Positions 1 to 64,000 of a DNA stretch of 64,000 nucleotides are shown here, one piece after another. The notes under the pieces were generated by a model. The model searched no databases and was not told where the DNA came from. It saw only the letters and a program-made list of their open reading frames with translations. The DNA is taken from assembly GCF_032191835.1 (NCBI RefSeq), contig NC_083231.1, positions 32,426,001 to 32,490,000 of the forward strand, read 5' to 3'. The position numbers were made by a program, and so were the translations under genes. How positions within the stretch are numbered: the stretch's first letter is position 1; the number at the start of each line of letters is the position of its first letter. This stretch comes from Heteronotia binoei. Its lineage: Eukaryota.

Positions 1-1100
1 GCAATCCACAGTATCTCTAAGACTTTCTGTTAAACACCAAATTTTAAGTGAGTCAATTTTCTCCCTGTCAGTTTTCGTCATTGTCCAACTTTTATATCCA
101 TACATAGTAATGGAGAATATCTTGTTCTCAATCGCCAGTGACATATCCTTATATTTAAGGATCTTCTCAAGCTCCTTCATACCTGCCCTTCCCAGACTCA
201 ATTTCCTTCTGATTTCTTGGTTGAGTCTCCCTTTTCGTTGATGATTGAGCCAAGGAATAAAAATCTTTAACCATTTCAATTGATTTGTCAATGTGAATGG
301 TGGTTATGTTGATAGGTTTTCTGAGAAGTCTGATACTATTCAGTCAGACTTCTATCGCAGCCTCTGGTATCTTGTGCTACATCTCACCTTACTCCAATTC
401 TTCTGTTTTGTTATTTCCAGAGTAAAACACTTTAATTTTCGAAAATGTCCTAACCCAGTTTTGTTTTCCATATTTGTTTGCATTATTCATGTTAGGATTT
501 TGATGGACACCATTTCTGTGACTTGAAATAGCTTTACTGCTTTCCTCACTTTTCCTGGTGATTTATTTATTGCTGATTGCTTTGAGTGCATTTTTCACTT
601 TACTTTCTAAAATTGCAGGTTCTTCAGAAGATTTTTCTTTGAAGGAATCTGTTATCCTTTAATCTCTTCTGTATAGTTCTTTGTTGTGTTGTTGCCATCT
701 TTTCTTTATGTTGTCCTGTTCAAATAATGTATTTTTGTGTTGATCTTTCACAATGCCTAACTGTGCTAAAATTTCCCTTTGATTTCTTGGATCTTGTGGA
801 ACCGATCTCATGTTCTTCCTTTTTTGTTGTTCTATTTCCTTACACTGGTAAGAAAAGTTATCATTGTCTGTACATGACATGTGAGTGATGTCATCCTCCA
901 ATTATCCACTTTCCAAGTGTTCCTCTATATTCACCTGATCTTTCTGAAACTTGCTTTGCTATCTTTTTTTAAAAAAACTGTCAAAAATAGTTACCTCATC
1001 ATTTGGACAGGAAGGTGCAGAATTTTAAACCTTCTGCCCATATCAGCACACTTTACTGCCATTATCTCAAGGGTGACCATTCTACCCACCATGTCACTGC
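1..1100 (-). mobile_element. Decayed RTE-clade LINE fragment (rearranged)
   Basis: Minus-strand peptide remnants resemble RTE ORF motifs (KKRWQQHNKELYRRD, NKSPG, KPINITTIH, FLGSIINEKGD, GRAGMKELEKIL), with many stops and frameshifts; boundaries approximate. Confidence 0.6.
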
Positions 1101-1479
1101 AAGGCAATTTCCCACCTTTAAAAAAAATTCAGTAGTTGCTGTATCACTGTACAGTCACTGGAGAGCTTTTTGCCACCTTTAAATACATAGTTATTGCTAT
1201 ATAATTATAATGCTATATCTCTGTACAAGTTCTGTTTTTTTTAAAAAAAATCCCCATTAAAAGACATAGTAGGAGGAAATTATGACCACATGGAGATGAT
1301 GGAGAAAAGCGTGTAAGAAACTTGTGTGGACATGTTCATAATGGCAATGAATTCACAGCAGAGAATCGTCCCTGTGTGGATGCAGTCAATATTGTATTAT
1401 GTGATTGTTTTTTACTCTCCCTCCTTTACCTTCAAAGCCCTAAAGGGTCCAGGACAATCATATATACAGGACTGCTTCT

Positions 1480-1998
1480 CCCTGTATACCCCTCAGAGAG
1501 CATTATGCTCATCTAGTTACAATTTACTGATAATCCCTGGCCCCAGAACAATCCAGCTGTCCTCAACCAGGACTAGGGCCTTTTTGGCTCTGGCCCCAAC
1601 CTGGTGGAACTTTCTGTCTAGTAATACCGGAACCCCGTGGGATCTGGTTCCGTTTCGCAAGGCATGTAAGATGGAGGTGTTCCCCCAGGCTTATGGTTGA
1701 GGCCAGTGACAGCTAGAAAGAGCATTTGCCTCCCTCCCCTCTGTTGGGCTGCAAATTTTCCTGTACTGGCTTCCCCCTTAGTTATCCACCTTGAAGGTTT
1801 GTCAGGGGCCAGGGCACCATTTTTTCTATTATAGATCAATTGCTAAGTTTTTGCTAAGTAAGATTGTTTTTAAATTGTGATGGACTTACTGTATATTGCA
1901 TTGTGTAGTTTATTGTATATTTAATTGTAACTGTAACTGTTGGAAACCACCCTGAGCCCTGCTTGGCAGGGAAAGGAGTGGGATAATAAATAAATAAA
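1480..1998 (+). mobile_element. L2-type LINE 3' fragment
   Basis: L2-like 3' sequence (AACCAGGACTAGGGCC...CCCCAACCTGGTGGAAC) ending CCACCCTGAGCC...GGGATAATAAATAAATAAA. Confidence 0.65.
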
Positions 1999-2719
1999 TT
2001 GAAGGAAGCTCTACACAGCTGTTGTAGGGCCAGGTTCTTTCATAGTGGAATTAGTATGCAATTCTTATGATATTTTTGGCTCAGTGTAGGAGATTATTTC
2101 CTTAGTGCAATAAATGAGAATTTCCTTCTTTCCTCTATTATGGCATTTACTTTAATCCATTCCTACACTAATGGCTTGATAACTACAGAGTTGTAAGGAA
2201 AATGGGAAGGAAGAGCCTTGTTCATAAATCAGTGTGCTCTGTTTTCCTAATGGTAAAAGTAAAGTAAAATTGACTAGATGAAATGCAGAGCATTTAGTGT
2301 TTAATGTTTCTGATAATAAATGGTAGAGGTAGATAAAGATGAATCATAGTGATGTACAACCATATGCTTGCATTTAAGCATCTAATTGCAGTCATTTTAT
2401 TTAAATGGGTGGATTGGAGTGTTCAGAGAACCCTGGAACAAGCTGAGCCGAATGGTCCCGGCAGCTGTGGTAGCATCAAAGGGGCTGATGTGGGCCATAG
2501 TGATGAGGACAAGAACCTCAGGGGCCACTTGGTGTCTGGCCATCAGTGGCCCTCCGTTTAAATGGATAGCCTTCCATGGTGTATTAGGGTACCTGAAGTA
2601 CTCATGATTCCATATTCGTATATATTTGAAGTTCAGGCGTCAGAAAAGGCAGTAGATCTCTGAATAACAGTGTTTTATTGTTTTATAATAACAATAAAAT
2701 ACACAATAAAGTAAATATG

Positions 2720-3014
2720 TATAATGTACCACGACGGGAGACGAGAGTAGGGCAACATGCTTTATTGCAAGTACATTATAAGATGGAGAACTGGTAACAC
2801 GCGGGCCGGGTCCCGCTTATATACAACTCCCGGTACAGCCTCCTGGACAGGCCAGCCCAATCCTGGCCTGTTGAACTTCCCGCCACAGCTGGTGATTGGC
2901 GGGGGTTTCGCGCCCTGTGCAAAGGCGCCTGGGGCAACCCAGTCGCCTCTTCGCGTGGGCGCGTGTAGCTTGGTATTGTGTTGTTACGTTGTATCGTAAT
3001 GGCGATACACTACA
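2720..3014 (-). repeat. 3' LTR of Gypsy element
   Basis: Direct repeat of 7260-7554; differs only at 2922/7462 and 2987/7527. Minus-strand TATATAA (near 2817-2823) and AATAAA (2761-2766). Confidence 0.96.
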
Positions 3015-3026
3015 CCCCTCCCCCCC
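3015..3026 (-). other. Polypurine tract
   Basis: GGGGGGGAGGGG on the minus strand, directly before the 3' LTR. Confidence 0.9.
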
Positions 3027-3029
3027 AAG

Positions 3030-6000
3030 TTATTGTACATAGTCCCTTAGGTAGGCGGGAGGCCGGTGTTCCCTGGTTGACCGTCTCGGGGCGGCTTGTG
3101 GAGTAGGCGCGGCTTCTGCGGCGGGGGCTTCTACGGGAAGTGGTGCGGCCGCAGGCTGTTGGTCCGGCTCTGCCGGTCTCTTGAGCTCTGCTGGCCCTGG
3201 GGACTCGCGCGTCGGTAGGATCACTGCTGGTATGGTGTCCCCTGGCTGGTTCTCCTCCGGGTCTTGCCTCCTCTGCTTCTGCCGGCGCTTCCGGGAGGGT
3301 GCGGCGGCGCAGTTGGTCGATGTGCCGCCGTAGGACTTGGCCCCCCTCCGTGGATACCTCGTAGTGGCGGGACCCCACTACCCGCAGCACCCGCCCCGCT
3401 AACCACTCCGGCCCCCTAGCGTAGTTTCGGGCGAATACGGGATCCCCCGCGAAGAACCCTCTAGCCGCTTCTCTGATCTCTGGGGACCCCCGCACGTCCG
3501 ATGCTCGGTCGGGGTGCAACCTGTCCAACCTCGTTGTGAGTTTGCGCCCCATGAGGAGCTCTGCTGGGCTAACCCCCGTGACTGGGTTGGGGATGACCCT
3601 ATTGTCGAAAAGGAACGCGGCTAATCTGTGGTCCCAGTCGCCCTGCATGATTCGGCCCAGGGCTTCTTTGGTTGTGCGGACCATCTGCTCCGCCTGGCCG
3701 TTGGTGGCCAGGTGGAAGGGGGCAGACCTTATGTGCCTAATCAGATACCTCTGGAGGAACGCCTGGAAGTCTCCCGAGGTGAACGCGGTCCCGTTGTCCG
3801 AGACTATGGTGTCCGGGATACCGTGTGTGCATAGGACTCTGCGCAGCGTTTGGATCGCGGCTGTGGAAGACGTGGACCCTACGGGAATGACCTCCAGCCA
3901 TTTGGTGTATGCATCCACTATTATCAGGAAGATTTGTCCCTGGAAGGGCCCCGCGAAGTCTATGTGGAGCCTGGACCAGGGTTTCCTCGTGGTTTCCCAC
4001 CGTGTGGCCTGGGCGCTGGGCAGTTCCGGTCGCAACTCCTGACACGTGCTGCATCTTCGGACCCAGTTCTCTATCTCCCCGTCTATTCCTGGCCACCATA
4101 CATAGCTCCTAGCTATTTATTTATTTATTTATTTATATTAAGATTTATACCCCGCCCTTCTCACCTAGGTGTCTCAGGGCGGCTTACAACACAGTAATTA
4201 AAACAATTTCAGTTTAAACAATTAAAATACCATTAAACCATAATTTAGTAAAAACAAGATAGAATAAGGCCTTCATTCTCACTATGCCTGGGTGGGTTTC
4301 GTGGAGTGATTCCAGGACCCGCTTCTGTAGCGGGGGGGGGGACTACCACCCGACTTCCCCATAGCAGGCACCCTTTGTGTGCAGCTAACTCATCCCTTCT
4401 CGTTTTATAGGGCTTGAATTCTTCCCCCATGTTCCCTTCCGGCCACCCCCTCACCACCCAGTCGAGAACCCTCGCTAGAGTCCTGTTCTTTCCGGTGGCC
4501 TTGGCCACTTCTGCTGCATGGAGGGGCTGGTCCGGGAGTGACTCTACCGACATGATATGGTGGGCAGGGGCTGGGTCGGGGCCCGTGTCAGGGAGCGGCA
4601 AGCGGCTGAGCGCGTCCGCATGGCCCATCGCCTTGCCCGCTCTGTGTACCAGGGTGTACATGTAAGAGTTGAGGAATTGATTCCACCTCAACACTCGTTG
4701 TGACAAGATTTGGGGGGTTTGGCGGTCCGGGGCCAGCAGACCCAAGAGCGGCTTGTGGTCCGTGGCTATTGTGAACCTCCGCCCGTACAAATAATCGTTA
4801 AATTTGTGGACCCCCGCTACAATGGCCAGGGCCTCCTTATCAATTTGGGCGTAATTTCTTTCTGCGGGTGTGAGAGTGCGGGAGTAGTAAGCGACTGGTA
4901 CCTCCCTGCCGTCCGGTAGCTGGTGCCCCAGGACTGCGCCCACCCCATACGGCGATGCATCGCAAGCCAGGATCACCGGTAGGTGCTCATCGAAATGATG
5001 AAGCACCGCATTGGAAACTAGGACGTCCTTCACCGCCTGGAAGGCGGTGGCCTGTTGCTTGCCCCACACCCAGGGAGCTTTTTTGTCCAACAGCCGGTGT
5101 AGGGGTTCAGTGAGGGCCGCCTTATGGGGTATGAACGTGTGATAGAAATTGAGCACCCCCAAGAAGCTCTGTAGCTCCGCTTTGCAGGTGGGAGCCGGGG
5201 CGTGCACGATTGCTCGGGTTTTTTCTTCGGTCGGGTGGATTCCCTCACCGTCCACAGCAAATCCAGGAACTCCACCCGCGGTACTCCCAACAAGCATTTC
5301 TCCCGCTTCACCTTGAGCCCTGCTGCTTGAAAACGACGGAGCACTTCCCTGAGGCGGCTGCTGAACTCCTCAGGGTCCGGGGCGGCGATTAGAACGTCGT
5401 CGAAAAAGGGTTGGACTCCGGGGATCCCTTTGAGAAGAGCATCCATTATACTCTGGAAAATCCCCGGAGCCACGCTGACCCCAAACTGAAGCCTACGCAC
5501 CCTGAACGCCCCCCTGTGGGTCACAATTGTCCGGGCCTCGGCCGTTTTGGCGTCTACCGGGAGCTGTTGGTATGCTTGCGCTAGGTCCAGCTTCCCGAAA
5601 ACCTTTGATCCCACCAGGGCTGCCAATACATGGCTGACCACAGGCACTGGGTAGGGGTTATCCTGGAGTGCCTTGTTTATTGTGCACTTGTAGTCTGCGC
5701 ATATCCGTACCTCCCCATTCGGTTTGACCGGGGTCACTATGGGGGTCTCCCACATGGCATAATCGACCGGCTCCAGGACCCCTTGTGCCGTGAGGCGGTC
5801 CAGTTCTGCCTCTATTTTGGGCTTTAACGCGAAGGGGATCCTCCTCGCTTTGAGCCGGATTGGCCTGACCGTCAGGTCGAGCGGTAAGGAGATGGTCGGC
5901 CCCTTATAACTACCCAGCGACCCGTCGAACGCGTCGGGAAACTCTCGGCATACTTCCCCGTACCCCCCGGCTGAGACGGTTTGCGCCACCCCCTCTATCC

Positions 6001-7180
6001 GGATTCCTAAGGGCCCGAACCACGCGAGGCCCAGCAGGGTGGTAAGTGGCCGCTTGACCACCAGGATGTCCAGCGGGCCCCTGAAGGACCCCCGCTCTAC
6101 TTGTACCCTGGCCCACCCCGCTATTTGTACCGGGTTCCTCTGGAAGTCCCGGAGTATGAAATCTGCCGGTCGTAGCTGCACCCACTGACGGGGGCACAGC
6201 TTCCTCAAGGTCTCCTCTGTGATTATGGAAATGGAGGAGCCTGAGTCCACCTCTATGAGGCATGGGGCTCCTTCGATGAGGACCGCCATTTTGATCTTGT
6301 TGGGGGTGGCCAGGGGCAGGTTCAGTACCTGTAGCGTGGTGGAGGCTGTGGAGTGGGACTCGGTGGCTTCGTAGTGCGTGGTCGATCTCCGGCGGTTGAT
6401 CTTGGCTCGGCACGCCCGCGCTATGTGACCGGTCTTCCCACAGCTTCTGCAGTCCCAGGTCCTGTACTGGCAGTCCCTTCTGTCGTGGGGGTCACCGCAG
6501 CTGGTGCACTTCGTGGCGGGCGGCCTCTCTGTCGTTCAGGGACGCTGTGGGGCTTGGTTGGTTGGCCCTGTTGGGCGGCGCAGCTGGAACGCTTCTCCCT
6601 CCTCCAGGCGGTCGGGGTCCAGCTCCTCGTGGTGGATGGCCTCGGTCTTTGCCCTGGGGATGGTCCGGGTGGTCCTCTCGAACGCCACGGCTTCGCTGAA
6701 AGCGCTCTGGAGGGTGAGCTCTTCCTTCGCGAAGAGCTTCTGCTGGAGCCTCTCGTCGCGAAGGCCCCAGGCGAACCGGTCCGCCAGGGTCTCTTCCAGG
6801 TTCGGAAAGTTGCAGTTCCCTGCGATCTGTCGTAGAGCCGCCAGGTAGTCCGCGGCCGATTCACCCTGGGCCTGGTCCCTCTTGTGGAAAAAGAACCGAT
6901 GGGCCACCCGCGAAGGCTGTGGCAGGAAATGTCCCGTGAGGAGCCTGACGACCTCCTCGTAGGACTTCTCCGTGAGTCGGGTGGGGGCCGAGAGACCTTT
7001 GGCGATCTCGAACGTGGCGGCCCCGCAGACGCTCAGGAGAACGTCCCTCTTCATGCTGTCCTCGGTTATGCGATTCGCCCTCAGGTAGCAATCAACCCGC
7101 TCCAAGTAGGACTCCCATCCTTCTGGATTTGCGGGGTTGAACGCCTCGATGTGACCGGTGGTCCCGCTCTGGCTGGCCAT
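3030..7180 (-). pseudogene. Gypsy gag-pol (disrupted)
   Basis: Gag MASQSG...; knuckles CTSCGDPHDRRDC and CRSCGKTGHIARAC; protease VDSG; RT PFFDD; RNase H CDAS/TDHKPL; integrase HIDFAGP/SDNG/GQAE; canonical-looking end RRSTREHRPPAYLRDYVQ*. Lesions: TGA at 6536-6538, frameshifts near 5264, 4332-4341 and 3225-3300, and an insertion at 4116-4264. Confidence 0.93.
4116..4264 (-). mobile_element. 5'-truncated L2-type tail nested in Gypsy integrase
   Basis: AT-rich 149-bp insert ending TGTAAGCCGCCCTGAG...GAGAAGGGCGGGGTATAAAT...(TAAA)n. Removing it plus one flanking TA restores RMKALARSYVWWPG. Confidence 0.85.
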
Positions 7181-7240
7181 GGTGGCGGCGGTCGTGGCGA
7201 TCGGTTGCCCATGAGTCTCCTGTGTAGCCTTCCAGCTAGG

Positions 7241-7258
7241 ATCCCATCCTCGTCGTCA
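7241..7258 (-). other. Primer binding site complementary to tRNA-Ser(GCU)
   Basis: Plus strand ATCCCATCCTCGTCGTCA matches the recalled tRNA-Ser(GCU) 3' end ATCCCATCCTCGTCGCCA at 17/18 nt, 1 nt from the LTR. Confidence 0.8.
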
Positions 7259-7259
7259 C

Positions 7260-7554
7260 TATAATGTACCACGACGGGAGACGAGAGTAGGGCAACATGC
7301 TTTATTGCAAGTACATTATAAGATGGAGAACTGGTAACACGCGGGCCGGGTCCCGCTTATATACAACTCCCGGTACAGCCTCCTGGACAGGCCAGCCCAA
7401 TCCTGGCCTGTTGAACTTCCCGCCACAGCTGGTGATTGGCGGGGGTTTCGCGCCCTGTGCAGAGGCGCCTGGGGCAACCCAGTCGCCTCTTCGCGTGGGC
7501 GCGTGTAGCTTGGTATTGTGTTGTTATGTTGTATCGTAATGGCGATACACTACA
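7260..7554 (-). repeat. 5' LTR of Gypsy element
   Basis: Direct repeat of 2720-3014, adjacent to the PBS. Confidence 0.96.
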
Positions 7555-7643
7555 ATATGGGAGACTTTACAGCCACTTCCAGCTTCATTCAACTGTGCTT
7601 TGTCTTTATTCTTCCTAGCATCTTTATTCTTTATTCTTCCTAG

Positions 7644-7795
7644 CATCAAGCAGCATGACAGATACAGTCAGCTGATCTTGGCAAATTCCACTGCAGCAGA
7701 CACCGGTGAATACAGCTGCTGGCTACTCCTATGCAAAGGTTACAACTGCAAGAAGGATGAGTCAAGAACAGGCTCAACGTACATCTTTTTTGCAG
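7644..7795 (+). CDS. PDGFRL: PDGF receptor-like protein, internal exon (Ig domain 1)
   Basis: AG/GT-bounded 152-nt exon encoding IKQHDRYSQLILANSTAADTGEYSCW...TGSTYIFFA, matching the recalled PDGFRL sequence. Confidence 0.95.
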
Positions 7796-8322
7796 GTAAC
7801 AGAATGAGTTCACTGGCCCCAAAGAAAGCCAGTTTTGTGTTTCTCCGTGAAACTACAGTAAATGCCTCAGGGGACACATCATAGCAGTAGTAGCAATATG
7901 TCTTAATGCAAACTCACGTGGACACTGAATTAATAATTTAGAAAAATCCTACATGCTTACTTTTCCCAGACAAATTATTCTGATTTTAAATGTGATATTT
8001 AGAACTGAAATAAAATGGTAAACGAGGATGCACTTAGCTATACTTATTGTTTGAGTGGTCACCTGTGCAGTCATATGTGGGCACTGCATATGCACTGGCC
8101 TGCTGTGGAGAGGACTTTTTGAAGCTCAAAATGCCTAGAAAACCTTCTGCCATTCCATACCTGTGTAAAGAAGAATGGCTGAACCCTGAATCAAACAATA
8201 CTTCACCATTACAGCTAGCGCTTCCATTACTTTAGCTGTTTTTCAGAGTACCTGGTAATAACAGTGCTAAAAACAATTTGATCAGAATTGGAATAGTTTA
8301 AGCAGTTAAAACCTGCTTTGTG

Positions 8323-8584
8323 TCTTGACCTGGATACCCCAGGCAAGCCTCATCTTGGAAGCTAAGCAGGGTTGACTGTGGTAAGTACTTGGATGCGACA
8401 CCTCCTTGGAATACCAGGAGTTGAGAGGGAGAGGCAGGCCTTATTCAACCACCTCCCTGAATATCTTCCAGGCCCCCAGTAGGGATCAGTCACCGGAGGA
8501 CACCATGACTACCAGGTGCACACACGCACACATGCATATATAAATACAAAAATACAAAAAAAATTAAAAATAATAATTAAAAAA
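8323..8584 (+). mobile_element. 5S rRNA-derived SINE with A-rich tail
   Basis: Head similar to 5S rRNA (ATCTTGGAAGCTAAGCAGGGT...GTACTTGGATG...GGAATACCAGG); imperfect flanking repeat AAAACC(T/CC)GCTTTGTG. Confidence 0.7.
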
Positions 8585-9145
8585 TTAAAAACCCCGCTTT
8601 GTGAGCTCTGATGGAAAATATTTGCTTATTTTTAATCAAAGAAACTGTTGAAACAGTTGGAAGATCCAAGAGTACTATTCAGACTCTTGACATTGGGCAC
8701 CACAGCACAGCTTTACATTCCACCCTTCTTTTGAAATGCAGGACAGTTTTAATATTATGTGGTGGGGGAGCTGCAGACCTGGTAAGGAGAAAAAACCCTG
8801 CTGGTCGCTCGTTTGTACATAACAGGGTCCTTGAATAAGGGCAAAGGCCTTATCTTAGTTCAGTAATGAAGCTGCTACTAAACAGTGACTCACTCAGAGG
8901 TTTATTGCCTTTCTTCTTAGCCCAGGTGTGTAACTCACCAAGCCAGATCCAGCCTACCAGTTACATATGGCAGTCTGTTATGGGCAAAGACTGTACTGTC
9001 TCATGTTTCCTCCCAGAATAATAGGTACATCAGTGGGGAGGTATGAATATGTGCTAATGGAAGGCATGCAAACTGAAGCCTCAGCTATAATGATGTGGAA
9101 TATGATCAACTTTCAGTTAACTTTTTCATTTTTTAAAGAATCTTT

Positions 9146-9214
9146 TAAGAGTTCTTCAATATCTTAAATAAGAGTTCTTAAATATCTTAAATAAGAGTTC
9201 TTAAATATCTTAAA
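9146..9214. repeat. 23-bp tandem repeat x3
   Basis: Three copies of TAAGAGTTCTT(C/A)AATATCTTAAA. Confidence 0.9.
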
Positions 9215-9372
9215 TATCAAATTTATTGTTAGTGAATATCAGATATTACAATTCTAGTAAAAATTGTTCTCTCCTATTGTTGAATGGCCATTTTTGCAAG
9301 GAGGTCAGAATGGTGAGGAAATAAAATACATCATGCTAGTACGTAACACATATTACATTACTTTTTAAACAG

Positions 9373-9666
9373 ATAAAGGGGAACTCTTTGTTCCTTCTCC
9401 CAGTTATTTCGAGGTGGTATACCTTAACCCAGATAAGCCTGCAGTGATTCCTTGCCGAGTGACCAACCCATCAGCAAAAGTAACACTTCATCAGGAATTT
9501 CCGGCAGAAGAAGTCAAAGTGGATGGCATTGACATTGTATATGATGTAAAGAAGGGCTTTGTCTATCAGCACCCAAAGTTTGAACACAAAGGAGTAGTTT
9601 ACTGCAGAGCCGAATCAAGGGGAGCGCCTCAGATTTCCATTAAATATCAGTTGCTTTATGTGGAAG
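9373..9666 (+). CDS. PDGFRL: PDGF receptor-like protein, internal exon
   Basis: 294-nt AG/GT exon, DKGELFVPSPSYFEVVYLNPDKPAVIPCRVT...QISIKYQLLYVE; phase matches neighbours. Confidence 0.97.
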
Positions 9667-9924
9667 GTAAGATTAACTGAGTTGGTGTATCATCATTTTG
9701 CTTCTCACCTACTGGAAATTATTGTAGGAACAGACCCTGAATACTTTTTTTTAGCACAATGCAATCAGAGCATGGTGGATTTAATAATGGCTTTTGGTGA
9801 ACTGCTTGAGTGACCTCTTTATGATGAGGGAAAAGAAGCATCAGTAGAGCAGTATACACGACAATGAGACCATTCTTGAGCTGCCAGGTCAGCACAAAGA
9901 TCCATTTTTATAACTGAACAGGAA

Positions 9925-10106
9925 TAGAGATGCCAACCTCCAGGTGACTGGAAATCTGCTGCTATTACCTATGATGTCCAGGTGATTAAGATCAGTTCCT
10001 TTGGAGAAAATGGCAGCTTTGGAGGGTGGACTGTATGGCATGATACCCTGCCCTCTTCAGGCTCCATCCCCAAAATCTCCAAGTATTTCTGAAGCTGGCA
10101 ACCCTA
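9925..10106 (+). mobile_element. hAT-type MITE (TAGGGTTGCCA-terminus family)
   Basis: Termini TAGAGATGCCA...TGGCAACCCTA; perfect 8-bp TSD AACAGGAA (9917-9924, 10107-10114). Confidence 0.85.
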
Positions 10107-10624
10107 AACAGGAATGTGTTTTTACAGCCCAGAAGATAATCCAGTTAGTCATGTGCAAATTCTGGTTACGATGAAGGTATGGCCAAACTGTTTTCCCCAG
10201 ATTAAGTTCACTTCTAAGTTGGATGGCAGAATTACACAGGAAATTACATGATTTGCATATACACACCAGGGACTTCACCTTCATTTAATTCCCTTATCTT
10301 GGCAAAGATATTTGCTTGTCTTGACAAAGATATTTGCTTTTGTTAGACAGCACACATAGTCCTGGAACTGTTTAAGAAAGTTATTGCTTCAATTTACATT
10401 TGGCTGCCCTTCTAAATTATCATTGTTACAGTAACAATTATAAATGACCAATATCTGCAGGCTCAGAAAAAAAAATTCCTATGAATGAACAGTTCTAGAA
10501 ATATTTTCTATAAATGTTTTATGTTACATTAGAGTCACAACAGAAATGATGGTTGGTTGTACAGCCCAAATGAATACCATCCAAGTGAAACTTTTAAAAA
10601 GGTGAATAAGTTATTTTAGATTAA

Positions 10625-10743
10625 GGTGGGTATCCATGTTAGTCTGTCTGTATCAGTAGCACCTTAAACACTAACAAAATTTGTGCGTGACTCACTATTC
10701 TGAAGAAAAGGTCATACCCTGCCACAAATTCTGTTAGTCTTTA
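10625..10743. mobile_element. Penelope-like element remnant (inverted terminal fragments)
   Basis: AGCACCTTAAACACTAACAAAATTTGTG and its near reverse complement CACAAATTCTGTTAGTCTTTA flank a broken CTGAAGA...AAGGTCATACC core. Confidence 0.55.
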
Positions 10744-10872
10744 TTTTATGTTCATATTTAAAGTGGAAGTTCTGTTTACTTCAAAGGGGCTTAATGTACT
10801 TTAGGGGAAATGTCCTAGGCATTGAGCTAATATAATAAAGATTAGCATTTAAGTACCATACTTAAGTATATA

Positions 10873-11166
10873 CCATGCCGCAGAGTGGTAAAGCTGCAGT
10901 ACTGCAGTCGGAGCCCTCTGCTCACGACCTGAGTTCGATCCCAGTGGAAGCTGGTTTCAGGTAGCCGGCTCAAGTTGACTCAGCCTTCCATCCTTCCGAG
11001 GTCGGTAAAATGAGTACCCAGCTTGCTGGGGGAAAAGTGTAGATGACTGGGGAAGGCAATGGCAAACCACTCTGTAAAAAGTCTGCCGTGAAAACATTGT
11101 GAAAGCAACATCATCCCAGAGTCAGAAACGACTGGTGCTTGCACAGGGGACTACCTTTACCTTTTA
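10873..11166 (+). mobile_element. Sauria SINE-like element
   Basis: tRNA-like head, GGTCGGTAAAATGAGTACCCAG, GGCAATGGCAAACCAC and (ACCTTT)n tail; similar copies at 51029 and 58680. Confidence 0.85.
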
Positions 11167-11489
11167 CTATAGAAAAGCTAATCTACATCTACAAATAATT
11201 TTATTATGGTTACCTATGGAAAGAAATTAGATCCAAGTTACAGGAAGATTAAAAGACAGCTAAGGAAAAATAAAGTACAATAAAATGTACATAGGATTCA
11301 AACTTGCCAATTTTTTAATTAGTCCTTGCTCCTGTGACTTTAACCATTATTTAATTTGCAGAAATTTGTTGGTGCTAAACATGTGTGCCAGTATCTGCTG
11401 ATCACCCCCTTATGAGAGGAGCAACATATAAAACATATTTTAAAAAATGTTGATCCTCTAATAAAAACATGTTGCTCCTCTAATATGTA

Positions 11490-12240
11490 TATCTATTTGA
11501 GTTGTAGACTGCCCTCCCCTGTGAGCAGAGCTCAGGGCAGTGAACAACATTTTACTAAACACACTCAAAGTCAAGTGAAAACAATTAAAACAGTAAAACA
11601 ATTTGATGCAATTCCAATTTCAGTTACAGATGGCACTAAGAAACCAATTTATATCCTTACCCCACGGGAGAGAGGAAAGCAGGAGAGTCAGGCTCCATGG
11701 AAAACTGTTGCTGTCCTTAACTGTAGGCGTAATGGGACATCTTAGTCTTACAGGCCCTGTGGAACTGCACTGGGTTCCACAGGGCATAGATGTCATTTGG
11801 CAGAGTTCCACCAGGGAGGTGCAAGGGTCAAAAAAAGCCCTGGCTCTGGTTGAGGACAGCTCGATCTCTTTCAGGTCAGGGATCACCAGAAAGTTATTAT
11901 CCTCAGAGCATGTTGTTTTGGGGGGAATATATCAGGAGAGTCTGTCCCATAGCAGGAACTCCTTTGCATATTAGTCCACACGTCTCTTATGTTGCCAATC
12001 CTTCAAGAGCTTTTAGGGCTCTTCTTACAGGGCCTACCTAAGCTCTTGGAGGATTGGCTACATCAGGGGTGTATGGCTTAATATGCAAAGGAGTTACAAA
12101 AAAAGTCCTGTCCATAGATATGTTGAATCTTGAAGGTTATTATCAAAACCTTGAACCTGATCCGGTGTTCAACCCGGAGCCAGTGTAGCAGGTGAAGAAC
12201 CGTTTGGATGTGTGATATCAATAGGGTCCATTGATCCCTT
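11490..12240 (-). mobile_element. L2-type LINE fragment interrupted by a MITE
   Basis: Minus peptide HIQTVLHLLHWLRVEHRIRFKVLIITFK is typical of the L2 ORF2 C-terminus. Confidence 0.65.
11950..12110. mobile_element. Palindromic hAT-type MITE
   Basis: Arms AGCAGGAACTCCTTTGCATATTAG...GCCAATCC and GGATTGGCTACATC...AATATGCAAAGGAGTT. Confidence 0.7.
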
Positions 12241-12328
12241 TGTGCCCCCCCCCCAAACATATTCATTGCAATTTCAGGTGAGGAACCACTTTTTCTTTCA
12301 TGTCACCTGTCACCTGCTTTTTAACCAG

Positions 12329-12468
12329 TCCCCAGTGGTCCACCTTCAACTACTATTAAGGCATCATCCAACAATGCAAGTGGTGGAGACGATATCAGCA
12401 TTCTGTGCACAGTTTTGGGAGAGCCGGATGTAGAAGTGGAATTTAACTGGATATATCCAGGACAAGAG
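12329..12468 (+). CDS. PDGFRL: PDGF receptor-like protein, penultimate exon
   Basis: 140-nt AG/GT exon, VPSGPPSTTIKASSNNASGGDDISILCTVLGEPDVEVEFNWIYPGQE. Confidence 0.96.
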
Positions 12469-12833
12469 GTAAGCTGCTATTTCTTTTTAAAATTATTTCC
12501 CTTGAAAAAAAAATCCAGATTAAATATGCTACCATAGTGCTAGCAAAGATCTTAAAACAGTGTGTAAACTAACTGCAAACAGAATTGCTCAAGCATTGAA
12601 GAAATTCAGCCAGGACTGGTGCTTGCGCAGGGGATTACCTTTACCTTTAGTGTTGATAATATTGACCTAGCCTATTCCCCCACACACACACACACTTCAT
12701 GTCAAATGACATCTTATGGGAGATCTATGTTCTAATTTCTTACAGGCAGCAGCAACCACTCCTTTCATTTATAAGAACAGCTATGATTCTGTTACTAAAC
12801 TAGCAGCTCAGTCTCTTCCCTTAATTGCTTTGC

Positions 12834-13060
12834 GGGACTGTGGCTCAGTGATAAAGCATCTGCTTGGTAAGCAGAAGGTCCCAGGTTCAATTCCTGGCAT
12901 CTCCAACTAAAAAGGGTCCAGGCAAATAGGCATGAAAAACCTCAGCTTGAGACCCTGGAGAGCCGCTGCCAGTCTGAGTAGACTATGCTGACTTTGATGG
13001 ACCAAGGGTCTGATTCAGTATAAGGCAGCTTCATATGTTCATATACATTCATATGTTTCA
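12834..13060 (+). mobile_element. tRNA-derived SINE (Squam3-like)
   Basis: A/B-box head GGCTCAGTG...GGTTCAATTCC, body GAGACCCTGGAGAGCCGCTGCCAGTC, tail GTATAAGGCAGCTTCATATGTTCATAT. Confidence 0.75.
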
Positions 13061-13145
13061 TGCTATAGCAAAATACTGTTAACTTTATTATGTATTCCCC
13101 ATGCACTTTTATGCTATTTACTGTATTTTGGTGTCTTTCACACAG

Positions 13146-13334
13146 TATGAAAGGCCTGTGATCATCCAAGACACTTGGAGACTGATTGACAGAGGAATTG
13201 GTCACACCACAAGAATCTCAGAGAGTGTGATTACTATAGAAGATTTTGAAACCATTGATGCTGGAAACTATATTTGTATAGCTCAGAACCTTCGAGGACA
13301 GACCACAGTAGCTACCCATGTCGAACTGATATGA
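13146..13334 (+). CDS. PDGFRL: PDGF receptor-like protein, last coding exon
   Basis: Acceptor CACAG, then YERPVIIQDTWRLIDRGIGHTTRISESVITIEDFETIDAGNYICIAQNLRGQTTVATHVELI*. Confidence 0.97.
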   Translation, partial: YERPVIIQDTWRLIDRGIGHTTRISESVITIEDFETIDAGNYICIAQNLRGQTTVATHVELI

Positions 13335-13932
13335 TACATTGAGCTTGAAAGAAAACCAGAACAGGAAATGTATGGCTGGTCTGCTTCTGGCTAGCTTTAA
13401 CACACTGAACTTGGAAGAAAGATTTGTTCCTACTCTTTACATTCCATTCTTTTTGCATACTAGTAGACTCCAGGCTTGTAGTCATAAGATGCTGACAGCT
13501 AGTGCAACACAATGGCTAAACTATGAACTCACATACTATGAACTCACCTTGGTGGCCTCATAGAAGCCATCCTCTTACCTGTAATATTTGTTGTCTTCCC
13601 ACTTGGGGGCAATATAGTGATGTACATTATGGAGTTTGGATGTGAAGATTCTTGAGCTTGTGTCTGTGATGTGTTTTGAGCACTAGAAAGCGCTATATAA
13701 GTATTAATCAGGAGAGTCACCCACTTTAGGAAACAAAAAAAAATCACATTTAATGTGATGGCATCTCTAACAATATTGTTTAATGCAGCCAAAAGGTAGT
13801 TAGCAGAAAAAATACTTCTAATTAAGCAGAACATGAGGGAAGAGGATATAAAATCACTCATGTTCATCTAACAAGGATCTCTGTTGCTGTATGGAAGTCT
13901 ATACTTTTTTCTCCAACAGCATTAGTCATCAA

Positions 13933-14019
13933 AATAAAATGCTTTCCTTGCTGAAACCATAGCATATGAGTTTTAATCTCATAAGTATTCTAGCCTTGTT
14001 TTGTTACATACTAAATAAA
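13933..14019 (+). terminator. Candidate PDGFRL polyadenylation signals
   Basis: AATAAA at 13933-13938 and 14014-14019; usage cannot be determined from sequence. Confidence 0.3.
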
Positions 14020-14071
14020 CTATTTTGCAAGCTTTGAATGTCTGATATTTGTAGAACCTAATACTCTTATA

Positions 14072-14712
14072 TCAATCAATCAATCAACCTTTAATGGCGT
14101 GTAAAAACAGGTTAAAAGAACAAAGGGTTGAGAAACAGAAAATAGGTTAAAATACTGGACATCAGGATTAGACTACATTTACATAAGATCACAGTTAAAT
14201 GGGACAACAAGACTGTTCCTTGTCTTGACGAATCTTTTTGGCCCAGTACAGAAATAAGGCAGTATTTACAGTTATGTCAGGAGTAACATCTTTCAAAAGA
14301 AACTAGACCTTAGCTGGATCAGCCAGACCCATCTTATTTAAAAGAATAGGATCCAAAAATCGACCACGAATACTTAGATAAAAAGGACAATACAGGAGAA
14401 TATGTGAAATGGTTTCAATAGATCCAGACTTACACGGACATAGTCTGGCTGGGTAGGGTATGTTATGATATCTACCATATAGAACTGCTGATGGCATAAC
14501 ATCACATCTTGCCAATGAAAAGGTCCTACGCTGTTGAGGACTTTGCAAAGAATAGAGATAGGAAGCCATATGGCCAACATCAAACGAAAACCCTAGACTC
14601 ACGGGAGAACAAGTTTTATTAGCGGCGCTGTGGAGATTTTGTAATTCAATATCCAGAATTCTGGCTTTAATCATACGAAATGCCTCTGTTTGTGAGAACA
14701 TGGATAATGACT
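14072..14712 (-). mobile_element. 5'-truncated non-LTR retrotransposon with C-terminal CCHC motif (RTE-X-like)
   Basis: Perfect 14-bp TSD CTAATACTCTTATA (14058-14071, 14713-14726); ORF RRTFSLARC...RLCPCKSGSIETISHILLYC; (ATTG)n tail. Confidence 0.8.
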
Positions 14713-15969
14713 CTAATACTCTTATAATGGTCCTTTTATAAAAGCAAAGCAATAGTTACGTCCACTCAACAGTCTTATTCCATGGAATAGCTTACTATTA
14801 GGATTTATCTATACATTGCAAAAGGCACAAGTCATATTACCTACAACTATAGACACATAGGGGGGATTCACCTTTACAAAGGACTCTGCTTGATGGGATC
14901 AAGCACTCGGAGGAAAGAAGAGTGGCTTCAGAGTTCCCTTGTGCTCTGTTTTTGCAAGCAGAAACGGGGGGGGGGGCTGTTTGTGCCTTTATCATTGTCC
15001 TCGTATCCTGTGATTGTGGACATGTGGAGTGTAAAGGGACAAACTGGGCCCTACATGCTTGTAAAAATTATGTGGAAGGGAAGCTGAAGCCCCTCCCTCC
15101 CTCCTTGCAGCCCTCAGAGCCACACCAAGCTATAGAGTGTTTTGTAAAGGTAAGCTCTCTTTATGCATGTGTAGTTGTGAGTGAGAGATCCTGACATGAC
15201 TCATGTCTGTTGTAATGTATACCATAAATCCTTAGATAGCACAGCAAAGCTGTTGACTGATTAATAAAGTATTTCACATTATGATGCCACTTCTACAAGC
15301 ACTGCAAGGAAGTCATACAGCCAAGAAACACCCTTTCCAAGTCCATAGAAGTCATTGGGTTTAGAGTGTAGTTTTGCTTTTAGGATGACAGTTTTTCACT
15401 GCAAACAAAAACCTTCTAACTGCAACACAGCTCAAGTAGCTGAGTGTATAGCTATTCTCCAAATACATATATTGGTCTAGACGGTGCCTACCTCCTCAGT
15501 GAACAGCCAGCCTTCCTTTAAAATCTTCCCAAACTAGAAAGCCACTGTTGCTCAATAAAGAATGAAAATCCTATATAAGCCAATAAATAAGTTTCAATTA
15601 CATTGGCAATATTGTCAACATTTAAATATTTAACAGGGAGGAAACAAACCTCTGATGTCTAGGTACTGAAGTTGACTGGTTAAGATGAAGATGGCACAGG
15701 AGGAAATGTAGTCCTGTTCCTTAAAATGATGGATTGGTTTTAAGCTGATGTTTCAATAAATGTTAGGTACATTTGCCAGTTTCTCTTGATTTTATCTGCT
15801 ACTGTAAGGGCTTCAATGCAAACACACAAAATGGGCAAAAGGGCAGACCGACATGTCTATGATGGATTGTACACAGCTTTGCTTCTTACATATTGATAAT
15901 ATTAGTATGCAGATTATTGGTGATAGTGGAAAATATCATCAAGTTATACTTGACGTATGGCCACCTCAT

Positions 15970-16110
15970 AGGGTTTTCAAGGCAAGAGCCATTCAGAGGT
16001 GGCTTCCCATTGCCTGCCTCTGCATGGCAACTCTGGACTTCCTTGGTGGTCTCCCATCCGAACTAGTGCCAAACCTGCTTAGCTTCTGAGATCTGACAGC
16101 CTGGGTTATA
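15970..16110 (-). mobile_element. 5S-derived SINE (5S-Sauria-like)
   Basis: Reverse 5S head plus GGCAATGGGAAGCCACCTCTGAA segment. Confidence 0.65.
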
Positions 16111-16575
16111 CGTTAGACATATGAGGGCTATATTATACAAGTCAGGGCTATACATTATTACTGATAAAAAAATGTAAATCTATGACACTAATGTCTGTTC
16201 CATTGGCCACAGTCACAATTTACATGTGTCTAAATACAGAAGTTTTTAATTAGCAAGGGTGACACTCATACAAAATGTAACCAATTTAAGGAAAATATTC
16301 ACATTACTCAGGTTGCAAGACTCCCTCATCACTTCCTGATTTGATTTGACAGAGGTTAGTAGACATTTAGAATGCTGACAAATATCACTGCTATTTCCTT
16401 TGATAAATATGAATTGCATTGCTTATTTCACATTTTAACATACAGCTATGTATACATTCTAAGAAAAATATGTATACTAAGGTGTTAGGGCTGCATCATT
16501 AAGGGCTGTGTAGATGCATACACTTCTATATACAGTAGTTTAAAAACTAAATTCTACCTTTCAGAAATCCTAGGG

Positions 16576-17391
16576 CAGGGGTGTTGACCACATTTGTAAG
16601 GAGGGCCGTATCTTACACAAATTGGACTTTGTGGAGCCCGTGTGTCATAAAATGTAATGTGAGGTAGTGGAGTTATAAACTTTATAAAGGATACAGACAA
16701 ACAAATATATGTATTTTAACTTAAAATGCAAACATGCTTAAAACTCTTGCAATATTTTGTTTAAAATGAAAAGGTGTGGAATAGTGGGATTTGGGAATAC
16801 AATTTTTAAAACAAAACATCAAAAAAAACCACAAGGATCACAACAAACTAAAAATATAAAATACTCTTCAGCCTGGGAAAACAAATGGCATTCCAAGCTT
16901 CTTCCTCCACCCCAGGTCTACTCAGCTTGGCAATGGCTCTCCAGAGTAATATCCCCCATTGGCTGTGGCTTCCCTGGTTGGAGTACTTATTAGGTCAGGT
17001 CCATTCAGCAGAGGCAAGATGGTTCAAAGCACTAACCCTTTATTTGCAAGGACACAAGTCCAGGAAGCATAAGCTTTAGCTAGCTATAGGAATTCTGAAA
17101 CTGATCCCCACTCTATTGAAACACACTGCAGCACAAAGTTGCAAGGAAAACATGGAATGGCTTTTCCATTAAGGTCTCTGGGCCCTATCTATCTGGGCAC
17201 ATAGACTTTAATGGAAAATCCATTCCATGCTTTGCTTCCTACTGCAGCTGGCAAAAACAAGGAAGAAAGAGCAGGGAACTTTGTCAGCCTCTGAGCTTCA
17301 AAGAGTGAGGACAAAAGGGAAGATAAAAGAGCCCCACAGGACTTATTAAAGCCCTGGGCAGGCCTGTTCTGTCCCACATTTGACACCCCTG
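16576..17391. mobile_element. Non-autonomous hAT element
   Basis: CAGGGGTGT...ACACCCCTG termini; perfect 8-bp TSD TCCTAGGG (16568-16575, 17392-17399). Confidence 0.85.
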
Positions 17392-18280
17392 TCCTAGGGT
17401 AACAGAACATTTAATCCCAATCCCATACTATTTTGGCTGAGTTGAGGGGGTATGCGAGCAGCTGTACATCACTGTCTCACTACCCCCTTTGTAACCTAAT
17501 AAAGATAATAAGGTCAAGGTACATTCTGTGCCCTCTCTTTATGGTATGGATAACTGATTCACCAAAATGCTTGTGAGAAATTGTCCTTTATTTGGTTTGA
17601 GAAAACAGAAAGCTGGTGAATGTGTCAGTGCTTTATATAAGAAGTCATCTCTCTCATTCATGTATTTATCACTGTGAGAACTTCTAGGCGACAAGGCTCT
17701 TTGGAATTTCTTTCAATGAATATGGTAGTTGTACTTCACCAATAAACTTAACTTTAGCTGCACATTTGCCACAATACAGCAAAGAAGATGTGCCTTTTGA
17801 AGCAACTTTTTGTGCAGGCAGCTGATATATAAGCAGATGGATGTGCATCCCTATCAAACAGCATAGTATTCAACCATGCCCACTGATTGGATGAATGCTT
17901 CATTCCACCAATAGTATGAGCATTGTCTGCTACAGCCACCCAATATCATACATGCTCATGGACAGACCCGGATCTTCCAACTTCCTACTCCAGTTGTTAC
18001 TGAAGAATGCTCTGTTGTAAGAGGCAGGCAAGTCCTTTGATGTAATAACATTTTAAATGTCTGAAAGCCAAGAGATCAGGTGGGAAGAGGAGTCAGTGAC
18101 ATGGTTTCCCAGGTAAATGACCTCCCAGGTTCAAACTTTGCTAGAACAGCATTGAAAATAGTATATGGAAACATTCTGGAAAAAAATCACCAGTCTTGGT
18201 CAACATATACATGACTCCTTTTCCTAATCCACCCTTTCCCCAATGATGCAAGAGTCATATAAACCAGTAGAAAAAAAAGT

Positions 18281-18286
18281 TTTATT
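18281..18286 (-). terminator. Candidate MTUS1 polyadenylation signal
   Basis: Minus-strand AATAAA followed by U-rich sequence, about 2 kb after the stop codon; the intervening region lacks recognisable TEs. Confidence 0.4.
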
Positions 18287-20247
18287 TCAATTTTGAACAC
18301 TCAAGAATACATAACATCAAATTTGTTCTTGCCAAGGAAATAAAATTGCTTGAAGACATACTTCTAAGCCAAGTTTCAGCCCGAAGCGGAATTGTCATGG
18401 TTCTACTCAATTTCTGGACAAGAGTTTATTCAGAAGTGCTGACATCTCTAGCTACAGAGGCAAATACAGTGCCATAAATGGGGTAAGGGCAAGTAAAATG
18501 TTGCACAGGGCAGGCACACTTTATACAGCATGTAAAAATTAAATATTTCATCCTTGTATTTTTCATATTACAGAGTAAATACTTCCATAATTACAGAATA
18601 AGGGTAACTAAAATCTTCCTAATTTAGAGTCAACATTTTTGCATCCTAGACCAAAACATTTGGTTTTAACATTTTACTGTTCAAGTTTAATGATTTCCCT
18701 GGACTCCCTTTTTCCAGTTTTGTGGAAAAGGAAAAAGAAACTCCAATAGTTCTCAAGATTTCCACTGCAAAGTAATAACAGGATACGGCTGTTTGCTAAT
18801 GAGTGGGCTGTTTCACAGCAAAGTAATTATTGATGCATTCTTGGATACTATGACGATGCCTTGTATGCCAAGCACAGCACAATCCCAAAAAAATTATGTT
18901 TGTAGTTAAAAGATCTATGAAATCATAAAAATAAATTTTGACCAGATCATCAACAAGAGAAGACATGCACTATGTCATCTTTAAATCTGTAATATAGTAT
19001 CAAATGTTACATGTGACATGAGCATCTTACAACTTCAGCAATACAATCCAATTTTGTCTTTGTAATAGTGGGGGTGGAGAGCAGAGCAAAGCCTCTTTGT
19101 AGATGAAACTGAAGATGAAGAGTCCTGAAGTCTATTAGAAAAGGCAGGCAAATCTGTTACAGATTACCCAGGTATGGATTTTTCCTTTTAGCCATTAATT
19201 GCAAAAGTGCAAGAAAGTGCAAAATGATAAGTCACTGATCCTGGATTGTTGCTCTTCACAATGCAAGGATTGCATTGGTAGGCATACACAATCTTATTCT
19301 CCTGTTTATTACAGAAACAACACCATCTGAATGTTTTCACCTTCAGTTTGAAAACTGGCAATTTTGGATCAGATCAACCTTCTACAATTGCTATCGCACT
19401 TGGACAAAAGGAGATGCATGTCTGATGTGTACCATTTTAAAAAGAGGGCAGGGGACATTAGCTAGTTCTAATTCCAATATAGTTATCGTGTAAAGTAGGA
19501 AAGCAAAAAAAAAAAAAGGAAGAACATCATTTAAATTATGGTTTAAGAGATTATCAGACTACAGATTTGACTGAAACAGGCAGACACAGACAAAAATCAA
19601 ACAATTGTTTCCTTTCATCCTCTTACTGAACTGAAGAAGAGATTAGGAAGGACCCAAGAGCACAAGTGGCAGCTTTTTCTCAGCCCCAGAGAAGTGAGAA
19701 ACCTTTCATTAAAAAAAAAAATCATGCATACTGAAAATGTTTTATTCATGATATACATGTCACTATATTCTTCAGCTTTCATCCTTTACAATGTACACGG
19801 TGAAGGCGGCCACATCAGACACACTTCATGTGCTACATCCAATCTTTTCACACCACACCCAAAGTCTCAGAAAGGTGCCTACGGTGAGGAACGCGTTAAA
19901 GGTTACGACCATTTATGCATAAGTTCCTGAGCATTTTTTCCCCTATAGTTAGGCAAAAGGCAAAAACGAACAAGACCTTTTCTTGCTCTTTTAAGTGCTT
20001 TGTGCAACAACGTCCAAAAGTTATTACTGAAGTCTTTTAAAAAAAACAACACAAGGAAGAGCATTGGTGAGCCCTACTCCAGAGCTCTACGTATGTTTTA
20101 TACTTGCTCCTCATGACAGCAGTTTCCAGTTACATTTCGACCACATACAGCCAATGTAACTCTTTGCTCCCTCGATTCATGTTTAAGTTCTGCAGACTGC
20201 GGATGAAATGTCAGTACGGAAAGAGTAGCTCCACGCACACAGGGGTG

Positions 20248-20464
20248 TCATCTAGGTGACATGGTTGGGCTGGAGAAGGAGCCAGAATTCCTTGGAGATG
20301 GCAAAGGCATTGGTGGGGTGGTAGGGGACAGTGATCTTCGGCTGCACAGGTCACCATTGTGTAGCTTCCACAGAAGTTCCTCATTTTCCATTGACAGACG
20401 TTTATTTACTTTGGATTCTTTCTCCAGGGATTCTTGCAAAACTGCCTGCTCAGTGGAAAGTTGT
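20248..20464 (-). CDS. MTUS1: Microtubule-associated scaffold protein 1, last coding exon
   Basis: Acceptor CCCCCAG, then [40 protein letters not shown]...SPR*; near-identical to the recalled MTUS1 C-terminus. Confidence 0.97.
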
Positions 20465-20499
20465 CTGGGGGAAAAAAAAGGATGAGGGAGTGGAGAAGA

Positions 20500-20830
20500 C
20501 GATGCTCCTATATGTACTATCTTACCATCCCACGTTATTGCAGAACTTTTTTGTTTGCAAGACTGAACATTGTACCTACAATGGTTTTGCAAGGGAGATT
20601 TTTGAACAGGCCCTACACTAATAGAATTTGCCCTTGTAGTCTTAACAGGATTGATACAAGCTTTCACACTCGGCTGGAATGCAGATTTTTTTTTTTTGAG
20701 ATTATGATACTCCGAAAACCCTGGCTCTTTTGTTCAGTGATAAGAATTCTAAGAACACTCCAGCAACTGCAAAATTTGTTTCAGTCCTTATACCCCTTGC
20801 ATAAAACCCCCCAACAAAATAAGTGTCTTC
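20500..20830 (+). mobile_element. Decayed RTE-X-like LINE fragment in MTUS1 last intron
   Basis: Peptide [21 protein letters not shown]...[20 protein letters not shown] aligns with the CCHC region of 14072-14712. Confidence 0.55.
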
Positions 20831-21282
20831 CGCTGTTCAAGATTTGTTAATCAATGAGCTTCTAAGGGTACGAAAGGAAACGAGGAAGAAGCCACAAACT
20901 TATTTTCTAGCTTTGGAGTGAGTAGTATGCCACCCAACCGCTTGGCCCCTAAGTAGCAGTTTCCCACAGGAAGTTGTAAGCTGTGAAACACTCACTCTTT
21001 TTTGGGTTCCAAGTACCCCTTGAGGCTACGAAGATGAGGAGGGGGAACAAGAGCTCCTTAGCCTGCTGTGCCACAGACCTGATCAAGATCAGGCCCTTGA
21101 GGCATTTTAAAATCACTTTAAAGTGGTGACAACTTTCTCACCATATATACGAAGATGCCGACAGATCTAGCTGGCCCTTAAACAGAACATTCTCTCTTCT
21201 GCTTGAACACACATTCCTGACCATTTATGAGCTATTGGGATTTCACTAGTACTCCCAACTTGTACTTCTAGCAGAAGTAGAA

Positions 21283-21428
21283 TTCTAGCAGGAGCTCCTT
21301 TGCATATTAGGCCACACACCCCTGATGTAGCCAATCCCACCCTCTCCACAAGACTTTTTTGTAAGCTCTTAGAGGATTAGCTACATCAGGGGGTGTGGCC
21401 TAATATGCAAAGGCGCTCCCGCTAGACT
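21283..21428. mobile_element. Palindromic hAT-type MITE
   Basis: About 50-bp inverted arms CTAGCAGGAGCTCCTTTGCATATTAGGCC...; same family as 11950. Confidence 0.75.
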
Positions 21429-21646
21429 CTTGAGAAAGTCCCACAGAGATGGGTGGAAAGTGTTCCTGAGCCCTTGGGGAAGCTGCTCTTGCCACTTGCC
21501 AAGGGGCTGGGTCTTGTTTATTTCGACTGAAGCCCTCACCTTTTCGTGCAGGCTCAGAGAAGCTCATGACATTCCTTTTCACTCAGCCTATTTCCATGAG
21601 CATACTGCAGCTGTTGCACATGGTAATTAATTTCTCTTTAAATTAC

Positions 21647-21744
21647 CTCGAAAGCTCCATGTGTTTGTCCATTCGAGCTTTTAATTCCTCATTCTCCTGC
21701 TGAAGCTTCCTCCATTTCTCCCCTAAGGCTGTGTTGTTTTCCAC
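21647..21744 (-). CDS. MTUS1: MTUS1 exon
   Basis: 98-nt AG/GT exon, [32 protein letters not shown](R). Confidence 0.96.
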
Positions 21745-21792
21745 CTGGAAGAGAAAAAAAATTGCAAATACGAATTATTTAATATACATATG

Positions 21793-21981
21793 TAGGGCTT
21801 TTTTTTTTGTAGAAAAAGCCCAGCAGGAAATCATTTGCATATTAGGTCACGCCCCTGACATCACCATTGTTTCACATAGGGCTTTTTATAGAAAAGGCCC
21901 AGCAGGAACTCATTTGCATATTAGGCCATACCCCCAATGCCAATCCAGCCAGAACTGCGTTCCTGCTCAAAAAAAGCCCTG
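21793..21981 (+). mobile_element. hAT-type MITE (AGGGCTTTTTTT termini)
   Basis: Perfect 8-bp TSD TACATATG (21785-21792, 21982-21989); two internal repeats, each containing ATTTGCAT. Confidence 0.85.
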
Positions 21982-22219
21982 TACATATGAAAGCGAAATC
22001 AGGTTGCTGTATTATGCCATTATATTGAACTCAAAAGTAAATGTAACTCAAACGTTTTGCTATTTCTTCACCCATAAAAATGTTATTGATCTGTTATAGG
22101 TATAAGCTGGTAAGTGCTGTAAAAGTGCAGCTGATCAGTAGCAGAATGATAACATCTACACACACGCGCACAGGGGGGGAAACTAGAATTTGCATGCATA
22201 AGATGATACCTTACAGATA

Positions 22220-24005
22220 ATTTTATTTATTTAAATTTCTATCCCACCCTCTCCACAAGCGGACTCAGGGCGGCTGACAACATTCATATTCACAAGTTAA
22301 AACCAATAAAACAATTACAATTTAAGATTTTAAAACCATTTCGTGGTGCTGTATCACTACAATACAAGCGAGTTCTTCTTTTCTGACGGCGATCACCTAG
22401 TACTCTATATGATGTCGGATGGCAGTTCTCTCCCAGTTAGATATCAAAAGCCTGTTGGAACAATTCGATCTTACAGGCCCTGCGGAAAGTGGAAAGATCC
22501 CGCAGGGCCCTTATGGCCTCCGGCAGAGCATTCCACAATTCTGGTGCTGCCACCGAGAAGGCCCTAGCTTGCGTCTAACACAGCCTAGCCTCCTTTGGTC
22601 CAGGGATGGATGATAGATTTTTTGTCCCTGAACACAGTGCTCTCTGGGGAACATGTGGAGAAAGGTGGTCCCACAGAGAGACAGGTCCCTGACCATAAAG
22701 GGCTTTAAAGGTCAATACCAACACCTTGAAACGGACTCGGAACCTTGAAACAGACTCGGAATAGGTAGCCAGTGCAGCTCTTTCAGCACTGGCTGAATGT
22801 GCTCCCTTCGGGGGAGCCCCATTAACAGCTGTGCCGCATAGTTCTGCACTAGCTGTAGTTTCCGAGACAGCATCAAGGGTAGCCCCATGTAGAGAGCATT
22901 ACAGTGATCTATTCTTGAGGTGACCATGGCTTGGATCACCATTGCTAAGTTGTCATGCTCCAGGAAAAGGGCCAACTGCTGCACCTGCCGAAGATGAGAA
23001 AAGGTGGATGCTACCTGGGCCTCCATTGTAAGAGAGGACTCGAGGAGCACACCCAAGCTCTTGACCTTAGGGGTCGGTATTAACGACACCCCGACAAGAG
23101 CTGGCAGAAGGATCTCCCCCCCCGCCCCGGACCACCCCGGCTCAGGTAGAGAACCTCCGTCTTCATCGGATTCAGCTTCAGCCAACTCAGCCTGAGCCAA
23201 GATGCTACGGCTTGAAGAACCAGGTCTAGACTTTCCGGGGTACAGTCGGACTGGCCACCCATCAATAGACAGAGCTGGGTGTCATCTGCTTATTGGTGAC
23301 ATCCTAGTCCATACCTCCTGACAATCTGGGCAAGGGGGCGCATATAGATGTTAAATAACATCGGAGACAGAACCGCACCCTGTGGCACACCACATATAAG
23401 TGGGTGCCTTTGGGATGATTCCTCCCCTATCACCACCCTTTGTCCCAGATCTTGGAGAAAGGAGGCCAACCACTGTTAGGCGGACCCCTGAATCCCCACA
23501 TCGGCAAGGCAGCTAGTCAGTAGCTGATGGTCAATCGTATCAAATGCGGCTGACATATCTAATAATAACAGCACTTCTGAGCCGCCCCGATCCAGATGTC
23601 GCATGAGGCCATCTATGAGGGCGACCAGAACCGTCTCCGTCCCGTGATTTGGTTGAAAGCCGGACTGGAATGGATCCAGTGCGGAAGTGTCATCCAAGAA
23701 TCCCTGTAGCTGAGTTGCCACCGCCCGCTCTATAACCTTACCCAAAAGGAGAAGATTTGATACTGGCCGATAGTTCGCCAATACGATCGGATCTGCAGAT
23801 GGTTCTTTCAAGAGGGAACAGACCACAGCCTCTTTAAGAGGTGTGGGAAAGATCCCTTCTGCCAGGGATCTGTTGACAATACCTTGTAGTGGCTCACGTA
23901 GCAACGCCTGGCTAGCTTTTATAAGCCAGGACGGGCATGGGTCCAACCCACAGGTCATAGGGCGTACAGCAAAAAGGATCCTGTTGACTTCCTCCAGGCT
24001 GAGTG
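22220..24005 (-). mobile_element. 5'-truncated L2-type LINE (RT pseudogene)
   Basis: RT motifs LDPCPSWL, NYRPVSNL, DPFQSGF, DMSAAFDTIDH, GVPQG, ADDTQL, LHWLP; 3' end GCCGCCCTGAG...AAATAAATAAAA. Confidence 0.92.
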
Positions 24006-25671
24006 GATGTCATTAGAAGTCATCCTCCAGAAAAACTTGATAGAAGATGTTCAAATCACCAAACACCTATCCCCATGTGATTTCCCATTTTCTACTGTTG
24101 TCACTTTGCAAAATTGTATCTTCTTAGCCTAAGTAACCCAGGTCATGTCTGAGACACACTGAAATTCTTTACAGTTTCAGATTTGTATTGGAGAAACCTG
24201 CATGAGAATCTCCCTCCAGCCACGATGATTACATCTCACTACTTCACAAGACTGTTCTGAGGATGCAATGGAAAGAAATTGCAAAGGTGCCACCCTGAAC
24301 TATCTGAAGAAAGGATCAAAGAGGTGTAGGGAGTGTTTATGAGCATAGTGTGAAGGTGCAGCTGATCAGCATCGGAATGATAACATCTTCAGACAGAGGG
24401 GGGGGGGAATACCTAGAAGTTGCATGCATAAGAAAAACCATCACACTAATAACTTTGCCATGCATTCAAACAGCCCACACTTGCGTAATATCTTCTTTTA
24501 CATGACATCATTCTTAGCAAGGTTGATTCACACAAAGCCATATTTACTATGCGGAAACTCACATGAGGAAATAACAACTTCTTTTCCGTGGCAAATATAC
24601 CCTGTACTGTTGTTTTGGGGTTTTTTGCATATATATGCATCTCTCATAATGAAATTTTCATGAGCACTATGCTCTTATTTCATTTGCAGAAGAAACTCTT
24701 GTTTGAAATGGCAGTTCTCTAGTCTAAGCAGTTCTTGGTTGAAGCTCAACAAAGTTGACCTTTCAAATATTCCTTCAAAATCCAATTCCAAACAATTAGT
24801 GCCTTGTGCATCGCAGCAGTTAGAAACTTCCTGGAGTCCACTCACTGTCTTTCTTCTGCCTTTGGGAGGCAAAATATCCATCCGCAATGCTAATCTTCAC
24901 CCATTCCCCCCTCCAAAAAGAGCAGTGCCACCAGATGTGAAAATACTCAGTAACACCTTTCTGCACTGAAGAGTTTGCAGCATGGAAGGGGGTACAAATA
25001 AACATCATAAATGCAAAGCCTTTTATGTATTACTCTGCAGTGTTGGAAAAGTTTGCAGCTAGATGGACCAGCTTTAGCTCTTGTGAAGAAAGTATTGTTG
25101 GGTGGACAGAAGAAATTCCTGCTTCACTCTTTGGTCATGACAGTGATATCATGGAAAACCAGGGTGGAGCGCTTTCTAATGTTAAATGTCAGATTCTAAT
25201 GGAATCATTAAAACTTATAGCTAATTATTTTGCTGAGGAGTTGCATGGAAGATAAAAAAAAGGGGCTGTAAGAATGCTTAAGTTGAAATATATTATCTCC
25301 ATAACAGATCATGAAGTAGAGCCAATAGCAAAACTAAGGTTGAGAGAAGGACCACATTCTCATGAGCTCTCTACATATATTTAGGATTTGGATTTGAAGT
25401 GGGTACTTTTTGTCCCAGCTTCAGCAGCTACACTGCACAAGTCTAATGTAGACCAGACACCACGTGCTGAAAAAAGCCTATGTTCTCACAAAGTTAAATT
25501 TTGCTTCCTGAAATTGGCTACAGACTAACTGATATGCTTTGACTCCTGAGCACATTTGGTGCCATCTTCAACTTATTTCAGTACCTGAGTATAGTATAGT
25601 ACTAATTGTGGAAAAAACATGCATAAATCCATATTTCAGAGGACTCTACACCACACTCAGGAAGATCTTAC

Positions 25672-25788
25672 CATTTTTTCCATTTTTAACAACTTGTTAT
25701 CTTGCTGATGCAGTTTCTCATTCTTGATCTCCAGCACTGCTTTTAAACTTTCCAGCTCTTGTTCCAAATACATGATCTGAGGGTTTTT
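25672..25788 (-). CDS. MTUS1: MTUS1 exon
   Basis: 117-nt AG/GT exon, [39 protein letters not shown] (not in the ORF track). Confidence 0.97.
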
Positions 25789-26375
25789 CTGAAAAATTAC
25801 ACCCAGAACAGTTTAGAGACATCTCTCTTCCAAATACGTGGAAAACATGTTAGGAATCTAATACAGACTGTCCAAATCATGCTGGAGTTTTATCAGTGTA
25901 CCAGCATATCCTTTACCTAACTTGTCACACTCATAAGAATTTGTATAGAGGGAAGAAGGGAGTGGGAAAATCTCTTTATAACAAAGCTCATTGGAAGGCA
26001 CTTCACAGGCTGGCTTTATAGCCCTGTTTGTGTTCTTGTAAACTTATTTGATTGGTGTAAGTGATGACAAATAATTCAGATCAGGATTCTGTTGCTGTCT
26101 TTTAAAAAGTTATTCATGGGTCCGCCTAAAGAACAGCACACATGGAAATAAGAACTCTACATGGACTTCAGCTCTGAAACCACAAAAAAGTCATATTGTG
26201 ATAGGAGAAAAGAAAATCCATCAAACCTATCCTTAGTTGTTTTACAGCTAAATATAATGATAACATACAAAGTGTTTGTGACTCTTGGAGAAAAAGCTGA
26301 TCTTAAAATACAAACTGTGTTTAAGGTTACAACTGTATTGATAAAATGATTTCCTATGAGGAGCCAGCAATATAA

Positions 26376-26390
26376 GTGTGTGTGTATGTA

Positions 26391-26423
<33 letters not shown>
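26376..26423. repeat. (TG)n microsatellite
   Basis: Run of TG/TATG units. Confidence 0.95.
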
Positions 26424-26425
<2 letters not shown>

Positions 26426-27327
26426 ATACATCCCCCAAATTAAAATATTATGCATAATTATAATGATTACACCACTACATACATCCAAACATCCTCTAGC
26501 CACTTCCCTTTTGCACCTTTTAAACATCAGTAAGCCAAAGTAAACAAAAATTCAATGAAGAACATGTCTTTTAGACACATCAACCGGTAGATATTCCAAA
26601 ACCAAAGGTGAAAGAGAAAGGCATTCAAAGAGACCGAGAGATAAATCTTTCCAGGTAATTAGGCTTTTTCAACTTAAACTGTATGAACTAGTGAAATCTG
26701 CCAAGTTTGTCTGGAAAGAAGGAAATGATGCAATAGTTAAGGTTTAAAGGAGGCAAAGTTAACAAGAAAAGAAAGCCAGCTGAGACAGACATTGAGAATC
26801 AAAAGATGACAAGATAAGTGTGCATTAATCATTAGTTACATAACACAGTATCCCAAGTAATGTTAAATCAGTTTACTGCAGGCTTCACTGTATTGCTAGA
26901 ACTTCTACAGTAAAGATCCTCTTAGTGTCACAAGAGGCAAGAGAACACAAAAATAAAGTCTATCCTTTTTCAAAACAAGTCAAACAATGAATTACTGAGG
27001 AATAGTCTAACCTATACTTCAAGCTTTTAAGAACATGGCAGACCATATTCTCTCTGTTTACGGCAAACTGAGCATAGTAGTGTTACTCACTAAGCCCCAC
27101 GTTTATATCTAATTTCATGTGTGCCAGCTCAGAAGATCTATTCATGCTCTTACTTGCAAGCACTTCAAAACACATACAAATCTTTCAGAACAGAAATTGC
27201 TCATGTTAGAATGGGCAGCAATATGGCAGAGGTACTCAAAAGTTGCCAGGTACTAATTAAATACTTCTAAATTTAGGTAGAGGTTGCCCAGCTGTACACT
27301 TAGTTTTAAGTCCAAGTTGATACTTAC

Positions 27328-27423
27328 AAGATTTGCTTTTTCTTTGGCTATTCGTTTTTGCTCTTCCAACTTCAGCTTTTCGTTCAAGGAATCGTTTTCA
27401 CTCTGTAACTCAGCAATTTTTTT
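27328..27423 (-). CDS. MTUS1: MTUS1 exon
   Basis: 96-nt AG/GT exon, KKIAELQSENDSLNEKLKLEEQKRIAKEKANL. Confidence 0.96.
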
Positions 27424-27873
27424 CTAAAAGGCAAAATAACTTGAATTATTATGTAGTCCAATGAACTCAACCCAGGCTTCTAATTGGTCTTACAAACTCA
27501 CACATACTAGAAATGACAGCACTGAAAAGAAATGTTAGACCCAAATGATGAACTTTTACCACAGAGCTAGTAATGAAAATTGTAGGAAACATTAATGATG
27601 AAGCTGAGTGGACATGTTGGAAAAGGCCGACAAGAAATGGTAACAAATACTACAACTAATAGGAATCCAAGGTAAGATTCCATGGAAATTGAAGAGCTAG
27701 ATAACAATTTAGAGAAAAAATGTTCTACGTAGGTTTGTCTTCACTGGTGAGTTGGTCTGAGCAAGAAATACAGGTTTAAGCAAGAACAGTCACATTGTCT
27801 AGTCCCAGATTACATTTCTGCAGATGGGGAAGGCTACAAAAAACATGAAATTCATGAAGGTTCTTTAGAACAA

Positions 27874-28096
27874 GTATAGTTGCCATCTTCCAGGTTAGGC
27901 TGAGAGATCTCACAGAATTACAACTGATCTCCATACTACACAGATAAGTTCCCTAGAGAATACATCCATTTTGGAAGGTGAACTTGAATAGCATTATATC
28001 CTGCTAAGGCTCCTCTTCTTCTCTCCAGCCCTCAACCCTCCACAGGCTCCACCTACAAATCTCCAGGAATTTTCCAACCTGTAGCAGGCAACTCTA
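27874..28096 (+). mobile_element. hAT-type MITE (TAGGGTTGCCA family), diverged
   Basis: Same body as 9925 and 49408; ends GGCAACTCTA. Confidence 0.7.
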
Positions 28097-28251
28097 AGAG
28101 CAAGTGAGGGCACAGAATTAGGGCTAGACTTCAGAATAAAGCAATACAAGTTACAAACACCCAAGATACATGCAGATGGTATTGTTATGGCAGATGACAG
28201 CTTTTATTTTACAGGTTCCTATAAATCCTCCCCAAAAAGAGGAATCCAAAC

Positions 28252-28325
28252 CTCTAGTTCTTCCTGTTTCTCTTGGAACGATTCTTGAAGTGTCTTTCTT
28301 TCTGATTCATGGACATTCTTGAGCT
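28252..28325 (-). CDS. MTUS1: MTUS1 exon
   Basis: 74-nt exon, ELKNVHESERKTLQESFQEKQEELE; donor GTTTGG. Confidence 0.93.
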
Positions 28326-28398
28326 CTGAAAAACATTTAAAAAAACAATTTAGTTTTGCATGAGAAGTGCACTTGTTTACAGAGCAACAAGATGTCCA

Positions 28399-28479
28399 TG
28401 GTATAAGCTTTTGCGAGTCAATGCTCCCTTCATCAGATGTGGTATACCCCCAAAATCTTGTTGGTCTCTAAGGTGCCAC
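28399..28479. mobile_element. Penelope-like remnant with degenerate hammerhead core
   Basis: Minus strand CTGATGA-AGGGAG-CATTGA-CTCGC-AAAA-GCTTATACC, followed by an oppositely oriented PLE end (TTGTTGGTCTCTAAGGTGCCAC). Confidence 0.6.
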
Positions 28480-29150
28480 CAACATGGCTCCCCAATGAAA
28501 CTTGCTTAATGTTCAGTAACAATAGTCTTTACATGTCCTAGTTTATATGATGTTAAGTAAACTGGAAAAATCAGGTCATCATTATTTTGATAGGAAAAAC
28601 ACAAGCTGTTTCAATAGAATGCAAGATGACAAGTGCTGAATATGTTTGATGTCATGACAGAAATATTCCCTACAATTAATAAGATCCCCACCCTTTTTGA
28701 GCCTGCAGGCAACTTTGCAAACTTTACAAGGGGGTGGTGAAGAGTTGCTGAGCGATATCTCAGAATGGATGCCACAGAACATAGAGTCAAAACCAAAACA
28801 GCTGCTACAGGAGGCAGAGCCAAATAGAATAGAATACCTCCTGTCTCAAACTTCCTGGGAAGAAGAAATGCTTGAAGGCGGAATGGACCCACACACTGAC
28901 TAAGAATAGCTCACAGGTTTACCGGTCTTCCTGATCCTCCAGTGACTACCTGTTATTGCAGCCATGGGAAATCCTTTCATTTCAATGAAGGCAACCAACC
29001 CCTGCTTTACAATGGACCACTCATTTTATGAAAAGATAAAGGAAGTACTGGAGGGTGCCATAGTGTCCACAAGCATCCTGTTGGGGAACCCCGTCTCAAA
29101 CAGTAATCCACCAGGGAACTGAACACAATCTAGTAAGTAAGACAACTTGC

Positions 29151-29256
29151 CTGAAAAGGACGATTCGTATTCCCTCTTCAGTTCTTCGATCCTCTCTGTA
29201 TGACTGGCTTCAAGCTCTATTTTAAAGTTTTCATGTGTAAAGGTCAAGTCATCAAC
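29151..29256 (-). CDS. MTUS1: MTUS1 exon (GC donor)
   Basis: 106-nt exon, VDDLTFTHENFKIELEASHTERIEELKREYESSFS(E); donor CAG|GCAAGT keeps frame with the next exon. Confidence 0.93.
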
Positions 29257-29346
29257 CTGATGAGTGAGAACACATATTTTTCAAGACATATGAAACAGTT
29301 TCTCAGTTTGTTTCTGGGCACAACTGACAGTGCAAGTTCTTAATTA

Positions 29347-29948
29347 CTGTATTTTTTGGTCCATAAGGCGCTCCGGACCATAGGACGCACCTTCCTCCTG
29401 GGGGGCGATCCGTTGCCTCCGCCTCCGATCCCGGCGCTTCCCCCACGCCTGTCTGCCTGGCTCCAGCTTCTTCGAGCAAGCGCTGGGATCGCTCCACGCT
29501 GCCCCCACCGCAAACCCAGCGCTTTGCGAGCGCCGGCTGCGGAGGGGGCAGCGTGCTTCCTCCGTGCCTGTCTGCCTGGCTCCAGCTCTGACGCTTACAG
29601 CAAGCGCCAGGATCGCTCCCTCCGCCCTCCGATCCTGGCGCTTGCTGTAAGCGACAGAGCTGGAGCCAGGCAGACAGGCACGGAGGAAGCACGCTGCCCC
29701 CTCCGCAGCCGGCGCTCATAAAGCGCTGGGTTTGCGGTGGGGGCAGCGTGGAGCGATCCCAGCGCTTGCTGGAAGAAGCTGGAGCCAGGCAGGCAGGCAG
29801 GCAGGCGCGAGGGAAGAGCCGGGATCAGAGGCGGAGGCAGCGGATGGCCCCCCCCGGAGGAAGGTACCTTCGCTCCATAAGACGCACACACTTCCCCCCA
29901 CACTTTTTTTTTTGGGGGGGAGTGCATCTTATGGTCCAAAAAATATGG
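29347..29948. mobile_element. Non-autonomous Tc1/mariner (Tc2/pogo-like) fold-back element
   Basis: TA at both flanks (29345-46, 29949-50); TIRs CTGTATTTTTTGGTCCATAAG / CTTATGGTCCAAAAAATATGG; internal inverted arms of about 227 bp. Confidence 0.8.
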
Positions 29949-30608
29949 TATTTATTTTAAACATTTTTATGCTGTCTTTCCACCCAAAGCCTTCTTTTAT
30001 GTAGAGACAGAATTTGTTTGCCTTATGTAAATACAAGGGCACTGTTAAGGTGCAATTACTTACACCATGTTGGAGGACAATCAGGAGAATGAGCCTCTAA
30101 TGGTATGGCTGATACTTATAGGCCCTACAGTAGTGTTGCATAAACGTTGGCATTCATGGAAATGTTGGGGAATGAGCATTAAGCAAGCAGTGGGGGAAAA
30201 AATCTGGGAACTCCATGTGCGAAATGGAGCTCCCACACATCCATTGAGCACTCCACATGAATTTATATTGCATTAGATGCCCTGGTTCCAATACCAAACA
30301 CAACATCAGAAAGATTATTCATTACAGGCATTGTTCAAGATAATTGTCTCTAGAATTAACATTTAAGATGAAGCCAATATAAATCTTCTGCTGATGCAAC
30401 TACTAGGAATTTCAAAACCTTCATACAAGGAGGAGATTTTAAAATGAATTCAAGCACTATCAAGTGGCAGCAACCTCAATTTTATTCAAATGACACAATT
30501 GCGTTAAAACTACTTCGTGCAATCAGAAAATGCCCATCAGTACTGGAGCAACTCTCTGAAGCAAAAATATTTTCAGACATCTTTTGGGTAAGCCTCAATG
30601 GTCCAAAC

Positions 30609-30913
30609 CAGGGGTGGCCAAACTTGCTTAACGTAAGAGCCACATAGAATAAACATCAGATGTTTGAGAGCCGCAAGACAGGAAGGAAAGAGGGAGGGAG
30701 GGAGGCAATAGGAGAAAGGGTGGAGGGAGAGGTGGAAAGAAAGCAACTTTAAATGCATTCTCTAAGCCACCGGTTGGCTTGGTTTGGAAAAGTGATTTAA
30801 AGGCTGTGTTGGCCTTGTCCAAGCCAGCCAACACGGTAGTTGGGACTTCAAGAGCCACACAATATGTATGAAAGAGCCACATGTGGCTCCCGAGCCACAG
30901 TTTGGCCACCCCG
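30609..30913 (+). mobile_element. hAT (Charlie-like) MITE
   Basis: CAGGGGTGGCCAAAC termini; TSD GTCCAAAC/GTCCAAGC (7/8). Confidence 0.85.
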
Positions 30914-31027
30914 GTCCAAGCAAAAGCCGCATTACAAAAAGACCCAATGCTTAAAGCCAACACCCAGCTCCAGCCTTGATTATTGATTTATTCACCCAAC
31001 TATCACCCCCGTTCTTGGACCATCTAC

Positions 31028-31242
31028 CTGTTCTTGGAGCTGTGCTTTATATTTTTCAGCTTCCTCAATACAGATAGTCTGTAGTTTTTCGCACTCTGCT
31101 GTGTAAAACTGTTTTAGCCTCTCCTCCAGCTCAGCAAGATCACTTTGGTGCTGCTGGTTTAGCTTCTGCACAAATCCTTCATAAGCTGCTTGTAGTTCAT
31201 TCCTGTCTTTCTCCAATTTCTCACATGCTGTTGTAGTAGTTC
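31028..31242 (-). CDS. MTUS1: MTUS1 exon (coiled coil)
   Basis: 215-nt AG/GT exon, (G)[25 protein letters not shown]...[13 protein letters not shown]. Confidence 0.97.
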
Positions 31243-33444
31243 CTAGAAATGAACAGATTTTTAAAAAATGAAATACATGATTAGATTTAACAGAGTTCAA
31301 TAGCTTTAAACACAACAATGTTCTTGAATTTTTGAGAATGGGTATAATCCAAAAAATGCTTGGAAGCATGTTCAGAACCACAGCTGGTTGAATAAGCCAC
31401 CAGGTGTCTCTACAAGGGTTTTGAGAGAGTATTTTGAAGGTTCTTATTTCAAATTAAAACTCCAGAATCAAAGGAAGTATATGCAAGGCTAAGCTGTTCT
31501 CCCATAAAGGTGCCCAACACACATACTTATTTTAAACAGATATAGCACATGTTAAATTTTAATCTTTGTTTTACTAATAAGTTCTGATTTTAACTCATAA
31601 ACAACTAAAAGTCAAAGATTTAAAGTCCCATGCTTCCAAAGAGGATTATCCTGCATCATTGTAACACACGAGGAGCAATTCAGCTTCAAACAAGGTCTCA
31701 AAGGACAGCAAAATCAATGTGAAAGGGGTGCATCTCTTTCATTCTTCCTTCATTGGATATAGAAAATCTGCAAAGATATGGTAGTCCACAGCTCCTCAAA
31801 GAAACCAAAGAACAGCTTGGTAGCTGACATACTGGCATTTTGCAGAAGTGACTTTTCACACCTCCAGAAACAACTGCAGGAATGGATTTCAAATGAGTTA
31901 TTTCATGGCACACATGACTGCCATAGGTCCACAGGTGCTGCTATATACAGTCATTAACAGGTGAAAATGAACAAGAGACTACCATTCTTGACACTAACAG
32001 TCATGCAAGTCAAACCTTGAGAATCCTTAATGTTACATCCTTATTTTGTCTAGTTTAACAGACATAGGAGGAATACTTTTGTGCGTCAAACCATCAATTG
32101 TCTGAAAGGTCTTTTTGTAAATTTTTCCCCAGCCATTCTAGGGTTATCTACATACTTTATTTCTCCCCAATGGGGACCCAAAGCAGCTTACATTGATCTC
32201 CTCTCTTCCATTTTATCCTCAACAACTATTGCGTGAGCTAGATTTGGCTGAGAATGTGTGAACGGCCCAAGGTCACATGAAAAATTCCACAGCAGAGATT
32301 CAAACCCAGGTCTCCCAGCTCCTAGTACAACACTAAACATTATACCCCACTGGCTCTCTTGTGAGTTTTGCATCTTGAACTACGGCTATATCAATACAAG
32401 TACAGAGAATTTCCTTCTCAAAGGGTGCCAGGAATACTGATTGAATGGATGGTATCTGATACCAACCTTTTTTCATTCTTTTCTTTCTTAGAAAGAAAAA
32501 ACTTGCACAAAATGCCCAACTATTTGTAACAAAAACTATCAAATTTCAAAAATCTAGCTCTGGAAGAGATTAAAAAGTATCACTGGGCATAGTTATTAAG
32601 TCGAAATGACTACTTATTATTTTCACTCATTTAAGAGAATTGTATCAGCTAACAGGCTGCTGAACATACACACATTATCACTCTGAACTTGGAACTGCTT
32701 TGAAGGAGAAATTATTGTTAAATTAATTCAGGGGAACAGGCAGAGATCTGATATCACATACACTGCAACGCATCTGTGCCATCCAAAATCACCAAAGTAT
32801 GGAGGTTGTCAGAATTGTGCCACTAATTCCACATGTACGAAGAAACCAAAATCAGCACCACCTAATCCAAGACACCCAAATTATTACAAACATTTTATCC
32901 CCAAATGGTTAAAGTACTTCCACTTAACTCACAAAGCAGAGCTTTAGTGCACACACAGCCCATGACTGATAAGTATAGTACTCTGAAATCAGGTTTTCAA
33001 AAACAAAGCCATGCAGTGATCAGAATTGAGACAGAACACTTCTCTCAACGGCAACACAAGGCATCTGCTTGGTGACTGTAGAAGTGAAAGGCCATGGGTT
33101 CATGGGCCACAGGGCCCCTGCATCACAGCTACTGCCAACAAAGAACACCAAGGCAAGATATGTGCCAGACTGATCTGCGTCTTCAGCTTTTTCCTCCCCT
33201 TGTCTCTCACTCTCTTTTTTTTTTGTATTCTGTGAGCCTGAGTGCAGGGACTCTATTTTCTATAACCTGCTTTGGGGGAACCAAAACATAAAATATGAAA
33301 AGCACAATGCAGGCGCCTCTTCAACCTAAAGCTTTACAGGACCCATAAGAGTTGGGTTGTTTGATGTCCTGTTGCTTCACTACCAAGGGCCCACAAATGT
33401 TGGTTTATCTTAGTAGTGTTCCCCCTAATCCTGTGGGATTAACC

Positions 33445-33626
33445 TAACCTCATCTCATCACACACAGATCTTGGAAGCAGTAAGCAGGGTCGACCCTGGC
33501 TAGTATTTGAATGGGAGACCACCAAGAAGTCCAGGGGCATGATGCAGATGCAGGCAATGGCAAACCACCTCTGAATATCTCTTGCCTTGAAACCTTACAT
33601 GGTTGCCACAAATCAGGTGTGACTTA
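33445..33626 (+). mobile_element. 5S-derived SINE (5S-Sauria-like)
   Basis: AGATCTTGGAAGCAGTAAGCAGGGTCGACCCTGGCTAGTATTTGAATGGGAGACCACC followed by GGCAATGGCAAACCACCTCTGAA. Confidence 0.7.
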
Positions 33627-33628
33627 AT

Positions 33629-33916
33629 GAAGAAGATATTGTATTTATATCCTGCCCTACACTCTGAATCTCAGAGTCTCAGAGTGGTAACAATCTCCTT
33701 TACCTTCCCCCCCCCACACACACACACAACAGACACCTGCGAGGTAGGTGGGGCTGAGAGAGCTCTTACAGCAGCTGCCCTTTCAAGGACAACTCCTACG
33801 AAAGCTATGGCTGACCCAAGGCCATTCCAGCAGGTGCAAGCGGCGGATTGGGGAATCAAACCCGGTTCTCCCAGATAATAGTCCACGCACTTAACCACTA
33901 CACCAAACTGGCTCTC
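33629..33916 (-). mobile_element. tRNA-derived SINE with L2-like tail (Squam2/AnolisSINE2-like)
   Basis: Reverse copy of the 38832 family (GAGAGCCAGTTTGGTGTAGTGGTTAAGTG...). Confidence 0.75.
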
Positions 33917-34589
33917 AACAAGCAACAACAATGGTAACAACAAGCAAAACAATGGCAACAAGCAAAACAAAATCCTTTGGGGTATCCAGAGGGATTGGGG
34001 AGAGGCAGAAATTCTTCTCCAGATTTGCTCTGGTGTATGAACAAAGGGAACAGCAGAAGTTTCTGCTGCTGTGAAAAGACTCCTGCTTTTTCTGTCTTAC
34101 ACCACAAAATTGGGGTGCATGTGTCTAGGAACAGGTTCTGTAAGCAGCTGATGATCCTGTTCGCCAGGCTCTTCTGGCAAGCAGATTTGTGGATTCCTGC
34201 TTTCCATATGTATTCATTCATTCATTTATTGCTCTTATGTCTACAATCTTGAGCAATTCAACAACAAAGCAGCAGCAATAATAACAACAATAAATAATAG
34301 TAACAATGAGCAATACAATAAATACACATAAATGACAATAAATACAGCAAATACACCTAAAACATCAAATTATCTGTTAGATTTGATTACATAAGGCAAA
34401 AAACATTAGCAACAGTGAAGGTAGTATCTTGGTCACTTTCAGTCAAAGAGTCTGTAATGTAACTAACAATGGGCTGAAAGACTAGCCATGTCCTTTAGAA
34501 GGGGAGAAATAAACATGATTTTGTACCTCTGAAATTTTGGACAGTCCAATGAACGATAAACTTAGATAGCATGATTCCCTGAGCTACAG

Positions 34590-34940
34590 AGTGTCACAGC
34601 TATCAGCTAAGGGAATCTTCCCAAAACAGCCAAAAAATTCTGCCGCTGGGACTGAATTAAAACCAGAGGTCAAACTAAGATGATCATTAGGGGAAATCCC
34701 TAGGCAGCCCAGGCAGGAGGTTACCAGTTTCTGCCAAAATGTTTTAAAGGTGTCCTTCCGCAATAGACAGAGTCTGCTCGTTCCCAGAGAGGCAAAGGTT
34801 AGCTTGAGCCAAAATCTAAAGGTAGATGCCCAGGCCTTTGCCTCAAGGGAGTGCACACCTAGTTCAGCTCTCAAGATGGTTCCTGTCATGCAACAAGAAG
34901 CTCCCATAATTCTTTTTAAAAATCTAGCACAAAAAAAAAA
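34590..34940 (-). mobile_element. Decayed RTE-X-like LINE ORF2 fragment
   Basis: Peptide RFLKRIMG...ILRAELGVHSLEAKAWASTFRFWLKL resembles the post-RT region of LINE ORF2. Confidence 0.45.
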
Positions 34941-36228
34941 TTGAGCCAATCATAACAGTCTGATATCCAAACTGGGGCACCTGCAACTGGACTCCTACCT
35001 TAAATTAAAATGCCATAGGTATATATGACCTCCCTTAGGAAAGAAACAAATTAATAATTGCATTAGTTGTTTGGGCAGCTTGCTGTTGGGCCTCCTCTGT
35101 GTGTTGTTTCCATGAGAGGTTAAACTGAAAGCCTATCCCCAACTATCAAAATTGTTTAACTTGCTCTAGCTTTTGCTGATTGTTTCCCCACTTATAGATT
35201 GGAGGTTGATGTCCACATGTGAGTAAAGCTTCCATGAAGGAACAGGGACAGCCAAGAACAATTTATAACTGAACTCTGTACAGACTAAGACAACATTCCT
35301 ATAGACAAATATCACCAGGAACCATGGCAGAAAAATCCCAATGCAATTAAAATGCATTGCTATACTACTAAAGAACTCAAATAAAAAATTAACCTATCTG
35401 CAAGACCAAATTTTGTAGATTTGTGGCAATCAAAAGGAAGAAACACATATTCTGGAGAAATTACTGCAATTACCAGGGTTGGACTAGCCATTTTACTTAT
35501 AGGGAAAGTTCCTATAAGTGGCCAGGAGCAAGAATAATCAAGCTAGTAACTCTGACAGGGCTTGAAGGGTCAGACCCTACAGCAGCAACGGTAATTGGTG
35601 ACAGTTCACTAATTGTTTTTTCCCCACACTGCTGCCAGTTCTCAGCAAGAAGCATTAGGTAGCTAATGCCCCTTGCGTGCATCACTGAGTGACTCCTGCA
35701 AAACTGGATCTGGATCAGAGGTGGATCACAGAGGCACTCTGTTTGGCTTCTGCCAGGGCCGTTTTCACTTCCCAGTCCACTCCCTGCAAATATAGGAGTT
35801 GAAGGCAGGCGATTAATGTACTGAAGGAACCAGAGACACAAGCAAAAGGTTGGGCAGTCTTCCATCTCTCCAAAGTCCAACGTAACAGAACTAATAATAC
35901 AAAAGGAAGGTGCCTGATTTGCATTTTTAGGTAGGCAAAGTGAAATAATGCCTTACATTCTGAAACCAAGGCAAGAAATTTTTGTGCTTGTTAGCTCCAC
36001 AGTTCAAATACATGCAGCTCAACTTGTGAGAATTTTTTTAAAAATCTAAATGTTTCTAAAGATGTGGTGCCATACACAAGGACTACCTCAAATACTTTTT
36101 ATTCCCCTTTTCTACAGCGTTGATAGCTCTTCAGAAATCTGACATAATTACTGTGTTAATGGTAAGACATAATTTTCCATCTCTCTTCAGTCTCCATCCA
36201 AATGCAGCAATATTTAGAACAATTTTGA

Positions 36229-36330
36229 GACCTTTAAGACCAACAAATGTTTATTCAAGGTATGAGCTTTTGTGTGCAGGCACACTTCCTCATATCACAC
36301 ATGTAAAGGTGCCACTGGACTAAAATTTTG
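36229..36330. mobile_element. Penelope-like remnant with degenerate hammerhead core
   Basis: Minus strand ATGAGGA-AGTGTG-CCTG-CACAC-AAAA-GCTCATACCTTGAATAA, then an opposite-orientation end TAAAGGTGCCACTGGACT. Confidence 0.55.
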
Positions 36331-38575
36331 CATCAGACCAACATAATTGCCCACCTGGATCTAAGTGATATTTAGTTAACACACTGATGAAGAAAACAAT
36401 AACAACCAAATATGTTTTATGGACAGACTCCTTTTCTTTACAGAAAATGACTATGAGTTTCAAGGTCACCTACAGCTGCTCTTCATTTAATATTCCTAAA
36501 CCTGATTTATAGATTAAGCCCCTCCTCAACAGACAGGACACTAGAAAAATATTTGCTCAAAAAATGCCAGGTTGCTAACAACTGTGGCTGTATAAATGCC
36601 CAAGCTTTTCTTGCATCTCCACAATTAAGTTAAAGACTGAATTGCTTCTTTCGCAGAAAGCATTAATTCCATGGGCATTTGATTGCTTTACCTCTACCAG
36701 AAAACCTTCCTATCTCATCAGAAAGTTTACGTCCTTTCCCCAGAAAACCTTCAATGAAAGTCAGGAGGTCTATTTAAGATAGGAACTCCTTTCAAAAATG
36801 GCAAGAGCCATATTCACTAAATCCCTCTGGCTGCTGGCAGAGGAGCTCCATGGTACTGTCCATAAATTATTGGTTGTCCATTCCCAGGTGGCAGACCATT
36901 GTACTTAAAGCCCTAAAAAAACAATAAAACCAAGACTGCAGCACGCACAAAAGAGAAGATGACTTCACTACAGGGTTCAGGAAGACACATGCTATTTTAG
37001 TTATTTAGAAAAAATTATATGCCGCCTCTCCAGAGACCTGCTCAAGAATGCTCACAAATTAAGCACACAATACAAATCATTAAAGAACCAAAAAAATAAA
37101 GATTAAAGCAGCCACAAAAGCCAACATTGGGAAACCTAAAATGGTACATTTAAAAAAAACCCCTTGCACTTGAAGCTAATCATATAAAGCTATAATAGAT
37201 TAAACTAGAGTTGTCAGGCATGGCCTGGCAACTGCGGAGAGTCGGGGGGAGCCATATGGGAGGCATTTGTCTGCAACAATGTGACATTACTTCTGGGGAA
37301 AAACCAGGACGTGACATCACACATCTCTAGGAATCACTGGAAACTCCATGAGAAAGCCACTTTGAATGGTAGCAGGAAGAGCAAGTTGCTGGCGATTTGT
37401 GACCCTGGATGAAACTGTTCAATTTAAAGCACAGTTAAAGAGAAATGTTCTGGCCAGTGCCCAAAAGACAATAAAACAAGCATCCTCAAACTTCAAATAA
37501 AACTGAATGGATCAATACTCCATGCATATGCATCCAATGCTGCTGAAACTTTATAACATTAGGGAAATGCCCATTGTTCTGACCAGGATGGGTGAATATC
37601 TGCAAGGATAGCCAAGGAAGTAGAAATTCATATTGTGCCTCCTGATTCCACCTGCATTAGAGGTGGCTCTACTGCTGCCAATAAAGGGGTGGGGAGGGTT
37701 TGGGTACCTATTGCCACAGCATTTTCTAGTGTGGATTTCCTATAGAAGCAAACAGAATTCAGTGATACAGACAAACAACAAGGAATGCTATATGGGTGTA
37801 CGCATCTTAATCTGCCTCCTGCCCTGGGAGACTTGATTTTGTATCCCCTTCCCCAATGCTCCAGCAGCACACCACTTAATTCCATGGGATTCAACATGAG
37901 CCACTGAGATCAAGCCAACTCCCTTGAAGGTCGTCTGTCCAAGGTTCAGTTTCTTGGTCACATCAGAACATGGTGAAGAGAGCAAACTTAGGAACCAGCA
38001 TGCCAGTAGACCCTCTGTATGCACCCATACTATGTAACAAACCCACCTCTATAACTTTATACGGGTACTTTATACTAAATTCAGTATTGAACAACAAGTT
38101 CTTTAAATACAAGAAGAAATTTACACACAAATACAACATGCAATCTAAGAGTCAGAAAGAGCTTGTTAAGACTGTAAACTAAAAACCTGAGCAGAAAAAG
38201 TATCCTCAGTTCTCAAGACCAAACTTCAGCTTTGAGTATCAGCCTTACAGGTCTGAGCACACCCTGCTAAATTCCATTGGTTCCCACTACACACCAACAT
38301 GGTCTTGGCACATTAGGAGGTGTTGTGATACTTGCCACACATATAGGACAATCCAACATTTTACTAGTGTCTACTCTACAATTTTATAACTTGTGAGTCA
38401 GAGTAGGGTGATGCCTAGGGAACTGGATAAGAACTGTGAAATTCTAGTAACATTAATTAATTCATATGGTGTTGTGTGTGGTATAGCCAGGAGATCCTAA
38501 GATTGTCTGGCAGCCAGACGTTCTAGTTCTTTTAGCATTATGCACCACCAGGTGGTAAGCTAGACTTGTTTATTA

Positions 38576-38715
38576 GGCAAGAGGCATTTCAGAGGTGGTT
38601 TGCCATTGCCTGTCCCTGTGTCACAACCCTGGTATTCCTCGGAGGTCAAAGTCGACCCTATTTAGCTTCCAAGATCTGACGAGATTAGTCTAGCCTGGGT
38701 TATCCAGGTAAGGGC
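38576..38715 (-). mobile_element. 5S-derived SINE (internally deleted)
   Basis: Reverse CTCGTCAGATCTTGGAAGCTAAATAGGGTCGAC plus GGCAATGGCAAACCACCTCTGAA. Confidence 0.6.
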
Positions 38716-38831
38716 ACTCTAGTAATAAAGCAGCTGACAAAACCTGAGCTATTTACCATCTCTCAGCCTCAACCAATCTCATAGGGTTGTTGTCAGAGTA
38801 AAATGGAGAATGAAGGACATGCAACCAACCA

Positions 38832-39116
38832 GAGAGCCAGTTTGGTGTAGTGGTTAAGTGTGTGGACTTTTATCTGGGAGAACCAGTTTTGATTCCCCAC
38901 GCCTCCACTTGCACCTGCTGGAATGGCCTTGGGTCAGCCATAGTTCTGGCAGAGGTTGTCCTTGAAAGGGCAGCTGCTGTGAGAGCCCTCTCCAGCCCCA
39001 CCCACCTCTCAAGGTGTCTGTTGTGGGGGAGGAAGGTAAAGGAGATTGTGAGCCGCTCTGAGACTCTTTGGAGTGGAGGGCGGGACATAAATCCAACATC
39101 TTCTTCTTCTTCTTCT
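38832..39116 (+). mobile_element. tRNA-derived SINE with L2-like tail
   Basis: A/B-box head; tail TGTGAGCCGCTCTGAG...GAGGGCGGGACATAAAT plus (TCT)n. Confidence 0.8.
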
Positions 39117-40956
39117 AAACCAGGCTATACTATCTTGGAGAAGGGCAGGTTAAAAATGTAATAATCTGCATAGTAGTCCAGTGTTTACTACTTCTCAGAA
39201 AGCACACAAATATCACATGCTTCCAAGATACAGACAAAGAGAAGGGGACAATTCTGCTTTTCCTCCCTCTAAAAAACCAATCTAGGAGTACGGTGCAGTG
39301 GTGGTTAGAGCACTGGGCCAGGCCTGTGGTCAAACTGCCACAATATAATGAAGCTCACCCAAAAGTCAGCTTCCGCCTAACCTACATGATAGGATTGTTG
39401 TGATGATAAAATGGGGGGGGGGGGAGCCATATATAGCACCTTAAAATCTTGGAGGAACTGGAAGGGTGGGATAAAAATGGGAAGAGCTTTCCTAGAACTG
39501 TGAACTTGAAACACCTCTGAAAGAGTGTAGGAAAGCAACTCTAGTGACCTTTTATATCTATTTGCAAGTAGAAAGCCATGTACAGGAGGGCCCTTTTTGC
39601 TGAAACAAGATGTGAAGGTCACAAGTAGTTTGCAAGTGGGATTCATGGATGCTGGCCACGGTTAGGCCCATCAAGGGACCTTGCACCTCAGATTTCATTC
39701 ATTAGGTGAGATTTTAGGTATCTGAGCAAAAACTGGGAATAAAAAAAATGCAAGTCACTTTTGCTTCTGAAACTCATCCAAAGCAGCCCTGACAGGCTAA
39801 TCACTAGGACTACTAACCTTAAAGCAGCCTAACCTAATCGGCTTTGCGGAAGTTCTCTTGATGTATACATAAAGGATGCAGTTTCACATAAGGCCATGGT
39901 ACTTCAACAAAGCTACTTTCACATCCTTAGATACCTAAAAGCAATAAACAGTGACTCCAGAATTTCTCTATCAGCATAGCTTTCCCTATACATATTTTTA
40001 AAGCTTGTCACTTCTACTGTTCTACACACACTCCCATATCTCCTGGAGTCCCTTCTCTCAAAAGTGGGACAGAATTTGGTGACAACAAAACTTTTGATGG
40101 GGTTGCCCTCAAGCTTGCCAAAGTTCTTTAGAATCTAGTATTCTACCATGCATTAAAATCTAAGGTCAATAATAACAAAAAAAGGAGGTAAATGTGTGCA
40201 AGAGGCAAGCACATCTGAACAGACTTTGCACAGACCATTTCTACTTACACAATGCAGCAAAGTTTATTTTCATGCAATAAATGGAACAAGGGGCAGTAAA
40301 GGCAGAGTGTCATTTTCCCTTGTGAAAAATACTTGGGTTACTTATCCAGCACTTGAAAATAATTAGACTAACACACATGGTTTATAGAAGCCATTCAAAT
40401 ACATTCATGGCCCTTTACAAAACAAGGTCCTTTATCTAACCTGGTGTAAGCTTGCAGCAGATGCAATCATAATAAGACAGGCAGCTTCCAGCAGTTAAAA
40501 ATAGACCTGAATGTATTAAGGCTTCACAGTGCGTCCAAGGCTATGTTTACAAATACATCCTGAAAGCTACGGTAAGTAGATGGTTCTAAGGGCAATTTGT
40601 AACACAAAAAAAGCCAACCTGCTACTTAAGACATTACCTTGCTTTAGACAGTAAATTATTCTCATAATAAAAACTGCTGTTTCAGCACATCTGAAATGAA
40701 AATGAAAGCTGCACATCTATCCAAACTTAGAGGTTCAGGTTCAATTGTGCATTCTTATTAATAACATGAAATTCTTTAAGGCTCCTAATAAGGCTCTGTT
40801 TTGCTTGCACACACTCCTTGTCAAACCAGCTTTTATTATGGGAGCGCACAGACTGGGAGTTACTAATCTCCTGTGATAGGAATGAGGATAAATGAGTGAA
40901 GTATTCCACATATATCACTCACAGTGAGCCTTACAACAGACCAGTATGGTGGTAGG

Positions 40957-41152
40957 CAGGGCTTTTTTTGAGCAGGAACACACAGGAACGCTGTTCCGGC
41001 TGGCTATTTGTCAGGGAGTGTGGCCTAATATGCAAATGAGTACCTGCTGGGCCTTTTCTACACAAGCCATGTATGAAACAATGGTGGCATCAGGGGTGTG
41101 GCTTAATATGCAAATGAGTTCCTTCTGGGATTTTTCTACAAAAAGCACCCTG
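40957..41152 (-). mobile_element. hAT-type MITE (same family as 21793)
   Basis: CAGGGCTTTTTTTGAGCAGGAAC start; two ATGCAAAT repeats. Confidence 0.75.
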
Positions 41153-41262
41153 ATACTGTAGGTCAACGTTATCTCTAAGGGAGAGAGGGCTGAAGCAGAG
41201 TGGATGCACCTTGCTTAAGAAGAACAGCAAGTTCTTAGTGGAGGCCAGAGATGAACCAGAAT

Positions 41263-41972
41263 TAGGGTGCCAATTCTTGGTTGAGGAATTCCTGGAGATT
41301 TGAGATAGAGCCTGGGGGAGGGTGGGGTTTAGGAAGGACATCAAGCTGTACAGTCTATAATCTAAAACTGGCATTTTCTCCAGAGGAACTGATCTTTGTA
41401 ATTCCAGGAAATCTCCAGGCCTCGCCTGGAGGTTGGCAGCCCTACTCATTCATCTTAAGAAATATACAACTACAAACAACTAGTTTTAAAGTTTAAAATT
41501 CTCAATAAATCGTGGCTATGGGGCAAGCCTTCACTTGGCTGCTTGGAAATAAGGTTGCTGCCATCTCCAGCTTGGGAAATAATTATCATATGGCTGTGTG
41601 TGTAGCATAGCCAGGAGATCCCAGGACTGTCTGGCAGTCAGAAGCTCTAGCTCTTTTGTGGCAAGCTAGGCTTACGGTGGGCTGGGAGAGCTTTGAAAGA
41701 ACTGTGACTAGCCCAAGGTCACCCAGTTGGCTTCAAGTGGAGGAGTGGAGAATCAAACCCGGTTCTCCAGATTAGAATCCATCACTCTTAACCACTACAC
41801 TAATCTGGTCTGGGAAACTGCTGAAGATTCAAGGGCCATGACTAGGGCGTTTGGGAAGTGGGAACTGTGATGCCATGGAGTCCTTCCTCCCCAGCTGTCA
41901 TTTATATTCACAGGAACTGATCATTAGTAATTTTAGGAGAACTCCAGGTCCCACCTGGAGGCTGGAACCCTA
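41263..41972 (-). mobile_element. Two TAGGGTTGCCA-family MITE copies (41263-41444, 41843-41972) plus SINE fragment
   Basis: Reverse-orientation family bodies ending GGTTGGCAGCCCTA and GGCTGGAACCCTA. Confidence 0.65.
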
Positions 41973-42494
41973 CTTGGAAACTTCAGACCATTTCCAGCAT
42001 TACGATCATCAGTTTATGCTGCCTCCAAGTAATTAACCTATTTACTGTAAGTAACATTTTTTTCTGATCATTTTACTCTAGAAAGACCCAGCATGACACA
42101 CTGATTAATAAAATATAGAATATTTTACAGTTGTTTCACTTACTGGCAAGATGTAAAACATATGGCTATTAAAAACATTTAAATAAACAGGGATAAATGC
42201 ATACTGACAGCCAGTCATTCCGCTGTCATCCACCCCTCCCCATGAATGTTTTGACCATCAGATACGTGTTTGAGAGGAAGCTCTGGTACGCTCAGTCAAG
42301 TTGGTGCCAGGAATTCAATGAACCTGGGGTCATGCAGTCAAAACGCAGGAGAAATACAAAGCGTAAGCACTTGAACAGAATGCACTCAGGGGATTAGATT
42401 CTGCTGGTTCAATCCCCATGGGTTATGTCTTAATTCAGTTTTGCTGCTACATTTTTATTTAAATTGCCACCATAAAAAAAGAACACGTGCTTAC

Positions 42495-42561
42495 CCAACT
42501 CGCCACGAAGGTGGATAAGTTCTAGAGATAGCTCTTTGTGCTGCTTTAGTGTTTCCTCTCT
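42495..42561 (-). CDS. MTUS1: MTUS1 exon
   Basis: 67-nt AG/GT exon, REETLKQHKELSLELIHLRGEL(G), matching the recalled REEALKQHKTLSQELVNLRGEL. Confidence 0.95.
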
Positions 42562-43502
42562 CTGCGGGGAGAAAGACATAAACAGAACATAGTAAATGTT
42601 CTAAGTAGAAAACACAACACTTTCCAATAATTAACTCGGATGCTATCTGGAGAATGACAAGAGACAGGAATGGGAAGCCAAGATATGAATCATCCAGGAT
42701 AACAGCTTTGTAACATTACAAACACACAGAAGGCCCTGAGTTAAGAAAGCACAGATGCCAAAATAAAAGACCTTGTAACTGGTTTGGTAAAGCGCACAAA
42801 TTACTTTTAAATTCATAAAACCCTCAGCTTGCTGGGTAAGTATGAGCAACTCTTCCAGGACAAAAACAATACCAGCAGTCAACTAGCATTCTAGGATCCA
42901 GGATCCATGCCTCTTTCCCATAACTCAGAGGAGAGCATGAAAACATTACGTGGCACATGTACTTTGTAACAAAGGTAAACATGACACCTAGATATGGAAA
43001 GGCTTTTAAGCTTTCCAAAGCAGGATGAAGCCACACTGCAGTTAAGAAGAAAAACAGAATTGGCTAGTAGTTTGTTGTATCGAGACTGCAGACAGCCATA
43101 CAATTCACACCAACTTCAAGAGTTCAACACACTGTGTGTGTGTCAGCACAAAGCCCCTGAGAAGAGCAAAGCTTTGCTTCCGCTCCCCCTTCCCAAACCC
43201 TCTATTAACCACATTCCAGAACAGTACAGTAAAGAATCTGAAACTAGACAAGAATCATGCAGTACCCACATAAAACAGGATGGGGTTGAATTTCATCTTG
43301 CTCCTTGTCTCTTTAGATGCAGCCACTGCTGTAGAGGACAGAGCATTGTGCAGAAATCACAAGATCCAGGTACTTCCCCCCCCCCCCGGCCCCGGTTGCT
43401 TGCTGCTGGAACCATTTTTCACCTTGCTTTGCAGCAAAGCACTACTTAAAAGAGTCCCTGGTGTTGTTCCAGAAGAGAACTACAGAAGAAAACATTAACT
43501 AC

Positions 43503-43556
43503 CTTCTTTCCAGCACACTGAGAATACAGGCACATTTTGCTGCTAGAGCAGCCCAT
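43503..43556 (-). CDS. MTUS1: Putative alternative first coding exon of MTUS1 (lipidation-type N-terminus)
   Basis: Strong Kozak (AGGATGG), MGCSSSKMCLYSQCAGKK, phase-0 donor AAG|GTAGTT in frame with 42561. Confidence 0.7.
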
Positions 43557-43599
43557 CCTCCGGCTTCTGCACCCAGCTTTTCGTTTCTCCCCCTGCTGT

Positions 43600-43930
43600 T
43601 CAAACACAGCAGGAGTGTACAGGTGGCACCACGACCACAAACTAAAACTGGTCGGGCTACATTTAACTCACTGCTAGCTAGCGCTCCATTGGTCACGGCC
43701 CTCAGCCCCCTACTTCATCATGCTTTGCAGTTACCGTACTTCTTCTACTGGCCTCTCCTCCTCCAACAGAAGCAGACACTGCAGCTCTCTTGGACTTGGC
43801 ACAAGCAGCCAGTGATTACTTAAAGCCACAGCCCTTTCGGGTTTTTTGAAAAATGAGAACCAGACATTACGAAGATCGATTGCCACTTACTCAAATATCA
43901 GCTGGTACAGTAAAGGGGCGGGGGAGAAAG
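43600..43930 (-). promoter_or_regulatory. Putative internal MTUS1 promoter
   Basis: CCAAT at 43688-43692, TTAAAT at 43661-43666, GC box near 43915-43923, several CpGs, within a stretch free of recognisable TEs. Confidence 0.4.
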
Positions 43931-45660
43931 AGGGGAGGAGGATAAATCCTGACCTCTTCCATGGATAATGGATCTTATTTTTAGCTTTTCTGAATTAGTT
44001 ATTCCAGGCTTTGACTCAATGGATAAATGCAAAGGTGGAAAAAAAAAGATGACATGAATGAAATGAGCGAGGGAGGAAAGAACAGCTCCTGCCAATATCA
44101 CTTTACAATTAGCCATTAGTTTAGAGCCCAGGTAACACGGTGCTTTGCATAATAATAAGAAGCTGAGTCCCCACTCAGTCTCAAAATTCTCAAAATTCAG
44201 ATGATGCAAGGAGGAGTAAAAGTGATGAAAGGAGATGAATTTGAGCAAATGAGATGGTACATGCATTTGAAACTTGAACAACTAGAGAGAACTTTTGCTT
44301 ACTGAAAGCCTTACAGGATTCTCTCCAAAACACTACGATTCAGATAAATTACTACTAATCCCACTTTGAAAACAGCTGGTAGAGTCTAACACTGCCATCC
44401 TGAGCACAACTGCATCTTTCTAAGTCTCTTGACTTCTAGGGAGCAGATCTCCTAAGGATGACGCTGTAAGACTATGCTGCAAGTTCCTGGTTGACTCTCC
44501 AGCCTCCTCTCCCCCACCAGAAGGAATTGGGGGGCTTTCTTAATTTCCCCTCAAAATAAACCAACTCCTCCTAATAAGAAGTGATACTTTTCAGAAACAG
44601 AAATATGCATATTGTTACAGTCCATTAATATTGATATGGACTGGCTGAGTTCAGTTCAAACCCTAGCTTGGCCATAAGACCTCCGGATAACCGTGGACAA
44701 ATGAGTATCTACCTCAGTTTGCAGATTATATAGCCCATATTAAAACAGGAAAACTAATGACCTGCTCACTGGATGTTGAGGAAAAGCCTGTAAAGAGGTT
44801 TGTGCTTTAAATTCTATACATACGATAATAATAAATACCTGGGCACATGGGGAATAGTTTTAAACGACGTAAGGAATGTAAAGGTAACAATTGTGCAATG
44901 AACTACGGTAGTTGAATTCAAGAGCAAAAACTGCCATGCAGTCAGAGAGCCCCACCTTGAGAATACATTGGTTACTATCAAGACATTCATTCCATCAGCA
45001 AATTGGTTTAAAACTCACAATAAGAAAAATCCACTTATCTGATAACTCTATTAGCGGCCAACCACTCCTACCAACCCTAAGTCACAGAAACAATCAAGAC
45101 AGTGTTCTTGGAGAGGGGGTGCAACAGCACTCTATGAGGGTGGTAGAATGCAGTACTGTTAAATTAAATCGCCTTGAGGGTCACCCAGTTTGATACACAA
45201 ATGTGAGGCAATCACTTTGCACCGGACTAGATCCTTGGATGTCTAAGCTAAAGAAAGGCAACTAATGCAAAAATTTTAGCTATGTAAAATAGAAGCCTAG
45301 GGTGTCAGGTAAACAGTTAAATCAGAAAACATTTAGCACTCATGGCACCATTTGTCAGGCAGAACAGAGATGTACATAGGAGCTGAATTTCTCTCTGACG
45401 GGAAGCTGTGTGGAGAATATGAGGATCAGGCCCTGGTGGCATTTTTAAATTGCCTAGATTGGCCTCTAAAATGGCAATGACCACTGACCTGATACAGCAG
45501 GATTCTTCTTTTATGAAGTCTACTCTGGATGGAAGTAAGTGTTGATAGTTAACAGCTATAACAAATACAATCCCAGAATTAGCCTGTAATCCTCTGCTGG
45601 ACATTGAACTCCGAAACTTAAGCCTGAACTCAAGAAGTCCAATAAGCTTCTTTACATGGC

Positions 45661-46088
45661 AATCATAAGAGTTGGAAGGGACCTCTAGGGTCATCTAGTC
45701 CAACCCCCTGCACAATGCAGGAACCTCACAATACTTCCCCCTAAATTCACAGGTTCTTCATTGCTGTCAGATGGCCATCTAGCCTCAGTTTAAAAACCTC
45801 CAAGGAAGGAGAGCCCACCACCTCCTGAGAAAGCCTGTTCCACTGAGGAATCGCTCTAACGGTCATGAAGTTCTTCCTAATGTTGAGCCGGAAACTCTTT
45901 TGATTTAATTTCAACCCATTGATTCTGGTCCCACCTTCCAGGGCCACAGAAAACAATTCCATACCATCCTCTATATGACAGCCCTTCAAATACTTGAAGA
46001 TGGTGATCATATCACCTCTCAGCCACCTCCTCTCCAGGCTAAACATCCTCAGCCCCTTCAACCTTTCCTCACAGGACTCGGTCTCCAG
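45661..46088 (-). mobile_element. CR1 LINE 3' fragment
   Basis: Peptide MFSLERRWLRGDMITIFKYLKG...FRLNIRKNF...VVGSPSLEVFK; CR1 end GACCCTAGAGGTCCCTTCCAACTCTTATGATT. Confidence 0.92.
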
Positions 46089-46843
46089 AAGTCTCTGCTT
46101 TAAAATCTACCTCAGCTATGAAGTTGCCAAATGCCTTCCACAAGCCAGTCACTCTGACTCTGTCCCCCATACCAACTCCAGCCATGATATAAGAATGACT
46201 GCGGCCTAGCTGGCAAAGATATTTTATTCTGAAGATTGAGATGTTCACAGACTTTTGTACTTTCATATACACTAAGCTTCTGAACACTCAAAGAGGGCTG
46301 CAAAAAGAAATTTAGGTCAGATTCAAAGAAGCCCATATCTCCAAGTCAGATCAAGTAACATACTTCTACTAAGAATCGGTTTACAAGCCAACTGTCTTCA
46401 GTAAGTCAAACATAACAGGAATACAAGAACAACTAAACATATTTTTTCAGGGGGGAAAATGTGCAGAATATTCTTGCGCTTCAGCTTCATAATACAGAGT
46501 ATGCATAATGTACGTGAAACACAGATCATAAGTAAAATTCAAATTGCATCCTGTCTTGTGCAGTAGGAATTTGACTTCTACACACCATTATAGGTGCATG
46601 TAAAGTCCTTAAGATCTTTCAGATTGGGCCATATAACTCAATGGTCACAAGTTCCAGATGGAAAACCAAAACTCAAAAATATTTGCCAAACAAGCTAATG
46701 GAGAAAGACTGAATTTTAGTTCAGTCTGGGTTGATAGCACCTCTGCAAAGTGGGGTTCATCATATCCTCAAGAGTCTCACAAAACTGCAACAAGACATAG
46801 GCCAAAATCCCTTCACACACATTTGCACTTAGTTTCCCACTCC

Positions 46844-47045
46844 TAGGGTTGCCAACTTGGGTTGGGAGATTTTGGAGGCGGAACTTGAGGGGAGAGGGGA
46901 CAGGGAGGAAATTCAATGGGGTATAATACCATAGAGTCCATCTTCCAAAGTGGCAATTTTCTCTAGGTGAACTAAACTCTGTCATCTGCAGATAAGTTGT
47001 AATAGTGGAAGATTTCCAGCCACCACCTGGAGGTTGGCAACCCTA
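46844..47045 (-). mobile_element. hAT-type MITE (TAGGGTTGCCA family)
   Basis: Intact 11-bp TIRs TAGGGTTGCCA / TGGCAACCCTA. Confidence 0.85.
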
Positions 47046-47795
47046 TACCCACACCACTGTAACCTATTCATTTAAGCTTGATAAGTGTAATGGTGCAAAC
47101 ATGTAATAAAAGCAGGCAATTGAAGATAAAAATTAATTTATAAAATGCAAGATCAGCAACTTCCAGAAAAGGATTTGCCAGCCTTTCAGATCAATAAAAC
47201 ACTCAGCCTGAAACTGGGCTCATCATAACAGGTGGCAAAAGAAATAACTGTCAATTTTCCTAAAGCTGCATCTAATTTTCACAAGTCTGTGTCTGTACAA
47301 GGCAAGTGGTTACTGATGGCTGACAGTGGAGACAGAGGCTCATGTGTAAAAATGTTTGCAGCCCACACTTAGCCTTCATTCTGCTGCTTATCTCTCCCTT
47401 CCCCCTTATCATTATTTCTTGATTTTCTGCTGGGGGTAGGCATGAGAGCAAAATGGTACCCACTGTCAAGGTTAATGGGTCAGTTATCTCTTTTATTAGG
47501 GTACGCACCAAAATGCTCATCCATTTGAAAGTAATGCAGTGTAGAAGGCCAATGGTTTTGCAATACACAGGAGCAATGACCCTGTTGCTTCAGCCATGGA
47601 GCCCAGTGCTCCTCACACCTATCCACATGAAACTGATTTTATACTCTTCGGCCAGGGAAAAGAGAAATCACTGAAAGGGAGAATGGCATTTCACAGGGCA
47701 AAAACACTTCTCAAACTTACCCCTTGTTTTGGTTCAGCACAAGTATAGCCTTGATGCTGAGGGTACGTAACAAAGAAAGGGGGGGGGGGAATAAC

Positions 47796-48250
47796 CAGGG
47801 ATCATTTTGTAGAAAAACAGGCGGTTGATCTCATTAGCATAACTCATTAACATATGCTGCCCCCCCAGCCAAAAGCAACCCGATGCAAGAAAGGAGACCC
47901 CTGGGTGAGCGAGGCCTGCTTGGGCTGGCTAAAGATCCAGCCAGCCCAAGCAGGCCTTGCTCTCCTGGGCTGACCTTCCTCTGTCAAAAGCCCAGCAAGC
48001 CACCCACTGCCTAAAATCACATAAGAAATGGAGAAAAGGTGGTGTGGGCTTCTCCAGGGGGTTAATGATGGCTGCTGGGGGCATGGCAAAGCCCCTAGTG
48101 GCTGGCTGGCTGCCCGCTCTCCTAATCCAGGGATTGTTATGCAGATGTACCTACTATTCAATGGACAAGGTAGACTGGGAGGAGGAGGGGGAACCATCAG
48201 AAAGGTTCAGGAGCTGTGCTCCTGTGAGCTCCTGCTGAATCTGATGCCTG
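47796..48250 (+). mobile_element. Non-autonomous hAT element
   Basis: CAGG...CCTG termini; TSD GGAATAAC/GAAATAAC (7/8). Confidence 0.7.
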
Positions 48251-48575
48251 GAAATAACTAAATTTTAAAACATTTGTACTTCTTTCCAAGAGTATAAGAA
48301 TAAAAGCATCAGGTACTCCAAATTCTGTCCAGAACTGGCTGGTGTGATCTCCTGTTAATGCAAAATCCTTGCTTCTACGGTTACAAATTCCAATTTCCTT
48401 TCTCTGCTTCATCTCCCCATAAACCCTACTCGTCACCACCCTCACCTTCCCCAAGCATCCTAGGATTTTTCTGGATAAGAGGAGGAATGAATGCACGGTA
48501 CAGCTTTGCTTTCACCCTGTCAGCAGAAAGGAGAAATATGTAAATAGGGGAGAAAACCCTTCCCTCCTTTGGCAC

Positions 48576-50835
48576 CAGGTAGCACCTGCAGATCTTCTGC
48601 TATTACAACTGATCTCCAAATGACCAACAGGAAATGGCTGCTTTGGAGGGTTGGCTATGACATTATACCTTGCTGAGGTCCCTCTCCAAGCTTCAACCCT
48701 CCACAGACTCCACCATCAAAATCTCCAGATATTTCCCAACCCAGAACTGGCAATCTTAATGGTAACCAATAATGCTTGATATACCTTTTCAAAAACTATT
48801 TAACCCAAGACGTTCTCCCTAAAATAGCTCAATATTTAGCAATCAGTGTGGCCTCCCACAAGCTTATTGACTTTAGGATCAAACACAAAATTAGAGTCTA
48901 AATATAGAACTTATCTGAAATCTTTTTTTCCCCAATCACTGGACTAAATAATGTGTCTCTAATACAACTCTTTAACCTCATTCACTCTATAGACAGAGAT
49001 GACTTGGTTTACTAACCCAAGAGTGTATGGTGGAAAACAACATCACTGAATACTTCTCTATACAGAAGGTCCCTACAAACATGGCATCTAGTATATTAGG
49101 AAGAAAGCTGCTTTTTTCAGCAATATAGTCACTTGGTGGAGTATAGGAAAAAACTTTAATGTGGAAGAGAATTCATTTGTATGATCTCTCACCTGCAGTA
49201 TGAAGTGGCACAGTCAAGCAGAGAAAGACCAAGGCTTTGACAGGAAGCAGCAAAAGCAGAGTCCTGCTAGAGGAAGGCGTCTTCCCTACTTCCTCCTGAC
49301 TACTGTAACCTTTCTTGCCCTCTCAATTGTTCCTTGCATAACATTTTAAAAATTCAATGTGTCTCAACGTTATTGCCAAACCTGCTGCCTGAGGCATGCA
49401 TCCAGCCTAGGGTTGCCAACCTCCAGGTTGCAGCTGGAGATCTCCTGGGATTAAAACTGCTCTCCGGATGAAAGAGATCAGTTCACTTGGAAAAAATGGC
49501 TGCTTCGGAAGGTGCACTCCATGGCATTATACCCCACTGAAGTCCCTTCTGTCCTCAAACCCTGCCCTCCTCAGACTCCACCTCCAAAATCTCTAGGTAT
49601 TTCCCCAACTCAGAGCTGTCAATTCTAATCCTACCTAATGGCTGGCCTCATTGTTAACAGGTGTTTGTGAGAACAAGTTCCAAGTCTGGAATAATAACTT
49701 GCATGTAGTTACAAAGGAAGTGACAAAGCAAGTTTCATACTATCTGTGCACTACATCAGTACTCAAGTAGCAACCTTTTTAGAAATCTGGAAATTAGTAC
49801 ATCTTGGACAAGTACATGAAGCACCCCCTCTAAACATCAAACTTACTGTGTGGAGGGGGATATGACAAACATGTTGAATACATTATTTACAACAGTCCAG
49901 CTAAAGTATTAAACTATTTTTAAAATGCTCTTGTGATGGCTTAACTGTTAAATTAGAAATATATAATACTGAGGAACTGGAGGGAAATCATTTGCGTCTT
50001 CTTTAGTTATTTTGATTTCTGATGGTTTGATGAGGTTTCCACAAAGTACAAATTCTTGTCAATAGTATGATTTACATAGGGTTGTCAAGCTCCAAGTGAT
50101 ACCTGGAGATCTCCTGCTATTACAATTGATCTCCAGATGACCAAGATCAGTTCCCCTGGAGAAAATGGCCGCTTCAGAAGGTGGACACTATGGAATTACA
50201 CCCTGCTGAGGCCTGGCCCCTCCCCAAACCCCACTTCTCCTAGGCTCCACCCCCCAAAATCGCTAAGTATTTCCCAACCCAGAGCTGGCAACCCAATCTA
50301 CTTCATATATGTTTCATATAATCCTTTAAAAAGTAGGAAAAAATAAAATATGTACAATTCTTGGCAAGTACTGAAAAGCCAAGGTTTCTAGTTATAATTT
50401 ATGATGTCATTTAAGTGACAATGTGAATGAGCAGTAAAATAAATTACATTTACTATGCACTAAATTTCATTAAGCTCATTAAAGCTTCTAGTCCAAGTAA
50501 ATTTCTAAATTAAGTGGTTTCTACAAGTGAATGAGAAAGCTGCCATTTTAAAACTGCTAAAGGGTGATAAAATTTGCAGGAAATGGGAGTTTCTCTACCT
50601 ATGCCAGAATTATAGACCACATCCTAGTAAGTTGCCAGGTCAGTGTTGTAAAATACATGGAGACTTCAGGGATGGATCTGGAAAAGCACAGGTTTTGGGG
50701 AAGGGAAATGCCTCAGCATGGCACAATGCCATAGAGTCCACCCTTCAAAGCAGCCATTTTCTCCATGGGAGCTGATCTCTGCCAACTGGTGATCAGTTGT
50801 AAAAACTGGGAGATATCCAGGCCCCACCTGGAGGT
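48576..50835. mobile_element. Four TAGGGTTGCCA-family MITEs: 48576-48758(+), 49408-49627(+), 50077-50296(+), 50690-50835(-)
   Basis: Shared body GGAGATCTCCTG...GATCAGTTC...GGAGAAAATGGC; 49408 has a 6/8 TSD (ATCCAGCC/ATCCTACC). Confidence 0.8.
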
Positions 50836-51028
50836 GAATTGGATTCATGCATTTTAGGTGGGGGGGGGGCAAGTTCTTATAATTCATTGGATTGGATGAG
50901 TTATTAGTTATAATAAATGTATAATATAGTAAAGGTAAATAGGTATAAAAGCTAACTTTTCCCACAATAAATTAGCCATTTCATAGTAGAACACTCGCTA
51001 GTTTCTGATGGTTTTAAAATGAGGTAAA

Positions 51029-51325
51029 GAGCCCCATGGTGCAGAGTGGTAAAGTTGGAGTACTGCAGTCGGAGCCCTCTGCTCACTACCTGAGTTCGAT
51101 CCCAGCAGAAGCTGGTTCAGGTAGCCGGCTCCAGGTCGACTCAGCCTTCCATCCTTCCGAGGTCGGTAAAATGAGTACCCACCTTGCTGGGGGGAAGTAT
51201 AGATGACTGGGGAAGGCAATGGCAAACCACCCCGTTAAAGGTCTGCCGTGAAAACATTGTGAAAGCAACGTCACCCCAAAGTCGAAAACAACTGGTGCTT
51301 GCACAGGCGACTACCTTTACCTTTA
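51029..51325 (+). mobile_element. Sauria SINE-like element
   Basis: Close copy of 10873-11166. Confidence 0.85.
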
Positions 51326-51407
51326 AAGTAAGCTTCAGTCACATTATGTGTACCTTTGGAAACGATCTGGATTAAAAGGGAAGCTACGGTCTACATTCAC
51401 ACTGGCC

Positions 51408-51686
51408 GTTTTCGCACTCACGTTTTACTGGCGCCACGACCCTCCTGACGCCGGCGAATCTGCATGGATTTCGCACCAGAAGCGCCGGCGCACCCAGAAG
51501 CGCCGGCTACTTCCGTCGCTAAACCAGCGCAAACGGAAATCGCAAAGATGCAGGAAAACGTTTGCGCTGGCTTAGCGACGGAAGTAGCCGGCGCTTCTGG
51601 GTGCGCCGGCGCTTCTGGTGCGAAATCCATGCAGATTCGCCGGCGTCAGGAGGGTCGTGGCGCCAGTAAAACGTGAGTGCGAAAAC
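51408..51686. mobile_element. Near-perfect fold-back MITE
   Basis: 128-bp inverted arms (51408-51535, 51559-51686) with one mismatch and a 23-bp spacer; CpG-rich. Confidence 0.85.
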
Positions 51687-52165
51687 ACCCACTGCTAGCA
51701 AAAAGAATAATAAAAAAAATTAAAACTGGATTCCATTTTATCTCCAATGTTGTTTTTAACAGTTTAATAGTTTTTAACTGCTCAGTCATATGCTAATTGT
51801 CTTTTTGTTTTAATGTCATATCAGTGTTTCAACTTGTATACATTTTAACACTTTGAAAATGATAGGGGAGAGCAGAATATTTTAAATAAAATAAATCTGC
51901 AGCCAGTCACATAAGCATTTTCCTCATTTACTCTTTTAACCAATTTGAATAAAGCATTACCAAAATAATGCAAAATGACATGTGTTATCATAACACGAAC
52001 ATTCATACCACAACACCATGGTAGAAAATAAATGGAATTTGAAGCTTTTTAAAAAAGTTATATGGATTATACTGTTCTCAGGTAGAACTGCTATTCTGCC
52101 TCAGTAGCATTAGCCTGCCTTTGGAAAGGTCAGAACATTCTGTCTTCAAGTACATGATCTTCATT

Positions 52166-52723
52166 TAGGCTTGCCAGTCCCCAGGTCCCAGGAAGGGATC
52201 CCCTAGTTTTGCAAGCTCCTCCCTGCCGCCAGCCAGATGGCCAGTAGGTGAGAAGCCCTGAACAGCTGCCATATGTCTTTCCATCTGGAAAGATTATAAG
52301 AAGCCTGGAAAATGCTCACTTTTGGGAAGGTATGTGTGCCTTTAAATCTCTGTAGGAATCAGGCTGAACAGCGGCGGGGCAAGCCATCAGAACAATGTGG
52401 CTGTTCCCAGTGAGCTGTGAGAAAGGAAGGAAAACCAGCACAGTCCCGCTGTTTTCCATTCCTTTCAGAAGTTGTTTGCACAGTAAAATAGAGAGTAAAG
52501 AGTAAACTAGAACCTTTGGTTTCCCTGTATTAGTCTGAAGAACTTGTTTGAATACAGCAGATGGCTACATTCAACAACTCCCATGAGTAAACTGCCTCAG
52601 TGAGATCACAAAAGTGTGTGCTTGCAAACTGTTTTATTTTAGTTGCTTTGTGAGAGTGTGGGTTCACTTTCATTTAGTGTCCAAAGTCCCCAGATATTTT
52701 CTGAGTCAGACCTGGCAACCCTA
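52166..52723 (-). mobile_element. Long TAGG(G/C)TTGCCA-terminus hAT element, reverse copy related to 55726
   Basis: Ends match both ends of 55726-56398; TSD-like TCTTCATT/ACTTCACT. Confidence 0.6.
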
Positions 52724-53593
52724 ACTTCACTAGTGCCTTTGTATGAGTATAAGAAGCCAAACATAAATCCTTTAGATTCACAAACGCTCTCTCTCAATCT
52801 CTACACACCTAATTCTGTACTGCAAAAATGCATTTAGTTGATACCTCCAAAGGTTTGGTACCACTGGAATATATAAATGCTCAATTTATTTACAATATAA
52901 AGTATTATTATAGTAACTAAGGCATATATATCTTTGCTCAGGGAAAGAGAACCCAACTGCATAATGGAAAAACTTGATTTATGCTTTGTTCTCTCACTTC
53001 TGACCATTTAAATCAGATACAGAATATTCTCTATCTTAAATCAGTTTATCCAGTGCCATATGCAGAATTCAGCATTGGATAACAACATAATTGAAGAGGA
53101 ATGTCTGTATATTTTACTTTTATTTTCTGCCATCTCTTTAACATGTCATCCAGCAAAACTAATAACATTAAAAATGAAATGTGTTTACTCAGCATTTCTG
53201 ATGTTCTGTGCCATTAACTGAAACGTGCAAATACTACATAATTATATTCATGACATATATTTTAAGCTCTCAGAACACTGCACTCTCATACAGATTCAAA
53301 TTATCCTACAGTTACAAATGCCAAGCCATACTGGTGATACCTACCCTCGCTTTGGCTGAACCACGTGCCATTCAATCCCTCCAGCTCCAGGACAGATGAA
53401 GACTGGGCCACTGGGGAAGCTGCCTTCACATCCTATTGGCCCATCCCACCACATCTTCTATTTTCTCTCAGTGGCTGTTTCTAGGCAACCATAGTATCCC
53501 AAGCTTGATTCTGACAGTAAAAGGTGGGGCAAAGAGGCCCCTTTCAGGCCTGTTTTGGCCTTTGAGGGAAAACTCATTGGAACCAGTTCTGAC

Positions 53594-53814
53594 TAGGGTT
53601 GCCAGCTTCAGGCTGGTGCTAAATTCCTGGCGATTTTGTGGTAAAGTCTTTGGAAGTCAGAGTTTGGGGAGAAAAGAGGCCTCAGCTGAGTATAATGCCA
53701 TAAAGTCCACCCTCCAAAGCAGTTATTTTCTCCACAGGGAGAGAGATCTGTTGTTTGGAGTTCAGTTGTGATACCAGGAGATCTTCAGGCTCCACCTGGA
53801 GGTTGACTACCCTA
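53594..53814 (-). mobile_element. hAT-type MITE (TAGGGTTGCCA family)
   Basis: TIRs present; TSD GTTCTGAC/GGTCTGGC (6/8). Confidence 0.8.
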
Positions 53815-54221
53815 GGTCTGGCAACACTCTTTGGGTGATTTGATTCCACCTGACTGGCATGACTTAGCCAGGGCTGGCTGCTTGCTACTGCTCAGCAGCA
53901 GCAGCCCCCCTATGACAGTCAGTCATTAATAGGCACTTCATAATTATATTCACTTCAGAGAAGGGTCTGCCAGACCCAGGTTCTTGCTGTGGTAGCTGAC
54001 TGGGTGATTTCAGACCAGTCACAGGCTTTCAGCCCAACCTAACTCACATAGTTGTGCAGAGCAAAAGGGGGAGAGAAGAATGATGTAAGCTGCTTTGGTT
54101 CTCACTGCAGAGAAAGACTGTACTTTTCCTAGGCAGAGGTTGGAGAGAGGGGGCAGAAGATGGAAAGCTGAAGTCAGAGGGTCAGATAAAGCTAGGTTGA
54201 TGGTTGGCTGGAAAGGAGATA

Positions 54222-54450
54222 GGGATGCCAACCAGGTTGGGAAATTCCTGGATATTTGAGGGCTGAAACCTGGAAAGGGCAGGGTTTGAGGAGGGTGGAA
54301 CCTCAGACAAGTACAATGCCAAAGATTCCAAACCAGCCATTTGCTCTTGGGAAACCACTGTTGCCGATCTCCAGGTGAGGGCTGGAGATCACTCAGAATT
54401 AGAACTGCTCTCCATATGGCTGAGATCACTTCACCTGGAGAAAATGGTGA
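54222..54450. mobile_element. Rearranged TAGGGTTGCCA-family MITE
   Basis: Reverse-orientation part followed by a forward-orientation part of the same body. Confidence 0.55.
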
Positions 54451-54468
54451 ACTCTGTGTCATTATATC

Positions 54469-54960
54469 TTATTTATTTATTTGGTTGATTTATATTCCGC
54501 TTATCCCAAACGGGCTCAGGGTGGATCACATACAGGTAAAATTAGGCAGATACAGTACAATGGACCCAATAAAATCTATAAAATACAATTAAAACAATGA
54601 AGTAGCCCAATACAGTATGACATAGGTGGTGGGCTCATAGTACAGGTTAGGGTATAGTTAGCGGCCCATATACCATAGTTCCAATCACTGTGAGGGAGGA
54701 TAGTCAATGGTATAGGCAATAGGGCAAAGGGCGTCCGCCCACCTCAGTCGAACGCCTGACAGAACAGCTCCGTCTTACAGGCCCTCCGGAAAGGTAGCAA
54801 ATCCGTTAGGGCCTGTATCTCCACTGGGAGCTGATTCCACCAGGTTGGGGCCAGGGCCGAAAAAGCCCTGGCCCTGGTCAAGGCAAGACAGACATCCCTT
54901 GGGTCAGGGATAACCAGAAGATGTTGGTTAGCAGATCATAATTGCCTTCGGGGCTCATAA
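54469..54960 (-). mobile_element. L2-type LINE 3' fragment
   Basis: Reverse of GCCCTGGCCCCAACCTGGTGGAA...TGATCCACCCTGAGCCC...(AAAT)n; same family as 1480-1998. Confidence 0.75.
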
Positions 54961-55517
54961 CCTGCTGAGATCACTTTCCTCCTGCTTTGGCCTTCACTGT
55001 GGAGAAAGACTGTACTTTTCCAAGGTAGAGGCTGCAGGGAGGGGGAGGAGATGGAAAGCTGAAGTCAGATCAATTGCCCTACAGAAAATGGCCGCCTTGA
55101 AGCACATACTGTATGGTATACCGTAACACAACCATGCCAAGCAAAAAAAGACAGATCACATCACAAGAACATGCTGATTCTAAAAGCTGAAAGGCCGAAT
55201 ACAACAGGAAAAGGCAGCAACAATGCACTGCAGATGAAAGGAATGGTGAGCTTCAGTGTCTGCATGATCACTGTCATGGTATGATACCACAGCAAATTGA
55301 CGCTGACTGCCTAGGACTGGGGCACTCACCCAGAGCCTCTTTCTAGAGCAAGTTGTATTTATTCTTACAATGAGCCTTATTCCTAGTATAGCAATAAAGC
55401 CTTCCTTCACTTTTTCCTGAATGGGAACTTGCTTTCAGTCACTGAAGATGAAAGTGATAAAATATGTCTTTACAGCTTCAGCATGTACGAATAATTAGTG
55501 CACATTATATTCTACAT

Positions 55518-55653
55518 CAGGGTGACCAGTGGTAGCTCTCCAGATGTTTTTTGCCTACAACTCCCATCAGCCCCAGCCAGCAAGGCCAATGGCTGGGACT
55601 GATGGGAGTTGTAGGCAAAAAAACAACTGGAGAGCTACTGTTGGCCACCCCTG
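55518..55653. mobile_element. Palindromic hAT MITE
   Basis: About 60-bp inverted arms; perfect 8-bp TSD TTCTACAT (55510-55517, 55654-55661). Confidence 0.88.
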
Positions 55654-55725
55654 TTCTACATGATAAGCAAAAATCATATAGGATGGGTTATTTTGACTAC
55701 CTAGGCTGTGATCCCCAACTGGGGG

Positions 55726-56398
55726 TAGGGTTGCCAAGTCCAATTCAAGAAATATCTGGGGACTTTGGGGGTGGAGCCAGGAGACTTTGGGGGCGGAGCC
55801 AGGAGCAAGGGTGTGACAAGCATGATTGAACTCCAAGGGAGTTCTGGCCATCACATTTAAAGGGACAGCACACCTTTTTAAATGCCTTCCTTCCATAGGA
55901 AATAATGGATATGGGCACCTTCTTTTGGGGCTCACAGATTTGGACTCCCTGGTCCAATCATTTTGAAACTTGGGGGGTATTTTGGGGAGAGGCACTAGAT
56001 GCTATACTGAAAATTTGGTGCTCTACCTCAAAACACAGCCCCCACAAAGCCCCCAATACCTCCAGATCAATTCCCCATTATACCCTATGAGAATCGATAT
56101 CCACATAGGGAATAATGAGGTGCCCAGCAGACATTTCCCTCCCCCCCCCCCATTTCTGGCAACTCTGAAGTGAGGGACTGGCATCTCTACTCACTAGTTA
56201 ATGCCAACTTCTTCAAAGTAACACAAACACACCATCCCAAGAGGAAGCCTTTCAATCGGAGACTGAAGCCTCTGGAGGTGGAAACTCACATGGTGGCTGT
56301 GGGGGTGGGGATTCCCCCCACCAGCCAGCTGACTGGGGGTGGGAAGGAGCCTGGGAAAGAGGGAGAACCCCTGCTGGGACCTGAGGATTGGCAAGCCT
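55726..56398 (+). mobile_element. Long non-autonomous hAT element
   Basis: Starts TAGGGTTGCCAAGTCC, ends GATTGGCAAGCCT; internal GGGGG(T/C)GGAGCCAGGAG duplication. Confidence 0.7.
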
Positions 56399-57098
56399 GG
56401 GGGGGGGGGCACAAACCACTCTGATTTTAAATTAGAGAAGTTCTTAAAATGCATGTGCCTTTTGGATACACTGAAGACTAAAATCTCATATACACACACA
56501 CAAAGAACGTTAATCTTCAGCATTTCCAACAGGCCTTTGAACTTTGTGTGCCCCACCACTGAAATATCTTTCTCATGCACCAAAATATGAAAAAACACAT
56601 TGCAAAATGTAAGCCAAGTTTACATTTAAAAGGCACAATGATAGAAGAGTTATTCTGTCAAACTGTAACCTCTTATGTATAAATAAGTAAAACTGCTATA
56701 GCTGGAACATGTTAAGCATTAACAGATCAATGAGATATGTAATAAATTAATAGCTGCAAGTAATTTATGATGAAGAGCCATAGTTTACTTGGAGGACACT
56801 GAAGTAACTTGCCAAGCATTTCATATATTCAGAGGCAAAGCTTCAGATTTCGCCCCCCCCCCCCCAGTTTAATCAAATCTCTTCTAAAATGGCTCAAAGT
56901 GATGCATATTCAATTGCAAAATAAATACAATCAAAATAACTTCAATTAGCAAACTACAGAGCTAAAATGGCCAGCAGTTTTGAACCCATTACTGAAGAAA
57001 AGGGATGCAAATGATCCAAAGTAAAATCCAAAAGCAGAAGCCATGGAATGCCTTTTTTGACACCAACCAAAATTACAGTTCTGTTCATGAGGCTAGAT

Positions 57099-57957
57099 CA
57101 GGGGTGGCCAAATTGCAGCTCGGGAGTCACACATGGCTCTTTCAGACATATTTCATGGCTCCCAGAGGTTAAGGAAGAACTTAATGCAGGCTTCTCATGT
57201 AAAGATGCTTAACATTTGGACCTTGGTCAACTTCTGAGTGCTGACCCCATAGATGGGCAAATATTTCCACCATGTGTGAATTGGGTGGAGGGGGAAAATA
57301 GGCAGTCTTGCAAGTTCTTCTCCTCCACCACAGAGGCTGCCTGAAGACTTAGAGAGCAGGGAAAGAGAGTGCAAGAGCTGAGGGAGCCACTTTAAGGAGG
57401 GACAGATTAAAGAAGGTGGTGCAGGGTTCCTTCATAGTCCCATAATTCTTGTCGGAGCTGTATTTACTAACCTTGGTGTCAAGGCAAAGAGTGATGCATA
57501 ATGATGCAAACATCATTTAGATGATGCATATGTATTTCCACTTGTGCCAAAAAATAATTCCCTGACTTTTCCCTATGTTGGTTTTAAGGGAACTGTTATT
57601 CCCAGCTTTTGTTTTTTAAAAAGTCTCCTCTTAGCATGGTCATGTTTAAAGTGAATACATATGTATTTTATCTTTGTGTGCAAAGAAAGTATTAAGATTT
57701 CAGGTTTTCACGGCTGGTAACATCATTAGGGTTTGTAGAATCTTTCGGGCTGAAGTGCCGTGTTCTACTGGAGAAAGTTTTCCTTCCAGACGTTTCGTTC
57801 TCAACTTTCTCCAGTAGAACACGGTACTTGAGCCCGAAAGATTCTACAAACCCTAAAGTATTAAGAGCTTTAATAAAGATGTCTGTAATATTTGTTCATG
57901 TCTTGCGGCTTTCAAACATCTATGTGGCTCTTACGTTAAGCAAGTTTGGCAACCCCA
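57099..57957 (-). mobile_element. Charlie-like hAT element with extended interior
   Basis: Both ends match the 30609 MITE in reverse; TSD GGCTAGAT (57091-57098, 57958-57965). Confidence 0.7.
57698..57854. mobile_element. Penelope-like element remnant (inverted pLTR), nested
   Basis: 12-bp direct repeat AAAGTATTAAGA (57686-57697, 57855-57866); 54-bp inverted arms with 2 mismatches; CGAAACGTC motif on the minus strand. Confidence 0.75.
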
Positions 57958-58679
57958 GGCTAGATGTTTTAAAGATAAGGAAGAATGTTTCAGAACATGC
58001 TCTCAAAGCGTTGTTAAACACTTTGGCCTTCTGGGAACAAACAGCAAAATATGTAGCCATTCCACTGAAAATACAAAAACCAGACAACCTGTCATCAGCA
58101 CCATTCCCAGTCTGTAAACCTGTTCTGCAATTCACATGAGATTGCTAGCAAGACAAGGTCTTCAGAGCACACTCTAAACATGCCATCTACCCATGCAATT
58201 TTTAAAAACCTCCAGCCTGAGATTAGTTCTGGACAGCTGAAAAGACTGCATGTTGCTTGGTACTTCTTAATTGTCCTAATAAAAGGTATTAGGTGGTTCT
58301 GCTTAGATTAATGGAGGGAGCACTCCTAGAAATCAGCAAGATTATTAACAAAATAACCACAAAGAAAAACATCAACACAGAAGATACAAGTTCTTCTTAT
58401 TTTATCATGAAGACTTCTAATACGCCTTGTAAGTGCAGTTTAATGACCCTTACCTTGATTTTTCCCTACCAAGACGGTAGAAATCACACTGTGGAAACTA
58501 CTAAAATCCCTGCCTTCAACATCATTTTTTCATTTTTCTTGATTCATCCAAGAACAGCCCAGATGGTCATTTGTATATTATCCCACAATTATGATTTTGT
58601 CCTTTGTCTTCTTTGTTAATTTAGCAAAAATAAATGTGTTGGGCAACAGCTGTCTACTATACAAAAAAAAAAATCAATA

Positions 58680-58975
58680 GGCTCATGGCGTAGAGTAGTA
58701 AAGCTGCAGTATTGCAATCCAAGCTCTCTGCTCATGACCTGAGTTCGATCCCAGCAGAAGCTGGGTTCAGGTAGCTGGCTCAAAGTTGACTCAGCCTTCT
58801 ATCCTTCTGAGGTCAGTAAAACGAATACCCAGCTTGCCGGGGGGAAAGTGTAGATGACTGGGGAAGGCAATGGCATACCATCCCATAAAAAGTCTGCCAT
58901 GAAAACGTTATGATCCGATGTCACCCCAGAGTTGGAAATGACTTGTGCTTGCACAGGGGACTACCTTTACCTTTA
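58680..58975 (+). mobile_element. Sauria SINE-like element
   Basis: More diverged copy of the 10873/51029 family. Confidence 0.8.
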
Positions 58976-59259
58976 TACTAAAAATCTTTTAATTAGGGAA
59001 AATGCGGGGGTGGGGTAGAATGGCCCACCTTGGCCCTATCCTCAGTTCTGCCTCAGCCCCCCTCTCCTGCAAAAGAGAAACAGACAGCCTGCTCAACCAG
59101 TCTGTGTGTGTCCAAGCAGGCCTATCCCTCACCAGATGGCTGAGGAGGCCTGTCCCATCCCTTGCTCCAGTAGAGCCAGGCAAGTGTATCCCCATCTTTA
59201 TCCCCATCTGGAAGATGGGGTGGGCCAAACAGGTGCTCATTGTGGTGAGCTGTCCTGTG

Positions 59260-59525
59260 GAGAGCCAGTTTGGTGGTGGTTAAATGCACAGACTCTAATC
59301 TGGGAGAACCGGGTTTGATTCCCCACTCCTTCACATGCATTTGCTGAGTGACCTTGTGTCAGTGATAGTCCTTGAAACAGTTGTTCTCTCAAGAGCAGTT
59401 CTTGATCTCTCTCAGCCCCACCTACCTCACAGTGTAGCTGTTGTGGGGAGGGGAAGTGAAAGATTGTAAGCTGCTCTGAGACTCCAAGTGAAGGATGGGC
59501 TATAAAATCCAGTCTCCTCTTCTTC
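59260..59525 (+). mobile_element. tRNA-derived SINE with L2-like tail
   Basis: Copy of the 38832 family. Confidence 0.75.
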
Positions 59526-62500
59526 CTTTCCCATGCCTCCATCTTGTGTCCTCCCCTCTCTTTGGCCTGGCATGGGGTGACCCCCAGGCTGGGATGACTC
59601 CCCAGGCCACTGACAAACCAGGACTCTTTGCAATGGCCATAATGTCACTGCCTTTAATAGATTTCATGGAATTTGGCTTTAGGGTACTTTCTCACCAACA
59701 CATAGAATTCACTGGGAAAATAACACCTTTAATTTAAACTCTTAAAAATATCACCTCTAAGCTTCCACATTTCACACAGTAATTTACAGTCTGTCACATC
59801 CCTACACAAGCAATAAGGGACAAGGCAATTTCCATTTCACATACGGGAAACTGGGTGAGCAACAGCAATGTGCTCACTTATCAAAGGGAACATCATACAT
59901 ATATAACTGTGTTGGGGCAATGACCGTCATGTATAACGAGCAAGAGATACAAGGATCATGAACAGAACACTAGACCATAAGCATAAAAAATTGAGTGGAA
60001 AATTCGGAAGACTATAAATGGTTCAAAAACAGAGCAAAATCTGTTCATTTTGCATGGACACTCCCATTATGGAAATAAGGCTCAGAGTTAGATGTGCATC
60101 TGTAGAGTAGAGGATGCAATATGCAAAAAAGGTAGGGACTAGAATAAGGAGAAAGCAAAGGGCCTACAAAAATGTCTGGGAGAACCAAGGGCAAAGAAAC
60201 AAACAGCTCAAAAACGACCATATTTTTCTTTCATTCAGAGAGAGACAGACTCTGAATGATCCAGCACTTACTTAAGTCTTTTATATTAAATCTGGCTTTT
60301 AGGGTATCTATTAATTTCATTTCATAGCATTAGACATCCTGCTGGACCAGGCATACGCCCCAAATTAACAGTAATTAACACCTAAAAATAGATTATGTAG
60401 ATTATATACTTTGGTCTACCACAAAGGACCATAATTTTTCGCTTTGATCTGAGCTACATATACAGGTATTACAACTGCTTTTCAAACAGCTTTTCACTCC
60501 CCTGCTTTCCTCTTCTGCCTGAAACATGCAAAAGCAACTCTGATTTTTACACTTTCATTTATAAAGTTCGTCTTTGAATATTAAATAATAAACTGTCTGC
60601 ATTCCTGTGTCCATAACAAAAGTCGCAAAACCAAACCATGAATACACAAAATGAGAGTTTCTATGTAATCAAGGTATGGAGGAAAAAATGACTTCATCCT
60701 TCATTAATTTACAAAAGGGAAAACCTAAGGACAAAAATCCTCCAGCCCAATAAGGGCTGAGCACTCTCAATTACCGTAGATGGAACACTGAGAGCAGCTG
60801 AATATCAGTTAAAGAAAAAGGGGGAAGGAAAGAGAAGATGGTGTTTTCCATAGGGGGACAGCCATGTATAGTTCTTCTGTTTCTGCTGTGGCTACCAATA
60901 CAGCCACAGCAACAGGGCCTACAGGTGGCAGAATTTCCCCACTCCAGCAGCAACCATTCTCTGTCCCTCTTCCCCTACAACTAGGGCCTTTTAGAGTGTG
61001 CCAACAGCCCCGAAGTGGCCATGGGACGCATGTGCCGGTGTTGGGGAGATGCCCAAGCCAGGAGTGAGGCTGAGTAGGAGGGTGCAGACAGAACATGAAG
61101 GAGGCGGGCACTAGGAACAACCACCCAATGGACATTCTGCTTTGGGGATGAAGGGAAGGGAGCACCAATTCGAAGGGATGTGGGATTCAAAGGGAGACCT
61201 CCAAGGACAGCCCAGAATGAGATGAACCCCAACACAGCTCTCAGGTCTGGGGCAATCCAACAGAGCAACAAAGGACCCTGGAAGTGGAGTCTCCTGGTGA
61301 ATGCAACCACCTCCCTTCACATCAGGGTTTCTGAGCCTGAGGAGCTGGAGGGTGAAACGTTGGGGTCAGGGACAGACCAGCTTGGCCCCAACACATTTTA
61401 AAATTGAAAGTGCCTAATCCCTTTTTTCTTTTCTCTATACATACCTCCCTCAGAAATGTTGCTGGGAATTTTTTTTAAAAGGGAACCTCAGAGAACCCAT
61501 TACACATATTATAGTTATACAGTTATAGCAATATGATACTCAGTTGCCAATCAGAAAAAAACAAAACTGCCCCCTGATGGCAGGGAAGAAAATGGTTACT
61601 GTGGGGAAAATGGCTGCCAAGAAGGGAGGGGGTGGAACTGGAAAAATATGAACTGTCTTGCCCACACAGCCTTTTGCTGCAATCTTTCCCAAACTTTGGA
61701 GCAAAACAGCTTTTTAAAAGGTTGAGAGAAAGGTGAGGAAACTATAGGAGGTAAATAAATGCACTGCAATGCTACAGGGAACCAAGAAAAAACTCACCTC
61801 ACAATGGCATCAAAACGGGGCAAATTACATGCATGGAAATGGCCCAAATCAGCCTGCTTAATCCTCATCGAACTCAGAGAATTCTGGAGGGCAAGATTTG
61901 CAAGCTGTTCCACCTTTCCCTGTGACTCTTTAGACCCAGTTTTTCCAATACCAACAGTTTAGATCACTGGTTTTAGCACTACACTACCTTTGTTCTGTTT
62001 CAACTTTAATTTCAATTTTATTGGTAATGGGGAGGAGTAGGATTCACAATGCAAAATCTAAAAGCAGGGCTTATGACTTGCAGCTCTGAACAGCTATCCC
62101 CATCCACACCTGTTCCAAAGGGGATGCATTTGATAAAGTACTGCTTCTTCCGAGGTTATGGTTTTGCCCCCCATAGATGTCATCTCCTCTCTGGGCATTT
62201 GAAATTCACAAGCAGTGGATAACCAAAGACATCAAATATATACAGAGTTAAAAGTGCCCAAATGGAAGAACTTGGTAACACTGATTTCTGCTTGCAGAAG
62301 GCAGCTATACTTTCACTATGTCAGTCAACCAATTAATCATTTGATATTATACAGTGAGGGACCTTGAAGTGTGTTTTAATACAAGCTTAATGCACTGTAA
62401 GCCTCACCTCTTTGCTTCTCATCCTCACTCCCGACACAGAAGCTTACTACCTCACAGGATTGTTGTGAGGATGAAATAGAAGGGTGGAAATAACGTGAGC

Positions 62501-63006
62501 CACTTTGGATTCTCATTGGGACAAAAATATACTATGATGGACCTTGCAGTAAAACAGATGCAAGCTAATCTGTTCAGACTTGCCTTCACCATCTTATTCA
62601 TTATCTTCCCCCACACAGTGCAAGTCAGTAGTAGTCCTTAACCTCACACATCCTCCCCACTCTTCTCCTGTCACCATATGGAACACAGAAGTGAACATCT
62701 AAACTGGAAGACTTGCCATTATTTAAACACAAGATCTTTCTTTAGAGTGGAATAGCTCAAAGCTGGCCTCTTCTCTAGTAGTTTCAATTACTGCACCGTT
62801 TCTCAATTTAAAACCATTTCTCTGCACAGCAAGGGGTGCTTGTCCAAACACTTTCTGAATACAAATTTATATCTTTACTTAACTGCACAAATGACTGTAA
62901 ACATGCAAATAGTTCTCTCTGCATGCAGACACTTTTCAGTGGTTTAGTTTTAACAGATGGAAATATGCAAAAACAAAGAAATTAAAGAACACTTGAGTAA
63001 TTTTAC

Positions 63007-63224
63007 CTCAGACTGCAAGTGTTGGATCACCAGAGTTAATGCTTCAAATTTCCTGTTACTGCTTGCCAAGCATTTCTTCAGTTGTTGGATAATTCCACTT
63101 TGGTGTTCACATTTTCTTTTGTATTGCGTCAACTCGTGTGTTTTTGTTTCTGTAGAATGTACTTCAGCAGAACTGCGGGTCTGTATGCATGAGTTCTTAG
63201 GACTCCTTTGCTTCCCCTTGTCAA
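63007..63224 (-). CDS. MTUS1: MTUS1 exon (first shared exon in window)
   Basis: 218-nt AG/GT exon, (V)DKGKQRSPKNSCIQT...ELTQYKRKCEHQSGIIQQLKKCLASSNRKFEALTLVIQHLQSE; phase-0 donor. Confidence 0.95.
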
Positions 63225-64000
63225 CTGCAAAAGCAAGACAAGAACACTATTTTTATTACATCAACTCTGAAGCTATAAATGAGTAAGAATCACATCAAAT
63301 CTTCCATTGTCCAAACTCTGCTAGTCAATGAACAATGTTTTTAAAAGAGCAAGCAGCACACTAAATTTCTGACTAAGAAAATTATTTAATTGGATTTGTA
63401 TGCTAGACTGGCTTTCAGTGAAGCATTGGATTTCACCCATGATTTTATAGTCAATGAGCTGAAGTTTATCCATTTATTGAATAACAACGTCTCCTATTCT
63501 CATATACTTTTCCCATTTCAGCACAGTTACCAACAGTATTGGAGTTCAACAGTATTGCAACTCTTCTGGTATTGCAACTTTGAATGCAGAAGGTGACATA
63601 ATCCATTTTGTATTCATTGTATTTTAATTGGCATAACTAGTGTAACATTTCTATGCATGTTACAATTCAGCATATTTTGTGTCTTCAACATTTGTGTTTT
63701 CAACATCAACAAGTCAGCATACTTTGTGTTCTTAACATTTTCACAAATCTAACCTTCATTTCTTTCTTTCAGACCTTCCAGTTAGATTTAGCCAATTGTT
63801 TATTGTTAGACTCCTGTTGCCAAGTTACTAAAGCTTTGTATCGCAATACACAGGCCAAAATTAAAGGGCTTCCCAAGTCAATTGAACAATATATTGCTTA
63901 ACCATTATAAGTCAAGATGTGAAAAGATAATTACTAAGATGGAGCCAGAAAGGCTACAGGGTTACTTCCTGCAATTCTAGTACCTTAACTGTCATAAGTT

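Follow-up and report, generated by a model that had tools for sequence, protein, structure and literature searches.

A conserved alternative first exon of MTUS1 and the candidate lipid anchor of its short product

Does the 20.4-kb intron that precedes the REE...LKQHK exon of MTUS1 hold a first exon of its own, and would the protein begun there be attached to membranes through its N terminus? The question is posed by a first-pass annotation of the window (the whole stretch of 64,000 nt analyzed here, to which all positions refer), which had proposed a hidden lipid-anchor exon with an internal promoter at 43503-43930. Work on MTUS1, or ATIP, has concerned its roles in tumour suppression, in microtubule regulation and as a partner of the angiotensin AT2 receptor, and has dealt almost entirely with ATIP1, ATIP3 and ATIP4.

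A spliced first exon within an MTUS1 intron

The exons were mapped by tblastn with a snake MTUS1 protein (P0002), to which the window exons show 57-97% identity, and splice boundaries were fixed by eye. The resulting features are as follows.

63007..63237, minus strand: upstream common exon of the long and ATIP1-like isoforms (...VIQHLQSE), located by tblastn; absent from the short isoform
43765..43930, minus strand: putative core/proximal promoter of the short isoform, with a GC box CCCCGCCCC at 43923-43915
43557..43764, minus strand: 5' leader of exon 1, at least 208 nt, covered by an RNA contig without mismatch; holds a CCAAT at 43692 and conserved blocks
43503..43556, minus strand: coding part of the alternative first exon, MGCSSSKMCLYSQCAGKK, 54 nt or 18 codons, ending in phase 0 at a GT donor
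42562..43502, minus strand: intron 1 of the short isoform, 941 nt, GT..AG, with zero RNA depth inside
42495..42561, minus strand: exon 2, 67 nt, REETLKQHKELSLELIHLRGEL, common to the long isoforms
31028..31242, minus strand: exon 3 (tblastn with P0002; splice boundaries by eye)
29151..29256, minus strand: exon 4, with a GC rather than a GT donor, AG/GCAAGT (tblastn; boundaries by eye)
28252..28325, minus strand: exon 5 (tblastn; boundaries by eye)
27328..27423, minus strand: exon 6 (tblastn; summed exon model)
25672..25788, minus strand: exon 7 (tblastn; boundaries by eye)
21647..21744, minus strand: exon 8 (tblastn; boundaries by eye)
20248..20464, minus strand: coding part of exon 9, including the TGA stop (tblastn; boundaries by eye)

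Exon 1, exon 2 and the seven further exons total 1044 nt including the stop codon and encode 347 aa, which is exactly the sum that the first-pass annotation had given for splicing through the eight remaining exons; its intron of about 940 nt, leading to a phase-0 exon at 42561, measured 941 nt. A pyrimidine-rich acceptor (...ctttctccccgcag, ending ...ccccgcag) precedes 42561, and exon 2 reads REETLKQHK.... The protein consists of 18 unique residues followed by the shared C-terminal coiled-coil region, and it lacks everything upstream of the REE exon, namely the long ATIP3 N-terminal part and the ATIP1-type MLxSPKFSL start. The program-listed open reading frames of both strands were uninformative.

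Over 329 aa the spliced protein shared 92.7% identity with the MTUS1 of Euleptes europaea, and it was 88-89% identical to that of two other geckos, so the gene in the window is the MTUS1 of a gecko-like squamate. It also grouped with squamate MTUS1 in a tree (97 SH-aLRT), and its homologues carry the Pfam domain PF27558 (MTUS1_CCDC69_CC2); a search against a local Pfam set, whose profiles did not include the PF27558 model, returned just sub-threshold coiled-coil noise. In the C-terminal coiled-coil region the protein is an orthologue of MTUS1. Two minor features of the gene are the GC-AG intron after exon 4 (donor CAG/GCAAGT, 29151-29149, minus strand), all other introns being GT-AG, and a run of about 14 G at 43386-43373 (minus strand) in the short isoform's first intron, 120 nt past its donor.

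Four RNA runs were compared with positions 42350-44150. The junction between 43503 and 42561, which had been put forward as a check on the gene model, was seen in run X1, an RNA library in the form of assembled contigs: two contigs with a summed depth of 23.3 join 42561 to 43503 and skip 941 nt bounded by CT..AC on the plus strand (GT..AG on the gene strand). A 246-nt exon-1 contig of the same run covers 43519-43764 colinearly and with zero mismatches, and X1 depth is zero both within the intron (42594-43447) and upstream of approximately 43814. In two X1 contigs, with a depth of about 41, the alignment stops at 42563 and the loose ends agree with the 3' end of the common exon at 63007; X1 thus also contains the canonical junction of the long isoforms. 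A word search with exon 1 recovered 100% of the sampled words in X1 and 33% in X7, a second RNA run of the same study. The raw-read runs X18, X21 and X22 had 2, 0 and 0 reads over 42350-44150, too few to bear on expression or 5' ends. RNA support in the window's species comes from one study (X1 and X7) and from assembled contigs, from which true 5' ends and abundance are not readable.

Use of the segment as an internal cassette exon, entered through acceptors at 43595 or 43592, was considered and rejected: the RNA contig runs colinearly through both, and all three frames of the leader contain stops, which rules out read-through into exon 1 from an upstream coding exon. The bases preceding the contig end at 43764 are TT rather than AG, and the contig has no loose end. 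The RNA shows exon 1 as a separate, spliced exon whose leader spans 208 nt or more.

Its ATG at 43556 lies in a Kozak context (CGGAGGATGG, with A at -3 and G at +4) and is the first to open a long frame, which begins with the initiator Met and Gly2 and runs to the donor GTAGTT directly after 43503. The claim of a strong-Kozak ATG opening MGCSSSKMCLYSQCAGKK up to a phase-0 GT donor thus held when the minus strand was read. An in-frame TGA at 43670-43668 lies 114 nt upstream of this ATG, with zero in-frame ATGs between the two. The 20.4-kb intron contains 383 ATGs, six of which open a PS00008-type peptide, so the N-myristoylation motif alone is not beyond chance; only the ATG at 43556 adds both the Kozak context and a phase-0 GT donor. 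The reality of exon 1 follows from the RNA evidence and from conservation, rather than from the motif.

The leader contains four ATGs (43721, 43718, 43689 and 43662), each followed by a stop after 1-3 codons; they could lower translation. A CCAAT and a GC box had been placed upstream of the exon. Both are present, and the GC box at 43923 is indeed upstream, about 150 nt beyond the contig end; the CCAAT at 43692 is 72 nt inside the transcribed contig, a position within the leader (which extends at least to 43764) that rules it out as an upstream promoter element. No CpG island was found at 43.4-44.2 kb (o/e 0.3-0.4), and an Rfam search of 42-45 kb gave no match. As to the proposed absence of transposable elements from 42.0-44.6 kb, no sequence from 42001-46000 is repeated elsewhere in the window, which is consistent with it, but other stretches are equally repeat-free and the property is not distinctive.

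The leader can be aligned with the 5' ends of two transcripts of other tetrapod species, both amphibian-like, in the blocks AGTACGGTAAC..TGCARAGC and TTAAATGTRGCCMGACCAG (window 43740-43640, minus strand; L001:1-110; L002:1-100). The 5' ends of the X1 contig, L001 and L002 lie at homologous positions to within a few tens of bases, all three being assembled contigs that do not show true 5' ends. In frogs the ATG in the second block is open and in frame, and it is annotated as the start of a 24-residue extension (MWPDQFWLQ...) that would bury Gly2, whereas the homologous ATG in the window is immediately stopped by a TAG. Leader conservation is thus one of DNA or RNA.

Conservation of the exon in MTUS1 and its paralogues

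Protein searches with the shared C-terminal region matched hundreds of MTUS1 isoforms, from which a set of 38 cluster representatives was obtained, and a cluster look-up supplied accessions. In all 38 the same exon, always exactly 18 codons long, opens an MTUS1 model or transcript; the taxa include primates, shrew, tenrec, gopher, platypus, guineafowl, snake, frogs, coelacanth and teleosts (mtus1a), and accessioned models were found in guineafowl, ape, monkey and mole-rat. The conserved positions of the peptide are these.

Positions 1, 2, 3, 6 and 9: M, G, C, S and C, 38/38 each
Position 7: K or R, 37/38
Position 13: P, 34/38
Position 14: C, 34/38
Position 18: R or K, 36/38

Residues 2-7 of the window peptide (GCSSSK) fit PS00008, G-{EDRKHPFYW}-x(2)-[STAGCN]-{P}, a pattern that every one of the 38 orthologous peptides also matches. 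Met8, the exon's one alternative start, is not conserved (A/L/M/V). Proteins of 342-347 aa begin with MGCSSSKVCLHFPCAAKK in snake, MGCASSRLCLYPQCAAAR in guineafowl and MGCSSSKMCLFSPCAATR in shrew, and similarly in tenrec and gopher. Intron-less Logan contigs from three other species (L001, L002 and L003) have the same exon joined to the REE exon. Conserved residues show synonymous differences. Together with the RNA joint, this conservation makes it highly probable that the MTUS1 segment is a real alternative first exon, and the suggestion of an ancient isoform agrees with an exon retained from teleosts to primates. In one bonefish model (Albula glossodonta P0130, 535 aa) the MGC exon is read as internal, between the ...VIQHILTE and REE exons; this is probably a prediction artefact, and it places the exon in the homologous intron of a basal teleost.

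The other known first exons of the gene differ in position and content. ATIP1 and ATIP4 are MTUS1 isoforms from alternative promoters (PMC3566609), and like the short isoform they put an alternative promoter and first exon before shared 3' exons. Unlike it, their first exons lie further upstream and their transcripts include the ...VIQHLLSE exon (63237-63007 in the window); ATIP1 and ATIP4 share 395 C-terminal residues against about 329 in the short isoform; ATIP1-like forms start with MLxSPKFSL... and not with MG.

A comparable exon occurs in the paralogue MTUS2. Its short isoforms (347-362 aa) start with MGQCCCKLYYCLQCLDKT in opossum and nine other marsupials, with MGHGCCKPSSCTRCLHST in sloth and with MGHCCCKPYNCLQCLDKT in camel, where an annotated 13-residue extension precedes it; MGQCCCK... 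starts are also found. This MG exon is joined to NESALVKEKELS, the counterpart of REETLKQHKELS in MTUS1, which bears out the 18-residue MGHCCCK...QC..K start at a homologous junction that the first-pass annotation had named. The two genes agree in the 18-residue MG first exon, the junction, Cys14 and a basic residue near the end; they differ at position 3, which is His or Gln in MTUS2 with cysteines at 4-6 (five cysteines in the 18 residues), and are about 40% identical in the common part. Within MTUS1 itself, teleost short forms of the type MGS(T/S)ASK...KKKRKREE sit inside the mtus1b clade of a quick tree (99 SH-aLRT). These forms (P0185, P0196, P0199, P0201, P0212 and P0217) keep Gly2, Ser6 and Lys7, have lost the cysteines and, ahead of the REE junction, have gained a KKKRK patch.

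The third family member, CCDC69, supplies the experimental precedent. It has a conserved myristoylation motif at AA 1-7 and is myristoylated experimentally on Gly2; G2A, the NMT inhibitor IMP-1088 and N-terminal tags each lead to loss of its cortical localisation, and its membrane fractionation depends on Gly2 (PMC11621681). It binds microtubules through C-terminal coiled coils, and its anchoring protects the microtubule network (PMC11621681). The Gly2 part of the MGC start given in the first-pass annotation is supported by this work; the Cys3 detail falls outside that support. Like the short MTUS1 protein, CCDC69 belongs to the MTUS family (PF27558) and combines a short coiled-coil chain with a Gly2 myristoylation motif; unlike it, CCDC69 is the product of a separate gene that makes the short form only, and it has a putative NLS at residues 15-18 instead of the C9/C14 pattern (PMC11621681). 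The proteins with which that paper compares CCDC69 are ATIP3A, ATIP4 and TIP150, and not the short MTUS1 or MTUS2 forms (PMC11621681). With the MTUS1 exon present from teleosts to primates, an equivalent cysteine-rich MG exon in MTUS2 and a similar start in CCDC69, a short form with the predicted anchor is old.

The predicted membrane anchor and its alternatives

Myristate needs a second membrane signal, either a palmitate or a basic cluster, and Met-Gly-Cys is the textbook signal for dual acylation. Among SH4 signals, Lyn, Yes and Hck start with MGCxKSK, and the G-alpha-i/o proteins likewise have Met-Gly-Cys anchors. In the short MTUS1 protein a cysteine adjoins the candidate myristoylated glycine (Cys3, without exception among the representatives), and its start resembles the anchors of the Src family and G-alpha-i/o in Gly2 (myristate), Cys3 (palmitate), Ser6 and Lys7, although these are unrelated proteins and the likeness ends at residue seven.

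The best explanation of the locus is an alternative first exon that encodes a membrane-anchored short MTUS1, to which we assign a probability of about 0.78, a figure that applies mainly to the myristoyl anchoring. Transcription would begin at an internal, non-CpG promoter in the intron preceding the REE...LKQHK exon, and the exon-1 mRNA is spliced from 43503 to 42561 and through seven more exons and encodes the 347-aa coiled-coil protein. Met1 would then be removed and Gly2 acylated by N-myristoyltransferase, for which MGCSSSK has a fitting sequence, and Cys3, perhaps along with the conserved Cys9 and Cys14, may undergo S-palmitoylation in the manner of Src-family kinases and G-alpha-i with their Met-Gly-Cys anchors. 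The MTUS coiled-coil module would thus be held at membranes, as the paralogue CCDC69 is by its myristate, and by analogy with CCDC69 only, the short form may be a sequestered microtubule regulator rather than a simple non-binder. N-myristoylation of the short protein is quite probable, the full statement that includes palmitoylation somewhat less so, and as a hypothesis derived from sequence the membrane anchor is well-founded. Replacement of the cysteines by a basic patch in mtus1b is what selection for membrane binding would be expected to produce, and we infer that this swap of second signals is the strongest indirect argument for the anchor. On this evidence the short MTUS1 is a probable dual-acylated protein, orthologous to isoforms predicted in other species and a sibling of the myristoylated CCDC69.

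The alternative that survives best, although unlikely, keeps the myristate on Gly2 and gives C3, C9 and C14 some other role (metal binding, disulfide or redox chemistry, or protein contact), in which case membrane binding would be weak and reversible. The invariance of C9 and the retention of P13-C14 in 34/38 peptides go beyond what a simple Gly-Cys anchor needs, the five cysteines of the MTUS2 peptide point the same way, and in the mtus1b clade the cysteines are dispensable where a basic patch is found. Against this, Met-Gly-Cys is itself the established dual-acylation signal, and a polybasic patch in place of the cysteines is easier to reconcile with a second membrane signal than with a metal site.

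It is less probable still that the exon is real but Gly2 is not N-terminal, translation starting upstream or at Met8, or the exon serving as an internal cassette, so that no lipid anchor forms. An upstream in-frame ATG is annotated in several frog models, with their start 24 residues upstream, and also occurs in Logan transcript L001 and one camel MTUS2 model, in all of which the glycine would be internal, and the four upstream ATGs of the window leader might favour a start other than 43556. Every one of those four is closed within 1-3 codons, however, the in-frame TGA at 43670-43668 intervenes, and the RNA contig passes 43595 and 43592 without a break and shows no AG before its end at 43764. 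Met8 varies while G2, C3 and S6 are invariant, a pattern that would be unexplained if the glycine were internal. The remaining alternative, a chance open reading frame in intronic transcriptional noise with no functional product, would account for a motif that arises six times by chance in the intron and for an exon without a CpG island, but it is effectively refuted by the precise RNA splice joint with zero intron depth, the 18-codon exon common to 38 representatives across bony vertebrates and the independent transcript contigs of three other species.

Prior annotation, possible significance and further features of the window

The exon is not hidden, as had been claimed, since RefSeq XP_ models with an MGC start are predicted across many species; the accompanying suspicion that the isoform might already be annotated in some species proved correct, in the form of these computed models. 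Examples are XP_021250901.1 (Numida meleagris X7, 347 aa), Erythrolamprus reginae X3 (347 aa) and XP_024200784 (Pan troglodytes X7, 342 aa). Like the window isoform, these orthologous forms have the MGC 18-codon exon joined to the REE...LKQ exon and are 342-347 aa long; they differ in coming from other species, as computed models that carry no functional note. The gecko entries among the matches (Euleptes, Sphaerodactylus and Eublepharis) are isoforms of 442-558 aa without the MGC start, and the exon is possibly missing from gecko annotations while its orthologue is predicted elsewhere.

Among approximately 8.4 million full texts, MTUS1 or MTUS2 and myristoylation occurred together only in the CCDC69 paper (PMC11621681) and otherwise as incidental co-mentions. 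The literature search found no paper containing the exon-1 peptide or discussing a short MTUS1 isoform, and no experiment on lipidation (myristoylation or palmitoylation) of MTUS1 or MTUS2; MTUS1 did not appear in the myristoylome supplementary lists or the cDNA screen that were searched. The reading of the short MTUS1 as a lipid-anchored form therefore appears to be new.

The value of this locus for genome annotation is ordinary. Its wider significance is that a fourth MTUS1 product, found from fish to primates and probably membrane-tethered, is present in gene models without comment. CCDC69 needs its myristate to stay at the cortex and off microtubules, and this may hold for MTUS1 and MTUS2 as well. 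The private first exon permits clean tests, with G2A and C3S mutants and isoform-specific knock-outs.

The comparisons also invite a joint reading that we regard as tentative, at slightly less than even odds for the whole. The lipid-anchored short form would be the ancestral product of MTUS1, MTUS2 and CCDC69, predating the vertebrate genome duplications, and the long microtubule-binding N-termini would have been added upstream later. Myristate and a second signal would have been kept throughout, the latter as palmitoyl-cysteines in MTUS1, mtus1a and MTUS2 and as a polybasic patch in mtus1b and CCDC69-like forms, and the conserved leader with its tiny upstream reading frames would be a translational or promoter control element common to tetrapods. 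If this reading were true, a plasma-membrane-tethered ATIP would be the isoform best placed to meet the tail of the AT2 receptor.

Elsewhere in the window, a CpG island of about 4.7 kb at 2800-7500 (GC 0.57-0.69, o/e 0.6-0.95) lies about 13 kb beyond the MTUS1 stop and is presumably the promoter of a neighbouring gene. A CpG-rich patch at 29300-30000 (GC up to 0.69, o/e 0.7-0.8) occupies the intron just upstream of exon 4 and contains a 123-codon open stretch (29715-29347, minus strand) with no resemblance to MTUS1; about one quarter of the surrounding kilobase is repeated elsewhere in the window. An isolated 300-nt segment at 51401-51700, in a repeat-containing part of the intron, has a CpG o/e of 1.32 (36 CpG).
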